DNA of 64,000 nucleotides from Minisyncoccota bacterium (GTDB lineage Bacteria > Patescibacteriota > Minisyncoccia > Minisyncoccales > RBG-13-42-11): the NCBI GenBank assembly GCA_016782605.1, contig JADHYE010000001.1:11128-75127 (forward strand). Reading direction: 5' to 3'. This document shows, piece after piece, positions 1 to 64,000 of the stretch. The stretch's first letter is position 1; the number at the start of each line of letters is the position of its first letter. A model generated the notes under the pieces. The model ran no database searches. It was given only the letters and a program-made list of their open reading frames with translations, and was not told the origin of the DNA. The position numbers and the translations under genes are program-made.

Positions 1-50
1 TTTCCGGGAAACTGGCAGAAAACGACATAATCGTAATCCTGAGCAAAGAG

Positions 51-1616
51 ATGGCTGACGCTTTCTTAAAAGAAAATCTTTTAAGCAAAATAGCAGCTAT
101 TTTCCCCTTCAGCCAAAGAAAGCTCAAAGAGGCCTTAAACGAAAAAAAAGAGCAATTAACCAAAACTTCCGGCCTCTGCCTGCTGATCGCCCTGACCAAA
201 CAAACAAGCTCAAAAGAAAAAGAAATGATGGCTGGAAAGAAAAGCTTCAAAATGTTTTCTCTGGTCAAAGAGGTCTCCGTCCTCTTTTCCCGCTTCGCTT
301 CCATAGGAAACTCAGCTAAAGAAGTTTTTAATCGCCGAGCTTTTATTCGTAAAAGCGAAGGCAAAGAAGAGATTTATCTCTTCGCTCCCCTGCTCAAACT
401 GGTCAAAAAAGCAAAGCTTCCAAAGCCTTCCTTCAGAATAAAAATACCTTTCAGAAAACCGCAGATAAAAATAGCAAAACTTAAATTATCTCTGCCGAAA
501 ATAAAAGTGCCGAATTTCAGCAAAAAAATAATCCTGATTTTAGCCTTAATCGCCTTCCTGGCTTTGGGCTTCTTCATTTTCCAAAATGAAGAAGAAAATG
601 ACATCCAAGAATACCAAAAACAGCTCAACCAGATTCAAGAAAAAATACACCAGGCAGAATCGTATCTGATTATCGCTGATTTCAATCCGCAGGCCAAAGA
701 AAACGCCAATAACATATATAAAGAGATCTGGGACGAGCTTTCCTCCCTGGAAAATATTTCATTGAATTTGCCCAAAACTGTCGCCAGCCAAGTCCAAGTT
801 TTAAGAAACACGGTTTCAGAAGATCTTTCTAAGTTGAACAATTTCGTACAAATACCAAAGCCAGAAGAAGTTTTTAAGTTTGAAGCGAAAACATTCATTC
901 CCCAGAAAATGATTTCATTTAACAATGAAATATATTGTTTCAGCTCTTTATCGAAAAACATACTTAAAATAAACCAGGAAAACAAAGACGAAATCCTGCA
1001 AATCAACGAGAAAATAAAATCAGCAACCCTGCTCTCAGATTCAATACTTTTTTTCTCAAAACCGAACAAACTAATTAATCTGAAAAACAGCCAATTCAGC
1101 GAAGCAATATTCCTTAAAGAGCCTTCAAATGACTTTGACTTTAACGCTTTGTCCTCTTTTCGCTCAAGCCTTTACTTTCTGGAAACCAAAAGCAATTCGA
1201 TTATAAGGTACCCTTTCTCCCAAGATCTAAGCTGGGGGAATCCTGAAGCCTGGATTTCTCCGGAAACAAAAACTGCTGTTGAGTTCAAATCAATAGCAGT
1301 TGACGGTTCTGTTTGGATTTTAACGAAGGAAAACACGATTGAAAGGTACTACAACGGCAAACTGCAAGAGACGATAAATATACAAACTTTTCCTTTCGTA
1401 AAAAACCTTTCAAAAATATTCACTTCCAACCAGCTCCAATATTTATATATCCTGGAGCCGGAGCAAAAAAGAATAATCATCTTAAATAAATCAGGACAAA
1501 CAATCAGACAATACCAAAGCGACAAATTCGACAATCTCTTGGACTTTTCAATTTCCCAAGACGGAAAAACAATCTGGCTTTTAAATGGCTTAACGCTTTA
1601 TAAACTAAATCTCTAA
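51..1616 (+). CDS. hypothetical membrane-anchored protein
   Basis: 521-aa ORF. One hydrophobic helix (KKIILILALIAFLALGFFIF). The C-terminal half has repeated strand-like segments. No family recognised. Confidence 0.5.
   Translation: MADAFLKENLLSKIAAIFPFSQRKLKEALNEKKEQLTKTSGLCLLIALTKQTSSKEKEMMAGKKSFKMFSLVKEVSVLFSRFASIGNSAKEVFNRRAFIRKSEGKEEIYLFAPLLKLVKKAKLPKPSFRIKIPFRKPQIKIAKLKLSLPKIKVPNFSKKIILILALIAFLALGFFIFQNEEENDIQEYQKQLNQIQEKIHQAESYLIIADFNPQAKENANNIYKEIWDELSSLENISLNLPKTVASQVQVLRNTVSEDLSKLNNFVQIPKPEEVFKFEAKTFIPQKMISFNNEIYCFSSLSKNILKINQENKDEILQINEKIKSATLLSDSILFFSKPNKLINLKNSQFSEAIFLKEPSNDFDFNALSSFRSSLYFLETKSNSIIRYPFSQDLSWGNPEAWISPETKTAVEFKSIAVDGSVWILTKENTIERYYNGKLQETINIQTFPFVKNLSKIFTSNQLQYLYILEPEQKRIIILNKSGQTIRQYQSDKFDNLLDFSISQDGKTIWLLNGLTLYKLNL
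354..388. repeat. short palindrome module (CGAAGG..GAAGAG-ATTTAT-CTCTTCG) lying in frame inside the 51-1616 ORF
   Basis: gcgaaggcaaagaagagatttatctcttcgctcc encodes ..SEGKEEIYLFAP... The same module occurs intergenically at 10881-10907, with relatives at 15161-15191 and 63936-63966. Confidence 0.5.
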
Positions 1617-1620
1617 AAGA

Positions 1621-1657
1621 AAAAGGGTGGCCGGAAAAAGACACCAGCCACCCTAAA
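1621..1657 (-). terminator. intrinsic terminator-like hairpin downstream of the 1739-2383 gene
   Basis: Minus strand reads GGGTGGCTGG-loop-CCGGCCACCC followed by TTTTTCTTTT. Confidence 0.55.
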
Positions 1658-1738
1658 TAGATTCACAGGTGTTGACTAGAGTTAGCCATTTTTAAGCCAA
1701 TGGCTATATGGACGACCGTCGAGAGCGATGAACGCTCT

Positions 1739-2383
1739 TCAAGTTGCGCGTAGATGCGACAACAGTAACGGCGCCGACATAGACGATCTGGCTATTACTT
1801 CGGAAATACCATCAAATGTAATGCAATTACCAGAACAGGCTATAACTTCATGGCTTAAACTCTCACGGAAAAACATACCCGCGACAAATGCGCAGTCAAC
1901 CGAAACATCAGGGTGAAGCAGCCCGTGGCTTGTTGTTGTAGTAAGGCCGGGGCTGAACATTGGTGAATTGTCATGCATGGCAGAAGCCAGGTAGAGGGCA
2001 ACAAAATCGGCAGAAACGTTATCTGAATTCGCCGTAAGTCCTTGCTGCCCAATGGATACTCCTCCTTGCGTCATAGGCCGGAACACTGCAGCTCCCAGGG
2101 AGTCGGCTGTCGAACCGAATTGTATATAGTTTATGGAGCCGGAAAGCAAAACACCAGCGAGGTTCCTGCTTGACATATTTGATACCGACGGTGTGTAAGC
2201 GGAACCCAGGCCGTCAACAGGAATAGTGGCTACTGTCGGCCCACCATAGTCAGTTGGAACCATTTCGGGCGCGGCCGCTACCAGCCTTGGAGCAGCCATC
2301 GTCACGCATATGACGAAAACCAGAACAAGAATGCATACGAGAGACAATATTTTTCTCACTATGCTTATGACCCCCTTTTTCAT
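1739..2383 (-). CDS. hypothetical secreted or membrane-anchored protein, compositionally atypical (GC-richer)
   Basis: 214-aa ORF with a signal-peptide/TM-like N-terminus (ILSLVCILVLVFVICVTMAAP). A hand count of 1741-1800 gives 30/60 G+C, against 20/60 at 421-480. No family recognised. Confidence 0.4.
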   Translation of the reverse strand: MKKGVISIVRKILSLVCILVLVFVICVTMAAPRLVAAAPEMVPTDYGGPTVATIPVDGLGSAYTPSVSNMSSRNLAGVLLSGSINYIQFGSTADSLGAAVFRPMTQGGVSIGQQGLTANSDNVSADFVALYLASAMHDNSPMFSPGLTTTTSHGLLHPDVSVDCAFVAGMFFRESLSHEVIACSGNCITFDGISEVIARSSMSAPLLLSHLRAT

Positions 2384-2536
2384 TTTTTCAGTCTCTTCCT
2401 GAAAGTCAGTATTACTTTTCTATATAATCACCCCCTTTTGTGAATCATTATGAAGTTGACAAAGCCAAAATTAGGCTACTAATTATATACATACGCTTAA
2501 ATAAAGCTATTGTCAATAGAAATTGTGGAAAAATAA

Positions 2537-2572
2537 ATTAAAAACAGCGCCTCTCAAAAAGCGCTGTTTCTA
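2537..2572 (-). terminator. intrinsic terminator after rplL
   Basis: Minus strand reads AAACAGCGC-TTTTTGAGAG-GCGCTGTTT followed by a T-run. Confidence 0.7.
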
Positions 2573-2585
2573 ATTCAAAGATAAT

Positions 2586-3002
2586 TTATTTCAATTCCAC
2601 TTTAGCTCCGGCCTCTTCAAACTTTTTCTTTAGTTCGTCAGCTTCTTCTTTCTTAGCATTCTCTTTGACTACCTGAGGGCCGGAAGCAGCTGCGTCAACC
2701 AGATCTTTAGCTTCTTTCAGTCCTTTCTGAGTGGCATCTCTGACAACTTTTATCACTTCAATCTTCTTTTCGCCGACAGCCGTTAAAACAACGTTGAACT
2801 CGCTCTTTTCTTCTTCTGCAGCTACGCCGGGAGCGGCAGCAACAGGAACAACAGCAACGGGAGCTAAAGCTGATACTCCAAACTTCTTTTCCAAAATCTT
2901 AACCAATTCAGCCAAGTCCAAAACAGACATCTTTTCAATTTCTTCAACTAGTTTTTTAAACTTTTCAGGAATCTTTACTTCTTTTTTTGTTTCTTCTGCC
3001 AT
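2586..3002 (-). CDS. rplL: 50S ribosomal protein L7/L12
   Basis: 138 aa. N-terminal dimerisation helix, Ala/Pro/Val hinge, and C-terminal domain ending ...[10 protein letters not shown]. Directly downstream of rplJ. Confidence 0.95.
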
Positions 3003-3074
3003 ATTATTTGTCGATGAAGTTTCCCCCTTCGGGGTTTGCCTTCATCTTCACTTTCGTTTTTGCTCTGCAAAAAC

Positions 3075-3587
3075 TTAGTTTTTAATTATAGTTAATAAAT
3101 ATACCAGACCTTTAAGATTATATTGCAAAGAATATACAAGGTTTGAAACCGGAGCAGAAATGCTGCCCACCAGTTTTGCCAGAAGCTCTGGCTTTGTCGG
3201 AAGCTGAGCCAAAGCAATTATGTCCTCTTTATCTTTAAATGATCCTTCAACAAATCCGCCCAAAATCTTCAAATTCTCATTAGCCAACCCTGACTGATAA
3301 ACTGTTTTTGCCGGCATTATTTCGTCTTCAAATCCGAAAACCAAACCTATTTCCTCTTTGTATTTGTTCTTGTTAAAATCCAGCTTCTTTTCCTTTAAAG
3401 CTTTTTCTATCAATGTTTTCTTAGCTACCTGCAAATTACCTCCAATCTCTTTCAGTTTCTTCCTTAAATCAGACATATCTTTCACTTTTAAACCGGCAAT
3501 GCTAATAAAAATCATTGCTTTCTGCTTGGCAATTTTATCTTTCAAATCTTCAAGTATTTTTTGTTTTTGCAGTTTGGTTTGAGCCAT
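3075..3587 (-). CDS. rplJ: 50S ribosomal protein L10
   Basis: 170 aa with L10-like sequence (MAQTKLQKQKILEDLKDKI...), immediately upstream of rplL. Confidence 0.9.
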   Translation of the reverse strand: MAQTKLQKQKILEDLKDKIAKQKAMIFISIAGLKVKDMSDLRKKLKEIGGNLQVAKKTLIEKALKEKKLDFNKNKYKEEIGLVFGFEDEIMPAKTVYQSGLANENLKILGGFVEGSFKDKEDIIALAQLPTKPELLAKLVGSISAPVSNLVYSLQYNLKGLVYLLTIIKN

Positions 3588-3850
3588 AGTGGTAATACTT
3601 AATTAATCGCGGCACGCGTCGCTTACGCTCCGCTAACACCGCTCTTTAGAAGACGAACGCAGTGAGGCGGGAAAAGAGATTTATCTCTTTGACCACTCTC
3701 GGTGCTCAATGAAGCTAAAGCTTCATTCCCCTTTCCGACATGGAATGGTTCTACTGAAACAAAAATGTCTGCTTTCCGCAGACAAAAATCAAGAAAAACT
3801 TAAAACTTTTCCTCGGCGGGTCTTATGGACGCCCACTGTCTGCGGATAAT
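3588..3850 (-). repeat. composite structured leader repeat F1, directly upstream of the rplJ ATG
   Basis: Shares the start-proximal block GCCGCGAyyTAATTArGTATTACCAyTATG and ..AAAGAGCGG.. with 33576-33870 and 57643-57794. Shares an 89-nt block (3639-3727) with 33651-33739. Confidence 0.6.
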
Positions 3851-3934
3851 ACTAATTTATTATATATCCAGAATCTTGTCAAGTGTTTCAAAAAGAGTAA
3901 GGGATCCGGTATTAAGGGCTCCCTTATGATAAAC

Positions 3935-3943
3935 ATTATACCA
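3935..3943 (-). promoter_or_regulatory. extended -10 promoter element (TGGTATAAT), candidate rplJ-rplL promoter
   Basis: Minus strand reads CCTGGTATAATG. The -35 is weak. It would give a leader of about 340 nt. Confidence 0.35.
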
Positions 3944-3992
3944 GGCATCTTTTAGTGACCTAATAATACGTATTTTAGAATTTTTGTCAAGG

Positions 3993-5021
3993 TTATTTGA
4001 AATACTTTACCTTAGCCGTATTGTGTTCGTCCAAGGTTTTGCTAAAAATAGTTTCTCCTTCCCTGGTGGAAAGATAATACCAGTAATCGCTATCTTGAAG
4101 ATAAACAGCAGCGATAATGCTTTCAAGTCCAGGATTACAAATCGGACCCAAGGGAAGCCCTTTGTATTTGTAAGTATTGTAGGGAGAATCAATTTCTGTA
4201 CCAGAAGCGATCTCTGATCTCATTTCGTCAAACGTCCAGTTTTCTTTTCCTAAGATATAAGCAATGGTGGCGCAGCTGCGCAAGGGTTCGCTATTCTCAA
4301 TCTTTCCCCAGAAAATGCCAGAAACTATTTTTTTGTCCTCCAAAGTTATTACTTCCTTCTCAAGAATACTAGCCATGGTCACTATTTCAAAAATAGTTTT
4401 GCCTTGTTTCTTAATTTCCTCTCTTAATTCAGAATTCAATTTCTTATCGAAATTAATAAGCATTTTTTCAACAACGCTTTCCATGCTTTCTTTGCTGGTT
4501 TTCTCGTAAGTATCGGGAAAAAGATATCCTTCCAGACTTAAATTCTCAGGCTTATCTCTAAGAAAAGCAAAATCAGCAGAAAAATCTTTTGAAGAAGAAC
4601 CGGTTATCGGAGAACCGACCAATCCAAAAAAATCATCAGCCCCAAATAAACCTTTGCTTTCAAAATAAGAAGCGATATCCCTTAAACTCCATCCTTCAAT
4701 AATAGTGATCTTTTCCTTTATGACATTGCCGGAAAAAAGCTTGTCAGCAATCTGAGGCATATTCATTGAAGGAGACAAAATATATTCTCCTGCTTTTAAA
4801 TAAGAAGCCATTCCCACAGTCAAAACATAAACCCGGAAAACAGGAGACCACCTTATCAATCCCTGATTTTCCAAATTCAAGCCGATGTCCCTTGAACCCT
4901 GACCCTTTTCCACGCTGAAAATAACTTCTTTTTCAGAATTCTGTTCTACGGGCAAAATAACCAGCCAGGAAGCAATCAGAACAATAATAACGACAATAAT
5001 TAAAATTAAAGATTTTTTCAC
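3993..5021 (-). CDS. mltG: endolytic murein transglycosylase, YceG/MltG family
   Basis: N-terminal TM helix followed by a YceG-like domain. The ORF-track start (5033, TTG) lies inside repeat A1. GTG at 5021-5019 gives MKKSLILII.... Confidence 0.8.
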   Translation of the reverse strand: MKKSLILIIVVIIVLIASWLVILPVEQNSEKEVIFSVEKGQGSRDIGLNLENQGLIRWSPVFRVYVLTVGMASYLKAGEYILSPSMNMPQIADKLFSGNVIKEKITIIEGWSLRDIASYFESKGLFGADDFFGLVGSPITGSSSKDFSADFAFLRDKPENLSLEGYLFPDTYEKTSKESMESVVEKMLINFDKKLNSELREEIKKQGKTIFEIVTMASILEKEVITLEDKKIVSGIFWGKIENSEPLRSCATIAYILGKENWTFDEMRSEIASGTEIDSPYNTYKYKGLPLGPICNPGLESIIAAVYLQDSDYWYYLSTREGETIFSKTLDEHNTAKVKYFK

Positions 5022-5152
5022 CCCGTATATCAACCTCCAAGCATTTTCAATGCGAAAATATCCTGAAGGCTGTCTTTATTTAATAATATATTCAACATAA
5101 TAACTTTGTTTGAGATTTTAATACGAAGTATTCTGGAAGTTGTATTACGGGG
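5021..5152 (-). mobile_element. family A hairpin (MITE-like) element, copy A1
   Basis: 132 bp. Arms are ccccgtatatcaacctccaag / ctggaagttgtattacgggg. Flanking direct repeat ttca at 5017-5020 and 5153-5156 (TGAA in gene sense). Lies between the pcm stop and the mltG start. Confidence 0.7.
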
Positions 5153-5153
5153 T

Positions 5154-5789
5154 TCATTTTTTCAATAAAGGAACGAAAATAAACCCTGGATGTTCTTTTT
5201 CTTCAAAATCAGTTTCGTTCTTTTTAATTAAAAGCCAGATTGAAGAATCAACCGGAGCAACAATCCTGCCTCCGATTTTCAGCTGCTTTTTCCAAGAATC
5301 GGGAATATTAACAGCACTAGCAGATGCTAAAATCTTGTCAAACCCTTCGACAAACTCAGGGTGAGAGGAGATATTGGGATAACCGTTGTTTCCGTCAAGA
5401 CAGAAAAACTGAACAATCCCCTTTTTAACGAAATTATATTTTGAAACGTTTTTCTCGCCAAAGTCCTTCAATTCCTGGATTATATCAAGGGAAATAACCT
5501 TTCCTTTTTTACCGACAATTTCAGCTAACAAAGCGCTGGTCCAGCCAGAGCCTGAACCAACATCCAAAACCTTATCCCCTTCATGCAAATCCAGCAATTC
5601 CATCATAAAAGCAACAACCAAAGGCTGAGAAATGGTCTGGCCGAATCCTATAGGCAAAGCCTCGTTGATCTCTGCTAAATTCTTTGAGTCTTCCGGCAAA
5701 AAATCGCTTCTCTTTATTTTTTTAAAAGCTTCTATCACTTTCGGCGTTTTCAGCCAGTTATCTTTAATTAGCTCTTCAATAAGCGGCAT
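5154..5789 (-). CDS. pcm: protein-L-isoaspartate O-methyltransferase
   Basis: 211 aa with a SAM-binding motif (VLDVGSGSGW) and a GQTISQP motif typical of Pcm. Confidence 0.85.
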   Translation of the reverse strand: MPLIEELIKDNWLKTPKVIEAFKKIKRSDFLPEDSKNLAEINEALPIGFGQTISQPLVVAFMMELLDLHEGDKVLDVGSGSGWTSALLAEIVGKKGKVISLDIIQELKDFGEKNVSKYNFVKKGIVQFFCLDGNNGYPNISSHPEFVEGFDKILASASAVNIPDSWKKQLKIGGRIVAPVDSSIWLLIKKNETDFEEKEHPGFIFVPLLKK

Positions 5790-5790
5790 A

Positions 5791-5860
5791 CTAGGTAGTA
5801 GAAATTCGACAAATTTATTTTTCTTTGCTGCCAGGCAGCAGTCGAATTTTCACTACCTGG
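5791..5860 (-). mobile_element. family B hairpin (MITE-like) element, copy B1
   Basis: 70 bp. Arms are ctaggtagtagaaattcgac / gtcgaattttcactacctgg. Flanked by cata at 5787-5790 and 5861-5864 (TATG in gene sense). 5789-5787 is the pcm ATG. Confidence 0.7.
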
Positions 5861-6312
5861 CATAGTTTTTGTGGTAAACTCATTTTATCAATAAATAGTA
5901 TTCCGTCCAAGTGGTCAATCTCGTGCTGGAAAACCCTGGCTGACAATCCATCAACTTTCATTTTGATTTTTTCCCCCTGCAGATTAAGAAACTCCAGTTC
6001 CACTTCCTTAGCTCTTTTAATCTTTAAAAACAAACCAGGAAAACTCAAGCATCCCTCTTCCATGACTTCTGTCTTTCTGCTTTTCCGCACGATCTTTGGA
6101 TTTATGAAAACTTGCGACTTTCCTTCAAAAAAAGCAGCGATTATGCTTTTTGATTCGCCGATCTGAGAAGCAGCCAATCCAATGCCGTCTTTTTCCATCA
6201 TTATCTTTTTCATTTCTTCGGCCAATATCTTCACCTCCTCGGTTATCTCCTTGATCGCAGAAGATTTCTTTCTCAGTATTGGATTTGGATATTCTAATAT
6301 TTGCTTACTCAT
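5815..6312 (-). CDS. def: peptide deformylase
   Basis: EGCLSFPG and QHEIDHLDG metal-site motifs. The last ~15 codons (CQVVKIRLLPGSKEK*) and the stop codon are encoded by element B1. Confidence 0.9.
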   Translation of the reverse strand: MSKQILEYPNPILRKKSSAIKEITEEVKILAEEMKKIMMEKDGIGLAASQIGESKSIIAAFFEGKSQVFINPKIVRKSRKTEVMEEGCLSFPGLFLKIKRAKEVELEFLNLQGEKIKMKVDGLSARVFQHEIDHLDGILFIDKMSLPQKLCQVVKIRLLPGSKEK

Positions 6313-7534
6313 GTCTTCTTAATGCATCAACTGGTTTTAATTTAGCAGCTGTCCTGGCCGGCAGAACTCCGGAAACGCAACCGATAATAAAAGAAAAAAC
6401 CAAGCCGAAAACAACCAAACCGAGGTTTACCGAAGCAGTAAAATAGAAAACAGGATGCACCTGTCCATAGAATTCAATACCTTTGGCCAGTAAGGAACCG
6501 AGCAGAGTGCCGCCTATCCCTCCAATTAAACCGACAATGCCCGCTTCAAAAAGAAATATCAAAAGGATAGCTGAGTTTTTCGCTCCAATTGCCTTCATGA
6601 TACCTATTTCTTTAGTCCTTTCTCTGACCGAAGTAAACATGCTGTTAGTAATTCCGATGCCCCCGACAATAATGGCAATGCTGGCAAAAGCAAAAATGAC
6701 CATCTGAATTATGCCCAAAATATTGCCGGCTATCGCCCCCATTTTTTCGGAAGTGATAACGGAAAAATCAGCCTCGTCGGTTCCTGACCTTCTCTTTCTT
6801 GTTTCGCTTAAGGCTTCTTCAATTTTTTGAGCCACGACATTCTCATCCACTCCGTCTTCAAGCTTAACCATGGCATAAGCAGCAGTGCCCCGCTTTTCTC
6901 CGGTAACGTCCTGGTAGACTTTCATATCCATATATACCATACTGTCGTCCTGCTTGCTGCCCAAGGAATCGAGCACTCCTGCCACCTGGAATTTTCTTCC
7001 CTTTATCGTTATTTCCGAACCGGCTTTCACTTCCTTTGAGAAAATTTCAGTGGCCACCTGGGAACCGATTAAAACTTCGTTTCCTTTGCTCGGCCACCTT
7101 CCTTCGGTCAAACTCCAGCCCTGAAAAATGCTCAAAATATCCAAACCTTCCTTCCACGGATCATAGCCGGCGATGGCTATTTGCTTTGATTCTTCCTTAA
7201 ACCTGGCAATAGCTCCGGTATAAGAAAATCCCAAAACCTTGTCTACGCCTTCTGCTTTTTTAATCGCTTCAATGTCTTCTTTCTGCAGCTTTGCGCCACC
7301 GAACATCATGGACGTAAGAAGATCTTCATCGCTGCCCGGCATAACCATAACCATTTCTCCGCCCATGGCCTGCAGCTGCTGGTTTATCGTTGATTTCAAT
7401 CCTTCTGACAGAGAAAGCAGGGAAATTATTAAAAAAACGCCAATGACAATGCCTAAAATAGTAAGAAAACTTCTCAATGACCTTGTTCTGATATTTCTGA
7501 CGGCAATATTAAAATATTCTTTTAATTCTTCCAT
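6305..7534 (-). CDS. ABC transporter permease, MacB/FtsX type
   Basis: 409 aa. N-terminal TM helix, large extracytoplasmic domain, three C-terminal TM helices. Overlaps the neighbouring ATPase gene. Confidence 0.85.
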   Translation of the reverse strand: MEELKEYFNIAVRNIRTRSLRSFLTILGIVIGVFLIISLLSLSEGLKSTINQQLQAMGGEMVMVMPGSDEDLLTSMMFGGAKLQKEDIEAIKKAEGVDKVLGFSYTGAIARFKEESKQIAIAGYDPWKEGLDILSIFQGWSLTEGRWPSKGNEVLIGSQVATEIFSKEVKAGSEITIKGRKFQVAGVLDSLGSKQDDSMVYMDMKVYQDVTGEKRGTAAYAMVKLEDGVDENVVAQKIEEALSETRKRRSGTDEADFSVITSEKMGAIAGNILGIIQMVIFAFASIAIIVGGIGITNSMFTSVRERTKEIGIMKAIGAKNSAILLIFLFEAGIVGLIGGIGGTLLGSLLAKGIEFYGQVHPVFYFTASVNLGLVVFGLVFSFIIGCVSGVLPARTAAKLKPVDALRRHE

Positions 7535-8235
7535 AAATAGTCTTTGGCAGTGGAATGGTTTTCAACTATCATGCCGTCTTCAATGTTTACTACCTGTTCG
7601 GCATAATTGGCGATCTTTGCATCATGGGTGACTACGACAACGGTCTTGCCCTCATTCTTGTGAAAATCGGTCAGCACTTCCATTATCTTTTCCCCGGTAA
7701 CAGAATCCAAATTTCCCGTCGGCTCGTCAGCGATAATCACTTCGGGATGATTGGCAAAAGCCCTGGCAATAGCCACTCTCTGGCGTTCGCCTCCGGAAAG
7801 CTCTCCTGGCCCATGGAAAATCCTATCCTCCAAATCAACGGAAACTAAAATGTCTTTTGCCCTCTTTTTTCTTTCTTCCTGGGCTATACCCTGAAAAGTC
7901 ATGGGTAGCATTACGTTTTCAATAGCTGAAAGATTAGAAAGTAAATTGAATTCCTGAAAAATAAAACCGAGTATCTTACCACGAAATTGAGCCAGTTGGC
8001 TTTCTGCCATTAAAGAAATGTCTTTGCCTTTTAAAAAAACTTTTCCCTTTGTCGGCGAATCCAAACAGCCGATAATATTTAAAAGAGTTGATTTGCCCGA
8101 GCCCGAAGACCCCATAATCGCCACAAAAGCGCCTGGAAAAATTTCCAGGCTCAATCCTCTTAAAGCGTGAACTTCTGTCTTTCCTAATTCGTAAGTTCTC
8201 CAGACATTATCCAGTTTAATAATTGGCTCTGCCAT
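7522..8235 (-). CDS. ABC transporter ATP-binding protein (MacB/LolD-like)
   Basis: Walker A GSSGSGKST, signature LSGGERQR, Walker B IIADEPTGNLD. Confidence 0.9.
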   Translation of the reverse strand: MAEPIIKLDNVWRTYELGKTEVHALRGLSLEIFPGAFVAIMGSSGSGKSTLLNIIGCLDSPTKGKVFLKGKDISLMAESQLAQFRGKILGFIFQEFNLLSNLSAIENVMLPMTFQGIAQEERKKRAKDILVSVDLEDRIFHGPGELSGGERQRVAIARAFANHPEVIIADEPTGNLDSVTGEKIMEVLTDFHKNEGKTVVVVTHDAKIANYAEQVVNIEDGMIVENHSTAKDYLWKN

Positions 8236-9776
8236 TATCTTAAAATTACTTTTTCTCCCTGCTCCAAACCAGAAACAATCTCCACCATATCATTACTACC
8301 TTTTAACCCGACTTCAATATCTTTTTCCTGAACGTTTCCGTCAACAAGAATTTCAACAAAATCTCTGGAATCCCTCGTACGGATTGCATCCTCAGGAAGA
8401 ATCAAAACATTGTCTTTTGTTTGGGCTTTAATGACAATATCAGCTGACATGCCAGACCTTATGCCTTCTGGAGTATCTTCAAATCCAATAATCGTCTCGT
8501 AATAAACCACTCCGTCAACTATTTTCTCCGCCGGGCTTATTAAAATAATCTTTCCTGTAAAAGTTTTTCCAGAAAAAGCAACCAAAGAAATATCAACAGA
8601 ATTACCGACAGCAATCTTAACCACGTCTTCTTCGTAAATATCTACTTTTATCTCGTAGGAAGCTGTTGGCAAAAGCACTATTACCGCTTCCTGTGAACCT
8701 GCTTGCGCTGACTCGCCTTCATTTTTATTTATCTCAGCAATCTTTCCTTCTACCGGACTGATAATCTTTGACTGCTCAATCTCGTTCTGATAAAGCTGCA
8801 CTTTAGTCAAAGCCTGCTTTACCTGGGTTGAATATAAATCAACGTCTACTTGTTTAGGATCGCCCGCCACCAGATCAAAATTATTCTCTGCTTCCTGGAG
8901 ACTTGCTCTCATCGTTTCAACGCCGGCTTCTGCAGAATAGATTGCCTGCTGATTGGTAATGATACTAGCTAAAGCAGTGTTAATATTTGTTTTTAAAGTA
9001 TCCAAAGAAGCTCTGTCAGCTGCTGAAACCTTGCTTTTATAAACAGGGGCTGTATCAACGACAGAACGTATTGTTTCTAGATGCAAAAATGTCTTCTCAA
9101 GATAATCTTTCATTATGGCCAAAGAAGCTTTGATATTTTCATTGGTCGGATTGGCTGCTAACGCATCTAAATTGCTTTCTGTCGCTTTTTCTACGCTTTC
9201 TATAGTATCCCTGGCTATCATTATTTTTCCGGCATCTGAATCAAAAGTACCAACATAACTGATGACAAACTGCTTCACAAAAACCAAAGCATTGTAAATG
9301 GAAGGATAAGAACTGTCCAAAACAGTCATGGCTGTCTGAAAGCTTTGCTGCAGATCATCTTGAGAGTTTTTAAAGGCAATTTGGGCGTTGTTAAGTTGTG
9401 CCTGGGAGATTTTAACTTCTTCAGTGCTAGCTCCTTCCAGCAGCTTTGTCAGATTTAACTGAGCTATCTCATAAGCAGCTCTCGCTTCCTGAAGCTGAAT
9501 ATTAATATCAGCTGTATCCAATATAGCCAATTCTTGTCCGGCCTGCACTTCATCGCCCACAGCAACATAAATCTTTTCAATTTTCCCGGTATTGCCGAAA
9601 TTAAGACTCAGCTTCTCTCCCTTTTCTACCTGTCCTGTTTCAAAAATCTCCTGACTGACGGTTCCTAAGGTTACTTCAACCAAATTAAACTCAGGCTTCT
9701 TTTCTTTCAAGAAAACCTGATAAACGAAAACTACTAGAACGATTACTGCGCCGATTATTAATATTTGTCTTTTCAT
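8235..9776 (-). CDS. HlyD/MacA-family periplasmic adaptor protein
   Basis: 513 aa. N-terminal TM helix, long coiled-coil region, C-terminal beta-barrel-like region. Forms an operon with the MacB-like pair. Confidence 0.7.
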   Translation of the reverse strand: MKRQILIIGAVIVLVVFVYQVFLKEKKPEFNLVEVTLGTVSQEIFETGQVEKGEKLSLNFGNTGKIEKIYVAVGDEVQAGQELAILDTADINIQLQEARAAYEIAQLNLTKLLEGASTEEVKISQAQLNNAQIAFKNSQDDLQQSFQTAMTVLDSSYPSIYNALVFVKQFVISYVGTFDSDAGKIMIARDTIESVEKATESNLDALAANPTNENIKASLAIMKDYLEKTFLHLETIRSVVDTAPVYKSKVSAADRASLDTLKTNINTALASIITNQQAIYSAEAGVETMRASLQEAENNFDLVAGDPKQVDVDLYSTQVKQALTKVQLYQNEIEQSKIISPVEGKIAEINKNEGESAQAGSQEAVIVLLPTASYEIKVDIYEEDVVKIAVGNSVDISLVAFSGKTFTGKIILISPAEKIVDGVVYYETIIGFEDTPEGIRSGMSADIVIKAQTKDNVLILPEDAIRTRDSRDFVEILVDGNVQEKDIEVGLKGSNDMVEIVSGLEQGEKVILR

Positions 9777-10084
9777 ATGTTTTGCTTAATTATTATTTGA
9801 TGCCAGTCCTCGTAGCAATATATTCCCTGGAACATCCAACCGACGAGAAAACCGGCAGAAAGGGTAAAAAACAAAGGCGAAAATCGATATTTCTTTCTTA
9901 AAAAAAATATAAGAAAGCACAATAAAGTCATTGAAATCAGCCAGTGATGCAAATGAATATGCCATCCCCACACATTAAAAGCCAAACTAAACAAGCCGAT
10001 ATCTCCTGTTTTTTCTCCGGCTAAAAACTTGCCAGTAAAATATCCAGCTGATGAACCTGTAAAAAATCCTAATAAAGTTCCCAT
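9773..10084 (-). CDS. small hypothetical membrane protein
   Basis: 103 aa, hydrophobic. Overlaps the adaptor gene start by 4 nt. Confidence 0.4.
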   Translation of the reverse strand: MGTLLGFFTGSSAGYFTGKFLAGEKTGDIGLFSLAFNVWGWHIHLHHWLISMTLLCFLIFFLRKKYRFSPLFFTLSAGFLVGWMFQGIYCYEDWHQIIIKQNI

Positions 10085-10091
10085 ATTTTTG

Positions 10092-10163
10092 CGGGGGCGC
10101 CAGGATTCGAACCTAGAACAGAAATTTTGGAGATTCCCATGATAGCCATTTCACCACGCCCCC
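10092..10163 (-). tRNA. trnW: tRNA-Trp (anticodon CCA)
   Basis: 72 nt, hand-folded. Acceptor GGGGGCG/CGCCCCC, anticodon loop CTCCAAA, T-loop TTCGAAT. No encoded CCA. Confidence 0.85.
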
Positions 10164-10167
10164 GTAT

Positions 10168-10500
10168 TTACATATTTCGTCTTGCGCAAAAAGCGTACTG
10201 CAAGAAATAATCATCAAGGTCTTTAAGCGAACTATTGTATTCTTTGCCACCGGTAACAGCATCGCAAAATAATTCTTTTACTCTGGCAATTTCCCTAATT
10301 CTTCCACTCAATCTTGGATCTATAAGAGTCAAATCAAACAACTCCAAAGCCCTGGCAACTGCTCCCCAAAAAGTATCTTCATCTTCCCCCTGCCATTTTC
10401 TAGCCCTGCTAACCTCACTACCGATATTAGCCATTTGCTCAATTAATGAAAGCTTGAACCATCTCCCCGATGAAAGGTCTTTGTGCAAGGTTTTTGTCAT
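10168..10500 (-). CDS. hypothetical helical protein
   Basis: 110-aa ORF. Overlaps the upstream ORF by 4 nt (ATGA-type coupling). Family not recognised with certainty. Confidence 0.4.
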   Translation of the reverse strand: MTKTLHKDLSSGRWFKLSLIEQMANIGSEVSRARKWQGEDEDTFWGAVARALELFDLTLIDPRLSGRIREIARVKELFCDAVTGGKEYNSSLKDLDDYFLQYAFCARRNM

Positions 10501-10847
10501 TGTGAAATTAATTTCTCTACGATATTTCTAATTTTATTCTGGATTTCTGGATTATCAACACTACGAGAACGATTGCCGAATGACGGTTTCAGATTAATAA
10601 CCGAATCGAATTCTATCATTTCTTCTTTATTTTTTCCCGGATATATATTTATCCCCCATGTGCTTTCGCGCCTTGATGTTTCCTTTTCCATTAATATTGC
10701 TTCTTCGTCAGCATGCATTTCTCCGCCCACGGCCATTATCCCCTGATCAATATCAACAACCGCTTTTATCAAATCGCCAAACTGCTCTTTTGCCATGTCA
10801 ATAAGCTCTTTTTTACTTATTGGATCTTTAATAATTTTTATCTCCAT
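10497..10847 (-). CDS. hypothetical protein (resembles the DUF5674-type family, from memory)
   Basis: ORF 10497-10877. The likely start is MEIKIIKDPISKKEL... at 10847. Contains conserved-looking MAVGGEMHADEE and GNRSRSV segments. Confidence 0.45.
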   Translation of the reverse strand: MEIKIIKDPISKKELIDMAKEQFGDLIKAVVDIDQGIMAVGGEMHADEEAILMEKETSRRESTWGINIYPGKNKEEMIEFDSVINLKPSFGNRSRSVDNPEIQNKIRNIVEKLISQ

Positions 10848-10942
10848 ATTGCTTATTTGCTTGCCGAGCTGCAGCAAGATAGAAGAAGAGATTTATCTCT
10901 TCGCTTCTTTGTGAAAACTAACTAAAAAGCACTTATATGAAT

Positions 10943-10970
10943 ATTATATCTAAAAAATAGATTATTACAA
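10943..10970 (-). promoter_or_regulatory. sigma70-like promoter TTGTAA-N16-TATAAT
   Basis: -35 at 10970-10965 and -10 at 10948-10943 on the minus strand, upstream of the 10847/10500 gene pair. Confidence 0.5.
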
Positions 10971-11107
10971 GCAATTTTTCTGTATTAATGTTTATTTAAT
11001 AAACACTAAAAAACCGTCTTCTTGAGAAAACGGCCGAAATCGGCTCCCCTGGTTGGACGATGCCTGTCCTGAGTCGCATCGAAGGGTTAGAACCTGGTTA
11101 AGAACTG

Positions 11108-11287
11108 CTAATTGGTCTTTTTAATTTTTTTTCTCATGGCTAATAAACCAATAGTAATAAATAATACTCCTGTCAATATCCATAATAGTGATGCAACTCC
11201 CGACATAACAGCTGCTCCAATAACAATCCAAATAACTCCGATAGCTATGTGAATTTGAAAAGGAAATTCTCTTTTTTGTTTTTCCAT
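11108..11287 (-). CDS. small hypothetical membrane protein (59 aa)
   Basis: Hand translation gives MEKQKREFPFQIHIAIGVIWIVIGAAVMSGVASLLWILTGVLFITIGLLAMRKKIKKTN*. Two hydrophobic helices. Below the ORF-track size cutoff. Confidence 0.3.
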   Translation of the reverse strand: MEKQKREFPFQIHIAIGVIWIVIGAAVMSGVASLLWILTGVLFITIGLLAMRKKIKKTN

Positions 11288-11380
11288 ATGTTTAAAAATT
11301 AATTATTTATTCCTTTTTCAATTCTACCAAAAAACCGCCCAAAACAATAGACGGAATAGCTACATCTCCATTGTTCGATT

Positions 11381-11920
11381 CTATTTTGTAAAAGGTAAAT
11401 TTGTTATTATTCTTGTAATCGCTGGGTGTTGGCTACAAAGTCTATATTGAAGTAATTTTATCACTATAAAAAAATCTTCTATTTCTGAAGTTAGTTTTTC
11501 TGGCCCAGTAAATATTTCTTTCGCCTCTTCAAGTGTGTGTTTAAAATACTCGCCAAGTTTTTCAGTATTAACCTTATTCTTTAAATAAGCTATGATTTTT
11601 TTAAACTCTCCATCATCGAGCCAAATCCCTTTACATTTGTTACAAAAATCTACTCTAACATCAGAACCTCCATAATGAACCTCATATAAATTCACTTTAC
11701 ACGTGGGGCAGATTTTTGAGGAATGAGAAGGTTGAAATTTCTCACTGTCTTTCCAAAGGTCAATATCTAACCATTTTAAAAATTGGTCTTCTTCATCTTT
11801 TGCTTTTCTTAACTCATCCTGATTAAACCAAATTCCTTTACATTGACTACACCTCTCTATTTGGTTTTTATTAAAAGTGATTTTTTCTAACGTTTCTTGT
11901 TTACAATTTGGACAATTCAT
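11381..11920 (-). CDS. zinc-ribbon protein (two CxxC...CxxC modules)
   Basis: 179 aa with CPNC...CSQC and CPTC...CNKC followed by GIWF/GIWL motifs (TFIIB-type zinc ribbon). Confidence 0.6.
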   Translation of the reverse strand: MNCPNCKQETLEKITFNKNQIERCSQCKGIWFNQDELRKAKDEEDQFLKWLDIDLWKDSEKFQPSHSSKICPTCKVNLYEVHYGGSDVRVDFCNKCKGIWLDDGEFKKIIAYLKNKVNTEKLGEYFKHTLEEAKEIFTGPEKLTSEIEDFFIVIKLLQYRLCSQHPAITRIITNLPFTK

Positions 11921-12037
11921 ATAATTATATTTTTAAAAAAATAATCTTTTAATCAGTATACCAAAAAACCGCCACCGCCGAAAGGCGGATTGGCGATTTT
12001 TATCGTGGCTTGCCCTGAGCGAGCGAAGCGAGTCGAA

Positions 12038-12065
12038 TGGGCTCCGGAGGTAGGATTCGAACCTC
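12038..12065 (-). other. orphan tRNA 3'-end fragment (T-loop, acceptor strand and encoded CCA)
   Basis: Minus strand reads GAGGTTCGAATCCTACCTCCGGAGCCCA. No matching 5' acceptor strand, D-arm or anticodon arm lies upstream. Confidence 0.45.
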
Positions 12066-12111
12066 TATTATTTTATGTTTATTATTTCCTCAAGCTCAAG
12101 ACAAAAAGCGC

Positions 12112-12276
12112 CTAACGCTTCCCTTCTTTGTGCAAGGTATGCTTTCTGCACCATTTGCAGAATTTCTTAAAACCCAACTTCTTCTCAACAGCTTCCTTTG
12201 ATTTCTTAGTAAAGTAATTAACCCTTTTGCATTCCTGGCATTGAAGTTTAGTAAATGGTCTTTTTTTAGCTGCCAT
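12112..12276 (-). CDS. rpmG: 50S ribosomal protein L33
   Basis: Hand translation gives MAAKKRPFTKLQCQECKRVNYFTKKSKEAVEKKLGFKKFCKWCRKHTLHKEGKR* (54 aa, CxxC...CxxC). Below the ORF-track cutoff. Confidence 0.85.
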   Translation of the reverse strand: MAAKKRPFTKLQCQECKRVNYFTKKSKEAVEKKLGFKKFCKWCRKHTLHKEGKR

Positions 12277-12348
12277 ATGTTTTTATTGTTATTATTTGAT
12301 AAGGCGATGAAGATAAATCTTCATCTTCTCTCTTCTTTGCGACTCGAG

Positions 12349-12421
12349 AGCCTGAGGCCGGGATTGAACCGGCGGCCTCGTCTTTACCAAAGACGTGCTC
12401 TACCAACTGAGCTACCCAGGC
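12349..12421 (-). tRNA. trnT: tRNA-Thr (anticodon GGT)
   Basis: 73 nt. Acceptor GCCTGGG/CTCAGGC, anticodon arm CGTCT-TTGGTAA-AGACG, T-loop TTCAATC. Confidence 0.85.
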
Positions 12422-12433
12422 AAAAAATAACAG

Positions 12434-12518
12434 TGGGTGTGGTCGGAGTCGAACCGACGGGATCTAATAAGACAGCGGTTTTACAGACCGTTCCCGCCCC
12501 CTACGGGACTACACACCC
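12434..12518 (-). tRNA. trnY: tRNA-Tyr (anticodon GTA), long variable arm
   Basis: 85 nt. Acceptor GGGTGTG/CACACCC, anticodon loop CTGTAAA, T-loop TTCGACT. Confidence 0.8.
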
Positions 12519-12690
12519 TTTTCAGATAATAATCTTTTTGCTCTTTTTAAGTGCTTTGTATTGCCAAATCCGATTTCGTTTATATACCGATGTAAATCTA
12601 ATTAATATATAATTCTATCAATTCATCCTGTTTTTTCTGTTCTTCTTCAATTGTCCATCGTCGAGCCATTATTTAATTTTACTATAAAAA

Positions 12691-13347
12691 TTATAATTTT
12701 CCAATTGATTTGCCGTATTTTCTCCTCCAGGCTTCTATCATTTTGTGATTACCCGAAACCAAAACTTTAGGTACCCGCCATTTCTGGAAAACTTCAGGCC
12801 TGGTGTATTGCGGATATTCCATAAATCCCTTTTCCTTAGTTATCCTTTCTTTCAATAAAGCAGGTTTGCCCAAAACTCCAGGTATTAACCTTGTTATGGT
12901 TTCCATAACTATCATTCCAGGCAACTCCCCTCCCATCAAGTCGTAGTCGCCAACTGACAACTCCATATCAGCAATGTGTTTGGCTACTCTTTCATCAACC
13001 CCTTCATACCGGCCGCAAATCATAATTATCTGGTTTAATTTTGACAACTGATAAGCTGTTTTCTGATTGAATTTCTTTCCCCGGGGAGTAAATAATATGA
13101 CTTTTGTTTTGCCTTTGCCTTTTATCTTTCTAACAGCTTTATATATGGACTCTACCTTCAAAACCATACCCAGCCCTCCGCCAAAAGGCCTATCATCAAC
13201 TGTTTTGCGCTGATCTTTGGCCCAGTCCCTCAAATTATGGACATTTATCTTAATCAATTTCTTTTCCCTGGCTTTCTTAATAAAAGACTCCTTCAGATAA
13301 GAATCGAATATTTGGGGAAAGATTGTAATAATATCAAATTTAAGCAT
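12691..13347 (-). CDS. trmD: tRNA (guanine37-N1)-methyltransferase
   Basis: 218 aa, TrmD-like throughout (MLKFDIITIFPQIF..., GGELPGM). Confidence 0.9.
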   Translation of the reverse strand: MLKFDIITIFPQIFDSYLKESFIKKAREKKLIKINVHNLRDWAKDQRKTVDDRPFGGGLGMVLKVESIYKAVRKIKGKGKTKVILFTPRGKKFNQKTAYQLSKLNQIIMICGRYEGVDERVAKHIADMELSVGDYDLMGGELPGMIVMETITRLIPGVLGKPALLKERITKEKGFMEYPQYTRPEVFQKWRVPKVLVSGNHKMIEAWRRKYGKSIGKL

Positions 13348-13348
13348 A

Positions 13349-13480
13349 CCCTGTATATCAACATCCAGGCATTTTCAATGCGAAAACACCCTGAAGATTG
13401 TCTTTATTTAATAATATATTTAACATAATAACTTTGTTTGAGATTTTAATACGAAGTATTCTGGATGTTGTATTACGGGG
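13349..13480 (-). mobile_element. family A element, copy A2
   Basis: 132 bp, flanked by cata at 13345-13348 and 13481-13484. 13347-13345 is the trmD ATG. Confidence 0.7.
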
Positions 13481-13544
13481 CATAAAAACAAAAACGGCCT
13501 ATTTTGAACAATAGCACCGTTTTTGCACTCTGTAAACTTAGAGT

Positions 13545-13856
13545 TTACAGTTTTAAATCTTCAATAGATTCAGACTTCCTTTCTCTCGTTGGCCTGCCGC
13601 CTTCTGGCTCTTCGATCTTCAAATTCACTCTTGCGTGATTTTTAAGACCGACAATTCTTACCAGATTTCTGATAGATCTGGCGGTAGAACCTTCTTTGCC
13701 GATAATCTGGCCCATGTCTTCAGGGTTCACTTTCAAAGAAAGCAGAACTCCCATCTCGTCAACCGTACGGTCAACTTTAACATCTCCAGGATTGTCGACT
13801 AAAGCTTTAATGAGATATTCAAGGAATTCTTTATCGTTTCCTTTTGTATCAGCCAT
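13545..13856 (-). CDS. KH-domain RNA-binding protein (KhpA/YlqC-like)
   Basis: 103 aa with a GxxG motif (IIGKEGSTARSIRNL). Conserved position between rpsP and trmD. Confidence 0.8.
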   Translation of the reverse strand: MADTKGNDKEFLEYLIKALVDNPGDVKVDRTVDEMGVLLSLKVNPEDMGQIIGKEGSTARSIRNLVRIVGLKNHARVNLKIEEPEGGRPTRERKSESIEDLKL

Positions 13857-13947
13857 AGTTCTTTCTGAGTTTTAGTAATTACTGATATTTATTCGTTTCT
13901 AGTAGCGCCGACCTTTCAATAAATCTGAAATGTAGCTACTGATTAGT

Positions 13948-13975
13948 ATTATATTCATTTGAACCATTTTGTCAA
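13948..13975 (-). promoter_or_regulatory. sigma70-like promoter TTGACA-N16-TATAAT
   Basis: -35 at 13975-13970 and -10 at 13953-13948 on the minus strand, upstream of the KH-domain gene. Confidence 0.6.
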
Positions 13976-13981
13976 GAAAAC

Positions 13982-14440
13982 TCATTTTTCAACTTCTTTT
14001 TTCTCTTTAACCTTCTCTTCTTTTTTCTCTTCGGCAGGTTCAGTTTTAATTTCTTCAACAGCCGCTTCAGCCGGCGCTACAACTTCAGCTTGTTTAGGCG
14101 AAGCCTCAACAGGTTTCTCAACAGGTTTCTCTTCGTGCCTCTCCGGCACATCCGCCGGAGAGGCGGACTTTTTTGATTTTTTATGCAAAGCAATCTTTTT
14201 CCCTTCAATGATTTTCTGAGAAATCAGCATATTATGGATGGTTTCAGAAGGATGGGCGCCGACTGAAATCCAGTATTTTATCCTTTCTGCCTTTAATTTC
14301 TTCTCTTTTGTCAAAGGATTATAAAAACCGACTTCTTCAATATATCTTCCTGAAGTCGAAGATTTCTCTTTTTCGACCACCACTATCTTGAATGATGGCT
14401 GATTCTTTTTTCCTGTTCTTAATAATCTAATAACTAACAT
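13982..14440 (-). CDS. rpsP: 30S ribosomal protein S16 with a Lys/Glu/Pro-rich C-terminal extension
   Basis: N-terminus MLVIRLLRTGKKNQPSFKIVV... is canonical S16. About 70 extra low-complexity residues follow. Confidence 0.9.
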   Translation of the reverse strand: MLVIRLLRTGKKNQPSFKIVVVEKEKSSTSGRYIEEVGFYNPLTKEKKLKAERIKYWISVGAHPSETIHNMLISQKIIEGKKIALHKKSKKSASPADVPERHEEKPVEKPVEASPKQAEVVAPAEAAVEEIKTEPAEEKKEEKVKEKKEVEK

Positions 14441-14447
14441 ATATATA

Positions 14448-15137
14448 TTACCAATGTTTGACTGCTAAAGCGTTTTTCGCTGCCTCAACTTCTGCTTCTT
14501 GTTTTGAAGATCCTTTGCCTTCGGCCACTAAATCCTTATCAAGGAAAACGCCGATAACGAAATTCTTTGCGTGATCCGGCCCGTGTTCTTTCAAAACTTT
14601 ATAGGTCGGAGTAATGCCCACTCTTTCTTGGGCTGCTTCCTGGAAAGTGGATTTAGCATCCCTGAAAAGACCTTTCTCAATGATTTCCGGCAATTTAACG
14701 ATTAAATTCTTTTTAATGAATTTTTCGCATGCTTTATAGCCTGAATCAAGGTAAGCTGAACCGATAAACGCTTCAAAAGTGTTGGCCAGGATATAATCCC
14801 TTGATTTGCCTGTTTCTTTCATTTCTCCTTTTGAAAGAAGCAAAAAATCATTAAAGCCCAATTCCTTAGCAACCTCAGCAAGCATTTTAGCATTAACCAG
14901 AGAAGCGCGCCAGTTGGTCAATTCGCCTTCCGGCTTTTTGGGATATTTGACAAAAAGGTGTTCGGTAATAATAAGTTCCAAAACCGCATCTCCCAAAAAT
15001 TCCAGTCTTTCATTGTTATCCAGATTGGCTTTCGGATTCTCGTTCAGATAGGAGCGATGGCAAAAAGCCTGAATCAATAAATCCTTGTTTTTGAATTTAA
15101 AATTTAATTGCTTTTCCAATATTGAAAAATCATTCAT
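14448..15137 (-). CDS. rnc: ribonuclease III
   Basis: Signature NERLEFLGDAVLE and a C-terminal dsRBD (..GSSKQEAEVEAAKNAL). Confidence 0.9.
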   Translation of the reverse strand: MNDFSILEKQLNFKFKNKDLLIQAFCHRSYLNENPKANLDNNERLEFLGDAVLELIITEHLFVKYPKKPEGELTNWRASLVNAKMLAEVAKELGFNDFLLLSKGEMKETGKSRDYILANTFEAFIGSAYLDSGYKACEKFIKKNLIVKLPEIIEKGLFRDAKSTFQEAAQERVGITPTYKVLKEHGPDHAKNFVIGVFLDKDLVAEGKGSSKQEAEVEAAKNALAVKHW

Positions 15138-15267
15138 ATACCGAGTCCGCCCAAGGCGGGCGAAGGTGAAGAAGAGGTTTACCTCTTCGACTTACTTTTC
15201 TAATACCGAGTCCGCCCAAGGCGGGCGAAGGTGAAGAAGAGGTTTACCTCTTCGACTTACTTTTCTA
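15138..15267 (-). repeat. perfect 65-bp tandem duplication (2 units) of a two-hairpin intergenic module that includes the nusB stop codon
   Basis: 15138-15202 and 15203-15267 are identical by eye. Each unit contains GTCCGCC-caa-GGCGGGC and GAAGAGG-ttta-CCTCTTC hairpins plus ..cttacttttcta (the last nusB codons). Confidence 0.8.
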
Positions 15268-15676
15268 ATTCTTTATAAACGGTCCCCAAAACGCCATTGA
15301 TAAACCTGCCAGAACTCTCTCCGCCAAAAGATTTAGCCAGCTCAATGGCTTCGTTAATAGCCACTTTTGGAGGAACCTCTTCTTTATTAGAATACAGTAA
15401 TTCAAAAAGTCCCATCCTCAGAATATTCCTGTCAACAACCGTTATCTGGCTTATCGGCCATTCAGGGGCTGCCTGTTCAATAATCTTATCCAGCTTTGAA
15501 AGGTGCTTAACTACTCCGGTAATTATCTGCCAGACCAGGCTTAAGTCCTCCAAACCAGGACCGAACTCTTTGATGTTCTTTTCAACTATCTTTTCCAAAT
15601 CATTTTTCCTGCCGCTAAAATCCCACTCGTAAAGAGACTGCATAGCAATACTTCTTGATAAATGACGACTAGCCAT
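15257..15676 (-). CDS. nusB: transcription antitermination factor NusB
   Basis: 139 aa, NusB-like ([14 protein letters not shown]..., [13 protein letters not shown]). Confidence 0.85.
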
Positions 15677-15693
15677 AATAAAATAACAATTAA

Positions 15694-15978
15694 CTATTTT
15701 TTGCTGAGACCTTCCCAGCTCAAAGGTTTTTTAGCTGAAGCTTTTTCATCCTTACCCTCAATCTCCTTTTCTTTCTTTTTTCTTGCTTTTCGGTCCAGCT
15801 TCTTTAAAACGTCAATCACTTCAACTCCCTTGTAATATCCGCAATTCAAACAAACAACGTGGGGCAAAACAGGTTTGCCGCATTTTACACACTTAGTTAA
15901 AACAGGCGCCTTTATGTGAATATGCATGCGGCGCTTGTTTCTTCTTGATTTGGTGTGTTTTTGTTTTGGAACAGCCAT
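15694..15978 (-). CDS. rpmF: 50S ribosomal protein L32 with a Lys-rich C-terminal extension
   Basis: [17 protein letters not shown]... and a zinc ribbon CVKCG...CLNCG. Confidence 0.8.
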
Positions 15979-15999
15979 ATCAATAAATATATTAACACA

Positions 16000-16626
16000 T
16001 CAATTAAATTTCTGCAATGGTTTAAAGGACATTCTGTGTATTTTACAGGGCCCGTGCTTTTTCAGTTGAATCTTGTGAAGCTTAGTGGGATATCCTTTGT
16101 GCTTATTAAAGCCGTACTTAGGATATTTTTTATCGTACCTGTCCATTATCCTGTCACGCGCCACTTTAGCAATAATTGAGGCGGCAGCGCAGGAAAACAC
16201 TTTATCGTCAGCTCCGACAATCAGCTTGTGATTAAAAGATTTCAGTTTATCAGAATTCAAATGGTTGCCGTCAACTAACAAAAAATCTGGTTTGAACTTC
16301 AAGCTCTTCAAGCTTTTCTCCATAGCCAGTTCAGCAGCGTTTTTAATATTAATTCTGTCAATCATACTTTCAGAAACCCTGCCTATCCCCCACCTGATAT
16401 TTTTATTCTTAGTCAAAAGCTTAAACAGTTTTTCTCTATTTTTAGAAGAAAGCTTTTTTGAATCTTTTACTTCCTGGAAAAGTTTTGAATCCAATGTCCT
16501 AACTAAAACTGCAGCTGCGGTCACGGGTCCTGCCAGAGGACCACGGCCTGCTTCGTCCAAGCCAACCACAAACTTAAAGCCCTTTTTACGTAATCTTCTC
16601 TCTTCTTGAAAAAATCCTTGTTTCAT
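16000..16626 (-). CDS. rnhB: ribonuclease HII
   Basis: GLDEAGRGPLAGPV motif. Start moved to Met-39 of the track ORF (16626), because the upstream part overlaps dnaE. Confidence 0.85.
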   Translation of the reverse strand: MKQGFFQEERRLRKKGFKFVVGLDEAGRGPLAGPVTAAAVLVRTLDSKLFQEVKDSKKLSSKNREKLFKLLTKNKNIRWGIGRVSESMIDRINIKNAAELAMEKSLKSLKFKPDFLLVDGNHLNSDKLKSFNHKLIVGADDKVFSCAAASIIAKVARDRIMDRYDKKYPKYGFNKHKGYPTKLHKIQLKKHGPCKIHRMSFKPLQKFN

Positions 16627-16656
16627 AATATACTTAGATAATACTAACACAAAGTC

Positions 16657-19600
16657 ATGAAATTTACCCAGCACCACTTTCCAAAGGAAAAATCTATTCC
16701 CCAAGAAAAAGCCACAAAAAGTGGTGCGGTGTTTACTCATTTACACGTCCACTCCCACTACAGCCTATTGGATGGCTTACCGAAAATCGACCAACTTTTG
16801 GATTACGTAAAAGAACTGGGCATGGACTCTGTCGCTATCACTGACCACGGCAACATCTACGCTGCCGTGGAGTTTTATAAGAAGGCAAAAGAAAAAGGCA
16901 TAAAGCCGATTATCGGATGCGAGATGTATACGGCCCTTGAAAAGATGGCTGACAAAAGGCCAAATATTGACGACAAAAGACACCACCTTGTTTTATTGGT
17001 TAAAAACGAAAAGGGCTACAAGAATTTGGTAAAACTGATAACTAAAGCCCACTTGGACGGATTCTATTATAAGCCGAGGATCGACGATGAACTGCTCAGC
17101 CAATATTCCGAAGGCCTTATCGGCCTTTCTGCTTGTTTGGCCGGAAAAATACCAAAACTGATTCTGGCAAAAAAAATGGAAGAAGCTGAAAAAGTCGCCA
17201 AAAATTATCAGAAGATTTTTGGAAAAGATAATTTTTATCTTGACATACAGCACCATCCCAATTCCGCTGACCAAAAAACAGCAAACAAAGGATTAATCGA
17301 GCTTTCCAAAAAAACAGGCATTCCCTTGGTCGCTACCAATGACGTCCATTACTTGAGACCGGAAGACTCTGATGCCCAAGACATATTAATGTTAATCAAT
17401 ACAGGTTCTGACCCCAATGATCCTGAAAGATTAAGCTTGAAAATGGATGACTTTTCAATGAGAAGCCCGGAACAAATGGCAAAAGATTTCAAAGATCTGC
17501 CGGAAGCCATTGAAAACACGCAGAAAATCGCTGACCTTTGCAACTTCCAATTTGAACTGGATAAAGTAAAGCTTCCCCAATTTGCCGTACCAACCGGAGA
17601 AGATCCGAATACGTATATAGAAAAACTCTGCCAAAAAGGGCTGACTTCAAAATTCGGGGAAAAACCGGAAAAAGAAGTTATTGAAAGGATGAATTACGAA
17701 CTTTCCGTAATCAAACAAACAGGCTTTACTTCATATTTTTTAATTGTCCAGGATTTTGTCAACTGGGCCAAAGAAAACAGAATTGTTGTCGGGCCTGGCC
17801 GGGGCAGCGTCGGCGGATCTTTGGTCGCCTATCTTCTAAATATTACCAATATTGACCCTTTAAAGTACGATCTTTTATTTGAAAGATTTTTGAATCCGGA
17901 AAGAATTTCCATGCCTGATATTGATTTAGATTTTACAGACAGAAGAAGGGACGAAGTGATCCAGTATGTCAGCCAAAAATACGGCCGGGACAAAGTGGCC
18001 CAGATCATAACATTCGGGACCATGGCAGCCAGAGCAGTAGTCAGGGATGTTGGCAGAGCCATGGGACAACCTTACAGCTTTTGCGATCAGATTGCTAAAA
18101 TGATTCCTTTCGGCATGACGCTTGATGAAACGATGAAAAAAGTAAGCGAATTCAGTTCTTTATATGAATCAGACCAAGAAGCTAGAAAACTGATTGACGC
18201 TGCCAAAAAGTTGGAAGGAGTGGCCCGCCACGCCTCAACCCATGCCTGCGGAGTGGTAATCTCAAATACTCCTTTGGACGAAATCGTGCCTCTGCAGCAC
18301 CCTACCCAGAATGACCAAAACATTGTCACCCAGTATGAAATGCATTCTATTGAAGACTTGGGAATCTTGAAAATGGACTTTTTGGGATTGAAAAACCTGA
18401 CCATTATTGAAGACACCCTTTCCAGAATCTACGTCATTCATGGAACAAACCTTAATATTGAAAAGATTCCGACAGACGACAAAAAAACATACAAGCTTTT
18501 TCAAACCGGAGGAACAGTCGGCGTATTCCAGCTTGAGTCGGACGGCATGAGAAGATATCTAAAACAATTAAAGCCGACTGAGTTCGAAGACATTATTGCC
18601 ATGGTAGCGCTTTACCGCCCTGGCCCGATGCAGTTAATTCCCGACTATATCAGCAGAAAAAACAAAAAACAGAAAATAGAATACTTCCATCCTAAGTTGA
18701 AACCGATCCTGGAGAAAACCTACGGCATTGCCGTTTATCAAGAACAGATTATGCGAATCGCCAAAGATATGGCAGGATTCACATTAGCTGAAGCTGACGT
18801 TCTCAGAAAGGCAATCGGCAAAAAGATAAAAGAGCTTTTAATGTCTCAAAAGGAAAAATTCATAGCAGGAATGAAAAAAAACGAGATAAGCGAAAACATT
18901 GCCCAGCAAATCTGGTATTGGATTGAACCTTTCGCCAGCTACAGTTTTAACAGAAGCCATGCTGCTGCCTATGCCACTATCGCCTATCAGACAGCTTATT
19001 TGAAAACCCACTTCCCTGCAGAATTCATGTCGTCTCTTCTGACTTCAGAGAGAAACGATATTGAAAGAATCGCTGTCTTGATCGAAGAATGCAAGAAAAT
19101 GGGCCTGACCGTTCTGCCGCCGGATATAAATGAAAGTTTCACCTTTTTCAGCGTGGTGCCGAAAAAGAACCAGATAAGATTCGGGCTTTCAGCGATTAAA
19201 AATGTCGGTTCTAATATCGTGGAAGTGGTGGTCAATGAAAGAAAAGCAAACGGCCCTTTCATTTCAATCGATGATTTCCTTACCAGAACCAGCTCAAGAG
19301 ATCTCAATAAGAAGTCTTTGGAGAGTTTAATAAAAACCGGAGTTTTTGATAAAATGGCAGAAAGAAACCAGATGCTCTCTAACATTGAAAAGATTCTGGA
19401 ATACGCCAGAGAAAGCCAAAAAACCAAGACTAACGGCCAGACAGGCCTGTTTGACGGAATGAGTTTTAACAACCATATTCATTTGCCAGACACTACCCCA
19501 GCTTCGGAAAAAGAAAGATTGACCTGGGAAAAGGAACTGCTGGGACTCTTTATCAGCTCCCATCCTTTAAACGGATTCGAAAAGCTCCTGGAAAAGAAAG

Positions 19601-19905
19601 TGGTTTCCATAGCCAAGCTTTCAGGCAATGGCTTAAGAAGAAACGCCAGAGTCAAAATTGGAGGCATTATTTCGAATATTAAAAAAATAATAACCAGGAC
19701 GGGCAAACCAATGCTTTTTGTAAACGTGGAAGATTTAAGCAGCAAAATGGAAGTGATCGTCTTTCCGAACATAATCGCTAGAAACCCGTCAATTTTCCAG
19801 GAAAATAAGATTGTCATGGTTTCAGGCAGACTTGATTCAAAAGATGGCATCCAAAAAATAATCTGCGAAGAAATCGAAGAGATATTAGATATAAAAGAAA
19901 ATTAA
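16657..19905 (+). CDS. dnaE: DNA polymerase III alpha subunit
   Basis: 1082 aa. PHP domain HLHVHSHYSLLDG, polymerase core, OB-fold C-terminus. Confidence 0.95.
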   Translation: MKFTQHHFPKEKSIPQEKATKSGAVFTHLHVHSHYSLLDGLPKIDQLLDYVKELGMDSVAITDHGNIYAAVEFYKKAKEKGIKPIIGCEMYTALEKMADKRPNIDDKRHHLVLLVKNEKGYKNLVKLITKAHLDGFYYKPRIDDELLSQYSEGLIGLSACLAGKIPKLILAKKMEEAEKVAKNYQKIFGKDNFYLDIQHHPNSADQKTANKGLIELSKKTGIPLVATNDVHYLRPEDSDAQDILMLINTGSDPNDPERLSLKMDDFSMRSPEQMAKDFKDLPEAIENTQKIADLCNFQFELDKVKLPQFAVPTGEDPNTYIEKLCQKGLTSKFGEKPEKEVIERMNYELSVIKQTGFTSYFLIVQDFVNWAKENRIVVGPGRGSVGGSLVAYLLNITNIDPLKYDLLFERFLNPERISMPDIDLDFTDRRRDEVIQYVSQKYGRDKVAQIITFGTMAARAVVRDVGRAMGQPYSFCDQIAKMIPFGMTLDETMKKVSEFSSLYESDQEARKLIDAAKKLEGVARHASTHACGVVISNTPLDEIVPLQHPTQNDQNIVTQYEMHSIEDLGILKMDFLGLKNLTIIEDTLSRIYVIHGTNLNIEKIPTDDKKTYKLFQTGGTVGVFQLESDGMRRYLKQLKPTEFEDIIAMVALYRPGPMQLIPDYISRKNKKQKIEYFHPKLKPILEKTYGIAVYQEQIMRIAKDMAGFTLAEADVLRKAIGKKIKELLMSQKEKFIAGMKKNEISENIAQQIWYWIEPFASYSFNRSHAAAYATIAYQTAYLKTHFPAEFMSSLLTSERNDIERIAVLIEECKKMGLTVLPPDINESFTFFSVVPKKNQIRFGLSAIKNVGSNIVEVVVNERKANGPFISIDDFLTRTSSRDLNKKSLESLIKTGVFDKMAERNQMLSNIEKILEYARESQKTKTNGQTGLFDGMSFNNHIHLPDTTPASEKERLTWEKELLGLFISSHPLNGFEKLLEKKVVSIAKLSGNGLRRNARVKIGGIISNIKKIITRTGKPMLFVNVEDLSSKMEVIVFPNIIARNPSIFQENKIVMVSGRLDSKDGIQKIICEEIEEILDIKEN

Positions 19906-19976
19906 TATATCTCTTCTCCGCCTTCATTCCGTTACCGCGGAACTTGGCAATAGAAGAAATCGTTGAATCATAATAT

Positions 19977-21668
19977 ATGAAAATTGAAACAATACGCCAT
20001 TCTTTAGCCCACATATTAGCTTTTGCTGTCTGGGAACTGAATCCCAAGGTTAAGTTCGGCATGGGACCGGCAATTGAAAACGGCTTTTATTATGATTTTG
20101 ATTCTTCTTTCGTGCCGAAAGACTTGCCAAAAATAGAAAAAAGAATGAAAGAGCTGATAAAACAGAATATTTTATTTAAAAAGAAAATAATTACAAAAAC
20201 AGAGGCCAAAAAGATTTTTAAAGGACAGCCATACAAGCTGGAACTGATTAATGAATTGCCTGATAGCAAAGCCACTATTTATCAAAGCGGGAAATTCATT
20301 GATTTGTGCAAAGGACCCCACATTAAATCAACCAATGAAATAGACCCTGAATCTTTTAAATTGACAAAAATAGCTGGCGCATATTGGAAAGGTTCTGAAA
20401 AAAACCAGATGCTGACCAGAATCTACGGCTTGGCATTTACAAATAAAAAAGAATTGGCCCTTCGTCTTCAAAAAGAAGCTGAAGCTGAAAAAAGGGACCA
20501 CCGTCTTTTGGGACAAAAATTAGGATTGTTTCTTTTTGACGAGGAAGTCGGAGCCGGCCTGCCCATCTGGAAACCGAAAGGAACCATATTAAGGCAAATT
20601 ATCGAAGACTACCTGCACAAAGAATTAAGCTCGCAAGGCTACCAGTGGATAACCAGCCCCCATATCGGAAAATTAGAGCTTTGGAAAACTTCGGGCCATT
20701 GGAACCATTACCGCGAAAACATGTATTCCCCCATTAAAATCGAGGAAGAAGAATATATGTTAAAGCCGATGAACTGCCCTTTTGCTGTAAAGATTTACAA
20801 GTCAGAGATAAGAAGCTATAAAGACTTGCCGATAAAATATGCGGAATTGGGAACGGTTTACCGCTACGAAAGGTCAGGGGTGCTGCACGGCTTAACCCGA
20901 GTCAGGGGCTTTACCCAGGACGATGCCCACATTATCTGCACGCCGGACCAATTATCAAAAGAGATAGAAAACCTTTTGAAATTTAGCTTTAAAATATTAA
21001 AGACTTTCGGATTTAAAGACTATGACATTTATCTTTCCACAAGGCCGGAAAAATATGCGGGAAACTTAAAAGACTGGGAAAAAGCAACCAATGTTTTAAA
21101 ATATGCTCTTCAGAAATTAAAGCTGAAATGGCAGTTAGACCAAGGAGGAGGAGTGTTTTACGGACCGAAAATAGATATAAAAATTAAAGATTCTCTGGGC
21201 AGGCCTTGGCAATGCACGACAGTCCAGATTGACTTCAATTTGACCGAACGTTTCGATATAGCGTATATCAACGAAAAAGGAAAAAAGCAAAAACCTTTCA
21301 TGATTCATCGGGCTATCCTAGGTTCGCTTGAAAGGTTTATCGGAGTTTTGCTTGAACATTATGCCGGCTCTATGCCTTTATGGCTATCCCCCGAACAAAT
21401 CTGGGTTATTCCTTTGGGAGCAAAACATGAAAAATACGCAAAAATAATTACCGAAACCCTGCGAGCTGCCGGTTTTAGAACGCAACTCAAAAACGAAAAC
21501 GAAACCGTTTCAAAGAAAATCCGTACAGGAGAAATGCAAAAAATCCCCTATCTTTTGGTAGTCGGCGATAAAGAAATGAAAGCTAAATCAGTCAGAGTAA
21601 GGGAAAGACAAAAAGGAGATATCGGCGAAATAAAAGTCAATAAATTTATTGAAAAAATTAAAAAATAA
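19977..21668 (+). CDS. thrS: threonine--tRNA ligase (no N-terminal TGS domain)
   Basis: 563 aa. Begins at the editing-domain HxxxH region (IRHSLAHILA), followed by the class II core and an anticodon-binding domain. Confidence 0.9.
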   Translation: MKIETIRHSLAHILAFAVWELNPKVKFGMGPAIENGFYYDFDSSFVPKDLPKIEKRMKELIKQNILFKKKIITKTEAKKIFKGQPYKLELINELPDSKATIYQSGKFIDLCKGPHIKSTNEIDPESFKLTKIAGAYWKGSEKNQMLTRIYGLAFTNKKELALRLQKEAEAEKRDHRLLGQKLGLFLFDEEVGAGLPIWKPKGTILRQIIEDYLHKELSSQGYQWITSPHIGKLELWKTSGHWNHYRENMYSPIKIEEEEYMLKPMNCPFAVKIYKSEIRSYKDLPIKYAELGTVYRYERSGVLHGLTRVRGFTQDDAHIICTPDQLSKEIENLLKFSFKILKTFGFKDYDIYLSTRPEKYAGNLKDWEKATNVLKYALQKLKLKWQLDQGGGVFYGPKIDIKIKDSLGRPWQCTTVQIDFNLTERFDIAYINEKGKKQKPFMIHRAILGSLERFIGVLLEHYAGSMPLWLSPEQIWVIPLGAKHEKYAKIITETLRAAGFRTQLKNENETVSKKIRTGEMQKIPYLLVVGDKEMKAKSVRVRERQKGDIGEIKVNKFIEKIKK

Positions 21669-21675
21669 TAACCTT

Positions 21676-23268
21676 ATGTCGGAATTATCCCAACAAACGC
21701 AAAAGCTAATTCAAAAATACCAGACCTGGCAAGATTCTTTACAGCCTAAACCGGAAATACCAACTATCCATGTTGACGAAGTTGCTTCAGCTGTTGCTGC
21801 TTTCTATGAAAAAATAAGAGGCGTCGTAGACTGGCGGGAAGAACATTTAATGAGAAGAGCAGCCATTGAAAGAATGTTAAAAAGAAGATTGCTTTTGACC
21901 AAAGACAGCCAGGAGGTTACTGAACCTTTAATACTGGAACTGATCAGAAGCGGACATTTCCCCAATGACAGAATACCGGAAACAGTGATCAGCCAAGTAA
22001 AGAAAATAATAGAAAAGTACGTCTTTATCTTGGAAAACGCTCCCCCGGCTCCAGCTGAAAAAATGAAAGCCCAGCTTTACGACTGGCTTTTATCGATTGC
22101 CGCCTGCGAAATAGAAGAAGAGCTTATTCCGCCTCACCGGGAAAGAGCGCTGATCGATTATATGACAGAAGCAATGACAGAAAAGATACAATTGAACAAC
22201 GGTATTTCTGAGGAACAAAAAAACATCTATATCCATATCGCCGTCCAAAGAGCTCTTTTCAAGCTGGATAATCCGATAATCATCTACAATCTTTTAAAAA
22301 GGCAGTATCCCCAGTGGCACGATCTGAAAAACGGAGACTCCCCGCTTCCGGAAATATCCCAAAATATTTATTCAAGCTGGAAAACTTTTGAAAAATATCT
22401 AAAACAACGCCTTTCGGAAAAATTCTATAAAGTTTGCGAAAGATACGATACTGCTTATTTGGTTCTGGGAGACGTAATTTCCGAAGAGCCGATGACCGCC
22501 CAGGAAAAGCTGTCTATACCAGAAGAGATGGAAAACAAAATATCAGCTGCTTACAAAAAAAGGTTAAAAACCCTGAAAAAGAGAATCAACCGGGCAGCTA
22601 TTTACGCCACTATTTCCATATTCGTCACCAAAATACTTTTGGCGTTGGCGATTGAGGTGCCTTTTGACAGATATGTAACCGGACAATTCAGCTACCAGGC
22701 ATTGGCTTTCAATATTCTGATCCCCGCCCTTTTAATGCTATTTCTAATCTCGACCATCAGGCCCCCTAAAAAGGAAAATCTGCAGCAGGTTGTCATGGAA
22801 ATAATGAAGATAGCCTACTCAACAGAAAGTAAAGACGTGTACACGATAAAAATCCCAAGAAAAAGAGGCTGGCTGATGAATGCCTTTATCACCAGTTTTT
22901 ATTCTTTCGGTTTTCTGACCTCTTTCGGATTAATAATCTTGGGCTTGTACAAATTGGACTTTGGCATACTTTCCATGATAATCTTCCTTGTCTTCATTTC
23001 CTTGATTTCTTTTGCCGGAACAAAACTCAGGGAAAGGTCACGCGAACTGGAAATAATGGAAAGAAAAGAATCGTTCCTAATGTTTATCATTGATCTTTTC
23101 TCTCTGCCGATCATCCGCATGGGCAAATGGCTTTCAGGCCAATGGGCAAAATACAACGTAATTGTCGTCTTTTTCAACTTTCTCATCGACATGCCACTGC
23201 AAACCTTTATTGAATTTCTGGAAAAATGGCGCGAATTCCTTAAAGAAAAGAAGGAAGAAATACACTAA
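21676..23268 (+). CDS. hypothetical multi-pass membrane protein
   Basis: Long ORF. Start moved to Met-10 (21676), just after the thrS stop. Several C-terminal TM helices. Confidence 0.5.
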   Translation: MSELSQQTQKLIQKYQTWQDSLQPKPEIPTIHVDEVASAVAAFYEKIRGVVDWREEHLMRRAAIERMLKRRLLLTKDSQEVTEPLILELIRSGHFPNDRIPETVISQVKKIIEKYVFILENAPPAPAEKMKAQLYDWLLSIAACEIEEELIPPHRERALIDYMTEAMTEKIQLNNGISEEQKNIYIHIAVQRALFKLDNPIIIYNLLKRQYPQWHDLKNGDSPLPEISQNIYSSWKTFEKYLKQRLSEKFYKVCERYDTAYLVLGDVISEEPMTAQEKLSIPEEMENKISAAYKKRLKTLKKRINRAAIYATISIFVTKILLALAIEVPFDRYVTGQFSYQALAFNILIPALLMLFLISTIRPPKKENLQQVVMEIMKIAYSTESKDVYTIKIPRKRGWLMNAFITSFYSFGFLTSFGLIILGLYKLDFGILSMIIFLVFISLISFAGTKLRERSRELEIMERKESFLMFIIDLFSLPIIRMGKWLSGQWAKYNVIVVFFNFLIDMPLQTFIEFLEKWREFLKEKKEEIH

Positions 23269-23289
23269 TTAAGAATTACAAATATGGAA

Positions 23290-23315
23290 AGCGGCCTTGA
23301 GAAGGCCGTTTTGCT
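23290..23315 (+). terminator. intrinsic terminator-like hairpin
   Basis: GCGGCCTT-gag-AAGGCCGTTTTG. Confidence 0.55.
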
Positions 23316-23332
23316 GTTATAGAATAAAAGAT

Positions 23333-24391
23333 ATGCTAAAGTACCAAATCATCACTTTCGGTTGCCAGATGAATAAAGCGGATTCAGAAAGAATTGCCAC
23401 GACATTAGAAAAGAAGGGCTATAAGCCGACAAAAGACTCAAACAAAGCCAATCTGGTTTTAATTAACATGTGCTCTGTCAGACAGTCAGCAGTCGATAGG
23501 GTCTATGGTAAAATCAACAATTTGAAAAAGATTAAAGTAAAAAATCCAAAACTTAAAACTATTCTTACTGGCTGTATTCTTAAAAAAGACAAAAGAAAGT
23601 TTGAAAAGTTTTTCGATGAAATTTGGAGCAATAAGAACCATTTCAAAGAAAAAGCCAAATGTCAAAACAAGTCCTTAGCTTTCGTGCCAATTTCCAACGG
23701 CTGCAATAATGCCTGTACTTACTGCGTTGTCCCATATACCAGAGGCGCTTTGAACTGCCGAAGCCATAAAGAAATACTGAAAGAAGCTAAAAGTTTTATT
23801 AAAAAAGGATTAAACCCCATTAGAAATGCGATTTCTAACGGGGCAAGGGAAATCTGGCTTTTGGGGCAGAACGTTAACGATTATCATTCGCCAACGAATA
23901 AAACAATAAATTTTGCCAGGCTTTTGGATCTGATAAATGACATTCCAGGAAACTTTAGGATTCTCTTCACATCTCCCCATCCCAAGAACTTTTCCGACGA
24001 ATTGATTGAGTCTTTAGATCGCTGCCAGAAATTCGGCAATTACCTTAACATACCCGTCCAATCGGGAAATGACCAGATATTAAAGAAAATGAACCGTAAT
24101 TATACGGCCAAAGAATATAGAAAGCTAATAGAAAAAATAAAGAAAAAGATACCGAAAATAAAGTTATCTACCGATATTATCGTCGGCTTTCCAGGAGAAA
24201 CCAAAAAACAGTTCCAAGATACGGTAAAACTGTTTAAAGAGATTAAATTTAACTGGGCCTATATTTCAAAATACTCTCCTCGTCCAGGCACCGCTGCCTT
24301 TAAATTAAAAGATGACATCTCCCTGTCAGAAAAAAAGAAAAGAGAAACCATTTTAAGAGAAATTTTAAAAAAAGCATGGAAAATAAACTAA
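23333..24391 (+). CDS. miaB: radical-SAM methylthiotransferase (MiaB-like)
   Basis: MTTase N-domain (IITFGCQMN) and radical SAM CNNACTYC. Start at MLKYQIITFG. Contains an 11-aa insertion encoded by a palindrome. Confidence 0.8.
   Translation: MLKYQIITFGCQMNKADSERIATTLEKKGYKPTKDSNKANLVLINMCSVRQSAVDRVYGKINNLKKIKVKNPKLKTILTGCILKKDKRKFEKFFDEIWSNKNHFKEKAKCQNKSLAFVPISNGCNNACTYCVVPYTRGALNCRSHKEILKEAKSFIKKGLNPIRNAISNGAREIWLLGQNVNDYHSPTNKTINFARLLDLINDIPGNFRILFTSPHPKNFSDELIESLDRCQKFGNYLNIPVQSGNDQILKKMNRNYTAKEYRKLIEKIKKKIPKIKLSTDIIVGFPGETKKQFQDTVKLFKEIKFNWAYISKYSPRPGTAAFKLKDDISLSEKKKRETILREILKKAWKIN
23815..23843. repeat. 29-bp palindrome with family-C-type arms, in frame inside miaB
   Basis: CCCCATTAGAAAT-GCG-ATTTCTAACGGGG encodes ..PIRNAISNG... 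The arms match C1 and C2 (CCCCrTTAGAAgT). Confidence 0.7.
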
Positions 24392-25260
24392 TCGTCATAT
24401 TGGGACCGACGGCTTCCGGCAAGTCGGATTTGGCCGTTAAAATAGCCAGAAAAATCAAAGCTGAAGTCATATCTGCTGATTCTAGGCAAGTCTACAAGGG
24501 AATGGATATTGGCAGCGGCAAGATAACCAAAAAAGAAATGAAAGGCATCCCCCACCACCTGCTAAACGTTGCTTCACCCAAAAAAAGATTCACGGTCAGC
24601 CAATATCAAATATTAGCAAAAAAAGCAATAAACAAAGTTTTAAAGAAAGGAAAAATCCCAATTTTATGCGGCGGAAGCGGCTTTTACATTCAAGCAGTAA
24701 TCGACGGTATAGCTATTCCAGAAGTAAAACCAGATTATACCTTAAGAATAAAACTTGAAAAGTTTACAACTGAAGAGTTATTCAAAGAATTAAAAAAACT
24801 GGACAAAGAAAGGGCGAAAAACATTGATAAAAACAACAGAAGAAGACTGATTAGAGCTTTGGAGATAGCGATTAAAACAAAAAAACCTATTCCTTCTTTA
24901 AAAAAGAATCCCCTAGCCTATCCTGTTTTGATTATCGGCATTCAAAAAGAAAAAGAAGAACTAAAAAAACTAATACAAAAAAGACTCTCAAAAAGATTAA
25001 AACAAGGAATGATTGAGGAGACAAAGAAACTCCATAAATCAGGAATCTCTTGGCAAAGACTGGAAGAATTTGGCCTGGAATACCGCTTTATCGCTCAATA
25101 TCTCCAGAATAAGATAAACTATGAAGAAGTGGTAGAACGCATACAGAAAGAAAGCGAACAGTTTGTTAAACGCCAAATGACCTGGTTTAAAAGAGATAAA
25201 CGTATTAACTGGATTAAAAACTATTCTGAAGTTGAAAAATTGATAAAAGAATTTATATAA
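24376..25260 (+). CDS. miaA: tRNA dimethylallyltransferase
   Basis: P-loop GPTASGKS and ..SADSRQVYKGMDIG. Confidence 0.9.
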   Translation: MENKLIVILGPTASGKSDLAVKIARKIKAEVISADSRQVYKGMDIGSGKITKKEMKGIPHHLLNVASPKKRFTVSQYQILAKKAINKVLKKGKIPILCGGSGFYIQAVIDGIAIPEVKPDYTLRIKLEKFTTEELFKELKKLDKERAKNIDKNNRRRLIRALEIAIKTKKPIPSLKKNPLAYPVLIIGIQKEKEELKKLIQKRLSKRLKQGMIEETKKLHKSGISWQRLEEFGLEYRFIAQYLQNKINYEEVVERIQKESEQFVKRQMTWFKRDKRINWIKNYSEVEKLIKEFI

Positions 25261-25346
25261 AAATATATTTATTATCCAAATTTAAAGGGCTAAGTTTTAT
25301 ACTTGATACTTAGCCCTCCGATGTTCATCTACCCAGATGTCTGGTT

Positions 25347-25532
25347 CTATAAAACCTGACAAATCTGATTAGTAGGTACAAAAAGATTAATTTCATCGGT
25401 TATCCCTGGGATTCCGGTCTTTACAATAACCGACTCAAGGCCGATGAAAACTACTTCTCCGATTTGTGGATGGGCATCGGTGAACATACGGCGGAATGTT
25501 GCCAAACCGCCCACTTTAAGATTTTGTGGCAC
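25347..25532 (-). CDS. small hypothetical protein (61 aa) with consensus expression signals
   Basis: GTG start at 25532, 8 nt after AAGGAGG (25547-25541). The ORF-track start at 25541 overlaps the SD. No family recognised. Confidence 0.45.
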   Translation of the reverse strand: MPQNLKVGGLATFRRMFTDAHPQIGEVVFIGLESVIVKTGIPGITDEINLFVPTNQICQVL

Positions 25533-25556
25533 GAATACCACCTCCTTATATATTAA

Positions 25557-25584
25557 ATTATACTACTTTTTTCTACTTTGTCAA
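25557..25584 (-). promoter_or_regulatory. consensus sigma70 promoter TTGACA-N16-TATAAT
   Basis: -35 at 25584-25579 and -10 at 25562-25557 on the minus strand, followed by the SD AAGGAGGTG. Confidence 0.65.
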
Positions 25585-25653
25585 CCCGGTAGTAGGTTTT
25601 GGACTCATTCGCCGAAGGCGAATAAAAGAAAGCGTGGCTTTGTCCAAAATTCA

Positions 25654-27087
25654 CTACCGTGTCAATATAGCTTTGAGAAGCTTATTAACTGTCTGGGGAT
25701 TGGCTTTTCCCTTTGATTTTGCCATAACTTGGCCGACTAAAAACTGAAGGACACTTTCTTTGCCCCCTTGATAATCTTGAACTACTTTTTGGTTTTCAGA
25801 AATTACTTCTTTAATAATCTTCTCAATTTCAGCTTCATCGCTAATTTGAACCAAACCTTCCTCTTGTATAATCTGCGAAGGGTCTTTCCTATTTTTTAAC
25901 ATCTCCTCCAAAACCATCTTTGCTCCCTTGCTTGAAATTTTATCTTCGGGAATGGAAATAATAAATTTAGCAAAAAGCTCCAGTGAAGGCCTATTCGGAA
26001 TATTATTTTTCTTCATTAGTCCTGGTAAGTCAGTAATCAGATAATTAGTAGCTCGCTTAATTGCTTTTACTAATTCCTTTTTTGAAACGGAAGCTTTAAT
26101 TTCTTGAATAACTCCCTCAAAATATTCCCCTAAATTCTTATTGTATACGAAAATATTAACGCTATTTTTATCCAATCCGTATTCTTTTAATAATCTTTCC
26201 TTTCTTTTCTGAGGAAGTTCGGGAATTTCATCTCTAATCTCTTCTATTTCCTTTTTAGTAAAATGCAGAGGCGGTAAGTCGGGCTCTGGAAAATATCGAT
26301 AATCATGAGCTTCTTCTTTCTGCCTTTGACTAAAGGTTACTTCTTTAATATCGTCCCATCCCCTAGTTTCTTGGATAATCTTTTCTCCTTTATTTAATAA
26401 ATCAATCTGCCTTTTAATCTCATAATCAATTGAGTGTTCTACTGACCTGAAAGAATTGAGGTTTTTAATCTCAACTTTTGTCCCCAATTCCTTTCCCTTG
26501 GTTACAGAAATATTCACTTCCACCCTCATCTGTCCCTTTTCCATATCAGCATCAGAAATATCCAAATAATGCACGATTAAATGAAGCTCTTCGGCAAATT
26601 CCTTTGCTTCTTTGGCTGAAGAAATATCAGGTTCTGTCACTAACTCCATCAAAGGAATGCCGGCTCTGTTAAAATCAACCAGAGAATAATCAGCTCCTTG
26701 AGGATGTAAAAGCTTACCCGTATCTTCTTCCAGATGAATCCTTCTGATTTTTATTTTTTTCCCCCCAATTTCTAAAAATCCTTCTTTACAGAAAGGCTGA
26801 TGCCATTGAGAGATCTGATAACCCTTTGGTAAATCAGGATAAAAATAACTTTTTCGCTCAAATTTTGAATATTCGGCAATCTGACAGTTTAAAGCTAAAC
26901 CAGTCTTTATCACCTTTTTTACAGCTTCCTCGTTAATGACCGGCAAAGTACCAGGATGACCCATACAAACAGGACAAACATTAACATTGGGCTGTTTTTC
27001 ATCTGGATCATTTAAACAACCACAAAACATCTTAGTTTTGGTTTTTAATTCAATGTGTATTTCAAGACCGATTGTCGGCTTATACAT
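25654..27087 (-). CDS. gatB: Asp/Glu-tRNA amidotransferase subunit B
   Basis: MYKPTIGLEIHIEL... N-terminus. Start moved to Met-21 of the track ORF. Confidence 0.9.
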   Translation of the reverse strand: MYKPTIGLEIHIELKTKTKMFCGCLNDPDEKQPNVNVCPVCMGHPGTLPVINEEAVKKVIKTGLALNCQIAEYSKFERKSYFYPDLPKGYQISQWHQPFCKEGFLEIGGKKIKIRRIHLEEDTGKLLHPQGADYSLVDFNRAGIPLMELVTEPDISSAKEAKEFAEELHLIVHYLDISDADMEKGQMRVEVNISVTKGKELGTKVEIKNLNSFRSVEHSIDYEIKRQIDLLNKGEKIIQETRGWDDIKEVTFSQRQKEEAHDYRYFPEPDLPPLHFTKKEIEEIRDEIPELPQKRKERLLKEYGLDKNSVNIFVYNKNLGEYFEGVIQEIKASVSKKELVKAIKRATNYLITDLPGLMKKNNIPNRPSLELFAKFIISIPEDKISSKGAKMVLEEMLKNRKDPSQIIQEEGLVQISDEAEIEKIIKEVISENQKVVQDYQGGKESVLQFLVGQVMAKSKGKANPQTVNKLLKAILTR

Positions 27088-27091
27088 AGAT

Positions 27092-27790
27092 TTACTCAGT
27101 TTTTCTCCAATCTTCTTTGGCTGAAATATCTTTTCCTTTTTCTTCATTAACTATTTCCACTCCGGAACTAGTGCCGATAATATCAGCTCCAGCTTTAATC
27201 ATCATTTCCAAATCAGCAAGAGTCCTAATAAAGCCTGCTACTTTAACCAGTATGCCGGGAGCTGATTCGCGCATTATCCTGACGTGCTTTGCTTTTTCAG
27301 CTAGTTCTGAATGGTCTAAAGGATCTTCAACCGTGGCTGTCTTAACACAAATTGCCCTAGCTTCCTTGACAATCTCTGAAGCTTTTTTAATTTCCTCGTC
27401 AGTCAAATAGCCAGAGCCGATTATCACTTTTGTCGGCAAAACAGCACAAATCTCTTTCAAATCAGACAAAACCTCGTCATATTTACCGTTCTTGAAATCA
27501 TCTATCTTCATTACCACGTCAACCTCGTCAGACCAATCTTCTTTAGCTCTCAAAACCTTTTTCATCCTGATTTCATGAGGGCTGGCTCCTGTTGGCTCAT
27601 CAATCAAAGTGGTAACCTTAACATCGCTGTCTAACAATGATTCTTTGGCTAATTTGGTGTGTTCTGGATAAACGCAAAGTCCCCGGAAACCGTATTCTCT
27701 TGTTTCCTGGCAAACCTTCTTAATCTCCTGTTCTAAAGCTCCTTTTTTAAGAAATGTCTGGTCTATTAATTTAGCTGTGTTTGGCTGCAT
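27092..27790 (-). CDS. DeoC/LacD-family aldolase (deoxyribose-phosphate aldolase-like)
   Basis: 232 aa. ..IDQTFLK.. start and an ICVKTAT segment in the position of the Schiff-base lysine motif. Confidence 0.65.
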   Translation of the reverse strand: MQPNTAKLIDQTFLKKGALEQEIKKVCQETREYGFRGLCVYPEHTKLAKESLLDSDVKVTTLIDEPTGASPHEIRMKKVLRAKEDWSDEVDVVMKIDDFKNGKYDEVLSDLKEICAVLPTKVIIGSGYLTDEEIKKASEIVKEARAICVKTATVEDPLDHSELAEKAKHVRIMRESAPGILVKVAGFIRTLADLEMMIKAGADIIGTSSGVEIVNEEKGKDISAKEDWRKTE

Positions 27791-28565
27791 AATAAACGTT
27801 TTTTAATAATAAGGCGACTGTTAAGGGGCCCAAGCCTCCTGGCACTGGTGTTAAAAAATCAGCTTTGCCAGCTACGCTTTTTCTGTCCACATCCCCTACT
27901 ACTTTTTTATTCTTCAAAACAACAATGCCTCCATCAATCAAAACAACACCTTTTTTAATCATATCCCCTTTTATATAATTAGGAAATCCACAAGCTGAAA
28001 TAACAATATCAGCTGATTTAATCTCAGGGCTTTTCCTGTTTTTAAGATAACTAATTTTAATTCTCTCTTTTATAAGAGAAGATTTTAGAACATTGCCGAA
28101 AAAATCAGAATTAACCAAAGCAATAATCTTTTTACCTTTAAGGTTTTTGGATGAATCTTTTAAGGCGATAAGAATGGCCGAAATCAAAGGAGAAGAAAAA
28201 TGTGTTTTCTTCTGGAAACCGTCAACATCTTTGTGAAAATCTATCTTTTCTGTAATCTTCCTTGCTTTTAACTTAGAGGGTAATGGCAATTGGACAATGA
28301 TTCCTGCAACGTCTTTATCTTTATTCAATGCTTCAATCTGCCGCACAATCTCTTTTTCCTTAACTTTGCTGTTAAATTTAGAATAGAGAATTCCAATACC
28401 CACTTCTTCAGCCGCCCTTTTTTTGTTCCTAATAAAAAGCTCTGAAGCAGGATCTTTTCCGACTGAAATTACCGCCAGCTTTAATTTCATTCTTTCTTTC
28501 CTGATTCTTTTTTTCAAATCCGACAAGATTTTATCCGCTTTCTTTTTACCATCGAAAATTATCAT
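27771..28565 (-). CDS. folD: bifunctional methylenetetrahydrofolate dehydrogenase/cyclohydrolase
   Basis: ..IIVQLPLP.. and ..TPVPGGLGPLTVA.. motifs. Confidence 0.85.
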   Translation of the reverse strand: MIIFDGKKKADKILSDLKKRIRKERMKLKLAVISVGKDPASELFIRNKKRAAEEVGIGILYSKFNSKVKEKEIVRQIEALNKDKDVAGIIVQLPLPSKLKARKITEKIDFHKDVDGFQKKTHFSSPLISAILIALKDSSKNLKGKKIIALVNSDFFGNVLKSSLIKERIKISYLKNRKSPEIKSADIVISACGFPNYIKGDMIKKGVVLIDGGIVVLKNKKVVGDVDRKSVAGKADFLTPVPGGLGPLTVALLLKNVYYAAKHS

Positions 28566-28597
28566 AAATTGAAGATTTATTAAAATCTTAGATGAGT

Positions 28598-29872
28598 TTA
28601 AAATTTGAACTCATCGTAAATGGGAAACTTCTTGGTTATTCTTTCCACCTCGCTCTTAATCAAATTTTTAATTTTCCGGCTATCAATATTTTTAATAAGC
28701 TTGACGATAAGGCGAGTAATCTCCCTTGATTCTTTCTCTTCCAAGCCCCTAGTGGTGATTGCCGGCGTTCCCAACCTAATACCCGAAGGAAAATAAGGAG
28801 GTTTTTTATCAAAAGGAATGGCGCTTCTGTTAACGTAAATGCCAACCTTATCCAATTCGTTCTGAATTTCCTTCGAGCCAACGCTAAAAGGAGAAACGTC
28901 TATTACCATCAAATGATTATCTGTTCCCCCGCTGATTACCCTGATTCCCTGCTTCTGGAATTCATCAGCCATGGCTTTGGCATTCAGAATAATCTGTTTT
29001 TGGTACTTCCTAAAAGAGGGTTTCATTGCTTCCAAAAAGCAAACAGCTTTAGCAGCAATAACATGTTCCATCGGCCCACCCTGGATACCAGGAAAAACAG
29101 CTTTGTCGATTTTTTGCGCTAAATTTAATTTGCTCTTAAGATTAAATCTGTCTTTAATTTTGCAAAGAATCAGTCCTCCGCGAGGGCCCCTAAGAGTTTT
29201 ATGAGTAGTCGTTGTCACGATATCGCACCAGGGGAAAGGATTGGGATGAACACCAGCAATAACCAAACCGGCGATATGAGCGATATCAGCCATTAAATAT
29301 GCTTTAGCTTTATCAGCAATCTTCCTGAACGCTTTAAAATCAAGAGTTCTTGAATATGAGGTTGTGCTGACAATGATTAATTTCGGCTTGAACTTTAAAG
29401 CTATTTTTTTCACTTCTTTCAAATCAATCTTTTCCGTTTCCCGATCAACCCCGTAATGGGAAAAATTATACAATTTTCCGGAAAAATTAACCGGCGAGCC
29501 GTGCGTCAGATGACCACCAGCCGACAAATCAATGCCCAGTACTCTATCCTTATAGTCCAACAACGCTAAATAAACGGCTGCATTCGCCTGGGAACCAGAA
29601 TGGGGCTGAACATTGGCATGTTCTGCCCCAAACAACTTCTTGGCCCTTTCTATGGCTGTCTGTTCAACCTCATCAATGAATTCATTGCCGCTGTAATACC
29701 TTTTATATGGATAACCTTCAGAATATTTATTGCTCAAAGGCGTGCCCATAACAGACAAGACCTCAGGACTGGCGTAATTTTCCGAGGGAATCAAAACAAG
29801 GCCCTGTTTCTGGCGCAAAATCTCCTTTTTAACCAAGTTATATATTTTAGAATCTGATTTTAAAAGCTTCAT
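28598..29872 (-). CDS. glyA: serine hydroxymethyltransferase
   Basis: 424 aa with the PLP-lysine motif TTTTHKTLRGPRGG. Confidence 0.95.
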   Translation of the reverse strand: MKLLKSDSKIYNLVKKEILRQKQGLVLIPSENYASPEVLSVMGTPLSNKYSEGYPYKRYYSGNEFIDEVEQTAIERAKKLFGAEHANVQPHSGSQANAAVYLALLDYKDRVLGIDLSAGGHLTHGSPVNFSGKLYNFSHYGVDRETEKIDLKEVKKIALKFKPKLIIVSTTSYSRTLDFKAFRKIADKAKAYLMADIAHIAGLVIAGVHPNPFPWCDIVTTTTHKTLRGPRGGLILCKIKDRFNLKSKLNLAQKIDKAVFPGIQGGPMEHVIAAKAVCFLEAMKPSFRKYQKQIILNAKAMADEFQKQGIRVISGGTDNHLMVIDVSPFSVGSKEIQNELDKVGIYVNRSAIPFDKKPPYFPSGIRLGTPAITTRGLEEKESREITRLIVKLIKNIDSRKIKNLIKSEVERITKKFPIYDEFKF

Positions 29873-29889
29873 TTCACTTCCCTAATTTT

Positions 29890-30408
29890 TTAAGATTTTT
29901 CTCGAATTTTTCTTTCCAAGGTTACAAAGTTATATTTATAAGAATTATCTTTATCAGGGTTATTTTCAATTCTTCCAATTTCTATCCAATCATTCCAATC
30001 AAATTCTGGGAAATAAGCATCAGCTTCGAACTCTCCCTCAATTAAAGTTAGATACATTCTATCGGCTAATAGTAAAAATTGACGATAAATTGACACTCCG
30101 CCACAAATCATTACCTCATCAAAATTTTTGGCAGCTTCTAACGCCCCTTCTATTGAATGAGTAACTAAGCAATCAGGTGGAATAAAATTTTTATCCAAAG
30201 TTAAAATAATATTAGTCCGCCCTGGTAACGGCTTACCGATGGATTCAAAAGTTTTTTGCCCCATAATTACTGGTTTCCCCATAGTCAGTTGACGAAAATG
30301 TTTCATATCGGCCGGCAAATTCCAAGGCAACTTATTTTTGATACCAACTACCCAATTATTACCTACGGCTGCAATTATTGAAATTAGACACTTGTCCTTT
30401 TTTTTCAT
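29890..30408 (-). CDS. folA: dihydrofolate reductase
   Basis: 172 aa with ..LPW.. and ..GRKTFESIG-like (GQKTFESIGKPLPGR) motifs. Confidence 0.85.
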   Translation of the reverse strand: MKKKDKCLISIIAAVGNNWVVGIKNKLPWNLPADMKHFRQLTMGKPVIMGQKTFESIGKPLPGRTNIILTLDKNFIPPDCLVTHSIEGALEAAKNFDEVMICGGVSIYRQFLLLADRMYLTLIEGEFEADAYFPEFDWNDWIEIGRIENNPDKDNSYKYNFVTLERKIREKS

Positions 30409-30487
30409 TATATGATATTATATCCTAAGGTTAGAAAATATACAACGTTAAAAATCTTATTTTTTAAATTTAGATTAAATTCTTATT

Positions 30488-31030
30488 ATGAATAAAAAAC
30501 ACAAATGCATTATATTAAACTATTCAGAGCTTAAAAGGGTTGTTGATGCCCACAAAACTTTAGAGCATAAAATTATCTGCACTGTTGGTTCCTGGGATAT
30601 GCTTCATATAGGGCACTTGCGTTATCTTATTAAAGCGAAGGGACAAGGCGATGTGCTCGTTGTAGGAGTGGATAATGATAGGGGAATAAAGTTGTATAAA
30701 AAGAATGAGTTGAGACCTGTTATCCCCCAAGAAGAAAGAATGGAAATGCTTAGTTATCAAGACTGTGTTGACTACGTTACCTTGATAGAGGATATAGATG
30801 ATAACGGCGAATGGCAGTATGAATTAATAAAGACAATAAAACCCCATCTTTTTGTCACAACCACGGACAGCTACCCAGAAGAACAAATTAAAGATATTGG
30901 GCTACACGTTGATAATGTTTTAATTTTGCCAAGACAGGCAGAAAACACTTCGACTACACAAATTATAGAAAGAATGATAAAAAAACATTTAGAAGTAATG
31001 CTCTCTAATATAACAAAGAAAGGAAAATGA
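30488..31030 (+). CDS. cytidylyl/adenylyltransferase-family nucleotidyltransferase
   Basis: HIGH-type motif GSWDMLHIGHLRYL. Substrate unknown. Confidence 0.6.
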   Translation: MNKKHKCIILNYSELKRVVDAHKTLEHKIICTVGSWDMLHIGHLRYLIKAKGQGDVLVVGVDNDRGIKLYKKNELRPVIPQEERMEMLSYQDCVDYVTLIEDIDDNGEWQYELIKTIKPHLFVTTTDSYPEEQIKDIGLHVDNVLILPRQAENTSTTQIIERMIKKHLEVMLSNITKKGK

Positions 31031-31467
31031 AAAAGTTTGTTAATATAAAAAATGCAAGACGCGGAGAATATCGAAAAGTAATAAAGGAAATAGCCCTAAA
31101 GGGCGAATGTCCTTTCTGCCCAGAAAATTTCAAATATCACAAAAAACCAATCTTCAAACGAAAGGAAGATTGGTTTTTAACAAATGATAGCTGGCCCTAT
31201 AAAAATACCAGTTGCCATCTTATTATCTTGGGGAAAAAACATAAAGAAAAATTTCAAGAATTAACAAAAAAAGATTTAGAATCTGTAGCTTACTTAACTC
31301 GCTGGGCAATTAAAAAATACAAAATTAAAGGAGGTGGATTGGCGATAAGATTTGGCAATACGGATTTTACTGGAGCTTCCGTTACTCATATTCACTTCCA
31401 CTTAATTTCACCAAAAATAGATAAAAAAACAAAATACGCAAAAACAGTGAATTTTCCTATAGGATAA
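31027..31467 (+). CDS. HIT-superfamily nucleotide hydrolase/transferase
   Basis: CPFCPEN zinc-type motif and histidine triad THIHFHLI. Overlaps the upstream gene by 4 nt. Confidence 0.6.
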   Translation: MKKFVNIKNARRGEYRKVIKEIALKGECPFCPENFKYHKKPIFKRKEDWFLTNDSWPYKNTSCHLIILGKKHKEKFQELTKKDLESVAYLTRWAIKKYKIKGGGLAIRFGNTDFTGASVTHIHFHLISPKIDKKTKYAKTVNFPIG

Positions 31468-31469
31468 AT

Positions 31470-32291
31470 TCAAACAGCTATCTCCCCTTTAATCGGTGGA
31501 TAAGGATTATATCCCTCAAGTTGAAAATTTTCATAATCAAAATCAAAGATGTTTTTTATTTTAGGGTTAAGAATCATTTTAGGTAAAGGTCTGGGTTCGC
31601 GGGTTAATTGAAGTTTAACTTGTTCAATATGGTTGAGATAAAGATGGGTGTCAGATAAGGTATGCACAAATTCATAGGCTTTTAATCCAGTAACCTGTGC
31701 CATCATCATCAACAATAAAGAATAAGAAGCGATATTAAAGGGGATACCAAGGAAAACGTCGCAGCTCCGCTGAAAAAGATGCAAAGATAATTTTCCCTGT
31801 ACGTGAAAAAATTTAAAAAAACAGTGGCAAGGAGCAACAAAAACTTTATCAACATCTTCCGGATCCCAAGAGGTAACAACTAAACGTCGGGAATCAGGAA
31901 AATTTTTAAGCTCTTCAATAACATTTGATATTTGGTCAATTACTCTACCGTCTCGAGTTTTCCAACAACGCCATTTCTCGCCGTAAATCGGACCCAGTTC
32001 ACCAGGAGGCAAATTATACTTAGCCGTAGCCTCTGGCATTGCCCACTCATCCCAAATTGTCACTCCATGGTCTTGCAAATACTTTACATTGGTATCTCCT
32101 CGTAAAAACCATAATAATTCATAAATAATTGATTTTAAGGACATCTTTTTTGTGGTAAGTAAAGGGAAACCATCATCCATTTTAAATCGCATCTGATAAC
32201 CACAAACAGCAATATTCCCTATGCCTTGTGGGTCGTTTTTTCTTTCTCCATTTTCTAAAACATATTTTAATAAATCTAAATACTGCTTCAT
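31470..32291 (-). CDS. thyA: thymidylate synthase (ThyA type)
   Basis: Collinear with E. coli ThyA. Catalytic APCH, QRSCD, FNIASY and DTHLY are present. The NDRTGTGT loop reads NDPQGIGN here. Confidence 0.9.
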
Positions 32292-32297
32292 GATTTT

Positions 32298-33149
32298 TTA
32301 TTGTAAAAGATTTTGAGGAATATGTATAATTTCGACCCCAGCTGCCTCTAAGGTTTTTCTCCCATCAAGATTTGAAGCTCCTTCAGAAAAATAGACTTCC
32401 TTAATCCCAGCCCAAGCAATAAGTTTTGCACACAATGAACAGGGAAAATGAGTAAGATAAAGAAATAAACCCTCTAATTTAATTCCGTTTTTAGCGGATT
32501 CGGAAATAAGTTTTTGCTCGGCATGAATAGTTGGAGAAAAATCTTGTTTCTCCCCGGCTTGAAAAAAATCTCTTACTGAGCCAACCTGATAAGGAGTACT
32601 ATCGTTTGGTACCCCTTGGTTATAAGAACGAGCTATTATTTTTTTATTCTTTAGCAAGACCGCTCCAATTTGACGCCACCAATCACTACTTTTTTGAGCT
32701 TCTTTATAAGCTTCTTTCATTATTTCTATGTCAAAATTATCCGTCGAAACCTTAATATCGTCTATCGGTAAATCGGCCACAACTTTTTCCTTATCCCATC
32801 GAAGAAAAACTGATTCCCATTCTATGTTTTCTCCTTTTAAATATTTTTCTTCCAAATTTCGGGAAATTTCGTCTTGGATAAGAATGATTTCTTTGCCCTT
32901 CAGCTCTCCAATGCTGTTTTTGGAAAGAATTGAAACATTTTTAAAATCGAATTTTTCTAATAAATCCTTCACTGTATTTACATCTAAAGAAGCAATATCC
33001 TGTTTAATATCAGAAAGTTCTTTTTGAAAAGTTTCATCAATGATATATATATTAGAAATTCTATCTAATTTTTTTTTAAAAAAATCTAAATAACCCTTAT
33101 GGATTACAGGAATATGAATAATGAGATTTTTATTTCTCATAAAATACAA
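32298..33149 (-). CDS. dCMP deaminase domain fused to an N-terminal domain of unknown function
   Basis: The C-terminal half has zinc motifs HAE...PCSLC. The first ~140 aa are unassigned. Confidence 0.7.
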   Translation of the reverse strand: MYFMRNKNLIIHIPVIHKGYLDFFKKKLDRISNIYIIDETFQKELSDIKQDIASLDVNTVKDLLEKFDFKNVSILSKNSIGELKGKEIILIQDEISRNLEEKYLKGENIEWESVFLRWDKEKVVADLPIDDIKVSTDNFDIEIMKEAYKEAQKSSDWWRQIGAVLLKNKKIIARSYNQGVPNDSTPYQVGSVRDFFQAGEKQDFSPTIHAEQKLISESAKNGIKLEGLFLYLTHFPCSLCAKLIAWAGIKEVYFSEGASNLDGRKTLEAAGVEIIHIPQNLLQ

Positions 33150-33152
33150 GTA

Positions 33153-33575
33153 TCACTCAATGGTAATGCCCATGTTCTTAGCCGTACCCTCAATTATTTT
33201 CATTGCCTGTTCGATGTCATCTGCGTTCAAATCAGGCATCTTTTTCAAAGCTATTTCTTTCAATTGTGCCCTTGAAATCTTGGCCACTTTAGTTTTATTG
33301 GGAGTGCCAGAGCCCTTTTCAATGCCAGCTGCTTTTTTCAATAATTCGGAAGCTGGCGGCTGCTTCAAGATAAAAGTATAGGTTCTGTCCTCAAAAACCG
33401 TGATTTCAACCGGAATAACGAAACCCTGGTTGTTTTTGGTCGCATCGTTGAACCTCTGGCAGAACTCGGATATGTTCACTCCGTATTGAGCCAAAACAGG
33501 ACCGACCGGAGGAGCCGGAGTCGCCAGAGCTGCTTTAATTTGAAGTTTTACGATTGCTTTTACTTTTTTTGCCAT
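33153..33575 (-). CDS. rplK: 50S ribosomal protein L11
   Basis: 140 aa. [26 protein letters not shown].. is canonical L11. Confidence 0.95.
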
Positions 33576-33870
33576 AGTGGTAATACCTAATTAAGTCGCG
33601 GCTCGCGCATATTATATATTAATATATTGCCTTCGGCGAATGTGCTACTGCCGCTCTTTAGAAGACGAACGCAGTGAGGCGGGAAAAAAGATTTATCTCT
33701 TTGACCACTCTCGGTGCTCAATGAAGCTAAAGCTTCATTTCGGTCTGCGCTTCCGTGAACGGAAGCTTGCCTTCTAACGTTTTCCACCTCATCGGCGGAA
33801 ATCCTGTTTTCCTATACGGAAGAACCTGATGGTTCTTCCGACCCATCTCCGATATGGGATACTATTACGT
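33576..33870 (-). repeat. composite structured leader repeat F2, directly upstream of the rplK ATG
   Basis: Shares the start-proximal block with F1 and F3, block 33651-33739 with F1, and block 33807-33868 with F3 (57726-57787). Confidence 0.6.
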
Positions 33871-34031
33871 TAATTATTAATTGTTCAAGCGAGGCAACAA
33901 GTTTTAAAGTAGCTCTCGGAAGCCTATTTGCATGGTTCGCCGGAAGCGAAAATAGGCTGAGAGCGCAACTCCCAAAATCTCGCAGGGATTTTGAGAAGCG
34001 GTACTTTCAAAACTTAGTTGCCGAGCACCCC

Positions 34032-34577
34032 TTATAGTTTCTTTATCTGTAAAGAATCCAGTTCAACGGGAGTATCTCTGCCAAACATATTAACCAATAC
34101 CTTTACCTTTCCCCTCTCCTGGTCAACCTCTGAAACCTTTCCGTCAAAATCCTTGAATGGGCCGTCAATAATTTTAACCAAATCCCCTGGCTTGGCTTCT
34201 ATCTTGAAATGCGGCTCATCTCCGGCAATACGCTTCTTTAAAGTTTCAATCTCTTCTACGGAAACTGGCACTGGTGTTGTGCCTGCTCCGACAAAACCAG
34301 TAACATTAGGCGTGTTTCTAACCACGTACCAGGAATCATCGGTCACGATCATTTCCACCAAAACGTAGCCAGGATAAATCTTTTCTTCTATCGTTTTTCT
34401 TTTGCCGTTCTTAATCTTAATCTTTTTCTCTTTGGGAACGATGACGTTGAATATCTTGTCTTCCATGCCCAAAGATTCAACCCTTTGCTTTAAAGCTTTG
34501 GCCACAGCGTCCTCATACCCGGAATAAGTATGGAGAACATACCAATTTTTTTCTGTGCTGATTTGCTGTTTTGGCAT
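34032..34577 (-). CDS. nusG: transcription termination/antitermination factor NusG
   Basis: NGN domain (WYVLHTYSGYE) and a KOW motif (GDLVKIIDGPFKDFDGKV). Confidence 0.9.
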   Translation of the reverse strand: MPKQQISTEKNWYVLHTYSGYEDAVAKALKQRVESLGMEDKIFNVIVPKEKKIKIKNGKRKTIEEKIYPGYVLVEMIVTDDSWYVVRNTPNVTGFVGAGTTPVPVSVEEIETLKKRIAGDEPHFKIEAKPGDLVKIIDGPFKDFDGKVSEVDQERGKVKVLVNMFGRDTPVELDSLQIKKL

Positions 34578-34582
34578 ATAAT

Positions 34583-34777
34583 TTAAAAAACAAACTTCTC
34601 CAGCAAAGTGGTAAACAAAACGTCAAGCCCTCCCAAATAGGCAGCGACAACCGCTGAAACACCGACCACAATCAAAGTGTATCTTATGGTCGTTTCTCTG
34701 GTCGGCCAATTAACCTTCCTCATCTCCAATCTTACTTCTTTTAAAAAAGTAATAAGTTTATTAATAATTTTTCCCAT
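34583..34777 (-). CDS. secE: preprotein translocase subunit SecE
   Basis: Single TM helix with ..EMRKVNWPTR.. motif. Start moved to MGKIINK... Lies upstream of nusG. Confidence 0.75.
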   Translation of the reverse strand: MGKIINKLITFLKEVRLEMRKVNWPTRETTIRYTLIVVGVSAVVAAYLGGLDVLFTTLLEKFVF

Positions 34778-34845
34778 GTTTTTGAGTCTAAAAAACGGCC
34801 TAACGGCCACAAGTTAAACTTAGCCGAAAACAAACTAGATGTCAA

Positions 34846-34930
34846 CCCCGCACCACTTTGCAGAAGAAATCTTCTTTTTAATATTTTGAAACAACTAATG
34901 AGATTTAAGTTGCATCAAAGTGGTGCGGGG
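34846..34930. mobile_element. family C-like hairpin element, copy C3
   Basis: 85 bp with perfect 15-bp arms ccccgcaccactttg / caaagtggtgcgggg. Flanked by tcaa at 34842-34845 and 34931-34934. Confidence 0.65.
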
Positions 34931-34939
34931 TCAAGGTTT

Positions 34940-36871
34940 CTAAATGTCTAAATTCTTAACGCCTTTGGCATGCGTCTGGATGAATTTCTTTCGGGGCAGC
35001 ACTTCATCTCCCATCAAGATATCGAAAATTCTGTCAGCTTCCTTGACATCTTCAATATCTACCCTTAATAAAGTCCTTTTTTCAGGATTCATGGTGGTTT
35101 CCCAAAGCTGATCCGGATTCATTTCTCCCAAACCCTTGTATCTTTGTATCGAAACATTCAAGATTTTCTCTTTCTTCAATTTCATTAAAACCTTGTCTTT
35201 TTCCTCTTCGGTATATGCATATTCTATCTTTTTGCCTGACTGTAAACGGTAAAGAGGAGGCTGAGCAATATATATGAAGCCTTTTTCAATCAGCAGCTTG
35301 AAATAGCGGTAAAAAAGAGTTAAAAGAAGAGTTCTTATATGGGAACCGTCAACATCAGCATCAGTCATTATAATAATGCGGTGGTATCTGGCCTTTTCAA
35401 TTTTAAAATCATCAGCCACTGCCGTACCCAAAGCAATGATCAATGATTTTATCTCTTTGGAAGAAAGCATCTTGTCCAGACGGGCGCGCTCAACATTCAA
35501 TATCTTTCCCCTTAAAGGCAGAATAGCCTGGAATCTTCTGTCCCTAGCCTGGCGAGAACTGCCGCCAGCTGACTCACCCTCAACTATGTAAAGTTCTGAG
35601 TCTTCGGGATTTCGAGAACTGCAGTCAGCCAATTTGCCCGGCAAAGCCAATCCCTCTAATGCTCCCTTGCGCAAAACAGTCTCACGCGCCACCCTAGCTG
35701 CTTTCCTGGCTTTTGAAGAAAGAATACATTTTTCAATAATCGCCCGGGCATCCTGCGGATTCCTTTCCAAAAAATCAGTCAGGGTTTCCGAAACAACTGC
35801 TTCCACTGCTGTTTTGGCCTCAGGATTACCTAACTTTGCTTTGGTCTGTCCTTCAAATTGCGGCTCTTTGATTTTTACGGAAACCACGCCGGTAAATCCC
35901 TCTCTGACGTCTTCACCCGACAAATTCTCATCGCTTTCTTTAAGAATGCCGTTCTTTTTGGCGTAATCGTTAAAAGTCCTGGTTAAAGCGGTTCTAAAGC
36001 CGGTCAAGTGATTTCCCCCCTCTCCGGTAAAAATGTTATTGGCAAAACTTTCTTCAAAACATTCATATTCTTCAGTATATTGGAAAGCTGCCTCAACCAG
36101 AATTCCTTCTTTTTCCCCGATACCGTAATAGATATTGGGATGGCGCTTAACCACGTCTCTGGTCAGATATTTGACGTATGAAGACAGTCCGCCCTCAAAA
36201 TAAAAAGCGTAGAACTTTTCCGGTTTTTCCCTTTGGTCAATGGCAGTGATTCTTATCTTTTTTGTCAGGTAAGCCTGCTGCCTGAGATGTTTCAGAATCT
36301 TATTAAAATCGAATTTGATTTCGCTGAATATCTCAGGATCCGGTTCAAAGTAAACCGTGGTGCCTGTCTGCCTGCATTTGCCGTCTTTTTTAACGGCTGT
36401 TTTAGGCTTTCCTTTGGCATATTCCTGGCAATACCTAATGTTATCTCGGCAGACTTCAACCCTCATCCATTTTGAAAGCGCGCAGACCACGGAAACTCCC
36501 ACGCCGTGCAAACCGCCAGCCACCTGGTAAGCTTTGCCTCCGAATTTAGCTCCGGCATGCAATGTTGTCATTACGGTTTCCAAAGCTGATTTTTTAGTTT
36601 GCCAGTGCCTTTCAACCGGAATTCCCCTGCCATCGTCAGTTGTCTTCACTTTGTTGCCTGGCGAAAGAATAACTTCAATGTTTTTTGCATGCCCGGCCAT
36701 TGCCTCATCCAAACTGTTATCAATGCATTCCCAAATCAAATGATGAAGTCCCTCTGGACCGGTTGAACCGATATACATGCCGGGCCTTTTCCTGACAGGA
36801 TCAAGGCCTTCCAAAACATAAATGTCTTTGGCAGTATAATCTTTTTCAGTTTTTTTAGGTTTTTGTAGCAT
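34940..36871 (-). CDS. gyrB: DNA gyrase subunit B
   Basis: GHKL ATPase and TOPRIM (EGESAGGS) domains. The ORF-track start (36898) runs into repeat A3. ATG at 36871 gives MLQKPKKTEKDYTAKDIYVLEGL.... Confidence 0.95.
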   Translation of the reverse strand: MLQKPKKTEKDYTAKDIYVLEGLDPVRKRPGMYIGSTGPEGLHHLIWECIDNSLDEAMAGHAKNIEVILSPGNKVKTTDDGRGIPVERHWQTKKSALETVMTTLHAGAKFGGKAYQVAGGLHGVGVSVVCALSKWMRVEVCRDNIRYCQEYAKGKPKTAVKKDGKCRQTGTTVYFEPDPEIFSEIKFDFNKILKHLRQQAYLTKKIRITAIDQREKPEKFYAFYFEGGLSSYVKYLTRDVVKRHPNIYYGIGEKEGILVEAAFQYTEEYECFEESFANNIFTGEGGNHLTGFRTALTRTFNDYAKKNGILKESDENLSGEDVREGFTGVVSVKIKEPQFEGQTKAKLGNPEAKTAVEAVVSETLTDFLERNPQDARAIIEKCILSSKARKAARVARETVLRKGALEGLALPGKLADCSSRNPEDSELYIVEGESAGGSSRQARDRRFQAILPLRGKILNVERARLDKMLSSKEIKSLIIALGTAVADDFKIEKARYHRIIIMTDADVDGSHIRTLLLTLFYRYFKLLIEKGFIYIAQPPLYRLQSGKKIEYAYTEEEKDKVLMKLKKEKILNVSIQRYKGLGEMNPDQLWETTMNPEKRTLLRVDIEDVKEADRIFDILMGDEVLPRKKFIQTHAKGVKNLDI

Positions 36872-36872
36872 A

Positions 36873-46035: not shown

Positions 46036-47112
46036 TTAAAATAATCTGGCAACGTCTTTTATCGTCACCAAAACCATTAATAAAAGTAATAAACTGAAAA
46101 ATACAGCTGTTATGTTCTGCTCCACTTTTTCGCTAATCGGCCTTCTCCTGATAGCTTCAATCCCCAGAAATAATATCTTGCCTCCGTCAACTGCTGGAAT
46201 GGGCAGAATATTGAAAATAGCGATATAAATGGCCACTATGCCGACAAATTGCAGAAAATAATTCGTTCCCATCTGGCTAGCCTGAGTAAAAAGATGAACG
46301 ACCCCTACCGGACCCATCAGTTCAACTCCCGAAGACTGGCCTTGAACAATATTGCTTATCACTTGGCCGTAACCTTTAATTATTGCTCCTGTCATATTAA
46401 CCGTTGCCACCAATCCCTGCCAAGGAGCCTGGTACCAGGAAAAAGACTGCATTGCTGTTCTGACTAAAGCTACGCCCAAAGGACCTTCTCCTGCTGGCGG
46501 CGAAACTCGAGGTACGACTTTGACGTCAAAAACTTCATTCCCCCTTTCAACCGTCAAAACAATCTCTTCTCCTAAATGAGTATTACTGAACTCCTGCACT
46601 TCCCGTATTTTACCAACAGCCAATTGCTCCTCGCTAATTGCCATTCCTTTTATCGTATCCCCAGGTTGTAAGCCAGCAAGTTTTGCCGGAGAGCCAGCAG
46701 AAATGCTAGCAATCTGCACTCTTGGATTAACTAAACCAGAAGCTTCATCGTCTACAGCCACTGCTGTTCCTAAATTGAAAACAATAGCAAATAGAATTGC
46801 TGCCACTATCCAAAAAGAAAGCACTCCGGCAAAAGCAATTAAAGCCCTTTTCCAGACAGCCTGACCTGAAAAACTGCGAGGGTCATTTACCTGACCTATT
46901 TCGCCCGGCATTTTTACGAAAGCACCTAGGGGCAGAAGATTTAAAGAATAAATAGTATCGCCAATTTTTTTTCCGAATATCCTGGGAGGGAAACCTATGC
47001 CAAATTCTTCAACTTTTACTCCGAATTTCTTTGCTACGATAAAATGGCCGAATTCGTGAAGAGTTACTAGCCCTATTAAGCTTAAAGAAGCGATAAGAAT
47101 TGTTAAAAACAT
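46036..47112 (-). CDS. rseP: site-2 (RseP-type, M50) zinc metalloprotease
   Basis: HEFGHF motif, PDZ-like segment, several TM helices. Confidence 0.85.
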   Translation of the reverse strand: MFLTILIASLSLIGLVTLHEFGHFIVAKKFGVKVEEFGIGFPPRIFGKKIGDTIYSLNLLPLGAFVKMPGEIGQVNDPRSFSGQAVWKRALIAFAGVLSFWIVAAILFAIVFNLGTAVAVDDEASGLVNPRVQIASISAGSPAKLAGLQPGDTIKGMAISEEQLAVGKIREVQEFSNTHLGEEIVLTVERGNEVFDVKVVPRVSPPAGEGPLGVALVRTAMQSFSWYQAPWQGLVATVNMTGAIIKGYGQVISNIVQGQSSGVELMGPVGVVHLFTQASQMGTNYFLQFVGIVAIYIAIFNILPIPAVDGGKILFLGIEAIRRRPISEKVEQNITAVFFSLLLLLMVLVTIKDVARLF

Positions 47113-47113
47113 A

Positions 47114-47245
47114 CCCTGTATATCAACATCCAGGCATTTTCAATGCGAAAACACCCTGAAGATTGTCTTTATTTAATAATATATTTAACATAATAACTTT
47201 GTTTGAGATTTTAATACGAAGTATTCTGGATGTTGTATCACGGGG
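47114..47245 (-). mobile_element. family A element, copy A5
   Basis: 132 bp, flanked by cata at 47110-47113 and 47246-47249. 47112-47110 is the rseP ATG. Confidence 0.7.
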
Positions 47246-47249
47246 CATA

Positions 47250-47810
47250 TTATTCTGATATTTCTTTTTTCTTATTCTCTCCCATTTCTTCTATCTTTTT
47301 ATTGTAATCGTCAACCAACTCCTGAAGCTCGTCTTTAGCCCGGAACTTGTCATCCTCCCTGATTTCTCCCTGTTTTGTTTTATCCTGGATTTCACTCCAA
47401 ACCTCTTCCCTCCACTTTCTAATAGTCCTTCTTGACTGTTCTTCTTTTTCCGCAATGGTCCTGGTTAAATTCTTCCTGTATTCTTCGTTCAAAGGCGGCA
47501 AATTAATCCTGACTGCATCCTTGTCAACAATTGGATTAGCGCCGATTCCCGTCTTTTCCAAAGCTGAAACAATGCCTTCGATATAAGACTTATCCCAAGG
47601 CTGAATTAAAATCTGCTTTGCCTCAGGTGTAGAAATGGCAGCCAATTGTTTTAAAGGAAACTTCTGGCCGAAACAGTCAACAACAACATCCTCCACCAAA
47701 GAAGGCGTTGCCCTGCTGGTACGAATCTTATTCATTTCCTTTTCTAAAAAGCCGATTACCTTGTCTAATTCCGGTTTAATATTTTGAATGATTGTTTTGT
47801 AGCTATCCAT
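47250..47810 (-). CDS. frr: ribosome recycling factor
   Basis: 186 aa, Frr-like throughout (..IRTSRATPSLVE..). Confidence 0.95.
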   Translation of the reverse strand: MDSYKTIIQNIKPELDKVIGFLEKEMNKIRTSRATPSLVEDVVVDCFGQKFPLKQLAAISTPEAKQILIQPWDKSYIEGIVSALEKTGIGANPIVDKDAVRINLPPLNEEYRKNLTRTIAEKEEQSRRTIRKWREEVWSEIQDKTKQGEIREDDKFRAKDELQELVDDYNKKIEEMGENKKKEISE

Positions 47811-47811
47811 A

Positions 47812-47943
47812 CCCTGTGTATCAACATCCAGGCATTTTCAATGCGAAAACATCCTGAAGATTGTTTTTATTTAATAATATATTTAACATAATAACTTTGT
47901 TTGAGATTTTAATACGAAGTATTCTGGATGTTGTATTACGGGG
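47812..47943 (-). mobile_element. family A element, copy A6
   Basis: 132 bp, flanked by cata at 47808-47811 and 47944-47947. 47810-47808 is the frr ATG. Confidence 0.7.
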
Positions 47944-47951
47944 CATAAAAA

Positions 47952-48842
47952 TTACATTTCCATTACCAGTCTTTCCAGAGCCAATCTGGCGTTAACATTG
48001 GTCTGGGCAAGCAGTAATTTTGTCGTTTGAATTAGATTAATAATATTTTTTAATTTATCAGCTGAATAACTTTTAAAGCTAATATCGGAATTGCCAGAAG
48101 AAAAACGGGCAAGCAGAATGTCCCTGAAATAATTAAGCCAGACATCCAGGGTTTTTTGCGTTTCTATCGGCTCTTCGCTCAAATCTTTTACGTACTGGAA
48201 ACGGGAATAAAGCATTGATTTTGAAAGATTTTTAACTTCTTCTATTTTTTTCTTGAACGCTCCAACCGCTTTTTTATCGGAAACGAAATCCATAACCAGT
48301 CCCGGTTTCCCAGAAGAAATGGAAGAAAGCTCTTCTGCCTCTTTTTTCAAAAACCCTTTGTCTAATAGATAGCGATTGATTTCTTCTTCTTTGACCGGAT
48401 TAAACTTTACAACCTGAACGCGGGAAAGAATGGTCGGTAAAAGATAATGTATTTTGTCGCTGATTAAGATTAAAACGCTGTCACCCCTCGGCTCTTCCAA
48501 TGTTTTTAAAAGCGCTGTCTGTGCCTCCTGATTCATTAAGTGGGCATTATCTATAACAGCTGCTTTCACCGAATTAAAAGAGCTTTTAAGCGAAAATCTG
48601 CGAATCAAATCCCTTATCTGGGAAATCTTTATCTCTTTTTCCTCAGGCGTAACAAGAACAAAATCTGGATGATTGCCAAAATCCTTACTGACTTTATCGC
48701 CAAAAAGCAGCGAAACCCATTGTAAAGCCAAAGTCCTTTTCCCTAATTTTTCGGAACCGGCAAATAAATAAGCGTGGGAAAAAGTCTTAGTCTCAGCCAA
48801 TTTTTTCAAAAGATTCCATTGTTTTTGGTGTCCGACCAACAT
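47952..48842 (-). CDS. holB: DNA polymerase III delta-prime-like clamp-loader subunit
   Basis: AAA+-like with a degenerate P-loop (GSEKLGKRT), LLKTLEEP and SRVQ motifs. Confidence 0.7.
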   Translation of the reverse strand: MLVGHQKQWNLLKKLAETKTFSHAYLFAGSEKLGKRTLALQWVSLLFGDKVSKDFGNHPDFVLVTPEEKEIKISQIRDLIRRFSLKSSFNSVKAAVIDNAHLMNQEAQTALLKTLEEPRGDSVLILISDKIHYLLPTILSRVQVVKFNPVKEEEINRYLLDKGFLKKEAEELSSISSGKPGLVMDFVSDKKAVGAFKKKIEEVKNLSKSMLYSRFQYVKDLSEEPIETQKTLDVWLNYFRDILLARFSSGNSDISFKSYSADKLKNIINLIQTTKLLLAQTNVNARLALERLVMEM

Positions 48843-48845
48843 AGC

Positions 48846-49847
48846 TTATCTTTTATTCATTATGCTCTTTTTGTAAACATCAAGGTTTTCCAAAACTACG
48901 CCCGTTCCTTTGGCCACGCAAAGCAAAGGGTCTTCAGCCAGAAAGCAAGGGACGCCTGTTTCCCGGGAAATCATTTCTGTAATATTTCTTAACAATGCGC
49001 CGCCACCAGAAACGATCATGCCTTTGTCGATTATGTCGGCTGACAATTCAGGCGGCGTATCCCTTAATACAGTTTTAATAACATGGATAATATCTCCCAA
49101 GATTTCAGAGATCGCTTCGGCAATTTCGTTGGAAGAAATTTTAACTGTCCGGGGCAAACCGGAAACCAAATCCCTGCCGCGAATTTCTATAAATCTTGGC
49201 TCTTTTTCCGGTATAGCTGTACCTATTTTCATTTTAACCTCCTCTGCTGTCTGTTCTCCGATAGCTAAATTGTATTTTTTCTTTATATAATCTGAAATGG
49301 CAAAATCCATTTTGTCTCCGCCGATCCTGATAGAATTACAAGTGACTATTCCCCCCAAAGATATGACAGCTATTTCAGAAGTCCCGCCGCCGATATCAAC
49401 AATCATATTGCCAGAACAGGAATTAATCGGAATGCCAGCGCCAATGGCTGCTAAAATCGGCTCTTTTGCCAAATATGCCTGTTTGGCACCCGCATTCAAA
49501 GCAGCTTCAATTACCGCTCTTTTCTCGGTTGAGGTAATGCCAGCTGGCACGCCTATCATTAATTCAGGTTTTAAGAAACGCCAAAAACCGCATACTTTAT
49601 CAATAAAATGCCTTAGCATTGCCTGAGTCACCCTGAAATCAGCAATCACCCCGTCTTTTAAAGGACGATAAACCCTAATTGTGTCTGGAGTACGACCGAT
49701 CATTTCTTTTGCTTCTTCCCCGATTGCCAGAATTCTGTTCTCTTCTAGGGCAACAGCAACAACTGAAGGCTCTTGCAAAACCACTCCTTTACCGGGAAGA
49801 AAAACCAAAGAATTGGCAGTACCCAAATCTATACCTATTTTTCTCAT
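48846..49847 (-). CDS. MreB/actin-like protein (paralog 2)
   Basis: DLGTANS and DIGGGTSE motifs. 333 aa. Confidence 0.85.
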   Translation of the reverse strand: MRKIGIDLGTANSLVFLPGKGVVLQEPSVVAVALEENRILAIGEEAKEMIGRTPDTIRVYRPLKDGVIADFRVTQAMLRHFIDKVCGFWRFLKPELMIGVPAGITSTEKRAVIEAALNAGAKQAYLAKEPILAAIGAGIPINSCSGNMIVDIGGGTSEIAVISLGGIVTCNSIRIGGDKMDFAISDYIKKKYNLAIGEQTAEEVKMKIGTAIPEKEPRFIEIRGRDLVSGLPRTVKISSNEIAEAISEILGDIIHVIKTVLRDTPPELSADIIDKGMIVSGGGALLRNITEMISRETGVPCFLAEDPLLCVAKGTGVVLENLDVYKKSIMNKR

Positions 49848-49877
49848 AAATATATTAACAATTAATTCAAATCTATC

Positions 49878-51074
49878 TTATCTTAATTCCCGTCTTTTGA
49901 CAAATATACCAACTATCAAAACTACAATAACTACGAAAATACCGCCGAAAATAAACACTAAATCATATCCCAGAAAACCAATAAGCAAGCCGGAAACCAA
50001 AGCTCCTAAAGCAACGCCTAAAGGAGCAAAAACAGTATCAATGGCACTGGCTTCTTCCGGCTCTGTCTTAAAGCTTCTGGAGACCAATCCTGAACGGCCA
50101 GAATTGCAAATTAAAGCGCCAGCAGAACGTAAAACATTAATCAGCAAAACGCTGAAAAAATTCAAAAAGCCACTAGCTAGACCAAAGACAATCGATAATA
50201 GTCCAGCAATTAATCCGCCCCGAAAAATACTTGCTCTACTATTGCTCTTTTCTAAATATTTAATAAGTAAGAAAGATAAGGGAAGAAACAAAACTGAAAA
50301 AACTGAAATAAAAATCAGAATTAAATTCTGCGACCAGACCAATTGCTCTTTTAAAAATAAAACGAAGAAAGCATGGTAAAAACCGGCCAAAAGCAAAACG
50401 GAAAAAGAAATCAAAAGAAAAGGCAGAATACTTCTCTTTTTTAAAAGTTGAAAAATCTTTTGGTAGTTATTCTGGGAATCCCTGACCTTAAAGCCTGCAT
50501 CCGTTAAAGTTCTCGCTGGTTTCCTTAGTTTAAAAAAGCAAAAAAAGGCGGTAAAAAGATGAAGTGCCATGCTTAAAATAAACACGCCGACAAAATTAAA
50601 CTGCCAGACAAAAAAAGCGCCGATAGCCGGAGCAATGGCATCAGCATAAAAAGGAGCAGAATAAAACCAACCGAAAGACCTGTCAGCATTCTCTAAAGGA
50701 AAACCCATTAAAATAGACCTAATTGAAACAAAAAACAAGGCAGCAGAAACCCCTAGCAAAACCTGCCAGAAATAAAACAATGCCTGGTTTTGAATTAAAA
50801 TCATACCCAGAGCGTAAAGAGCGTAACCAAAAATTCCAATAGCTGAAAGTATGGCCGGATTAATCTTGTGATTCAAAAAACCGGCAATCGGAGCGAATAA
50901 AGCAAGAGGCAAATAAATAAGCAGAAAAGCATAACCAACCTCAGGTAAAGACAAACCACGAGTAACCAAAAACAAAGGGAAATACAAAGAAAATGTTTTG
51001 TAGCCAAACAATAAAAAGAAATGGACTATGGTTGCGTCCATGGTTATCTTTTCTATCTTGGGAATGAAAAACAT
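49878..51074 (-). CDS. MFS-type transporter (putative)
   Basis: 398 aa with about 12 hydrophobic segments. Confidence 0.55.
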   Translation of the reverse strand: MFFIPKIEKITMDATIVHFFLLFGYKTFSLYFPLFLVTRGLSLPEVGYAFLLIYLPLALFAPIAGFLNHKINPAILSAIGIFGYALYALGMILIQNQALFYFWQVLLGVSAALFFVSIRSILMGFPLENADRSFGWFYSAPFYADAIAPAIGAFFVWQFNFVGVFILSMALHLFTAFFCFFKLRKPARTLTDAGFKVRDSQNNYQKIFQLLKKRSILPFLLISFSVLLLAGFYHAFFVLFLKEQLVWSQNLILIFISVFSVLFLPLSFLLIKYLEKSNSRASIFRGGLIAGLLSIVFGLASGFLNFFSVLLINVLRSAGALICNSGRSGLVSRSFKTEPEEASAIDTVFAPLGVALGALVSGLLIGFLGYDLVFIFGGIFVVIVVLIVGIFVKRRELR

Positions 51075-51090
51075 ATTCAGTTATTCTAGC

Positions 51091-51129
51091 AAAAAAAATA
51101 GCGGGTAGCCATTACAATTGACTACCCGC
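51091..51129 (-). terminator. strong intrinsic terminator after the 51135-51893 gene
   Basis: Minus strand reads GCGGGTAG-tcaattgtaatgg-CTACCCGC followed by TATTTTTTTT. Confidence 0.8.
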
Positions 51130-51134
51130 ACTGC

Positions 51135-51893
51135 TCACAGAGCAGATAACTTCTCCTCAACTCCACTGATGTGGAATTTAGCACTCAGCCCAGTCTCCTT
51201 CTGAGACCTCTCATATAACTTTATGGCCGTTCTGTACTCCGTCTTTGCTCTTCGTGTCTCTCCGATTTCCCTAAGGGCATCGGCCTTGTTCTGTTTGGCA
51301 TGCCCCGCTGTTCGGAGATCTCCCTTTGCCAAAGCAGTCTTATGCACCTTTTCGCACACTTGAACACTCTCAGCGAACCTTCCCTCACGACGAAGGGTAA
51401 TGGCCTTGGTATTCCAAACCGATGGCTCTTCGGAGAATGATGCAACAGCCTTATTGATAACTGACCAAGTCTCTGGCTTTTTATCTAAAAGCCAAAGTGC
51501 CAAGGGCAGCCCATTCAAACAGGAAATTTTCCTGCTTTTGTTTCTGGTATTAAGAGCTTCCCGAAACGAAAGCTCTGCTAGTTTAAGGTTGCCCTTCCTG
51601 GTTGCGACCGGGCCTTTGATTGAGATATAATAGTAATCCCATCCCAATATCCGGTTAGCCTCGGCAATCTCTTCTTTGCCGGTTAAACTTACTTTGTTCT
51701 TCTTGATCAAGGCAACTGACTCATCATATTTACCATCTGCATACAATTTCTTAGCCAGTTTCAAGATCTTTTGGGCCGGCATCGCTTTGGCAATTTCCTG
51801 CTCTTTTTTAAAGAACAGATAAACCATTGCATTGCAACCGGTAACAAAGCCCAATAGCAAGATAAATCCTGCTGAAAGAAAAAACTCTGCCAT
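51135..51893 (-). CDS. membrane-anchored TPR-like repeat protein, GC-richer than its surroundings
   Basis: 252 aa with an N-terminal TM helix and helical repeats. Preceded by AAAGGAGGTG (51908-51899), 5 nt before the ATG. Confidence 0.45.
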   Translation of the reverse strand: MAEFFLSAGFILLLGFVTGCNAMVYLFFKKEQEIAKAMPAQKILKLAKKLYADGKYDESVALIKKNKVSLTGKEEIAEANRILGWDYYYISIKGPVATRKGNLKLAELSFREALNTRNKSRKISCLNGLPLALWLLDKKPETWSVINKAVASFSEEPSVWNTKAITLRREGRFAESVQVCEKVHKTALAKGDLRTAGHAKQNKADALREIGETRRAKTEYRTAIKLYERSQKETGLSAKFHISGVEEKLSAL

Positions 51894-52066
51894 CTCGGCA
51901 CCTCCTTTCTTTATTTCTTATCTTTCGTTAATATATTAATCAAATCCTTACCTTGCAGGATATAATATGAATTCAACCTCCATCTCTCTTCTCTGCTCCT
52001 CACCATATATATCAACCCATATTGGACATAAAATGAACCACCGCTCCCCTCCTTCTACAATCACAT

Positions 52067-52095
52067 ATATTACCACGCTCTTTCCAAAATGTCAA
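52067..52095 (-). promoter_or_regulatory. consensus sigma70 promoter TTGACA-N17-TAATAT
   Basis: -35 at 52095-52090 and -10 at 52072-52067 on the minus strand. Would give a leader of about 170 nt to the 51893 ATG. TTGA of the -35 is also the flanking repeat of element C2. Confidence 0.6.
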
Positions 52096-52165
52096 CCCCA
52101 TTAGAAGTCCGCCTTGCCGGAGGCATGGCGACAGCCACCAAGGGGGCAGCTTACTTCTAACGGAG
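52096..52165. mobile_element. family C hairpin element, copy C2
   Basis: 70 bp. Arms are ccccattagaagt / acttctaacggag with a GC-rich interior. Flanked by tcaa at 52092-52095 and 52166-52169. Confidence 0.6.
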
Positions 52166-52177
52166 TCAAGATTGAGG

Positions 52178-52183
52178 TATAAT
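52178..52183 (+). promoter_or_regulatory. -10 hexamer TATAAT placing a predicted TSS on the A of the upstream duplicated ATG (52190)
   Basis: TATAAT-AATCAT-ATG. The -35 is weak. Confidence 0.35.
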
Positions 52184-52192
52184 AATCATATG

Positions 52193-52264
52193 CCAGGTAG
52201 TGAAAATTCAACCACTGCCGCGGCAGTGAAAAAAATAATAATTTGTCGAATTTCTACTACCTAG
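52193..52264 (+). mobile_element. family B element, copy B3 (inverted relative to B1 and B2, matching its plus-strand gene)
   Basis: 72 bp, flanked by tatg at 52189-52192 and 52265-52268. 52266-52268 is the ATG of the 52266-53570 gene. Confidence 0.7.
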
Positions 52265-52265
52265 T

Positions 52266-53570
52266 ATGACCAAAAAGACAAAAACAATACTGTTTTTAGC
52301 CTGCTTACTTGCATTCATCCTGTTAGCTCCCTCAATAGTCCTGTACTCCCAAGGATACAGAATTGATTTTAATCCTCCAGAAGGCGGAAAAATGATTACC
52401 CAAACCGGAGGCCTTTTTTTGAAAGTCACGCCCAAACAAACAGATATTTATATTGACGGCAAACCTAAAAAAAGAACTGATTTTCTATTCGGTTCTGTTT
52501 TAATTGAAAACCTCATTCCTGGAAAGTACAAAGTAGAAATCAAAAAATTAACCAGCCAGGAAGAATACTATCCCTGGGAGAAAAACCTGGAAATACGGGA
52601 AAAACAGGTAACTGAAGCCAAGAACGTTGTCCTTTTCCCGAAAAACGTTAATTTCAACGTCTTATCAACCAACGTAGAACAGCTTTGGCTTTCTCTGGAC
52701 CAAAAGAAACTAATCTTAAAGGAAAATGAAAAAGCCAGCTGGTCCTTAAAGCTTTACGACCCGGAAAAGAATATAAAAAGCTATTTAATAAGCGACGAGG
52801 ATTTCTTCACGAAAGAACCCCAATTAATCAATCTGAAATTCTCGGGAGACTCAAGAAGTATTAATCTGGAAGTCAGCATAAAAGAAGCAATACAATCTTT
52901 TTCTCTGCAACTTGACCAAGCAAAACCAACTTTAAATAAAAAAACAGCAGCCACAACGACAACTGGAAACGCTGCTATCTCGCAACAAGCAGGCAATGAT
53001 ATATATTATCTGGACAGTTTCGGCTATCTTTTCAGGAATAAAGAAAAGCTGGCAGAAACTCCCTTTCAAACAAAACAAGAAACAGAATATGCTTTAGATA
53101 TTTTCAACGGCAACATATTCTTAAAAGAAAACGACAAACTGTACAAATTCAATTACAATCTGAAAACATTTGAACATTTCTTTGACGGAATCAATATCTT
53201 AAAGCTTTCTCCGGACAATAAAAAACTGCTTTACGCTTCAAACAATGAAATGTGGATTCTTTTCCTGGAAGACAAAATCGACCAGCCGCAGAAAAAATCA
53301 GGAGAGAAAATCTTTTTAATCCGCTTATCAGACCAAATCACAAGCATCTCCTGGATAAACGACAATTACCTGGCTTTTCTTGCCGGCAATACCGTTAAAA
53401 TCATTGAAATAGACGACAGGGACAGAATAAACGTTATAGACATCTTTGAAACAAAAAACCTCCCTCAAGAAGGAAGCATTAATGAAATGTCCTGGAACAG
53501 GTTTGACAATAAAATCTATCTCTTGGACGAAAACGGCTATTTATATAGCTCTAACGTCCTGCTCCCGTAA
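52266..53570 (+). CDS. hypothetical membrane-anchored protein with a PEGA-like domain and a C-terminal propeller-like region
   Basis: 434 aa. N-terminal TM helix, and TDIYIDGKPKKRT...PGKYKVEIKK resembling PEGA. Confidence 0.5.
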   Translation: MTKKTKTILFLACLLAFILLAPSIVLYSQGYRIDFNPPEGGKMITQTGGLFLKVTPKQTDIYIDGKPKKRTDFLFGSVLIENLIPGKYKVEIKKLTSQEEYYPWEKNLEIREKQVTEAKNVVLFPKNVNFNVLSTNVEQLWLSLDQKKLILKENEKASWSLKLYDPEKNIKSYLISDEDFFTKEPQLINLKFSGDSRSINLEVSIKEAIQSFSLQLDQAKPTLNKKTAATTTTGNAAISQQAGNDIYYLDSFGYLFRNKEKLAETPFQTKQETEYALDIFNGNIFLKENDKLYKFNYNLKTFEHFFDGINILKLSPDNKKLLYASNNEMWILFLEDKIDQPQKKSGEKIFLIRLSDQITSISWINDNYLAFLAGNTVKIIEIDDRDRINVIDIFETKNLPQEGSINEMSWNRFDNKIYLLDENGYLYSSNVLLP

Positions 53571-54269
53571 TTTGATTTTCTTTTTAAAAGCTTCCCAGCC
53601 CATTTCTCCGGTATTGGCTATAACGCAAACTTCCTTGAACTGGCAATAACGACACTGCCAATTATCGGGGTAATCCGATAATCTGTCGGGAATAACGTTC
53701 TTATCAATCTTCTTTCTAATACCAGCCAAAAAGTCCAAAAGAGAAAGGGCGCATTTTTTATCGTATTTTACGACAAAATCCTTCAGCTGCTGGTTATCTT
53801 TATTAACGTAAAGCAGTATTCCTTTAGGAATCTTAAAATAATGGAGATAAAGCTGAAGCTGAGCAATATTTTCCTCCTTTGGCTCAGTTAACTTACCAAA
53901 AATCATGCTGTTCATACTTTTAATATCCAAAACATATAGTTCCTTGCCATCGCTGATTATGGCATCAGCCCTGCCTGAAATCAGTTCCTGAGGAGGAATA
54001 TTAACTTCGGCAGCCACCACATGGATTTCCCTGGTGCTCAAAAGCGGCTTCATAATAAGCTGATGGATGTGGTCGCCATGGTCAAACAGCCTTAGAATAT
54101 TGGCCTCCATCTCCTTTCTGGGAACATTCTTGAACTTAAAAAACAAAGCTCTGCCGCATTTGCCTGCGTCAGTAATATAAAAGTGATGCTGCTCTTTATC
54201 TCTTTGCCTGTCCAAATAGAATTTATCGATTATATCTTTAAGAAACATAGAGTTTATCTCTTCTGCCAC
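53541..54269 (-). CDS. PD-(D/E)XK nuclease with a Cas4-like 4-Cys arrangement
   Basis: One N-terminal Cys (DAGKCGRA), a D..DIK catalytic-type motif, QLQLY, and C-terminal CRYCQFKEVC (Cx2Cx5C). Confidence 0.6.
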   Translation of the reverse strand: MAEEINSMFLKDIIDKFYLDRQRDKEQHHFYITDAGKCGRALFFKFKNVPRKEMEANILRLFDHGDHIHQLIMKPLLSTREIHVVAAEVNIPPQELISGRADAIISDGKELYVLDIKSMNSMIFGKLTEPKEENIAQLQLYLHYFKIPKGILLYVNKDNQQLKDFVVKYDKKCALSLLDFLAGIRKKIDKNVIPDRLSDYPDNWQCRYCQFKEVCVIANTGEMGWEAFKKKIKLREQDVRAI

Positions 54270-54739
54270 TGAGGAGCACGACGAGCGCGCTTCAATCCGA
54301 ACTTCTTTCTTTCCCTCATCCTCGGGTCTCTTTTCAAAAAACCAGCTTTTTTCAACTGTTTCCTCAATTCTGGATCGAATAAAACTAAAGCGCGAGTTAA
54401 ACCGTGCCTGACAGCTTCAGCCTGGGAAGTCGTCCCTCCCCCTTTAACTTTTACTGAAACCTGAAATTTGTCAGAATAATCAGTCAAAATCAAAGGAGAA
54501 AAAATAATACGCTGAAGGTATTTTGTCGGAAAATAATTTTCAAAAGTCCTTGTATTTATTAAAAAGGTCTTTTCTTTTTGAACAGAAATTCTCACCCTGG
54601 CTACAGCTGTCTTTCTCCTGCCTATGCCCTCAAAATACCTGGCTACTTTAGGTTTAACTGTTACTTTGGCAGTTTTTTTAGCTGGAGCTTTTTTGACTTT
54701 CTTTACTGTTTCTTTTTTTGTTTTTTTAGCCTTTGGCAT
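54254..54739 (-). CDS. rpsI: 30S ribosomal protein S9 with a Lys-rich N-terminal extension
   Basis: C-terminus ..RERKKFGLKRARRAPQWQKR is canonical S9. The ORF-track start (54760) runs into repeat A7. ATG at 54739 gives MPKAKKTKK... Confidence 0.9.
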   Translation of the reverse strand: MPKAKKTKKETVKKVKKAPAKKTAKVTVKPKVARYFEGIGRRKTAVARVRISVQKEKTFLINTRTFENYFPTKYLQRIIFSPLILTDYSDKFQVSVKVKGGGTTSQAEAVRHGLTRALVLFDPELRKQLKKAGFLKRDPRMRERKKFGLKRARRAPQWQKR

Positions 54740-54740
54740 A

Positions 54741-54872
54741 CCCCGTATATCAACATCCAAGCATTTTCAATGCGAAAACACTCTGAAGGCTGTTTTTATT
54801 TAATAATATATTCAACATAATAACTTTGTTTGATATTTTAATACGAAGTATTCTGGATGTTGTATTACAGGG
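54741..54872 (-). mobile_element. family A element, copy A7
   Basis: 132 bp, flanked by cata at 54737-54740 and 54873-54876. The rplM stop codon (54867-54865) lies inside the element. Confidence 0.7.
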
Positions 54873-55215
54873 CATATTTTAATCTTTTAATCATTTTTGC
54901 TCTTAATTTATTCTTGGGCAGCATGCCAAAAACCGCTTTCCTCAAAACTTCTTCCGGATTCTTCTCAAATAACTTCTCCAAAGTTATCTCCTTCAAGCTT
55001 CCCAGATATCCAGAATGACGGTAGTATTTCTTCTGTTTGGCTTTTTTGCCGGTGAATTTCAACTTATCAACGTTTTGGACAATAACAACATCGCCGATAT
55101 CTTTGTACGGCGCAAAGTCTGCTTTCTGTTTCCCCCTCAAAAGCAAAGCTATTTCAACAGCCAGTCTGCCTAAAACCTTATCAGTAGCGTCTATTTTGTG
55201 GGTTTTGCGTTCCAT
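54865..55215 (-). CDS. rplM: 50S ribosomal protein L13
   Basis: 116 aa, L13-like (..VLGRLAVEIALLLRGK..). The last residues (..YAL*) are encoded by TATG plus element A7. Confidence 0.9.
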   Translation of the reverse strand: MERKTHKIDATDKVLGRLAVEIALLLRGKQKADFAPYKDIGDVVIVQNVDKLKFTGKKAKQKKYYRHSGYLGSLKEITLEKLFEKNPEEVLRKAVFGMLPKNKLRAKMIKRLKYAL

Positions 55216-55217
55216 AG

Positions 55218-55568
55218 TTATTTAACCAATTCTATTATGGCTATTTTGGCAGCATCTACTTTTCTTTGGCCAAGCTTAATAATCCTGGTATATCCTCCTT
55301 TTCTTTCTTTGAATCTCGGGGCGATCTCATCAACCAATTTCTTAACCACTTTTCCAGTAAAAAACTTTGCCAATAATCTGCGCGAAGCCAAAGTGCCGAC
55401 TTTCGCTTTGGTAATCTTTTTTTCAACGAAAGAGGAAACCTCTTTTGCCTTAGCTTCTGTTGTTTTAACTTTTTCTTTCAATATCAAAGCAGCAGCTAAA
55501 GATCTTAAAAGAGCGTTTCTTTGGTCTTTTTCCCTATTTAGTTTTTTCCCTTTTTTTCTTTTTCTCAT
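55218..55568 (-). CDS. rplQ: 50S ribosomal protein L17
   Basis: 116 aa with ..GYTRIIKLG.R..D.A..A.IEL typical of L17. Confidence 0.9.
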   Translation of the reverse strand: MRKRKKGKKLNREKDQRNALLRSLAAALILKEKVKTTEAKAKEVSSFVEKKITKAKVGTLASRRLLAKFFTGKVVKKLVDEIAPRFKERKGGYTRIIKLGQRKVDAAKIAIIELVK

Positions 55569-56364
55569 TTTTTACTTTTTTGCTTACTGCTTTCTTTTCT
55601 TTTTTCGGCTTCTTGGCCGCTTTTTTCTTTTCTTTGTCTTCCGGTTCTACAGATGCAGCTTTCGGCTGGAAAGCTGTAGCCAGCAACGAAAAGTGGCTAA
55701 TCAAAATTTCCGAAGCCTGATAAAATGCCTGTTCCGGATCGATAATGCCGTCTGTTTCAATTTCCAGAAACAATCTGTCAAAGTCAGTTCTTTCTCCGAC
55801 ACGCATATTCTCAACCCTGGAACTTACCCTTTTTACAGGAGTAAAGCTGGCATCCAGCAGAATAGCTCCTATCTCTAATTTTTCAGGCATGGAGCCTGCT
55901 GTTTTTTTCCTTGTTTCGCGGCTGGAATAGCCAATTCCCTTTTCAATCTGGATTTCCATTTCCAGTTCAGCGGATTTTGAATTCAAAGTGGCAATATGGC
56001 AGTTTTTATTTACCAATTCCACTTGGCTGGGCAGCTTGAAATCAAAGCCCTTCACTGCTTTTTCTCCCTTAACTTTCAGGGTCGCTTTCTGTGGCTCGTC
56101 GCTAAAAAGCTTAAATCTCAATTGCTTCAAATTAAGCATTATAGTGATAACGTCTTCTAAAACTCCTGAAATCGTTGAGAACTCATGGGAAACTCCCTTG
56201 ATTTTGACTTGGGTAATAGCAGCTCCTTCAAGCGAAGAAAGCAAAACCCTTCTCAAAGAATTGCCGACGGTTACTCCGTAGCCAGGACGCAAAGCTTCTA
56301 TTTCAAAAACAGCTTTGTTCCCTTCTTTTTTAACTATTTTGGGAGCGTGAGGTAAATTAATCAT
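55534..56364 (-). CDS. rpoA: DNA-directed RNA polymerase alpha subunit, N-terminal domain only, plus a Lys-rich tail
   Basis: About 235-aa alpha-NTD (..GNSLRRVLLSSL..) followed by a ~40-aa KKEK-rich tail. No alpha-CTD-like sequence. Confidence 0.9.
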   Translation of the reverse strand: MINLPHAPKIVKKEGNKAVFEIEALRPGYGVTVGNSLRRVLLSSLEGAAITQVKIKGVSHEFSTISGVLEDVITIMLNLKQLRFKLFSDEPQKATLKVKGEKAVKGFDFKLPSQVELVNKNCHIATLNSKSAELEMEIQIEKGIGYSSRETRKKTAGSMPEKLEIGAILLDASFTPVKRVSSRVENMRVGERTDFDRLFLEIETDGIIDPEQAFYQASEILISHFSLLATAFQPKAASVEPEDKEKKKAAKKPKKEKKAVSKKVKNEKKKKREKTK

Positions 56365-56422
56365 ATAGCGAGTCCCGCAACAACGGGACGAAGGTTAAGA
56401 AGAGGATGAATTCCTCTTCGAT
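56365..56422 (-). repeat. two-hairpin intergenic module related to the nusB-rnc unit
   Basis: atagcgaGTCCCGcaacaaCGGGACgaaggttaaGAAGAGGatgaattCCTCTTCgattta fills the whole rpsD-rpoA spacer. Same architecture as 15138-15202 with different stem sequences. Confidence 0.6.
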
Positions 56423-57052
56423 TTATTTTGAGTAAAACTCGAAAATTGCGGAGAGTTCTGCCGGTGGGACAGCCTCTTCTAAATTTGGTGAATCGATGAC
56501 CTTTGCCTCCAGCTTCTCAGCGTCTAATTTGAGCCAAGACGGAGGATTATATTTTTTTAAAGTAGATGATAATTTCTGGAAAATTGTTTTTTTTAAAGAA
56601 TTGGGGTTAACGCTTATTTTGTCCCCTTTCTTAACCAGATAGCTGGAAATATTAATCGGCCTGTCGTTAACCATAAGATGGCTGTGGGAAACCATTTGTC
56701 TGGCAGCAAATTTGGAAGGAGCGAAACCTAATCTGAAAACTACATTGTCCAAGCGGCTCTCCAAAGTTTTAATTAAAGCAGCGCCGGCATCCGTCACCTT
56801 TCCCCTGGCCTTTAAAATATCTTTGACGTAGTTCCTGAATTGCTTCTCTTCCAAATTATACCAGTTCTTTAATTTTTGTTTTTCCCTTAATTCTTTACCG
56901 TATTCAGAAAGCGATTTCACTCTTTTTTTAGCTTTTGGCCCTGGCGGATAAGGTTTTTTGATCATTGGGCATTTCTGCGATGAGCACCTTTCGCCTCTCA
57001 AAAAAAGCTTAATTCCTGCACGACGGCAAATTTTGCATTTAGAAACATTCAT
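56423..57052 (-). CDS. rpsD: 30S ribosomal protein S4
   Basis: 209 aa with an N-terminal zinc-ribbon-like CKICRR..C segment and an S4 domain. Confidence 0.95.
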   Translation of the reverse strand: MNVSKCKICRRAGIKLFLRGERCSSQKCPMIKKPYPPGPKAKKRVKSLSEYGKELREKQKLKNWYNLEEKQFRNYVKDILKARGKVTDAGAALIKTLESRLDNVVFRLGFAPSKFAARQMVSHSHLMVNDRPINISSYLVKKGDKISVNPNSLKKTIFQKLSSTLKKYNPPSWLKLDAEKLEAKVIDSPNLEEAVPPAELSAIFEFYSK

Positions 57053-57053
57053 A

Positions 57054-57185
57054 CCCTGTATATCAACATCCAGGCATTTTCAATGCGAAAATATCCTGAA
57101 GGCTGTCTTTATTTAATAATATATTTAACATAATAACTTTGTTTGATATTTTAATACGAAGTATTCTGGATGTTGTATTACAAGG
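57054..57185 (-). mobile_element. family A element, copy A8
   Basis: 132 bp, flanked by cata at 57050-57053 and 57186-57189. 57052-57050 is the rpsD ATG. Confidence 0.7.
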
Positions 57186-57192
57186 CATAAGT

Positions 57193-57642
57193 TTATACCC
57201 TTCTTACTTTTGGCTTACGACAGCCGTTATGCGGAACTGGAGTCATATCCTTAATTGAAACTATTTCCAAACCCCTGGCAGCCAATGACCTAATAGCTGA
57301 ATCTCTGCCAGAACCTATCCCCTTTACGAAAATCTCTATCTTTTCAATCCCTATTTTCTCGGCAATCTGGACGATTGCTTCAGCTACCTTGGAAGCAGCA
57401 AAAGGCGTTGCTTTTTTTGCTCCTTTGAAACCGATATTGCCAGCGCTAGTCCAGCCCAAAACATTACCCTTTGGATCTGTCAAAGTAAGGATGGTGTTGT
57501 TATAAGAAGAAGCAATGTAAATTCTGCCCTCTTGTATCCTTTTAAGGGTTTCTTTGGCCTGCTCTTTCACTTTCGTTTCCATGGCTTCACCTTCTTTCAA
57601 AATCTCTTCTTCAGTTTGTCGTATAACACGTTTTTTACCCAT
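57193..57642 (-). CDS. rpsK: 30S ribosomal protein S11
   Basis: C-terminus ..DMTPVPHNGCRKPKVRRV is canonical S11. Confidence 0.95.
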   Translation of the reverse strand: MGKKRVIRQTEEEILKEGEAMETKVKEQAKETLKRIQEGRIYIASSYNNTILTLTDPKGNVLGWTSAGNIGFKGAKKATPFAASKVAEAIVQIAEKIGIEKIEIFVKGIGSGRDSAIRSLAARGLEIVSIKDMTPVPHNGCRKPKVRRV

Positions 57643-57794
57643 AATGGTAATACCTAATTAGGTCGCGGCACGTCCCACTTGCAGCGGGACTAACACCGCT
57701 CTTTAAAAACCCTCGGTTTTTAATATTTTCCTACACGGAAGAACCAAAGGGTTCTTCCGACCCATCTCCGATATGGGACGTTATTACTGAATTA
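57643..57794 (-). repeat. composite structured leader repeat F3, filling the rpsM-rpsK spacer
   Basis: 152 nt. Contains hairpins CCCAT..ATGGG, GGAAGAACC..GGTTCTTCC, AAAAACC..GGTTTTT and GTCCCGC..GTGGGAC, and ends ..GCCGCGACCTAATTAGGTATTACCATTATG. Confidence 0.6.
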
Positions 57795-58184
57795 TTATGT
57801 AGGTCCCGGAGGCGGCTTTCTGCCAGAACCAACTGTCTTTCTTATATTTCCCCTGGCAGTTCTCGTATTGGTTTTGGTTCTCTGCCCCCGCACAGGCAGG
57901 CCTTTAATGTGCCTGATGCCTATCCAGGTTCCTGCGTCCTTCAACCTTTTAATATTCATCATAATTTCTCTTTTCAAATCGCCCTCTGTCTTATAATTCT
58001 TCTCAATAATGTCTTTTAAGGTAGACACTTCCTGAGTGGTCAATTCTGAAGCTTTTTTTGTTTCTCCAATACCAGCTTCCTCTAAAATTTTCTTGCTCAA
58101 AGAGCGGCCTATTCCGAAAATATAGGTTAGGGCTATTTGTATTTGTTTTTTTTCAGGGATGTTAATCCCGGCAATACGTGGCAT
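57795..58184 (-). CDS. rpsM: 30S ribosomal protein S13
   Basis: MPRIAGINIPEKK.. is canonical S13. Confidence 0.95.
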   Translation of the reverse strand: MPRIAGINIPEKKQIQIALTYIFGIGRSLSKKILEEAGIGETKKASELTTQEVSTLKDIIEKNYKTEGDLKREIMMNIKRLKDAGTWIGIRHIKGLPVRGQRTKTNTRTARGNIRKTVGSGRKPPPGPT

Positions 58185-58189
58185 AAGTT

Positions 58190-58306
58190 TTATCCTTGAC
58201 GCTGCTTATGTTTGGGATTTTTTTTGCAAATAACATAAATTCGTCCTGATCTTCGGACGATTTTACAGTCTTTGCAAATTTTCTTGACCGATGGACGTAC
58301 TTTCAT
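58190..58306 (-). CDS. rpmJ: 50S ribosomal protein L36
   Basis: Hand translation gives [38 protein letters not shown] (38 aa). Below the ORF-track cutoff. Confidence 0.85.
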
Positions 58307-58339
58307 AATAAAAAAACAATAATGACTTATTGCGCGAAA

Positions 58340-58555
58340 CTATTTTCCGCGGTATGTTATTCTTCCTTTTTTCAGATCATAGGGGCTTAATTCAACCGTC
58401 ACCCTGTCGCCCGGCAAAACCTTTATCCTGAACATCCTTAATTTACCTGCCAAATGGCACGAAACCTCCTCCCCGTCATCCAGCTTAACTTTAAAATGCG
58501 TGCTGGGAAGAGCTTCTGTGATTATTCCGGTTTTTATTAAGTCATTCTTATCCAT
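58340..58555 (-). CDS. infA: translation initiation factor IF-1
   Basis: 71 aa with an S1-like fold sequence (..[19 protein letters not shown]..). Confidence 0.95.
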
Positions 58556-58603
58556 TAAATAGGCAATTTTTTAGTTTATCAGAAATTAGTTATTTGGTCA
58601 ATG

Positions 58604-59905
58604 CTAATCAATGACCAGATTGAATTTAATCTTACTTAGGTCTTCTGGCACCTTATTGACCCAGAATGGCCAAAACTTGACGCTGGCCCTGGTAATCTTA
58701 GGATAGTTTTCCAAGAAGAGCTTAGCCTCGAGCAAAGACTTTCCTTTTAAGGCGTTTTTAAAGCTGAAAATGTCAACGTCAGCATAGATTTTAGCTGAAA
58801 TTGTCAAAGAAACAGCAATTTTGCCGGTCTCTAAATCAACATCGTCAATAGAATAATTTATTTTCAAACTTTCCTCATAAAGCTTTTTATCCTGGGGAAT
58901 TTGAAAAGTAATCGCTTCTTTAACGTAATTCCTAATATCTTCTTTCTTAAACACTACGACTTGGCATTGCGCTTTCACCTGATAATTAAAGTCTTTTGCT
59001 TCTGTTTCAGCAGAAGTCAAAGAAAAGTTCTCAATAATTTCTGTCTGGATGCTGTCTGGCAAATAATCGAACTTGGAAGAAATCGCTTCTGACTGCAGTT
59101 CTTTCTGCAGCAGTTCATTGCATTCTTTCTCCGCTTGTTTTGTTAAAGTTTCTTCAGCTTGAGATAAATCCTTTTCTGTCACTTTAGCAATTTCTTCATG
59201 GAAGCCGCCTGCCATTGCTTCAAAAGATTCGCCGTAGAATTTAGTATACCTGTCTGTGCCGGCAAATCCCGGTACGGAGAACTTGGTCAAAGCGATATTG
59301 TATTCTTCGCCAGGCTGATCTGCCACCACTTTTACATCTATTTCTCCTGGAACAAGCTTTCCTTTCTCATAAGTACCTCCAGGAACAGTAACTTTGATTG
59401 GCGTGCGGAATACCTTTCCGTCAGCTGAAACAAAACGGGTAGTGGCTATTAAAACCTGCTGCGAAGTTGAATAGGCATTGTACACTTTTATTGTGCCTTG
59501 CGCCTTCTCCTCTTTCATAATTTTACCGGAAGCCGGAAAAGTCTGAACAATGGTTTTTTCTTTCTGAAGCGTTTCTGCCGGAATAATCTTTAAAAGAGAA
59601 TCAATAGCTGTTGCGTTTTTGTCGATATTCGTTTCTTCTATAAGATTAAAAACTTCTGTCTCCGGCCAAACGCTTATTTCAGCTTTAGACAAAGCAATGT
59701 AGCAAAACGCTCCCAATAAAACCAAAAAAAGCAAAGAAAAAGTCAAACCCTTTTTAAAGGGTGGATTAGGAGCTTTTTTAGGAAAACCCCACAAAGGAAC
59801 CTTGGGCTTTTGCTCTAGTTCTATCTTTACTTCTGGCTCTTTGTGCTCCTCCTTTTTTTTCTCTTTTTTCGAAGGAGGGAAAACGTCTATTACTTTTTTG
59901 CTCAT
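58604..59905 (-). CDS. hypothetical membrane-anchored protein
   Basis: 433-aa ORF with a Lys-rich N-terminus and one TM helix. No family recognised. Confidence 0.45.
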   Translation of the reverse strand: MSKKVIDVFPPSKKEKKKEEHKEPEVKIELEQKPKVPLWGFPKKAPNPPFKKGLTFSLLFLVLLGAFCYIALSKAEISVWPETEVFNLIEETNIDKNATAIDSLLKIIPAETLQKEKTIVQTFPASGKIMKEEKAQGTIKVYNAYSTSQQVLIATTRFVSADGKVFRTPIKVTVPGGTYEKGKLVPGEIDVKVVADQPGEEYNIALTKFSVPGFAGTDRYTKFYGESFEAMAGGFHEEIAKVTEKDLSQAEETLTKQAEKECNELLQKELQSEAISSKFDYLPDSIQTEIIENFSLTSAETEAKDFNYQVKAQCQVVVFKKEDIRNYVKEAITFQIPQDKKLYEESLKINYSIDDVDLETGKIAVSLTISAKIYADVDIFSFKNALKGKSLLEAKLFLENYPKITRASVKFWPFWVNKVPEDLSKIKFNLVID

Positions 59906-59906
59906 A

Positions 59907-59979
59907 CCAGGTAGTAGAAATTCGACTAATTAAACATTATTATCACTGCCGCGGTAGTGGTCGAATTTTCACTACCTGG
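59907..59979 (-). mobile_element. family B element, copy B2
   Basis: 73 bp, flanked by cata at 59903-59906 and 59980-59983. 59905-59903 is the ATG of the 58604-59905 gene. Confidence 0.7.
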
Positions 59980-59988
59980 CATAATAAT

Positions 59989-59994
59989 ATTATA
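59989..59994 (-). promoter_or_regulatory. -10 hexamer TATAAT placing a predicted TSS on the A of the upstream duplicated ATG (59982)
   Basis: Minus strand reads TATAAT-ATTATT-ATG. Same 6-nt spacing as at 52178-52192. Confidence 0.35.
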
Positions 59995-60006
59995 CACTAT
60001 TTATGC

Positions 60007-61665
60007 TTATTCCAAAACAGCTCTGATCCTTCTAATGCCAGCGCTGGAAGATTCTTCCTTAACAATCTTGAAATGGCCGAGCTCGCCAGTGCGGCGAACG
60101 TGAGGTCCGCCGCATATTTCCTTTGAAAAATCGCTGATACTGTAAACTTTTACTTTCTCTTCATATTTATCTTCGAAAACTCCGGTCGCTCCCTTCCCCT
60201 TCGCTTCCTCTAAACTCATTTTTTCACAGACCACAGGCAAATCCTCTTTGATTTTCTGGTTAACAATCTCTTCAACTTCTTTAATCTCTTTTTCTGTCAT
60301 CTTTCCTGGATGAACAAAATCAAATCTTAATCTCTCAGTTGTGATATTGCTTCCTTTTTGAGAAACCTGGTTGCCTAAAACCTGCCTCAAGGCAGCTAAC
60401 AACAAATGATTAGCAGTGTGATATTCAACTACTTGCTCAGAATTATCAGCTAATCCTCCTTTGAACATGCCAGAAGAAGAAGTTCTTGAAAGGTCCTGAT
60501 GTTCTTTGAACTTTTTATTAAATTCTTCCACGTTAATATCCCTCCCTCTTTCTTTAGCCAATTCTAAGGTCAATTCTAAAGGAAACCCGTAACTGGTATA
60601 TAATTCAAAAGCGTCTGTGCCTTTTTCAAACTGTTTCAATCCCTCCTCTAATGTCTTCTCAAATTTCTCCTCTTCATTTTGAATTGCTGTTAAAATATCA
60701 GTTTCTTTTGATTTCAACTCAGGATAAACATCTGTGTACATTTCAATCGCTTTTTGAGCTAAAGGAATCAAGAAATTCTCCGGCAAATTAAGCAGTTTGC
60801 CATATCTTATCGCCCTCCTTAAAACTCTTCTCAAAACGTATCCTCTTTCAACATTAGAAGGTAGAATCCCGTCTGAAATTAAAAAAACCGAGCCCTTAAC
60901 ATGATCAGAGATAATTCTTTTTGCTCTTTCATTATCACCCGGAATCTCATTAATAATCGGTAAAAACAAATCAGTCTCAAAAACTGATTTTTTGCCCTGA
61001 ACAACCGTTGCTAATCTCTCTAATCCCATACCAGTATCAACGCCTTTCTGTTTTAAAGAAGTAAGTTTTCCTGTTTTATCCTGGTAATATTCGTTAAATA
61101 CCAGATTCCAAACTTCAATACCGTTAAAATGAATTTCAGTTGTCGGGCCGCAAGGCCCCTCTTCGCCTGTCGGTCCCCAGAAATTATCTTCCCTGCCGCA
61201 CTTTTTAATTTTATTCTCCGGAACACCAAGTTTTTGCCAAATCTCAGATGACTCTTTATCCTCAGAGACCTTCCCATCTCCTTCAAAAACAGTAAAAACA
61301 GCCTTATCTAATGGCAGTTTCAACTCTTTAAAAAGAAATTCATAAGCCAATTTTATCGCTTCCTTTTTAAAATATCCTCCGAAAGAAAAATTTCCAAGCA
61401 TTTCCAAAAAAGTCAAATGGCTATCATCTCCCACCTCTTCAATATCTGACGTCCTGAAGCACTTCTGGCAGGAACAGACATTCTGGCCAAGAGGAGATTT
61501 TTCACCGAGATAATACGGCTTGAACTGCTGCATGCCGGCCGTAGTAAACAAAACACTTGTGTCAGTCGGTATAAGCGAAGAGGAAGGCACTATTTTGTGT
61601 CCCTTTTTTTCAAAAAATTCTAAAAACTTTCTCCTCAGGTCTTTTGAGTTCATTAAAGTTTCCAT
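60007..61665 (-). CDS. alaS: alanine--tRNA ligase, short form lacking the usual C-terminal region (552 aa)
   Basis: Class II AlaRS catalytic domain, then editing-type HxxxH (HTANHLLLAAL) and CGGPHV motifs. Much shorter than typical bacterial AlaRS. Confidence 0.85.
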   Translation of the reverse strand: METLMNSKDLRRKFLEFFEKKGHKIVPSSSLIPTDTSVLFTTAGMQQFKPYYLGEKSPLGQNVCSCQKCFRTSDIEEVGDDSHLTFLEMLGNFSFGGYFKKEAIKLAYEFLFKELKLPLDKAVFTVFEGDGKVSEDKESSEIWQKLGVPENKIKKCGREDNFWGPTGEEGPCGPTTEIHFNGIEVWNLVFNEYYQDKTGKLTSLKQKGVDTGMGLERLATVVQGKKSVFETDLFLPIINEIPGDNERAKRIISDHVKGSVFLISDGILPSNVERGYVLRRVLRRAIRYGKLLNLPENFLIPLAQKAIEMYTDVYPELKSKETDILTAIQNEEEKFEKTLEEGLKQFEKGTDAFELYTSYGFPLELTLELAKERGRDINVEEFNKKFKEHQDLSRTSSSGMFKGGLADNSEQVVEYHTANHLLLAALRQVLGNQVSQKGSNITTERLRFDFVHPGKMTEKEIKEVEEIVNQKIKEDLPVVCEKMSLEEAKGKGATGVFEDKYEEKVKVYSISDFSKEICGGPHVRRTGELGHFKIVKEESSSAGIRRIRAVLE

Positions 61666-62177
61666 TAGCTGTATCTGTCAGCTACTGATGAAGCAGCGAA
61701 AGATTCCGGCTTGATTTTCGGCTCAAAACCGTTCCCTTTTATCAAACCGGTAACCTCTTTAATCATGTCCCTAGTTTTTCCGTTCTCACCGACATCGGCA
61801 TGAATGTAGCGAAACTGATAGTTAAGATTTGCTTTTCCGGGCTTTTGAATCACCTTTTCAAAGCTTTCTCTCAGATATAAAGCAAATTGGCAGGAAAGAT
61901 AAACTTCTTCTAAAATTCTCTGTTTCCAGTTATAGAAAATCCTTCCTTTATAATCTATCTTTTTAAGAAAAAATCTGCCCCCCTCGCCCACTCTCAAAAC
62001 AACTACTGCCAAAGGAAAATGCGGCTCTGTACCGGAGGAGGAATCGCAACCAACGATAACATCGTAAAACTTTTCAGGTTTTTCGGAAATATAATTAATT
62101 ATCTCCTCAAGCACCTTCTCAATCTTAAGATCGCCCTTGGTCGGATTAAAAAAATAGCCGTTTAGAATCTTATCCAT
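61665..62177 (-). CDS. RNase H-fold protein of the YkuK/DUF458 type (putative)
   Basis: 170 aa with ..VGCDSS.. and ..HADVGENG.. segments. Stop overlaps the alaS ATG (TAATG). Confidence 0.5.
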   Translation of the reverse strand: MDKILNGYFFNPTKGDLKIEKVLEEIINYISEKPEKFYDVIVGCDSSSGTEPHFPLAVVVLRVGEGGRFFLKKIDYKGRIFYNWKQRILEEVYLSCQFALYLRESFEKVIQKPGKANLNYQFRYIHADVGENGKTRDMIKEVTGLIKGNGFEPKIKPESFAASSVADRYS

Positions 62178-62215
62178 AATTTAATGGTTAAAAATAACAA
62201 AAATACCCAATAAGG

Positions 62216-62947
62216 TCAACTTTTCCTCACGCTCTCAATAAAGTCTTTGGCGTTCAGAGAGGCTGCGCCGATTAAAGCGCCGTTTATACCATCAACAGCA
62301 ACAAACTCTTGAATGTTCCTGCTGTTTACGCTCCCGCCGTACAATATCCTCAATTTCTGAGCAATATTTTTACCAAATAATTTAAACAAATTCTCCCGAA
62401 TAAAAGCTGCTCCTTGTTCAGCTTGTTTTGGAGTAGCTACTTTTCCTCCTTTTGTCGTACTTATCGCCCAAACAGGCTCGTAAACAACAACTAAATTCTT
62501 AACCTCATTTTTATTAATTCCAGATAAAGCTATTTCTAGCTGTTTCTTGATTTCTTTGAATTCCTGCTTCTGATTCTTGCTCTTGCTACCAATACAAAGA
62601 ATTGGCTTCAAACCAGCTTTTAAAACCGCCTTTAATTTCCTATTAACTATTTCATCTGTCTCTTTCAGAACTTCTCTTCTCTTAGAATGGCCAAGAATGA
62701 CATATTTTACACCAATGCTTTTCAACATTAAAGGAGAAATTTCCCCGGTAAAAGGCCCTCCGCAACAAAAACAATCCTGGGCTCCCAGTTCCAAACCGGG
62801 ACTGAGAGAAGCAATATATAAAAAAGGAGGGCAGATAACCACCTCTGCTTTTTTAATGTTTTTTACCCCTTTAGCAACAGAATTAAAAAGCTTTTTAGCT
62901 TCTGTCAAACTTTTAGGGTTGCATTTCCAGTTTGCGACAATCAACAT
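62216..62947 (-). CDS. tpiA: triosephosphate isomerase
   Basis: ..IVANWKCN.., ..ILGHSKRR.. and ..VVYEPVWAIST.. motifs. Confidence 0.9.
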   Translation of the reverse strand: MLIVANWKCNPKSLTEAKKLFNSVAKGVKNIKKAEVVICPPFLYIASLSPGLELGAQDCFCCGGPFTGEISPLMLKSIGVKYVILGHSKRREVLKETDEIVNRKLKAVLKAGLKPILCIGSKSKNQKQEFKEIKKQLEIALSGINKNEVKNLVVVYEPVWAISTTKGGKVATPKQAEQGAAFIRENLFKLFGKNIAQKLRILYGGSVNSRNIQEFVAVDGINGALIGAASLNAKDFIESVRKS

Positions 62948-62973
62948 AATCGTTGTTTTATTATAGAACTTTT

Positions 62974-63720
62974 TTAAGCTTCTGTTAATATTTTGCAGCC
63001 CTTTTCCGCTACAACAATAGTATGTTCAAAATGGCAGGATAAAGAATTATCAGCAGTTTTATAAGCGTGCCCGTCAGAAGCCAATTTGATTTTCCAGTCG
63101 CCTACGGCCAGCATCGGCTCAATGCAGAAAACCATTCCTTCTTTTATTTCAGGACCGCTCCTTCTTTTTCCGTAATTCAATATTTGCGGCTCTTCGTGAA
63201 CTTCTCTGCCAATTCCATGACCGCATAAGTCCTGTATAACGCTGAATCCCTGCGACTCAGCAAATCTCTGGATAGTATTGCCAATATCGCCAAAAGTATT
63301 GCCCGGCCTGACTTTTTTCAACCCTCTCTTTAAAGCTTTCTTCGTTGTGCGGATAAGCCTAGAAACTTCAGAGCTAACCTTGCCGACGGGCAAAGTCACT
63401 GCCATATCAGTATGAAAACCCTTATAAAGCATTCCTAAATCAAGGGAAATTATCTCTCCCTCTTTCAAGACACGATCTGAAGGAATAGCATGGACTATTT
63501 CCTCGTTTATCGAAGTACACAAACAATTAGGATAACCATCGTGTCCCTTAAAAGAACATTTTCCTCCGGATTTTAAAATCAGACTCTCGCTGAGCCTGTC
63601 TAATTCTTTAGTGGTAATTCCTGGCTTCACTTTCTTCTCCAACTCCTGCATAATCTTTGCCAGAATTTTACCGCCTGCTGCCATTATCTTAATTTCCTCT
63701 TTTGTTTTTATCGGAATCAT
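62974..63720 (-). CDS. map: type I methionine aminopeptidase
   Basis: 248 aa with the usual metal-ligand context (..ISLDLG.., ..GHGIG.., ..FCIEP.., ..HFEHT..). Confidence 0.95.
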   Translation of the reverse strand: MIPIKTKEEIKIMAAGGKILAKIMQELEKKVKPGITTKELDRLSESLILKSGGKCSFKGHDGYPNCLCTSINEEIVHAIPSDRVLKEGEIISLDLGMLYKGFHTDMAVTLPVGKVSSEVSRLIRTTKKALKRGLKKVRPGNTFGDIGNTIQRFAESQGFSVIQDLCGHGIGREVHEEPQILNYGKRRSGPEIKEGMVFCIEPMLAVGDWKIKLASDGHAYKTADNSLSCHFEHTIVVAEKGCKILTEA

Positions 63721-63831
63721 TTACCAAGTTTTTATTTATAAGTTCGATGAGATGAATCTCATTTCTCGCTCAATTTATATTTATCTCTCAAACGCGAAAT
63801 GAAATAAATATTTCATTGAGCAAACGCAGGT

Positions 63832-63901
63832 GGAAAAGAAGCTTTAGCTTCTTTGACCAAGCCGAGCTTCCGAAAGAGTCAAAGAGATAAATCTCTTTTC
63901 C
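63832..63901. repeat. 70-bp double-hairpin module (family G), inverted relative to its copies inside F1 and F2
   Basis: GGAAAAGAAGCTTTAGCTTCTTTGAC...GTCAAAGAGATAAATCTCTTTTCC. Homologous blocks lie at ~3669-3730 and ~33681-33739 on the opposite strand. Confidence 0.5.
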
Positions 63902-63966
63902 ATCTTTGTTTTCGCTATGCGAAAACTTGATAAACGAAGATGAAGAAGAGGATTTGTCCTCTTCGC

Positions 63967-64000
63967 TTACAGAGCTTTTAAAATATCTTTAAAAACATCT
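63967..64000 (-). CDS. 3' end of a gene truncated by the window edge (adenylate kinase expected by synteny)
   Basis: Minus strand reads ..DVFKDILKAL*. It lies upstream of map, as adk does in spc-operon order. Synteny guess only. Confidence 0.3.
   Translation of the reverse strand, partial: DVFKDILKAL

Follow-up and report, generated by a model that had tools for sequence, protein, structure and literature searches.

Between gatB and miaA, the window (the whole 64,000-nucleotide stretch of DNA analyzed here) carries a micro-gene of 61 codons. In the explanation that we consider, as a whole, the probable one, this is a genuine and independently expressed protein-coding gene, which is led by a Shine-Dalgarno (SD) site and specifies a small SH3-like putative binding or adaptor protein. 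The family to which it belongs is new and narrowly distributed, and it combines a common fold with canonical expression signals.

Expression signals of the micro-gene

In the initial annotation, the locus had been described as a self-contained tiny gene with a promoter, an SD site, a 61-aa reading frame and a hairpin shared with miaA. All of these elements are present (Table 1), and translation from the GTG at 25532 to the TAG yields exactly the 61-aa peptide proposed there. The strand had been left unstated; every feature lies on the minus strand. A mechanical list of open reading frames offered an alternative in-frame GTG three codons earlier, at 25541, which was rejected as it lies inside the SD site. 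The start was assigned to 25532 because the ATG of the homologues sits at the equivalent position. The GC content of the micro-gene is slightly higher than that of the flanking DNA. The position relative to miaA is also kept in L016, L101-L103 and L105.

Table 1. Features of the micro-gene locus in the window and small genes downstream of gatB in related loci
Feature	Position	Strand	Description
gatB	25654..27147	(-)	upstream same-strand neighbor; Pfam GatB_N, GatB_Yqey
81-nt insertion	25585..25665	(-)	specific to this genome; clean 81-nt gap in the alignment with L002, L003 and L105
-35 TTGACA	25579..25584	(-)	micro-gene promoter; also relic of the old gatB C-terminus (TTG ACA AAG TAG = L T K stop)
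-10 TATAAT	25557..25562	(-)	context GTAGTATAAT; 16-nt spacer to the -35 hexamer
Extended SD AAGGAGGTG	25539..25547	(-)	8 nt between the GGAGG core and the start codon
Micro-gene CDS	25347..25532	(-)	annotated at NCBI as hypothetical protein ISS83_00225; GTG start, 61 codons (25532-25350), TAG stop (25349-25347)
Terminator-like hairpin	25284..25319	(-)	stem 25319-25308 / 25295-25284; between the convergent stops of micro-gene and miaA
miaA	24376..25260	(+)	convergent downstream neighbor; Pfam IPPT
L005, downstream of gatB			71, 56 and 52 aa, then micro-gene
L011, downstream of gatB			single-domain 64-aa MraZ-like protein, then micro-gene
L015, downstream of gatB			85 aa, then micro-gene
L016 and L102, downstream of gatB			149-aa MraZ-like protein, then micro-gene
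L017, downstream of gatB			micro-gene, then 179 aa
L020, downstream of gatB			72-aa protein, no assigned family
L021, L022 and L023, downstream of gatB			MraZ-family proteins (lowest Pfam E 5e-11, with L023 just under the cut-off)
L030, downstream of gatB			CheY-like receiver
L104, downstream of gatB			two other small genes and an IS200/IS605 transposase

The proposed promoter, TTGACA-N16-TATAAT, was recovered at 25584-25557 and matches the sigma-70-type consensus at 12/12 positions. Such an arrangement is far above chance: TTGACA-N16-18-TATAAT occurs twice on both strands of the 64 kb, compared to 0.02 occurrences expected from shuffles. The second perfect promoter is located at 13975, ahead of a KH-domain gene, and the next-best match within 20-32 kb reaches 10/12. 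L002, L003, L004, L016, L017 and L105 likewise have a promoter dedicated to the micro-gene, about 52 nt ahead of its start. It is conserved in all of these loci apart from L016, which has the variant -10 hexamer TATACT, and reads cTTGACAAAA-N12-GTAGTATAAT, with the spacer region following the pattern TTGACAAAA-N12-GTAGTATAAT.

In L002, L003 and L105, the -35 hexamer overlaps the last codons of gatB (...I L T K stop). The genome studied here differs by an 81-nt insertion, a long imperfect palindrome that is flanked by duplicated TTGACA, is present in a single copy within the window and folds into a long hairpin (-36.3 kcal/mol, z -6.2). The insertion re-creates the gatB stop (...I L T R stop), and the old gatB end TTGACAAAGTAG is left behind as the -35 region of the micro-gene promoter.

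The SD site had been placed 8 nt before the GTG. The site itself is present, and the spacing needs a more precise wording: it is 8 nt if counted from AAGGAGG and 6 nt if counted from AAGGAGGTG. The latter occurs three times in the window (0.45 expected) and is a 9-nt complement to the canonical 16S 3' tail TCACCTCCTT. In every homologue locus, AAGGAGGT(G/T) is found 5-6 nt from the start, and AAGGAGGTGA, which is present in several relatives, is a perfect 10-nt complement to the same canonical tail.

The hairpin that had been suggested to be common to the micro-gene and miaA lies between the two convergent stops and consists of a 12-bp stem and a 12-nt loop, followed by a U/A-rich tail (-22 kcal/mol, z -3.2). 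It is conserved in the homologues, with compensatory double changes at 5 stem pairs (6/13 predicted pairs overall). In the window, a short and interrupted U-tract follows the stem (UUUAAAUUU); in the relatives it is clearer. A generic terminator scan did not list the hairpin because the 12-nt loop exceeds the limit of that scan.

Judged by these signals, transcription would initiate from the sigma-70-type promoter at around position 25550 and end at the hairpin 25319-25284, producing a monocistronic mRNA of about 265 nt, of which roughly the first 18 nt would form a leader made up almost wholly of the extended SD site. Translation would then proceed from the GTG at 25532. The consensus signals suggest that transcription is strong and constitutive and that expression may be very high, as had been presumed earlier, and efficient SD-dependent initiation would set the micro-gene mRNA apart from those of most of the proteome.

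Family, selection and predicted fold

A word-indexed protein search with the micro-protein returned only ISS83_00225 itself, from Candidatus Pacebacteria. When 1.84 billion cluster representatives were scanned exhaustively with HMMER, three true relatives of 61-64 aa were identified; three long matches scoring below 1e-3 turned out to be repeat proteins (TPR-like and similar) and were discarded as false positives. Profile searches led to 17 homologues of 45-64 aa, and no fused, longer or 'Rosetta stone' variants occurred among these 17 members. A 56-aa ORF of L005 ('KGD...GEV') was considered as a paralogue and rejected, as no homology was detectable (hhalign probability 0.5%). A scan of the GTDB species representatives with the family profile did not find any member, and a six-frame hmmsearch of the gatB loci of 80 species-representative relatives, the GatB proteins of which are 49-73% identical, did not recover the micro-protein.

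Searches of Pfam (E up to 10), PHROG and PADLOC gave nothing for the micro-protein; specifically, neither KOW or Tudor Pfam families nor MraZ (PF02381) were matched. NCBIfam has no family for any of 10 members, and a sequence-profile search of the PDB gave noise only (E of at least 0.03).

Conservation in relatives, the absence of which would have refuted the initial annotation, is borne out by homologues at the same gatB/miaA position with dN/dS below 1. Nine distinct loci were compared at the codon level. All of them have exactly 61 codons without indels, and unsaturated pairs gave dN/dS values of about 0.15-0.35, indicating purifying selection. Protein identity within the family falls to 38% (38-59%) at one fixed chromosomal position, where SHMT-FolD-...-GatB is followed by 0 to 3 small genes, the micro-gene and a convergent miaA or miaB-miaA fusion.

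These data also bear on the alternative that the locus works through a small RNA or a regulatory leader and contains the ORF only incidentally. A short transcript with a strong promoter, a terminator and a GC content slightly above that of the flanks would be in line with such an RNA. However, dN/dS is well below 1, the length of the frame is strictly kept, and the SD site and the start codon are conserved. In addition, Rfam 15 gave only sub-threshold eukaryotic miRNA and snoRNA noise for the locus at E up to 10 (and tRNAs only for the whole window), and AlphaFold was confident once homologues were supplied. We regard an RNA product as very improbable.

AlphaFold2 on the single sequence gave a poor model (pLDDT 55), and the prediction was therefore repeated with the 10-member family alignment, which resulted in an all-beta model with five strands at a pLDDT of 85.1. 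The five strands of the predicted model form a partly open barrel, about 55-60 residues in size, which corresponds to an SH3-like barrel. Thus, of the two approaches proposed in the initial annotation, HMM searches remained without a match in the profile libraries, and structure prediction yielded an SH3-like barrel fold. The product is accordingly described as a predicted small, soluble, SH3/Tudor/KOW-like five-strand beta-barrel. Foldseek searches against the PDB and BFVD returned non-significant hits of the same fold class (best E 0.01-0.04). As the fold is generic and the Foldseek values lie in this range, the structure does not give a functional assignment. The resemblance to stand-alone SH3-like barrels such as Tudor domains, the KOW domains of NusG/Spt5, NdhS (Tlr0636/Ssl0352), PsaE and bL19 is at the level of the fold only: identity to most hits is 6-16% (28% at maximum, to Ski2), and there is no sequence match in Pfam or the PDB. 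Neither an aromatic cage nor a KOW motif could be verified in the micro-protein.

Ten residues are invariant in the family (G8, F13, R14, R15, D19, G25, G31, V37, G40 and F51). Among them, the invariant F-R-R-x-(F/L)-x-D segment begins at the end of strand 1 and reaches into the first loop, which in the model would correspond to the side usually used by SH3 and Tudor domains for ligand binding. The micro-protein of the window has a pI of 5.5 and a net charge of -1.4, and the charge within the family ranges from -1.4 to +7.5; this variability speaks against a constant polyanion-binding function of the kind that chromatin or ribosomal proteins have. By eye, neither a signal peptide nor a transmembrane segment is evident in the micro-protein.

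A small regulator, a toxin, an antitoxin or a structural protein had been put forward as candidate functions. The analysis narrows these options only slightly. A lone toxin is unlikely, since four lineages carry the gene by itself behind a consensus promoter, and nothing favors a structural protein that is secreted or sits in the membrane; the best guess is a small protein with a binding or regulatory role. In our best reading, the micro-protein may be an abundant small putative binding or adaptor protein with either nucleic acid or protein as its partner.

The small-gene island downstream of gatB

In relatives, the region following gatB harbors a changing set of small genes (Table 1). All of these small genes have a strong SD site of their own, and most are preceded by a consensus promoter. 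The nearest relatives without the micro-gene keep the promoter at the end of gatB for other small SD-led genes, and in sister genomes this promoter drives genes for MraZ-like and CheY-like proteins. The MraZ-family proteins of L016, L011, L021 and L022 are recognized by Pfam with E values of 2.8e-13 to 5e-5. In L016 and L102, the micro-gene has kept its own promoter despite an upstream MraZ-like gene with a near-identical promoter. From these sequence comparisons, the micro-gene appears to be the stable member of a fast-turnover island of individually expressed, SD-led small genes.

MraZ proteins autoregulate their own promoters. The island of the relatives, which is headed by an MraZ-like gene behind a conserved strong promoter, therein resembles MraZ-led operons such as the dcw clusters with their mraZ promoter. 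Unlike mraZ in dcw clusters, the MraZ-like gene is located after gatB and lacks rsmH or fts genes behind it, and the micro-gene has its own promoter. As the 64-kb window lacks an MraZ-like gene, the link to MraZ consists of synteny in relatives only. The micro-gene probably belongs functionally with this variable, in relatives MraZ-headed island, and a tie to an MraZ regulator is conceivable.

The same arrangement could point to a toxin-antitoxin-like pair with the upstream MraZ/AbrB/MazE-fold protein, in which the micro-protein would act as the toxin or as a co-regulator; the window would then carry an orphan copy. As in type II modules, a protein with an AbrB/MazE/MraZ fold is encoded directly upstream of the SH3-like protein in some relatives: L011 has its 64-aa MraZ/AbrB-like protein at this position, and the 149-aa MraZ-like protein of L016 and L102 also matches Pfam MazE_antitoxin. 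The toxins MazF and CcdB likewise have SH3-like barrels, and rapid gene turnover within the island, along with the IS200/IS605 transposase beside the gene in L104, would also fit. However, the micro-gene occurs without a partner under a consensus promoter and SD site in the window, L002, L003, L004 and L105, which is incompatible with an unneutralized toxin. Where both genes are present, each has its own promoter and 139-270 nt lie between them; they neither overlap nor are translationally coupled. The micro-protein is, moreover, roughly half the size of MazF-type toxins, which have about 110 aa, and no toxin or antitoxin match was obtained in PADLOC, Pfam or NCBIfam. Finally, a fixed position amid housekeeping genes across 38-59% identity is unlike that of mobile toxin-antitoxin modules. 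Given the separate promoters, the often absent partner, the missing toxin-family match and the fixed position, we consider a toxin-antitoxin pair improbable.

The variability of the island may also be explained if the island, including the micro-gene, were a mobile or phage-derived 'moron' relic whose strong promoter and SD site reflect a foreign origin. This would account for hypervariable gene content beside near-identical micro-genes (L004, L005, L015, L016 and L017), for the organization of each small gene as an autonomous promoter-SD-gene unit, and for insertions into this region, of 81 nt in the window and of IS200/IS605 in L104; many small uncharacterized phage proteins share the SH3-like fold as well. 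Against this, PHROG gave no match and BFVD only non-significant ones (E of at least 0.01), neither an integrase nor att-like features were seen, and the gene occupies a single chromosomal position under purifying selection down to 38% identity. In addition, the -35 context TTGACAAA is found again at the promoter of the host KH-protein gene, which suggests that it represents the host's own promoter consensus. We consider a foreign relic an unlikely origin for the island.

Shine-Dalgarno sites in an SD-poor lineage

The statement that this genome mostly lacks SD sites was confirmed. Counting only true starts with a core of at least 5 nt at proper spacing, SD sites precede 3 of about 68 genes in the window, namely the micro-gene, 51893(-) and 5021(-), leaving about 95% without. 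A more generous count gave 8/65 genes in the window and 90/666 in the 80 relatives. The genes previously named as SD-less behave as described: no SD core precedes thrS, miaA or glyA, and folA has merely AGGA at 14 nt. The SD-led genes 51893(-) and 5021(-) encode a 252-aa membrane protein and a 342-aa protein, respectively, and both are classified as membrane-protein genes. SD sites are thus not unique to the micro-gene, being shared by two more genes in the window and by every small gene of the island in relatives. In this genome, rplA is absent from its canonical position after nusG-rplK; the lineage can be described as SD-poor, uL1-lacking Parcubacteria.

In a published survey, the anti-SD motif went undetected in about half of the Parcubacteria, and neither the window nor the relatives' loci examined contain a 16S rRNA gene. 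Extended complementarity to the 16S tail is, however, conserved before many unrelated island genes, which is indirect evidence for an anti-SD sequence. We infer that this sequence may be present and in use in the clade, and that SD/anti-SD pairing may take place in the organism. As about 95% of the genes have no SD site, the conserved one probably marks a special initiation route, by which the mRNAs of the micro-gene and of the other island genes probably receive privileged or separately controlled translation initiation.

A precedent for such a situation is rpsU (bS21) of Flavobacteriia, the one gene with a strong SD site, which is preferentially translated by ribosomes without bS21 (PMC9976891, PMC13000453). 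Like rpsU in the SD-'blind' Bacteroidia, the micro-gene is a tiny gene (about 60-70 codons) with an extended SD site where nearly all genes lack one (PMC9976891, PMC13000453, PMC7797042). The differences concern the product, a near-neutral beta-barrel without a Ribosomal_S21 match, and the fact that the micro-gene is not the sole SD-led gene. That the micro-protein is bS21 itself was considered and rejected, as there is no Ribosomal_S21 match in Pfam or NCBIfam, the predicted fold is a beta-barrel instead of helical, and the pI is 5.5.

The micro-protein could still be a lineage-specific ribosome- or translation-associated protein with its SD site serving feedback control as in Flavobacteriia rpsU. 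A tiny extended-SD gene in an SD-poor genome is the situation of rpsU in Flavobacterium johnsoniae (PMC9976891, PMC13000453), and gatB, miaA, miaB and thrS provide a translation- and tRNA-related neighborhood. SH3/KOW-like barrels are common in ribosomal proteins, and bL19 and eL21 are among the fold hits. Several universal proteins are missing from CPR ribosomes (PMC9297842), and new tiny lineage-specific ribosomal proteins exist, such as bL38 in Bacteroidia (PMC11851116). However, the micro-protein is not consistently basic, its clade is narrow and does not include relatives with 49-73% identical GatB, and other genes are SD-led as well (in the window the two membrane-protein genes, in relatives every gene of the island). 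We therefore give a ribosomal role little credence.

Another, broader proposal is only slightly less doubtful. In this scenario, the gatB-miaA island would be a small regulon of tiny strong-SD genes, mostly sharing the same promoter and with SD sites of up to 10 nt, that is served by a distinct initiation route, for instance through a subset of ribosomes or under conditions in which the anti-SD becomes accessible. The SH3-like protein would form the conserved core of the regulon, possibly acting on the ribosome or RNA polymerase, and the CPR would thereby have an equivalent of the bS21/anti-SD switch found in Bacteroidia.

Taken by itself, the micro-protein is a lineage-restricted orphan with a very common fold, which is useful for annotation and unsurprising. 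Its value comes from the context, in which strong SD sites, in several cases with a near-perfect complementarity of 9-10 nt to the canonical 16S tail, are conserved over long divergence in an SD-poor CPR lineage. A 16S 3' tail of the clade that contains ...CACCUCCUU would support SD pairing; should the anti-SD be missing from the 16S of the clade, something other than the ribosome would have to read the conserved AAGGAGGTGA, an even stranger situation. The promoter-SD module is also a potential strong expression cassette for CPR genetics. The locus represents a compact natural test case for whether SD-dependent initiation is still active in reduced ribosomes, and for whether it is reserved for a special set of genes, as it is for rpsU in Bacteroidia.

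Genes downstream of gatB in relatives

In the compared gatB/miaA-region loci of relatives, the island between gatB and miaA contains small unknown ORFs, 52-179 aa long and hypervariable as a set. Each carries a strong Shine-Dalgarno (SD) site of its own, and several also carry the consensus promoter. A Pfam search with these ORFs (L005, L015, L017, L104, L020 and L021) gave no significant matches. Judged by eye from their sequences, the 85-aa protein of L015 and the 179-aa protein of L017 look mutually related. Several relatives also encode miaB and miaA as a single fused gene of ~640-655 aa with the Pfam domains Radical_SAM and IPPT; in the window, the two are unfused, separate but overlapping genes (23297-24391 and 24376-25260).

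Between gatB and the promoter of the 61-codon micro-gene, the window bears an 81-nt insertion, flanked by a duplicated TTGACA, which replaces the gatB stop. The hairpin that it forms is very stable (-36.3 kcal/mol, z -6.2). The insertion occurs once within the window and is not present in L002, L003 or L105, with which the window was compared.

Coordinates of the described features
Feature	Sequence	Position	Strand
~140-nt intergenic element (n = 5)	window	13346-13483; 41788-41925; 47105-47254; 47809-47946; 57051-57188	
nusG and rplK (uL11), then dCMP deaminase gene	window	33153-34577	minus
Second gene with textbook signals	window	51893-52110	minus
Third SD-led gene (GGAGGT + 11 nt + GTG)	window	3993-5021	minus
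KH-domain gene promoter region (perfect consensus promoter)	window	13857-13975	minus
81-nt insertion	window	25585-25665	
miaB-miaA fusion gene	relatives	L016 1636-3558; L101 647-2569; L103 892-2814; L021 4155-6122	
Small-ORF sites of the island	relatives	L005 368-1104; L015 224-481; L017 1318-1857; L104 737-1380; L020 6482-6700; L021 3680-4116	

Other promoters, SD sites and repeats in the window

The second gene with textbook signals encodes a 252-aa putative membrane protein. Its promoter (TTGACA-N17-TAATAT, TG just before, at ~52096) is followed by a long leader of ~170 nt, which includes GAAGGAGGGG and might be regulatory; the start region reads AAGGAGGTG, 5 nt and ATG. The third SD-led gene specifies a 342-aa product with a transmembrane segment at the N-terminus. 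Besides that of the micro-gene, only one promoter in the window matches the consensus perfectly; it drives the gene of a KH-domain (YlqC-like) protein through a leader of ~90 nt without an SD. In the relative L026 (~6490-6636), a KH-domain gene lies immediately 3' of gatB; its promoter, TTGACAAA, is similar, and its leader is long and has no SD.

The ~140-nt intergenic element, present in five copies, looks MITE-like; its terminal inverted repeats are 23 nt long (ATACCCTGTATATCAACATCCAG ... CTGGATGTTGTATTACGGGGCAT). An identical spurious ORF of 41 aa ('MPRNTTSRILRIKISNKVIMLNILLNK...') arises from all five copies.

uL1 and the anti-SD motif

nusG and rplK are separated by a 456-nt gap in the window. 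rplA was not found after them; a dCMP deaminase gene occupies this spot, and uL1 is therefore missing from its canonical place. In this respect, the window agrees with those Parcubacteria that lack uL1, a group for which the anti-SD motif is reported to be often undetected (PMC9297842).

What the first reader, a model, noticed from the sequence alone, without database searches (positions are those of the whole stretch)
55534..56364. RpoA consists of the N-terminal domain plus a ~40-residue Lys-rich tail, with no alpha-CTD
The 276-aa protein aligns as alpha-NTD up to ..SHFSLLATAFQ. It then ends in AASVEPEDKEKKKAAKKPKKEKKAVSKKVKNEKKKKREKTK, and the tail-coding region overlaps rplQ by 35 nt.

Nothing resembles the helix-hairpin-helix alpha-CTD that contacts UP elements and activators.

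Similar Lys-rich low-complexity extensions occur on S16 (C-terminal), L32 (C-terminal) and S9 (N-terminal) in this window. A polycationic tail could be a crude substitute for AT-rich DNA contacts.
Basis: partly seen in the sequence, partly recalled or inferred. Interest (0 to 1): 0.55.

Follow-up and report, generated by a model that had tools for sequence, protein, structure and literature searches.

The report
RNA polymerase alpha without its DNA-binding domain
This candidate-phyla-radiation bacterium makes an RNA polymerase alpha subunit that keeps only the assembly domain and ends in a disordered lysine-rich tail, and related lineages lost the same DNA- and activator-contacting domain independently, often ending instead in a basic tail or a canonical AT-hook.

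Summary
The ORF at 55534-56364 (-) is a genuine 276-aa rpoA in the conserved rpsM-rpsK-rpsD-rpoA-rplQ-rplM-rpsI operon.

- **Structure:** residues 1-233 are a complete, confidently folded alpha-NTD. Residues 234-276 are a disordered tail (20 Lys of 43, net +14). Its last 35 nt overlap rplQ.
- **No alpha-CTD:** none is detectable in the ORF or in any frame of the 64-kb window. The rest of the genome could not be searched.
- **Not an artefact:** all 120 closest homologues lack the CTD and carry a net-positive tail.
- **Distribution:** 12 of 79 usable related species-representative genomes are CTD-less. They are scattered among CTD-bearing sisters, implying at least four independent losses.
- **Linkers:** those of CTD-bearing relatives are acidic.
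- **AT-hook clade:** in a second CTD-less clade (Falkowbacteria-like), 104 of 120 proteins end in an acidic linker plus a canonical AT-hook (KKRGRPKK).

Against it, part of the tail is dictated by the rplQ overlap, one relative has no tail, and Lys-rich extensions are common in this lineage.

Published notice of the loss is a single unsupported sentence. I rate this a new variant of a known kind, with interest 0.6.

The parts
55534..56364 (-). rpoA coding sequence (276 aa plus TAG stop)
   Evidence: ORF list and sequence. TIGR02027 scores 250.4, above its cutoff. It is 100% identical to a protein named RNA polymerase subunit alpha from a 'Candidatus Pacebacteria bacterium' MAG.
55666..56364 (-). 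alpha-NTD (residues 1-233): dimerisation domain plus insert domain, the platform on which beta and beta' assemble
   Evidence: PF01193 and PF01000 are matched at full length. The region aligns to solved alpha subunits up to about residue 229-232. AlphaFold2 pLDDT is mostly above 90 and the last helix is 210-231.
55537..55665 (-). Lys-rich disordered tail (residues 234-276), PKAASVEPEDKEKKKAAKKPKKEKKAVSKKVKNEKKKKREKTK
   Evidence: 47% K, net +14, coding DNA 60% A. pLDDT is below 50 with no secondary structure. A net-positive tail is present in 120 of 120 close homologues.
55534..55568 (-). 35-nt rpoA/rplQ overlap. The last 11 tail residues (NEKKKKREKTK) and the TAG stop are read from L17 codons 1-12 (MRKRKKGKKLNR) in another frame.
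   Evidence: Sequence. The same -35 overlap occurs in L001 and L007, but not in L002, L003 or L005.
55218..55568 (-). rplQ (ribosomal protein L17), immediately downstream. It leaves no room for a CTD.
   Evidence: PF01196. The S11-S4-rpoA-L17-L13 order is conserved in all loci examined.
56423..57052 (-). rpsD (S4), upstream neighbour in the alpha operon
   Evidence: PF00163 and PF01479.

Best explanation
What it is: this is the organism's normal rpoA, and it encodes a naturally CTD-less alpha subunit.

Assembly (inferred from family knowledge): the intact alpha-NTD dimerises and nucleates beta/beta' assembly as in every bacterial RNA polymerase.

Promoter use (inferred from family knowledge): the enzyme has no alpha-CTD. 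It therefore cannot read UP elements through the helix-hairpin-helix domain and cannot be recruited by activators that dock on alpha-CTD. Promoter use must rest on sigma contacts, and on regulators that touch sigma or DNA.

Origin (shown by comparison): the CTD-coding segment was deleted in an ancestor of this clade.

The tail (inference only; about 0.45): what follows the NTD is a roughly 43-residue intrinsically disordered polylysine tail, two per enzyme. Its most likely role is a sequence-unspecific electrostatic tether to upstream, AT-rich promoter DNA. That would make it a minimal replacement for the alpha-CTD/UP contact. The evidence is compositional conservation, convergence after independent CTD losses, and the AT-hook carried at the same position by another CTD-less clade.

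Overlap (shown from the sequence): the last 11 residues are additionally fixed by the overlap with rplQ.
For: 1. CTD absent, NTD intact.
- A CTD HMM built here from CTD-bearing relatives hits 96 of 150 distant representatives and 0 of 120 close homologues.
- Its best hit in six frames of the window is E=0.8.

2. Not an artefact.
- The 120 closest database proteins (68-100% identity, 249-306 aa) all show only PF01000 and PF01193.
- rplQ starts inside the tail.

3. Recurrent loss.
- Of 80 species-representative loci, 68 have a CTD, 12 lack it, and one of the 68 (L041) only looked CTD-less because of an N-run.
- CTD-less and CTD-bearing genomes are sisters with bootstrap support: L009/L012 at 100, L007/L004 at 89-94, and L057 and L050 inside a 100%-supported clade with L076, L036 and L049.

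4. Tail under selection for charge.
- All 120 tails are net positive (+5 to +24), with K fraction interquartile range 0.36-0.42, while sequence and length vary.
- Linkers of CTD-bearing relatives are acidic: median net -5, and only 1 of 67 is net positive.
- Basic termini also occur where there is no rplQ overlap, in L002, L003 and L005.

5. AT-hook clade.
- 120 of 120 homologues of P0187 lack a CTD.
- 104 of 120 end in [KR]x?RGRP[KR] after an acidic linker of 35-55 aa.
- In this clade rpoA stops 120-240 nt before rplQ, so an overlap cannot explain the motif. The Arg codons differ synonymously between loci.
- None of the 96 CTD-bearing representatives has RGRP.

6. Precedent for an RNAP-tethered AT-hook acting on promoter DNA: WhiB7 (PMC8786299).
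Against: - No experiment has been done, and no TSS or promoter data exist for this organism.
- The window protein has no RGRP core. SPKK-like motifs are not enriched beyond what composition predicts (48 observed against 42 +/- 6 in shuffles).
- The last 11 residues are imposed by L17's N-terminus read in another frame.
- One close relative (L006, 68% identity) has a 225-aa RpoA with no tail at all. Others have weakly charged or acidic tails (L013, L037, L050, L057).
- Lys-rich extensions also decorate S9 and L32 here and S9 in the nearest relatives. An Ala/Lys-rich extension of uS19 is reported for Parcubacteria (PMC9297842). The tail may therefore reflect a general lineage habit.
- Only 64 kb of the genome could be searched for a separate CTD.
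Confidence: 0.55

Rival explanations
1. The CTD loss is real, but the tail is a functionless by-product. After the deletion the reading frame ran on through A-rich DNA into the start of rplQ. Lys-richness then reflects A-rich low-complexity drift or slippage, plus the overlap with L17's basic N-terminus. On this view the polymerase simply has no upstream contact.
For: - The last 11 residues are the out-of-frame reading of MRKRKKGKKLNR.
- The tail DNA is 60% A and 7% T, so stop codons are rare by composition.
- No sequence motif is enriched.
- L006 works without any tail, and L057 has an acidic one.
- Similar Lys-rich extensions occur on S9 and L32 and in relatives.
Against: - Lys and Glu codons are one mutation away from a stop. 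Even so, 120 of 120 homologues diverged to 68% identity keep an open, net-positive tail of at least 26 residues.
- Basic termini arise in lineages without the rplQ overlap.
- They also arise in independent losses whose CTD-bearing sisters have non-basic linkers, for example L012 against L009.
- The AT-hook clade shows that selection acts on exactly this position.
Confidence: 0.28
2. The tail is selected for something other than promoter DNA contact. Candidates are keeping rpoA translation running up to the rplQ start (translational coupling), binding RNA or the ribosome, or general solubility and nucleoid association.
For: - The rpoA stop lies within -35 to +27 nt of the rplQ start in all 12 genuinely CTD-less loci.
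- Lys-rich extensions sit on ribosomal proteins in the same genome.
Against: - In the AT-hook clade rpoA stops 120-240 nt before rplQ, so coupling is not general.
- Coupling does not demand positive charge.
- An AT-hook is a DNA minor-groove motif.
Confidence: 0.1
3. An alpha-CTD is still made, from a separate gene or a second full-length rpoA paralogue outside the window.
For: - Only 64 kb was searchable.
- Short PF03118-only ORFs sit directly upstream of rplQ, with no NTD coding sequence in the 82-331 nt before them, on three small metagenome contigs of related organisms (L082, L083, L085).
- Francisella is known to have two alpha genes (PDB 6wmp 'alpha 1').
Against: - No CTD in six frames of the window, nor within +/-3 kb of rpoA in 12 CTD-less genomes.
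- The three stand-alone cases keep the CTD at the ancestral site, which is empty here.
- In the 79 of 80 larger metagenome loci with sequence upstream of a similar CTD, the NTD lies upstream in the same frame, so the stand-alone ORFs are rare and may be assembly breaks.
Confidence: 0.05
4. Sequencing or assembly artefact: a frameshift or truncation of a normal rpoA.
For: Homopolymer A runs in the tail are frameshift-prone. Such artefacts do exist in relatives (L041 and L084, which have N-runs or frameshifts).
Against: - There is no space for a CTD, because rplQ begins inside the tail.
- The identical architecture appears in 120 independent database proteins and several species genomes.
Confidence: 0.01

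Closest known systems
Laboratory C-terminal truncations of E. coli alpha (alpha 1-235 or 1-256; Hayward, Igarashi & Ishihama 1991; Ross et al. 1993, as cited in PMC8321222)
   Same: An NTD-only alpha suffices for alpha2-beta-beta' assembly and basal transcription. It lacks UP-element and activator-dependent stimulation. The NTD boundary is the same (E. coli residues 21-227 align with query 15-224).
   Different: This one is natural, clade-wide and fixed, and it carries a 43-residue polycationic tail in place of the linker and CTD.
Naturally CTD-less alpha subunits of extreme endosymbionts (Hodgkinia, Tremblaya) and Euglena plastids, plus a one-line mention of 'Parcubacteria' (PMC8321222)
   Same: The NTD is retained and the CTD lost in reduced genomes. 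The window organism belongs to the Parcubacteria/Paceibacteria part of the candidate phyla radiation.
   Different: - The Parcubacteria statement cites a paper whose main text never mentions RNA polymerase.
- Most Parcubacteria examined here keep the CTD (68 of 80 loci).
- The recurrent loss and the replacement by basic tails or AT-hooks are not described in that paper.
CTD-less RpoA with a C-terminal AT-hook in a Falkowbacteria-like Patescibacteria clade
   Same: NTD only, followed by a flexible low-complexity linker and a basic DNA-binding terminus. Same operon position. 44-45% NTD identity to the window protein.
   Different: The linker is acidic and the terminus is a conserved KKRGRPKK motif. 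The window protein has no RGRP and is basic throughout. The two clades are not recovered as neighbours (weakly supported placement), so the losses are probably independent.
WhiB7 of mycobacteria: an AT-hook tethered to RNA polymerase through sigma-A region 4 (PMC8786299)
   Same: A short basic peptide held on the polymerase contacts AT-rich DNA upstream of -35. This is the proposed way the tail works.
   Different: WhiB7 is a separate, regulated transcription factor bound to sigma. It is not a permanent part of alpha.
Archaeal RpoD and eukaryotic Rpb3/AC40
   Same: Homologues of the alpha-NTD that never carry an alpha-CTD.
   Different: The window protein is clearly bacterial. The archaeal subunit D model NF001988 scores only 24 bits against a cutoff of 153.
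Ala/Lys-rich C-terminal extension of uS19 specific to Parcubacteria (PMC9297842)
   Same: A lineage-specific basic low-complexity extension on a nucleic-acid-binding protein. S9 and L32 in this window show the same habit.
   Different: It sits on ribosomal proteins and adds to a complete protein. Here the extension takes the place of a lost domain.

Membership tests
Bacterial RNA polymerase alpha subunit (RpoA, TIGR02027) | N-terminal domain made of the RNA_pol_L dimerisation domain with the inserted RNA_pol_A_bac domain | tested here: met
   PF01193 at 5-74/74 and PF01000 at 1-119/119. AlphaFold2 pLDDT above 90. E=2.5e-53 to solved alpha subunits.
Bacterial RNA polymerase alpha subunit (RpoA, TIGR02027) | Whole-protein score above the curated equivalog cutoff | tested here: met
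   TIGR02027 scores 250.4 against 227.8. The NF0035xx subfamily models all fall below their cutoffs because the last 70-90 model positions are unmatched.
Bacterial RNA polymerase alpha subunit (RpoA, TIGR02027) | C-terminal helix-hairpin-helix domain (RNA_pol_A_CTD, PF03118) on a flexible linker | tested here: not met
   No PF03118 at E<=10. The custom CTD HMM finds nothing in the protein or in six frames of the window.
Bacterial RNA polymerase alpha subunit (RpoA, TIGR02027) | Position in the rpsM-rpsK-rpsD-rpoA-rplQ operon | tested here: met
   The order is conserved in all related loci examined.
Naturally CTD-less alpha subunits | Complete NTD, no CTD in the gene, and the feature shared by related genomes rather than a single truncated read | tested here: met
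   120 of 120 close homologues and 12 species-representative genomes.
Naturally CTD-less alpha subunits | No CTD encoded anywhere else in the genome | not testable with these tools
   Only the 64-kb window and +/-3 kb flanks of relatives could be scanned, and both were negative.
AT-hook DNA-binding motif | Core R-G-R-P flanked by Lys/Arg | tested here: not met
   No RGRP in the window protein or in any of its 120 close homologues. It is present in 104 of 120 members of the other CTD-less clade.
SPKK / histone-H1-like Lys-rich DNA-binding tails | Repeated (S/T)PKK or PxKK units beyond what composition predicts | tested here: not met
   48 motifs in 120 tails against 42.5 +/- 6.4 in residue shuffles.
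SPKK / histone-H1-like Lys-rich DNA-binding tails | Intrinsically disordered, strongly net-positive terminal segment | tested here: met
   pLDDT below 50 with no secondary structure. Net +14.
Archaeal RNA polymerase subunit D | Score above the NF001988 cutoff | tested here: not met
   24.3 bits against 153.

The most novel reading that the evidence does not exclude
In Patescibacteria the alpha-CTD has been discarded at least four times. It has repeatedly been replaced by a minimal basic peptide on a flexible linker: a polylysine tail in this lineage and a conserved canonical AT-hook in a Falkowbacteria-like lineage. On this reading the peptide takes over the upstream AT-rich DNA contact. That would be a previously undescribed, convergently evolved architecture for promoter recognition by bacterial RNA polymerase. 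It would also be a natural experiment showing that alpha-CTD-dependent activation is dispensable.
Probability: 0.4. Interest if true: 0.75.

Novelty: new variant of a known kind. Interest (0 to 1): 0.6.

Why it matters
The alpha-CTD is treated as universal in bacteria. [quoted passage not shown] It is the docking site for UP elements and for a large share of known activators.

A large, environmentally abundant group of bacteria has lost it repeatedly and put a lysine tail or an AT-hook in its place. If the tail works as proposed, three things follow:
- A whole class of regulation is absent from these organisms.
- The upstream DNA contact itself is still worth keeping in the cheapest possible form.
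- Promoter models and activator predictions built on E. coli should not be transferred to these genomes.

The AT-hook and poly-Lys variants give directly testable constructs, such as E. coli alpha(1-235) fusions and synthetic peptides.

Tried and rejected
1. Frameshift or assembly artefact. Rejected: rplQ starts inside the tail, and 120 independent homologues share the architecture.

2. CTD elsewhere in the window. Pfam at E<=10 and a two-round custom CTD HMM on all six frames give a best E of 0.8.

3. Extending the searchable genome by looking up the proteins at the window ends. One was not on record and the other sat only on contigs of 1-3 kb.

4. Stand-alone CTD gene in relatives.
- A search with the CTD of the nearest CTD-bearing relative returned nine short PF03118-only proteins.
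- Two are contig-end or frameshift/N-run artefacts (L081, L084).
- Three (L082, L083, L085) do lack an upstream NTD, but lie on contigs of 0.8-2.5 kb.
- In 79 of 80 larger metagenome loci with similar CTDs the NTD lies upstream in frame.
- This is kept only as a weak lead.

5. Tail as a retained interdomain linker. Rejected as a general explanation: linkers of CTD-bearing relatives are acidic (1 of 67 net positive). Only L004 and a few representatives have Lys-rich linkers.

6. Remnant of CTD coding sequence in the tail DNA. None found: sister pairs L012/L009 and L004/L007 align only up to the NTD end and again from rplQ.

7. SPKK-like motif enrichment in the tails. Not found.

8. Taxon names through cluster members. 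Mostly unnamed.

9. NJ tree of NTDs of 141 representatives. Star-like and used only as a hint. It was replaced by bootstrapped five-protein trees.

10. Literature. Searches for CPR/Patescibacteria with rpoA, CTD, PF03118 or AT-hook found only the single sentence in PMC8321222.

Full report
**1.

- It lies in the conserved alpha operon. On the minus strand the order is rpsM 57795-58184, rpsK 57193-57642, rpsD 56423-57052, rpoA, rplQ 55218-55568, rplM 54865-55215 and rpsI.
- rplQ begins MRKRKKGKKLNR, a normal L17 N-terminus. The 35-nt overlap (55534-55568) is therefore real, and there is no room for a further domain.
- Pfam finds only the two alpha-NTD families, both at full length. PF03118 is absent even at E<=10.
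- TIGR02027 passes its cutoff but matches only model positions 2-231 of 298.
- Solved alpha subunits align with query residues about 15-232; E. coli residues 21-227 align with query 15-224.
- AlphaFold2 on a 22-sequence alignment folds residues 9-231 confidently, with a last helix at 210-231. Almost all of residues 241-276 have pLDDT below 50 and no secondary structure.

The tail (residues 234-276) has these properties:
- It holds 20 Lys, 1 Arg, 6 Glu and 1 Asp in 43 residues, so net +14.
- The Lys fraction in long ORFs of the window is 10.6%.
- The tail DNA is 60% A and 7% T.
- It contains the most Lys-dense 25-residue stretch in the window.

**2. It is neither an artefact nor an orphan**

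- A protein 100% identical is deposited as RNA polymerase subunit alpha of a 'Candidatus Pacebacteria bacterium' MAG.
- The 120 best database matches (68-100% identity, 249-306 aa) all carry PF01000 and PF01193 only.
- I built a CTD HMM from CTD-bearing relatives. It recognises 96 of 150 distant cluster representatives and none of the 120 close homologues. Its best hit in the six-frame translation of the whole 64-kb window is E=0.8.
The rest of the genome could not be obtained.

**3. How far the loss extends**

A scan of one genome per species returned 80 related loci, all with the S11-S4-rpoA-L17-L13 order.
- 68 loci have a CTD and 12 lack it. One of the 68, L041, was first called CTD-less only because of an N-run.
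- None of the 12 CTD-less loci has a CTD in any frame within +/-3 kb.
- Most named Parcubacteria lineages keep the CTD (Nomura-, Kaiser-, Zambryski-, Taylor- and Azambacteria).
- CTD-less genomes are scattered among them.

Bootstrapped neighbour-joining trees of five concatenated proteins give these groupings:

| Clade | CTD status of members | Bootstrap |
|---|---|---|
| L009 (Staskawiczbacteria) + L012 | CTD-less + CTD-bearing | 100% |
| L007 + L004 | CTD-less + CTD-bearing | 89-94% |
| L057, L050, L076, L036, L049 | first two CTD-less, the rest CTD-bearing | 100% |
| window + L002 + L001 | all CTD-less | 99% |

- Monophyly of the CTD-less members of the window's neighbourhood was recovered in 0-11% of replicates.
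- This implies at least four independent losses. The caveat is that these are NJ trees on 813 columns.
- Sister pairs align at the DNA level up to the NTD end and again from rplQ. No CTD remnant lies between.

**4. What the tail is**

Part of it is mechanical. The last 11 residues and the TAG stop are L17 codons 1-12 read in another frame. The same -35 overlap occurs in L001 and L007.

The rest is not mechanical:
- L002, L003 and L005 have equally Lys-rich tails that stop 1-14 nt before rplQ.
- Across the 120 close homologues the tail varies in sequence and length (26-71 residues from the end of the NTD model). It is always net positive (+5 to +24), with a median Lys fraction of 0.39.
- Linkers of CTD-bearing relatives are acidic: median net -5, Asp+Glu 0.30, and 1 of 67 net positive. 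The tail is therefore not simply a leftover linker.
- Lys and Glu codons are one substitution from a stop. Persistence of an open basic tail over this divergence argues for selection. This step is inference.

Counter-examples exist:
- L006 (68% identity) has a 225-aa RpoA that ends at the NTD with an ATGA overlap onto rplQ.
- L057 has an acidic tail.
- L013, L037 and L050 are near neutral.

Lys-rich extensions also sit on other proteins:
- on S9 (N-terminal) and L32 (C-terminal) in this window;
- on S9 in the nearest relatives;
- on uS19 of Parcubacteria, where an Ala/Lys-rich extension is reported (PMC9297842).

**5. The key comparative result**

Three CTD-less cluster representatives end in KKRGRPKK. 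I therefore searched with one of them, P0187.
- All 120 best hits lack the CTD. They are labelled Falkowbacteria or 'Patescibacteria group' and share 63-100% identity.
- 104 of the 120 end in [KR]x?RGRP[KR]. This is a canonical AT-hook core, placed at the very C-terminus after a variable acidic linker of 35-55 residues.
- The exceptions listed that have a tail end in Lys clusters.
- In this clade rpoA stops 120-240 nt before rplQ, so an overlap cannot explain the motif.
- No CTD remnant is present.
- The Arg codons differ synonymously between loci, AGG against CGA.
- None of the 96 CTD-bearing representatives contains RGRP.

AT-hooks bind the minor groove of AT-rich DNA and are rare in bacteria. 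The best-studied bacterial case, WhiB7, is a polymerase-tethered AT-hook that contacts promoter DNA (PMC8786299).

An independent CTD-less lineage therefore shows clear selection for a tethered AT-rich-DNA-binding peptide exactly where the CTD used to be. It does not prove it: the window clade has no RGRP and no enrichment of SPKK-like motifs.

**6. Mechanism proposed**

- Shown: an intact NTD, no CTD in the gene, a disordered polycationic tail, and clade-wide conservation of tail charge.
- From established knowledge of alpha (Hayward, Igarashi & Ishihama 1991 and Ross et al. 1993, as cited in PMC8321222 and PMC12641261): NTD-only alpha supports assembly and basal transcription but not UP-element or alpha-CTD-dependent activation.
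- Inferred: the two tails per enzyme make non-specific electrostatic contacts with upstream DNA.

Rivals, with my confidence in each:
- a by-product tail (0.28);
- another role, such as translational coupling or RNA binding (0.10);
- a CTD or second rpoA elsewhere in the genome (0.05);
- an artefact (0.01).

**7. What is known**

[quoted passage not shown] It cites a paper whose main text contains no occurrence of 'polymerase'.
- The same paper documents CTD loss in Hodgkinia and Tremblaya and cites Euglena plastids.
- Another recent paper states that the alpha-CTD is ubiquitous in Bacteria.
- Searches combining CPR/Patescibacteria with rpoA, CTD, PF03118 or AT-hook found nothing further.
- The bare loss is therefore a barely documented known kind.
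- Its recurrence, the basic-tail replacement and the AT-hook variant appear to be undescribed in the searchable literature.

**8. Verdict**

- Observation: confirmed.
- Interpretation: partly supported.
- Novelty: new variant of a known kind.
- Interest: 0.6.

Noticed in passing
window 5020-5162, 13348-13484, 41790-41927, 47113-47251, 47811-47947, 54740-54876, 57053-57189 (all read on the minus strand): A roughly 137-nt intergenic element occurs at least seven times in 64 kb, 92-95% identical and always in the gene orientation.
- In six copies its last base (...GATATAC(A/G)GGGT) directly abuts the ATG of the downstream gene: trmD, a 176-aa unknown, rseP-like M50, frr, rpsI and rpsD.
- It matches no Rfam family.
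- It folds significantly (MFE -33.7 kcal/mol, z = -4.2), closed by TIR-like stems CAACATCCAG / CTGGATGTTG.
- It contains TTGAAA-N15-TATACA 4 nt before the ATG, which would give a leaderless mRNA if it is a promoter, with an A/T-rich stretch upstream.
- It could be a mobile promoter or 5'-leader cassette, or a MITE.
- It is not present in the 80 related loci.
   Followed up: partly
P0187, P0155, P0224 and P0297-P0415; loci L168-L170: A large Falkowbacteria-like clade of CTD-less RpoA proteins ends in an acidic linker plus a canonical AT-hook (KKRGRPKK) at the C-terminus (104 of 120). The motif does not overlap rplQ. I found no description of it in the searchable literature.
   Followed up: yes
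L082 243-431, L083 332-652, L085 83-316: On three small metagenome contigs of related organisms, short ORFs (62-106 aa) consist only of an alpha-CTD, some with a Lys-rich leader. They lie directly upstream of rplQ with no alpha-NTD coding sequence in the 82-331 nt before them. This could be a split rpoA or an insertion in the linker, or an assembly break. In 79 of 80 larger loci the NTD lies upstream of the CTD in frame.
   Followed up: partly
L006 2228-2905: A relative at 68% identity has a 225-aa RpoA that stops right at the end of the NTD, with a 4-nt ATGA overlap onto rplQ. It has neither a CTD nor a tail.
   Followed up: partly
window 54254-54760 (-): The TTG start that the ORF finder gives for rpsI lies inside the 137-nt repeat. 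The likely true start is the ATG at 54739 (MPKAKKTKK...), directly after the repeat. The Lys-rich N-terminal extension of S9 is then about 40 rather than 46 residues. Similar extensions occur in L001, L002 and L007.
   Followed up: partly
window 13982-14440 (-), 15694-15978 (-): S16 carries a roughly 70-residue K/E/P/A-rich C-terminal extension and L32 a roughly 38-residue Lys-rich one. The ORF at 12112-12276 that looked Lys-rich is L33, not L32.
   Followed up: partly
window 60007-61665 (-): The alanyl-tRNA synthetase is only 552 aa. It has the catalytic domain (profile 2-452 of 552) and the editing-site SAD domain. No other family was reported for it at E <= 1e-5. This may be another domain loss in this genome.
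   Followed up: no
window 53541-54269 (-): A PD-(D/E)XK / Cas4-like nuclease gene (weak Pfam hits) follows rpsI and overlaps its 3' end by 16 nt. Between AlaRS and rpsM lies a 433-aa protein (58604-59905) with no clear family and a Lys-rich N-terminus.
   Followed up: no
window 56365-56422: The short rpsD-rpoA spacer holds two perfect hairpins, gaagaggaattcatcctcttc and gtcccgttgttgcgggac, just before the rpoA start. There is no obvious Shine-Dalgarno sequence.
   Followed up: no
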